Of a DNA stretch of 9,010 nucleotides, positions 1-9,010 are shown piece after piece (position 1 is the stretch's first letter; each line of letters begins with the position of its first letter). The position numbers and the translations under genes are program-made. The stretch is from Octopus sinensis (taxonomy: Eukaryota). The stretch lies in assembly GCF_006345805.1 (NCBI RefSeq), contig NW_021828117.1, forward strand, positions 1-9,010, in the 5' to 3' direction. The notes beneath the pieces are model-generated. The model had not been told where the DNA came from, did not search any database, and was given only the letters and a program-made list of their open reading frames with translations.

Positions 1-118
1 ACGTAAATACAGATAAGCACATATTGCATGTATATAAAATTATCCTATATGACCGTAGCCACATACACACATACACGCATGTATACATACATGCACACAC
101 ATACATACACACACAGAA
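1..118. repeat. Degenerate (CA)/(TA)/(TACA) microsatellite region
   Basis: Mixed ACACAC, TATATA and TACATACA runs are visible directly. Confidence 0.7.
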
Positions 119-154
119 ATAGAAGTTTAAAAAGATTTATTTTAGGTGCAGGAG

Positions 155-165
155 TGGCTGTGTGG
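155..165 (+). promoter_or_regulatory. Pol III A-box-like motif of SINE copy 1
   Basis: TGGCTGTGTGG resembles TRGCNNARYGG and sits 10 nt from the element start. Confidence 0.7.
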
Positions 166-197
166 TAAGTAGCTTGCTTACCAACCATGTGGTTCCG

Positions 198-208
198 GGT
201 TCATTCCC
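198..208 (+). promoter_or_regulatory. Pol III B-box-like motif of SINE copy 1
   Basis: GGTTCATTCCC resembles GGTTCRANNCC, at tRNA-like spacing from the A box. Confidence 0.7.
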
Positions 209-756
209 ACTGCGTGGCACCTTGGGCAAGTGTCTTCTACTATAGCCTCGGGCCGACCAAAGCCTTGTGAGTGGATTTGGTAGACGGAAACTGAAAGAAG
301 CCCGTCGTATATATATATGTATATGCGTGTGCGTGTACCAGAGAAGTATGTGAATGTTTGTATCTGTGATTATTTCGTACCGTATTTACATCTAAAATAC
401 TACAATTAGCCGTCATTTTTGACGGCACGTGGCCAGCTAGTTTATTAACAAGAAGCACTGAAATTAATGCATGCAAGATTTCTCAGCTCTAGCATCACTC
501 TTGCATTGTCAGCCTATGAAATTTTATTCATTTAATTGGCCACAAGGGCCTTACAAAGAAAGGAAGCTGCGGGCTGGACACGGACATAATGAGATGGAAT
601 CATTAACGATATGATAATAATGAGGGCAACAGCAATGCCCGCCGATTGCTGTATACCCAAGCACATTGTTTTTTTATAAAACCTTTTGAGGTAACAAACC
701 TCTAGCCTATGAACTTATCACCCGACTCTCGTATGCCAGTTTCTAGAACTGACACG

Positions 757-767
757 TGTACTCGCAG
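757..767. repeat. Putative target-site duplication, left copy (TGTACTCGCAG)
   Basis: Matches 1843-1853 (TGAACTCGCAG) at 10/11 positions and directly abuts the RTE 3' tail. Confidence 0.7.
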
Positions 768-1425
768 TACTACTTGTACTTGTGACGGCGTTCACCCAGG
801 GCGGGTTGAGCCGGCTTCTTCTCTGGTTCTATAACGGCATCACGAACCAGGGCGGCCCACGCTCGACGGTCCTGTGCGAGGTCACTGGTGATAGCGCGCC
901 ATTCGCGGTTCCATCTGTCCAGACTGACCACCTGCGGACCTGAGAGTTCGGAGTGGTCCTCCTTTATCGTCGTTGCCCAGGTCTTCAGCTGTCCGCCTGT
1001 GCGTTTACGCCAGCTGGGAAGTTGAGGTGGGAGGAGGACATTACGAATCAGCTCACCCTCTGGCCGCATGACCGAACCAGCTTAAGCGCCGTTGTAGAAG
1101 CACCGAAGAGAGGGGCCGGAGATTCCGCCGATGACGAAGACCGGCTGTAGGAACCCGATCAATGCGTCGGCGGCGAAGAAAGCGGCGGTGACAGTCATTG
1201 TCGAACGCCTCCAGCCTTCGCTGATCGACTACCCTCATAGGCCATGATTCTCAACCATGGAGGAGGATAGTACGAACGACGACCTGGTAGATTCGCCCTT
1301 TGGTCACCGAGGAGATCTTTCTTCTGTCCCACAGGCACCGCCGGAGGCGCACGAATGCTGGCAACACCTATGCGACGCTCGACCTCGGCTGCGCCCTGGC
1401 CCTTTGGAACCACCGTTGAACCGTG
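768..1425 (-). mobile_element. 5'-truncated RTE-clade non-LTR retrotransposon (LINE) 3' fragment with (CAAGTA)n tail
   Basis: The minus strand encodes the post-RT C-terminal region typical of RTE LINEs, with motifs GS...RI..A, KGRIY..VVRTILL.G.ESW, RRL.WFGHAAR, GGQLKTW and DLAQDRRAW. It ends in CAAGTACAAGTAGTA (768-782). GC-rich relative to its flanks. Confidence 0.92.
770..1422 (-). pseudogene. Disrupted RTE ORF C-terminus (reverse transcriptase polyprotein remnant)
   Basis: Stitched reading: GSTVVPKGQGAAEVERRIGVA / AFVRLRRCLWDRRKISSVTKGRIYQVVVRTILLHG*ESWPMRVVDQRRLEAFDNDCHRRFLRRRRIDRVPTAGLRHRRNLRPLSSVLLQRRLSWFGHAA / RPEGELIRNVLLPPQLPSWRKRTGGQLKTWATTIKEDHSELSGPQVVSLDRWNREWRAITSDLAQDRRAWAALVRDAV. 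Frameshifts at ~1359 and ~1062, and an in-frame TGA at 1253-1251. A probable third shift near 830 gives EEAGSTRPG* (TGA at 794-792). Confidence 0.88.
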
Positions 1426-1842
1426 TTTCTCTTTCTCTTTCTCTTTCTCTTTTACTTGTTTCAGTCATTTGACTGCGGCCATGCTGGAGCACCGCCTTTA
1501 ATCGAGCAACTCGACCCCGGGACTTATTCTTTGTAAGCCCAGTACTTATTCTATCGGTCTCTTTTTTGCCGAACCGCTAAGTGACGGGGACGTAAACACC
1601 AGCATCGGTTGTCAAGCGATGCTAGGGGACAAACACAAACACACAAACACGCACATATACATATATATATACATATATACGACAGGCTTCTTTCAGTTTC
1701 CGTCTACCAAATCCACTCACAAGGCATTGGTCGGCCCGGGGCTATAGCAGAAGACACTTGCCCAAGATGCCACGCAGTGGGACTGAACCCGGAACCATGT
1801 GGTTGGTTAGCAAGCTACTTACCACACAGCCACTCCTGCGCC
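1426..1842 (-). mobile_element. Full-length tRNA-derived SINE (octopus type): tRNA head, CORE-like body, internal microsatellite, 3' domain, (GAGAAA)4 tail
   Basis: The minus strand starts GGCGCAGGAGTGGCTGTGTGG and the head is ~94% identical to 144-306. Internal (TA)/(TG) tract at ~1628-1680. The 3' end AAAGGCGGTGCTCCAGCATGGCCGCAGTCAAATGACTGAAACAAGTAAAAG matches 4984-5035 at 48/52. Tail (TTTCTC)4 on + at 1426-1449. Confidence 0.93.
1779..1832 (-). promoter_or_regulatory. Pol III internal promoter of SINE copy 2 (A box 1832-1822, B box 1789-1779)
   Basis: TGGCTGTGTGG and GGTTCAGTCCC on the minus strand. Confidence 0.7.
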
Positions 1843-1853
1843 TGAACTCGCAG
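1843..1853. repeat. Putative target-site duplication, right copy (TGAACTCGCAG)
   Basis: Directly abuts the SINE 5' end. 10/11 match to 757-767. Confidence 0.7.
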
Positions 1854-2039
1854 AATCAGCAGTCGTTCAATTTGGGTTTACAGTTTTTTCCAAATCTATT
1901 AACTTTACTAAGTGCAATGAAGTGATGCTGGTCACTTATAGCAGTTAGCAAAGATCATGCGAATAATGTGGTAATTAATACAACCCTCATTAATTATCTT
2001 AAATGTCTGTCTGTTCTCTCCAAGCTATTCTCAGCATCC

Positions 2040-2970
2040 ATTGACTGAACCTTGATTGCTACTGTTTATGCATTTGTTAATGTTTATCTACATTTTGCTA
2101 TTATTAATGCTTCTACTAGGTTTTGTGGAAATCTTTATGATATGGTTGCTTTATCAGCTAATAATTTTTTTCTTATATAGTTTTATTCCGCGTACCGTAT
2201 AGTAAAACGCTGTAATGGTTCTTTGTAAACGCTTGGTCAGCAGTCTTACTTGTGTGTCCAGTGTAACAGTTTGAGTCAGGGAGTTTATATCTTTCATGTT
2301 TACATTGGAACTTGTATATTATATTGGTTGTTGGATGTAAGTTTTATGACTAGCAGCTCCGTGATTACATGTTGATGAGAAGGTTTTTAACGCCAGAGCT
2401 TTTTGTAATATATTCTAAATGTTATTTTCTGGTTAGGTGCGATACAATTTACGCTCTTGTTTTATGAGTTTCCTTGGGATTGTTTTCATCCAATCTGTAA
2501 CCATGGCGTATTTGTTTTATGCAGTATATTATATGTATGTCGTTTGTATTTGTGAATTATATCTTTTGCAAGTGTTCTTGTGTGGGCAAGTTTGTTCTTT
2601 TATTGTTCTATAGCTCGGTCTACTGAAGCATTCAACTATCAGTTATTCATTAGTTCTTGTAGGATTCTATTGATTCCATTTTCTAAAGCGTCTTTTGTAA
2701 GTGAAATTTTAAAAGCTCGTCTCAGAAGTGATTTTACGACACATTTTTATTATCAATATGGACACTTGCTTTGCTTGTGCACACGTAAGCATTTGTTGTT
2801 GGTTTATCGTATATGAAAATGAGCTGTTAAGACTTGCTACTTATTCCTTCGTGTATATCTAAAACCTGGCCGCTTGTGTCATCTGAATTTGTATTAGATC
2901 TACGTTGAATGGAAAACTTGAGAATTAGAATTAATATTTTTAAAATGTTCTCAAAGTCTCTCTGTCTGCT
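2040..2970 (-). mobile_element. Decayed Penelope-like element (PLE): RT C-terminus/thumb plus GIY-YIG endonuclease remnant
   Basis: Colinear minus-strand motifs across frames: ILKFSIQ; VLDI; IYDKPT (2814-2797); SKCP; KCVVKSLLRRAFKIS (~2746-2700); INRILQELMNN (decayed NNGY); GYRLDE; VNCIAPNQKITFRIYYK (~2413-2402); TNIIYKFQC (2328-2302); YTGHTSK (2265-2245); LTKRLQ (2240-2223); LVEALII (2119-2099). The order fits PLE RT-thumb-GIY-YIG. There are many stops and frameshifts, and the boundaries are approximate. Confidence 0.82.
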
Positions 2971-3297
2971 CCGATGCTTCTCTTATATGAATCCATAAAG
3001 GTTACGAGGAGATATACCAGAATACTGTCTGTGTGAAAATTATTCTCAGTTAATTGAAAATTCCCTTTTAGTTGGAGAAAGCAAACAAAAACCTAGCGGT
3101 AATTGTTAGTGACGCCAAAAGACAAAGGGAAAAAGGATTTCAACAAATTAGGAAATTAGTAATTTATATGCTTCAAAGAAAACATGATCTGTGCTAGTCA
3201 GAAAGGCGTGTAATAAAAACTGTGTACATTAAAATGATATTTATCTCTCATTGGATGGAATATGTTTTTTTTTATTCTACGTTAACGGAACAGTAAA

Positions 3298-3339
3298 CTA
3301 TATATATATTATATATTATTATATATATATATATATATG

Positions 3340-3371
<32 letters not shown>

Positions 3372-3599
3372 TATTTATACATATATATACATACATATAT
3401 ATACACATATAAAACATACATACATACATCTACATACATACGTACATATTTATATATATATATATATTATATATATATATATATATGTGTATATATATAT
3501 ATGTGTATATATATATATATGTGTATATATATATATGTGTATATATATATTATATCTATATATATATATTATGTATACATATATACATATATACATATT
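3298..3599. repeat. Long compound (TA)n-dominated microsatellite
   Basis: About 300 nt of TA repeats with TACA and GTGT interruptions. Confidence 0.95.
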
Positions 3600-4140
3600 A
3601 AAATGAAAAAATGTATAGTAAATGCACAAACGAAAACAGACACAGCATAGCAAATTACAAAAAAAAAAACATACATTAAATGCGCAGACGAACGGAAACC
3701 AGACAAAGGTCCCTAATTCCTCATCCGTTATCGACCAGACGGTAATTATGCAATTTCGTGCCTTTAACGAAATACGTAAACACACGTGCTTTCAATACAT
3801 ATCTAAGTGTCTGCTGAAAATAAGAGAACAATTGTTGCGTTGATGATGCCTACTAAGGCAGAAACCTGTGCTTGTGTCTTCTTTTCTTTCGACAACAGAC
3901 TGTCTCTTCTTCAATGGCACGTCAGTTTTGCAGAATCCTTCATTCTTGAAAATATCTCCTCTTCTCATTTCGTGTTGGTACCAATCGCTATTACGGGATG
4001 CTCTATCTTCCTTCGAAACGTAGATAATTGCATTAAGACAAAAATTTATATTGAATGTCATTTAAAAAACTTTCTTGGCCTCTCTTGTCCAAATAATTGT
4101 CATTCTCATTAATTTCTCTCAGCTCATTTACAATTCATTT

Positions 4141-4274
4141 ATATAAATATGTATGAGTGTTAGTGTTAGTGTGTGTGTGTGTGTGTGTATATACGTATAA
4201 TATATACATTATAGACAAACATGCATGCATCATATATATATATATATATAATAGATATATATATTATTATATAT

Positions 4275-4307
<33 letters not shown>

Positions 4308-4362
4308 ATGATATATATGTACATAATGTATATGTATCTGTCCATCCGTCCGTCCGTCCGTC
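4141..4362. repeat. Compound microsatellite: (GT)n, degenerate (TA)n, (TCCG)4
   Basis: (GT)n at ~4169-4188, TA-rich to ~4335, (TCCG)4 at 4345-4360. Confidence 0.9.
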
Positions 4363-4740
4363 TAACTGTCGCGTCTTTATTTTAACGCCATCTTAGATTT
4401 AGAGAATACAAAGTTATCAGACATTTTAATTGTCTGAAGACACATGTTTCTGCCATAATACTCGTCATTAGCACAGCTGTTGCCTTACTTTATCTTCACA
4501 CCTTCTGTTTGATAGTCTCGACTTTATTTTAATGGCATGGTTGATTCTGATTTCGAGTTCGTACTATTCTTAATAATCTTATTGCGTTGCTTCCTTTGGA
4601 AACGGAGATAATTGTGTGAAACGAGAATTCATCCTTTATGATATTTCATGAACCTTCATTCATCTTCATTATGTAAAAATATGCCACTGGCAAACCTCAC
4701 TTATTTCTTTTAGATCATTTATTTCACTTTCACTTGCACG

Positions 4741-4980
4741 TATACATACATACATACATACATACATACATACATACATACATACATACGTATACACATA
4801 CATATATACATACATACATACATACATACATACGTATACACACATACATACATGTACACATATAAACATATATATATATAATCTATGTATGTAAGTATAT
4901 ATATGCATGTATGTATATATATATGTATGTATATATATATATATACATATATATGCATGTATGTATATAATAATATATAT
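4741..4980. repeat. (TACA)11 grading into degenerate TACA/TA microsatellite
   Basis: Perfect (TACA)11 at 4743-4786, followed by interrupted units. Confidence 0.95.
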
Positions 4981-4982
4981 TT

Positions 4983-5046
4983 AAAAGGCGGTGCTCCAAC
5001 GTGACCACAGTCAAATGACTGAAACAAGTAAAAGAATAAAAGAATA
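4983..5046 (+). mobile_element. Isolated SINE 3'-end fragment (heavily 5'-truncated copy) with (AAAAGAAT)2 tail
   Basis: 4984-5035 matches the 3' end of the SINE at 1448-1499 (reverse complement) at 48/52, and all four differences are transitions. A possible TSD AATATATAT (4972-4980 / 5043-5051) is weak because of low complexity. Confidence 0.88.
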
Positions 5047-5395
5047 TATATGTACATACACATATATGTTTATGTATTTACACATACATACGTACATACA
5101 TACATACGTACATACATACATACGTACATACATACATACAAACATACACACACAAATTCACACACACACACACACACGCACATATACATACATATATATA
5201 CGTACATGTATATGTTTGCTTCTTTGCATACATATATCTGTGTGTGTGTGTGCATGTGGTTGTTCAGAAACACACACACACACACACACACACACATGCA
5301 CAAACACACACACACACACAACAACACACACGCACACACACACACTAATATAACTACAAAGATGCACATATATCTACAAACAACTCCCACATAAA
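5047..5395. repeat. Compound (TACA)n/(CA)n/(GT)n microsatellite
   Basis: Directly visible. Includes three TACG(TACA)3 units at 5089-5136. Confidence 0.92.
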
Positions 5396-5738
5396 AAAAA
5401 ACATAATAAAAATATTAACCATTAATCAAGGTTGTTTCTGGTTGAAAGCCACACAATGCAAGATCGATGCTAACAAAGGTTTTTATAACGCCCTTCCCCC
5501 GACTGTCCCCTTCTTTGCATCTCCATTGTCTGTGTTTTTCCCTAGTCAGGTATCATGGCAGAACATTATAATCTCCTTATAAGGCCAGAAATTGTCTTCA
5601 GCTGCTCATTTCACATCACTTTTTTTTCGCTTTTCAAGTAATGTCCAAGTTGTAAACATTCGCCCCCATTCTTTCCCACTCGCACCTCTCGATATGGTCT
5701 TGAGCACAGATTTACATACAAACGGACATATGTATGCC

Positions 5739-5740
<2 letters not shown>

Positions 5741-5770
<30 letters not shown>

Positions 5771-5787
5771 CATTGTGTGTGTGTGTA
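5741..5787. repeat. (TACA)n followed by short (GT)n
   Basis: Directly visible. Confidence 0.85.
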
Positions 5788-5902
5788 CAGATACTAAAAC
5801 ACCAATTAACCCACTGAATTACGTTGAGTTCGTCCACTGCTTTATTCTCAATAAGTAATACTAAATAAATTAGTAAATAAATCTATAGATAATCATATAC
5901 TA

Positions 5903-5956
5903 ACACACAATCACACACACACACACACACATATATATATACATGTACACACAACG

Positions 5957-6029
<73 letters not shown>

Positions 6030-6030
6030 C

Positions 6031-6068
<38 letters not shown>

Positions 6069-6088
6069 AATATATATATATATATATA
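5903..6088. repeat. Compound microsatellite (CA)n-(TATC)18-(TC)n-(TA)n
   Basis: Perfect (TATC)18 at 5957-6028, (TC)n at 6029-6068 with one interruption, (TA)n at ~6070-6088. Confidence 0.95.
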
Positions 6089-6201
6089 ATAATTTACAAG
6101 ATAGGGCAGAAGAAAATTCTAATTTTACCTTTAAAGGCATTTTTTGATATGCTAGCCATTGATAAAAAATTTTTTTCCCGAAAAAATGTTTATCCTATAT
6201 C

Positions 6202-6205
<4 letters not shown>

Positions 6206-6288
<83 letters not shown>

Positions 6289-6302
6289 TATATGCATATA
6301 CT

Positions 6303-6345
<43 letters not shown>

Positions 6346-6354
6346 TATATATAT
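6206..6354. repeat. (TA)n microsatellite
   Basis: About 150 nt of nearly pure TA with few interruptions. Confidence 0.95.
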
Positions 6355-6707
6355 ACGGTTAAGCATTAGTAATTATTGCATGGATTTACATAATTTTTTT
6401 TATAAGTACAAACACGTTTTAATTGTAGAAATGTGTCCACTATCTATTGAATCAATCAAAGCCTTTAATAAGTTATGTAAACCACTGCCTTCATCCTTTC
6501 GCGTGTTTACTATTATACGTTGTGATAATGGCACCAACTCATTAATTGGGGTATTTTCTCGGATTTACAGTTTATATATGGAATGCCATATGGATTAAAT
6601 TAATATAGATTCTGATTTTTTTCCCCTTTGACGTTCTATTTTGCCTTATTTTTCGCATGATCTGGTTTAGATATTCACCTGGATTTCTTTAAATTCTTAG
6701 TTCTCTC

Positions 6708-6794
6708 ACCACACACTCGCGCACACACAAATAGAGGCACACAGACAGACAGACACACACACACACACATACATACACTTACACTCACTCACAC
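6708..6794. repeat. Degenerate (CA)n/(CAGA)/(CACT) microsatellite
   Basis: Directly visible. Confidence 0.8.
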
Positions 6795-7988
6795 GCCAGA
6801 AGTTCCTCGAGACCCTACTTCTTTTGGAAATATTTTTTGTTTTTTAATCAACTGCTGCACCGGAACATTATTGCTCTTTCTCGTTGTTGTTGATTCCATA
6901 TTTATTTTTGCTTTCGAGCTATCTCTTTTACGTTTAAATAAACGACACAGTGTAATATACAAATCCTTATATACGCACAGAAGACACACATGCACAAACT
7001 AAAGACGGAATGAGAAAGAGAAGAAAAAAGATAAATAAATAAAAGACACAAAAACAAATAATGTATTAATAAAAAATCCACATATATGAACACGGAATAC
7101 ACACAATAAACACACTACACACGCTCACCCACACAAATTCATGCGCTGAAAGAGATTCATACAACACAAGGACAAAGTGGAATAAGCAACACAAAAGTAG
7201 ACACATAGGACAGAAAGTCACTGATGAGATCACAGAATGTGTGATGAAAAAACTTGGACAGGCGTAAAAACTAAAAATAATATGAATAAAGTGAAGATAA
7301 CCAGTGCGTGTGTTCAATTGGTTAAAAAAGTGACCTTCCCTAAGTCTACGTAGCATCTATTACTACACAAACTACACCGACAAAGATGTCTAATTGTGGT
7401 GGGAGATCTGATATTTTAACTTTCACCAGACACTGGCGAAGGTATATGGGATGGATCAATAGATCCTATTATGTGCATGGGTGAATAGAGTGTCCTTAAG
7501 CTCAGCCTTCAGTGAGGGATCTTACTTCCAGAGGCCACATTGCCTGGCTCAAATCTGGAAGTCTTTGTCGCTCCGTACTCCTCTTAAACGTTTTCCCATT
7601 GGAATACATGTGGAATTAAAAACCCGCAGGTTTTCGGTTTTAAATGGATACATATCGCTTTATAACAGCTCAGTTAAGAAACTGCAAGCTAAGCTCTCCA
7701 GTTCCTTCTGCTGACGAATTTCTTCAGCATCTTTCTAGTCCCTGCCTTCGTTTTTCCATGGAAACTTGTTGACGGAACCTTGACATTCCAGCAAAGAATC
7801 ATCTCCCACTTTTATCCTGTTCTTGTGGAAACGTTTATATTGCTGTCGTTGATGTGTTGTTATGCTATTCTTGTTGATGTATGTGGTAGTAATGAAGTTT
7901 CTCGAAGCTACATTGGACATGGTGGTGACAATGCTTGTGGGGGCGTCAGAAGTGATAGAAATCGTGGTTGCGAAGGCGGTGTGTTTTT

Positions 7989-8009
7989 GTTGTTGTTGTT
8001 GTTGTTGTT
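7989..8009. repeat. (GTT)7 within a wider decayed GTT-rich tract (~7845-8220)
   Basis: Directly visible. Confidence 0.9.
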
Positions 8010-8274
8010 TTAGACAATCAATCTTGGAAAACCCTCATTGAAAGTGTTGTTGTCGTTGTTCTTGTTCTTACTATTCCTCTTTTTTCTTCTTATGTTGCTC
8101 TTCTTGCTACTGTGGTTATTATGGGAGCCATTGCCTTTTTTTGCCGTTTTTGCTTTCGCTTATATTGTTTTCAGGTTGTTCATTTTTTTTTGCATGTTTT
8201 TGTCACCATGACAACGACATCTCTAGCAAGTTGAAGTGAAGCTTCTTAATAGATGGAATTTTCTGACAGGAAGC

Positions 8275-8386
8275 TCTCTCTCCCTCTCACTCTCTTTCTC
8301 TCTCCCCCCCTCTCTCACACACACAATATATATATACTTACATCTATCTATCTGTCTATCTCTCTCTCTATATATATACATACATA

Positions 8387-8420
<34 letters not shown>

Positions 8421-8557
8421 CACATATATATACTATATATATATATCTACATATATATATTATACAAAACATGTATATATATACATTATACCTATGTATA
8501 TATAATTATATATGTATATATATATATATATATCGATATATATATATATATATAATA

Positions 8558-8593
<36 letters not shown>

Positions 8594-8602
8594 TGTATGT
8601 AT
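8275..8602. repeat. Compound (CT)n-(TA)n-(TATG)9 microsatellite
   Basis: CT-rich to ~8370, TA-rich to ~8563, perfect (TATG)9 at 8564-8599. Confidence 0.93.
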
Positions 8603-8706
8603 CGCTCGCATTCTCTGCTACGCTTTTCCCTCTTTCCTTCTCTTTTGATTTAGCGCCGAACATTATCATATCATTCGTTCAACTCTTTCTTTTTATCGTT
8701 GTTTCA

Positions 8707-8748
8707 GTGTGTGTGTGTGTGGTGTGTGTGTGTGTGTGTGTGTGTGTG
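8707..8748. repeat. (GT)n microsatellite
   Basis: Directly visible, one interruption. Confidence 0.95.
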
Positions 8749-8891
8749 TTTACATAAAAAAGAACTGCATTTCGAAGTTGCAGGTAACAAAGGAAAATGA
8801 AAAATCAAGCAAAGAAGCGACAGTAAGTGTGGAAAATGGGAAGTCAAAATCACACTGATACGAAAATCATTAAGGCTCCTCTCTCGCAGTA

Positions 8892-8959
<68 letters not shown>
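8892..8959. repeat. (AAT)22 trinucleotide microsatellite
   Basis: Perfect 66-nt run at 8892-8957 plus AA. Confidence 0.97.
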
Positions 8960-8960
<1 letters not shown>

Positions 8961-9010
8961 GGCGTTTGATAGCACCCCCACACATGGATCCTCGAAACAC
9001 TAGCCATTAA

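What the first reader, a model, noticed from the sequence alone, without database searches (positions are those of the whole stretch)
757..1853. SINE-RTE chimeric retrogene: full SINE fused to a LINE 3' end inside one shared target-site duplication
Seen: on the minus strand the order is CTGCGAGTTCA, full-length SINE (1842-1426), CAC, 5'-truncated RTE (1422-783), CAAGTACAAGTAGTA, CTGCGAGTACA. The 11-bp flanks match at 10/11 and sit exactly at the outer ends. I see no duplication around the SINE alone, and no RTE-like reading continues beyond 1853. The sense strand has no TTTT run over 768-1842, which is only mild support because this can happen by chance. Known: target-primed reverse transcription makes TSDs, and template switching gives 5' small-RNA/3' LINE chimeras such as mammalian U6-L1. 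Inference: this 1.07-kb unit inserted as one cDNA. It arose either by an RTE-to-SINE template switch or from a Pol III read-through master locus. The latter would be a composite non-autonomous family (SINE promoter plus LINE recognition tail), comparable to Bov-tA-type elements.
Basis: partly seen in the sequence, partly recalled or inferred. Interest (0 to 1): 0.8.

Follow-up and report, generated by a model that had tools for sequence, protein, structure and literature searches.

The report
Octopus SINE fused to LINE tail
A complete copy of the very common octopus SINE sits directly against the last 655 bases of an RTE-like LINE, and one 11-base duplication brackets the pair; they most likely inserted together, which is a known kind of retrotransposition by-product and not a new system.

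Summary
On the minus strand the order is:
- CTGCGAGTTCA (1853-1843)
- a full-length ~417-bp Octopus SINE (1842-1426)
- a 5'-truncated, decayed RTE-like LINE 3' end (1425/1422-768)
- CTGCGAGTACA (767-757)

Both outer element ends were confirmed from unrelated copies. The 10/11 flank match has p about 8e-6 at fixed offset.

No LINE homology continues beyond the SINE, so this is not a SINE nested in a longer LINE. The "CAC" spacer is probably the first LINE codon, which makes the junction direct.

One-step insertion is favoured (about 0.7) but not proven. I rank the routes as follows:
- template switch from LINE RNA to SINE RNA
- Pol III read-through from a source locus where the SINE lies inside a LINE
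- sequential insertion at this site

Sequential insertion survives because an octopus-species comparison shows this SINE can insert with no duplication. The "no TSD round the SINE alone" argument is therefore weak. The TTTT-free argument carries almost no weight (p 0.13-0.45).

Copy number and the empty site could not be tested, because no searchable collection holds octopus DNA.

U6/RTE template-switch chimeras are already published, so this is a new member of a known kind and of modest interest.

The parts
1843..1853 (-). 5' copy of the target-site duplication, CTGCGAGTTCA
   Evidence: It abuts the first base of the SINE and matches 757-767 at 10/11.
1426..1842 (-). Full-length copy (417 bp) of the abundant Octopus SINE
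   Evidence: About 25 hits in 44.7 kb of O. bimaculoides and about 20 in 54 kb of O. vulgaris. The best is 91.7% identical over positions 1-408. The 5' end is confirmed by other copies. It is about 6% from a mixed consensus.
1822..1832 (-). A-box-like motif TGGCTGTGTGG (SINE positions 11-21)
   Evidence: Read directly from the sequence. The geometry is tRNA-like, but no tRNA call came from ARAGORN or Rfam.
1779..1789 (-). B-box-like motif GGTTCAGTCCC (SINE positions 54-64)
   Evidence: Read directly from the sequence. Function is inferred only.
1630..1680 (-). Internal TA/TG microsatellite of the SINE
   Evidence: Its length varies among copies.
1448..1459 (-). Conserved SINE 3' end, ACAAGTAAAAGA
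   Evidence: Conserved in L002, L003 and window copies. It shares ACAAGTA with the LINE terminus.
1426..1447 (-). SINE simple-repeat tail, (GAAAGA)3GAAA
   Evidence: Tails of 0-15 nt of AAAGA/ATAAAAGA type follow the same core in other copies.
1423..1425 (-). Junction triplet CAC, probably the first retained LINE codon
   Evidence: It aligns with CTC (Leu of YLGS) in the L001 relative, and CACG matches CTCG at 3 of 4 positions.
768..1422 (-). 5'-truncated, decayed 3' end of an RTE-like LINE (C-terminal about 215 codons of the RT protein)
   Evidence: 67% aa and 68% nt identity to relatives. Relative to L001 it has a 5-bp deletion near 1357, an 8-bp deletion near 1066, and an in-frame TGA at 1251-1253. 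Homology is confined to 770-1422.
768..782 (-). LINE terminal repeats CAAGTACAAGTAGTA, containing the ORF stop TAG (770-772)
   Evidence: The same terminus is seen in L001 (…CAAGTACAAGTAAGTA) and L003 (…CAAGTACAAGTAGGTAAG).
757..767 (-). 3' copy of the target-site duplication, CTGCGAGTACA
   Evidence: It starts immediately after the LINE terminus.

Best explanation
The 1,075-bp SINE + LINE-tail unit entered this site in a single target-primed reverse-transcription event, which produced the single 11-bp duplication.

Likeliest route:
1. The LINE's reverse transcriptase primed on the 3' end of its own RNA at a nick in CTGCGAGT(T/A)CA.
2. It copied about 655 nt.
3. It then switched template to the tail of a SINE RNA. 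The SINE is its probable non-autonomous partner, since the two share the ACAAGTA...(A/G)GTA terminus.
4. It copied the SINE to its 5' end.
5. The hybrid cDNA was joined to the upstream target.

What is shown: the anatomy, the significance of the TSD, the direct junction, and the absence of LINE sequence beyond the SINE.

What is inferred: the single event (about 0.7) and the template switch as its route (about 0.45).

The copy is now a dead relic. The LINE ORF carries two frameshifts and a stop.
For: - TSD of 10/11 at zero offset from ends that were defined independently: p = 8e-6, or 0.003 with offsets allowed (ends).
- The SINE is full length from its usual first base and keeps its own tail.
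- The junction is direct, and CAC aligns to the LINE codon.
- No LINE homology lies upstream of the SINE, so this is not a nested insertion.
- An 11-bp TSD fits this LINE's machinery. An O. vulgaris-specific 416-bp element carrying the same LINE tail has a 9-10-bp TSD against the O. bimaculoides empty site.
- The SINE and LINE 3' termini resemble each other, so SINE RNA should be present in the LINE RNP.
- The SINE part is about 6% from consensus. The LINE part's few lesions suggest a similarly young age.
- RTE- and L2-clade LINEs are published to form U6 chimeras by template switching (PMC4476161).
- Template switching is the proposed source of SINE module exchange in molluscs (PMC4758252).
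Against: - No empty site and no second copy could be examined.
- This SINE can insert without a TSD, so absence of a SINE-only TSD does not exclude a later independent insertion.
- A Pol III SINE transcript should carry 3' flank beyond its tail. A jump onto the RNA's very end would then have left flank sequence at the junction, and none is seen. This requires either tail-specific re-initiation or a processed RNA.
- Prior rates of chimeras are low in other systems (about 1e-4 to 1e-3 per LINE insertion; from my own knowledge of U6/L1 counts).
Confidence: 0.45

Rival explanations
1. Read-through (3'-transduction) composite. At another locus the SINE had inserted inside a longer LINE copy, which is an ordinary nested insertion. 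Pol III started at the SINE, ran through its terminator-less tail and 655 nt of LINE, and the LINE enzyme initiated at the genuine LINE 3' end of that RNA. The window copy is a daughter. More daughters with the same junction may exist, which would make it a composite non-autonomous family.
For: - It explains the direct tail-to-LINE junction with no coincidence and no special jump.
- The SINE starts exactly at its usual first base.
- The sense strand has no TTTT over 1,075 nt.
- The SINE tail carries no terminator, so its transcripts must run into the flank.
- Several SINE copies may carry 19-44 nt between tail and candidate TSD, but this is inconclusive.
- A different non-autonomous element with this LINE's 57-nt tail exists and was recently mobile in O. 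vulgaris.
Against: - No second copy and no source locus was seen in 108 kb of Octopus DNA. That sample is far too small to count.
- The TTTT-free state is expected by chance at p about 0.45 for the LINE part.
- A Pol III transcript of 1.1 kb is unusually long.
- Complete reverse transcription of 1.07 kb is needed, whereas most copies of these elements are 5'-truncated.
Confidence: 0.25
2. Two events at this site. A 5'-truncated LINE copy inserted first and made the 11-bp TSD. Later a full-length SINE inserted, without a TSD of its own, exactly between the 5' TSD copy and the first LINE base.
For: - A TSD-less insertion of this SINE is documented by species comparison (L002 8199-8452 against the O. 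vulgaris empty site).
- Most SINE copies in L002 show no recognisable TSD.
- SINE density is very high, about one 3' end per 4 kb.
- Apparent head-to-tail SINE pairs in L002 turned out, where testable, to be a later insertion into an older element.
Against: - It needs the insertion bond to coincide with the LINE's 5' edge to within about 1 nt, in the same orientation and with a full-length SINE. From densities in 99 kb this is about 1e-4 per LINE fragment, or a handful of such loci per genome.
- Another lineage-specific SINE insertion does have an 8-bp TSD.
- The SINE and LINE parts look similarly young.
Confidence: 0.25
3. The flank match is chance, or the adjacency is an assembly artefact (a collapsed or mis-joined repeat).
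For: The region is repeat-dense, and short-read octopus assemblies have gaps at SINEs (runs of N in L002).
Against: The match has p = 8e-6 at fixed offset and 0.003 with offsets. A mis-join would not create matching 11-mers at both outer ends.
Confidence: 0.03

Closest known systems
U6/L1, U6/L2 and U6/RTE template-switch chimeras (Buzdin 2002/2003; Doucet et al. 2015, PMC4476161)
   Same: A full-length small Pol III RNA copy lies 5' of a 5'-truncated LINE in the same orientation. The fusion is direct and one TSD surrounds the pair. Chimeras of this kind are published for RTE-clade LINEs.
   Different: The 5' partner here is a SINE, the LINE's own presumed parasite, and not an snRNA. The host is a cephalopod. 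The single-event origin is not verified by an empty site.
MINE (WEIRD/MGL) chimeric retroelements of Magnaporthe (PMC2104539)
   Same: A non-coding RNA is fused to a LINE 3' end by template jumping, and the product became a repeated family.
   Different: No evidence here for more than one copy.
SINEs with a LINE-derived tail (Bov-tA/BovB type; Ohshima & Okada 'common tail'; Malik & Eickbush 1998 on RTE as source of SINEs)
   Same: A Pol III-type head sits upstream of the 3' end that the LINE enzyme recognises. This is the presumed raw material of such families.
   Different: Those families carry tens of nt of LINE tail and exist in many copies. This unit carries 655 nt of decayed ORF and is known from one copy.
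416-bp LINE-tailed element in O. vulgaris (L003 36723-37138, found here)
   Same: It carries the same LINE terminus (57 nt, 90% identical to window 770-821). Its TSD of 9-10 bp is proven by the empty site in O. bimaculoides.
   Different: Its 359-nt head is unrelated to the SINE and has no Rfam match.

Membership tests
Template-switch chimeric retrocopy (U6/LINE type) | The 5' part is a full-length copy of a small Pol III-type RNA, in the same orientation as the 3' part | tested here: met
   SINE positions 1-417 are present, and the start coincides with other copies.
Template-switch chimeric retrocopy (U6/LINE type) | The 3' part is a 5'-truncated LINE that ends at the LINE's canonical 3' terminus | tested here: met
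   The terminus matches L001 and L003 copies. Homology is confined to 770-1422.
Template-switch chimeric retrocopy (U6/LINE type) | Direct junction with no flanking DNA or inner TSD between the parts | tested here: met
   The SINE tail runs straight into CAC-GGT-TCA, which aligns to the LINE codons. No inner repeat of 6 nt or more.
Template-switch chimeric retrocopy (U6/LINE type) | One TSD brackets the whole chimera | tested here: met
   11 bp, 10/11 match, p = 8e-6.
Template-switch chimeric retrocopy (U6/LINE type) | An empty site shows both parts absent together | not testable with these tools
   The orthologous locus was not retrievable. The collections hold no octopus DNA.
Composite non-autonomous family (SINE head + LINE tail) | Many copies with an identical internal junction and different TSDs | not testable with these tools
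   Zero hits for the junction in metagenome and genome contigs, but the SINE core also gives zero hits there, so these scans are uninformative. The junction ORF has no protein hit. There is no copy in L002 or L003.
Composite non-autonomous family (SINE head + LINE tail) | Functional Pol III promoter and no internal terminator | tested here: inconclusive
   A-box-like and B-box-like motifs lie at positions 11 and 54, but there is no tRNA call. The unit has no TTTT, at chance p of 0.13-0.45.
Abundant Octopus ~400-bp SINE | Full-length similarity to many dispersed genomic copies in Octopus | tested here: met
RTE clade of non-LTR retrotransposons | Phylogenetic placement of the RT, or an APE-endonuclease single-ORF architecture | not tested
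   Only the C-terminal region is present. It has no Pfam hit, although some homologues carry PF00078. The label rests on the motif pattern (…RRLRWFGH…GGQLKTW…), the near-absent 3' UTR and the terminal short repeats, from my own knowledge. RTE LINEs are reported active in Octopus (PMC9115989, PMC13282606).

The most novel reading that the evidence does not exclude
The unit is one member, or the founder, of a replicating composite family. In that case an octopus SINE promoter drives a 1.1-kb Pol III transcript that ends in a genuine LINE 3' end, capturing a new SINE-LINE "common tail" family at birth.
Probability: 0.12. Interest if true: 0.55.

Novelty: new member of a known kind. Interest (0 to 1): 0.3.

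Why it matters
If the one-step origin holds, this is a concrete cephalopod example of the event long proposed to create SINEs with LINE tails: a LINE enzyme joining a small Pol III-type RNA to its own 3' end. The case comes from a genome where SINEs make up about 12% of the DNA and RTE LINEs are reported to be active. It adds nothing mechanistically new beyond the published U6/RTE and U6/L1 chimeras. As a single decayed copy it has no evident function for the host.

Tried and rejected
- **Nested insertion in a longer LINE:** rejected. tblastx and tblastn with upstream RT sequence find nothing beyond 1422.
- **LINE inserted into the SINE's tail:** rejected. The LINE's 3' flank is not tail-like, and it matches the SINE's 5' flank instead.
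- **CAC as untemplated filler:** set aside. It aligns to a LINE codon.
- **TTTT-free as evidence for read-through:** quantified and found nearly uninformative.
- **Looking up the window's own ORF in public assemblies:** not on record.
- **Six-frame SINE protein query:** returned only five annotated Octopus proteins, so octopus ORFs are not in the protein library. Two of these could not be located.
- **Junction and SINE-core scans of metagenome, genome and viral contigs:** all zero, so they are uninformative.
- **Junction ORF against 1.84 billion representatives:** zero hits.
- **Rfam and ARAGORN:** no tRNA or SINE family. Only spurious microRNA hits on microsatellites.
- **Pfam on window ORFs:** no exon that could anchor an orthologue search.
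- **TSD calibration on L002 copies by sequence alone:** failed. Only two SINE insertions and one LINE-tailed insertion could be calibrated against empty sites.
- **RTE-2_OV sequence for clade assignment:** not in the paper's supplements.

Full report
**Observation**

Reading the minus strand, the order is:
- CTGCGAGTTCA (1853-1843)
- a 417-bp SINE (1842-1426)
- CAC (1425-1423)
- a LINE open-reading-frame fragment (1422-768), ending ...HKYK-stop inside CAAGTACAAGTAGTA (782-768)
- CTGCGAGTACA (767-757)

The two 11-mers differ at one base and touch the outermost bases of the two elements.

**Identity of the parts**

The SINE is the very abundant Octopus SINE.
- A six-frame translation hit only Octopus bimaculoides gene models that contain exonised copies.
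- A 44.7-kb O. bimaculoides locus (L002) holds about 25 hits. Its 54-kb O. vulgaris orthologue (L003) holds about 20.
- The best hit is 91.7% identical over SINE positions 1-408.

Its structure, from the alignments, is:
- a head with A-box-like and B-box-like motifs at positions 11 and 54
- an internal TA/TG microsatellite
- a conserved 3' end ACAAGTAAAAGA
- a short variable AAAGA-type tail

ARAGORN and Rfam do not call a tRNA, so the tRNA origin remains a by-eye statement.

The LINE fragment is the C-terminal ~215 codons of a non-LTR retrotransposon protein.
- It is 67% identical in protein to ORFs on an ENA assembly contig (L001) and 68% identical in DNA.
- Relative to that copy it has 5-bp and 8-bp deletions (near 1357 and 1066) and an in-frame TGA at 1251-1253.
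- I did not test the clade. "RTE" rests on motif pattern, the near-absent 3' UTR and the terminal short repeats.

**Are the boundaries independent of the repeat?**

Yes, for both ends.
- Other SINE copies begin GG[C/T]GCAGGAGTGGCTG after unrelated sequence.
- The LINE terminus recurs as ...CAAGTACAAGTAAGTA in L001 and ...CAAGTACAAGTAGGTAAG in an O. vulgaris copy, each followed by unrelated flank.

With the ends fixed this way, a 10/11 match has p = 8.1e-6. Allowing offsets, only 0.3% of random flank pairs from L002 score as well. The duplication is real.

**What the junction looks like**

CAC aligns with CTC, the Leu codon of the YLGS motif in the relative, and the following codons (GS T...) continue the alignment. 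The SINE tail therefore most likely runs directly into LINE sequence with no filler.

LINE homology is confined to 770-1422. Neither tblastx against L001 nor tblastn with longer homologues finds RT sequence on the far side of the SINE. The SINE is not nested in a longer LINE at this locus.

**Calibration from a two-species comparison**

Aligning L002 with L003 gave three lineage-specific insertions with empty sites.
- A 416-bp O. vulgaris-specific element (L003 36723-37138) has a last 57 nt that are this LINE's tail. It has a TSD of TTTTGG(A)GGG, 9-10 bp. An 11-bp TSD therefore fits this machinery.
- A truncated SINE in O. vulgaris (L003 about 1574-1645) has an 8-bp TSD, GGATCCTT.
- A truncated SINE in O. 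bimaculoides (L002 8199-8452) inserted into an older SINE-like element with no TSD at all.

The third case matters. It shows that "no duplication around the SINE alone" cannot exclude an independent SINE insertion. It also shows that one apparent head-to-tail pair was in fact sequential.

**Mechanism**

Three routes give the observed structure.

*(a) Template switch.* The LINE enzyme primes on LINE RNA, copies 655 nt, moves to the tail of a SINE RNA and copies it to the end.
- This is the published behaviour of RTE- and L2-clade LINEs with U6 (PMC4476161).
- It is also the proposed source of SINE module exchange in molluscs (PMC4758252).
- The SINE and LINE termini share ACAAGTA...(A/G)GTA. 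The SINE RNA is therefore a likely occupant of the LINE RNP. This step is inference.

*(b) Read-through.* At a source locus the SINE lies inside a longer LINE. Pol III runs through the terminator-less tail and the T4-free LINE segment. The LINE enzyme then initiates at the genuine LINE end.
- This needs no coincidence and explains the direct junction naturally.
- The T4-free state is expected by chance at p about 0.45 for the LINE part, and 0.13 for the whole unit.
- No source or sister copy could be sought.

*(c) Sequential insertion here.* This needs a TSD-less, full-length, same-orientation SINE insertion at one particular bond.
- From SINE densities in 99 kb I estimate this at about 1e-4 per LINE fragment.
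- That implies only a few such loci per genome.

I put one-step insertion, (a) plus (b), at about 0.7. Within that, (a) is at 0.45 and (b) at 0.25. Route (c) is at 0.25, and chance or artefact at 0.03.

The SINE part is about 6% from a mixed consensus, younger than SINEs shared by the two species (10-12%). The LINE part's few lesions suggest a similar age. This is compatible with co-insertion but does not prove it.

**What could not be done**

No tool searches octopus genomes by DNA.
- The window ORF is not on record.
- Metagenome, prokaryote-genome and viral collections contain neither the junction nor the SINE core.
- The junction ORF has no relative among 1.84 billion representatives.

Copy number, a source locus and the orthologous empty site therefore remain open. 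They are the decisive tests.

**Comparison and novelty**

The unit works like a U6/LINE chimera and meets every sequence-level criterion of that class. The one exception is the empty-site proof, which was not testable.

It is not shown to be a Bov-tA-type family, because the defining multi-copy criterion is untested. Chimeras made by RTE-clade enzymes are already described. A SINE as the 5' partner in a cephalopod is a new member of a known kind.

Interest is modest (0.3). It would rise if a genome-wide search showed a replicating composite family (probability about 0.12).

Noticed in passing
window 60-336 (+): This is a second SINE copy with only the 5' half (145-336), ending in its microsatellite. 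The 30-85 nt upstream of its start (60-144) are also conserved upstream of several SINE copies in L002 and L003 (for example L003 5647-5740 and L002 28381-28410). This suggests a subfamily with a 5' leader, or a larger repeat unit. Several other 5'-half-only and 3'-half-only copies hint that the 417-bp SINE is itself modular.
   Followed up: partly
window 4984-5045 (+): An isolated 62-bp SINE 3' end (…ACAAGTAAAAGAATAAAAGA) lies embedded between long CATA/CA/TA microsatellites.
   Followed up: no
L003 36723-37138 (-): An O. vulgaris-specific 416-bp non-autonomous element has an unknown 359-nt head with no Rfam match, plus the 57-nt tail of the same LINE family. The clean empty site in O. bimaculoides (L002 about 29740) shows a 9-10-bp TSD. 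It could be an internally deleted LINE or a separate LINE-tailed SINE.
   Followed up: partly
L002 8199-8452 vs L003 about 7160-7175: An O. bimaculoides-specific insertion of a 5'-truncated SINE into an older SINE-like element has no target-site duplication. The same SINE in L003 (about 1574-1645) has an 8-bp TSD. TSD formation by this system is therefore variable.
   Followed up: yes
window 1448-1459 and 768-782; L002/L003 SINE tails: The SINE 3' end (ACAAGTAAAAGA, often followed by GTA or AGTA) resembles the LINE terminus (ACAAGTACAAGTA(A/G)GTA). This suggests the LINE family mobilises the SINE.
   Followed up: partly
window 3290-3600, 4140-4340, 4740-5340, 5900-6350, 8280-8600, 8890-8960: Dense TA, CA, CATA, CTAT, CT and AAT microsatellites cover roughly a quarter of the window. 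They produce dozens of sub-threshold Rfam microRNA matches (mir-297, mir-3149, mir-466) that are composition artefacts.
   Followed up: yes
P0122-P0124 (O. bimaculoides gene models); L002 10001-34753: Annotated O. bimaculoides proteins (aromatic-L-amino-acid decarboxylase, FAM98A, lysosomal cobalamin transporter) contain short SINE-derived peptide segments. The cobalamin-transporter model is 55 aa longer than its O. vulgaris orthologue. These are probably exonised or mis-annotated SINE fragments.
   Followed up: no
L001 (ENA ERZ21867824 ctg123231l) 10001-10754: The closest LINE relatives in the protein library (67% aa) come from an unnamed ENA assembly. Its 20-kb locus holds no copy of the octopus SINE, so it is presumably another mollusc or cephalopod. 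The organism was not identified.
   Followed up: no
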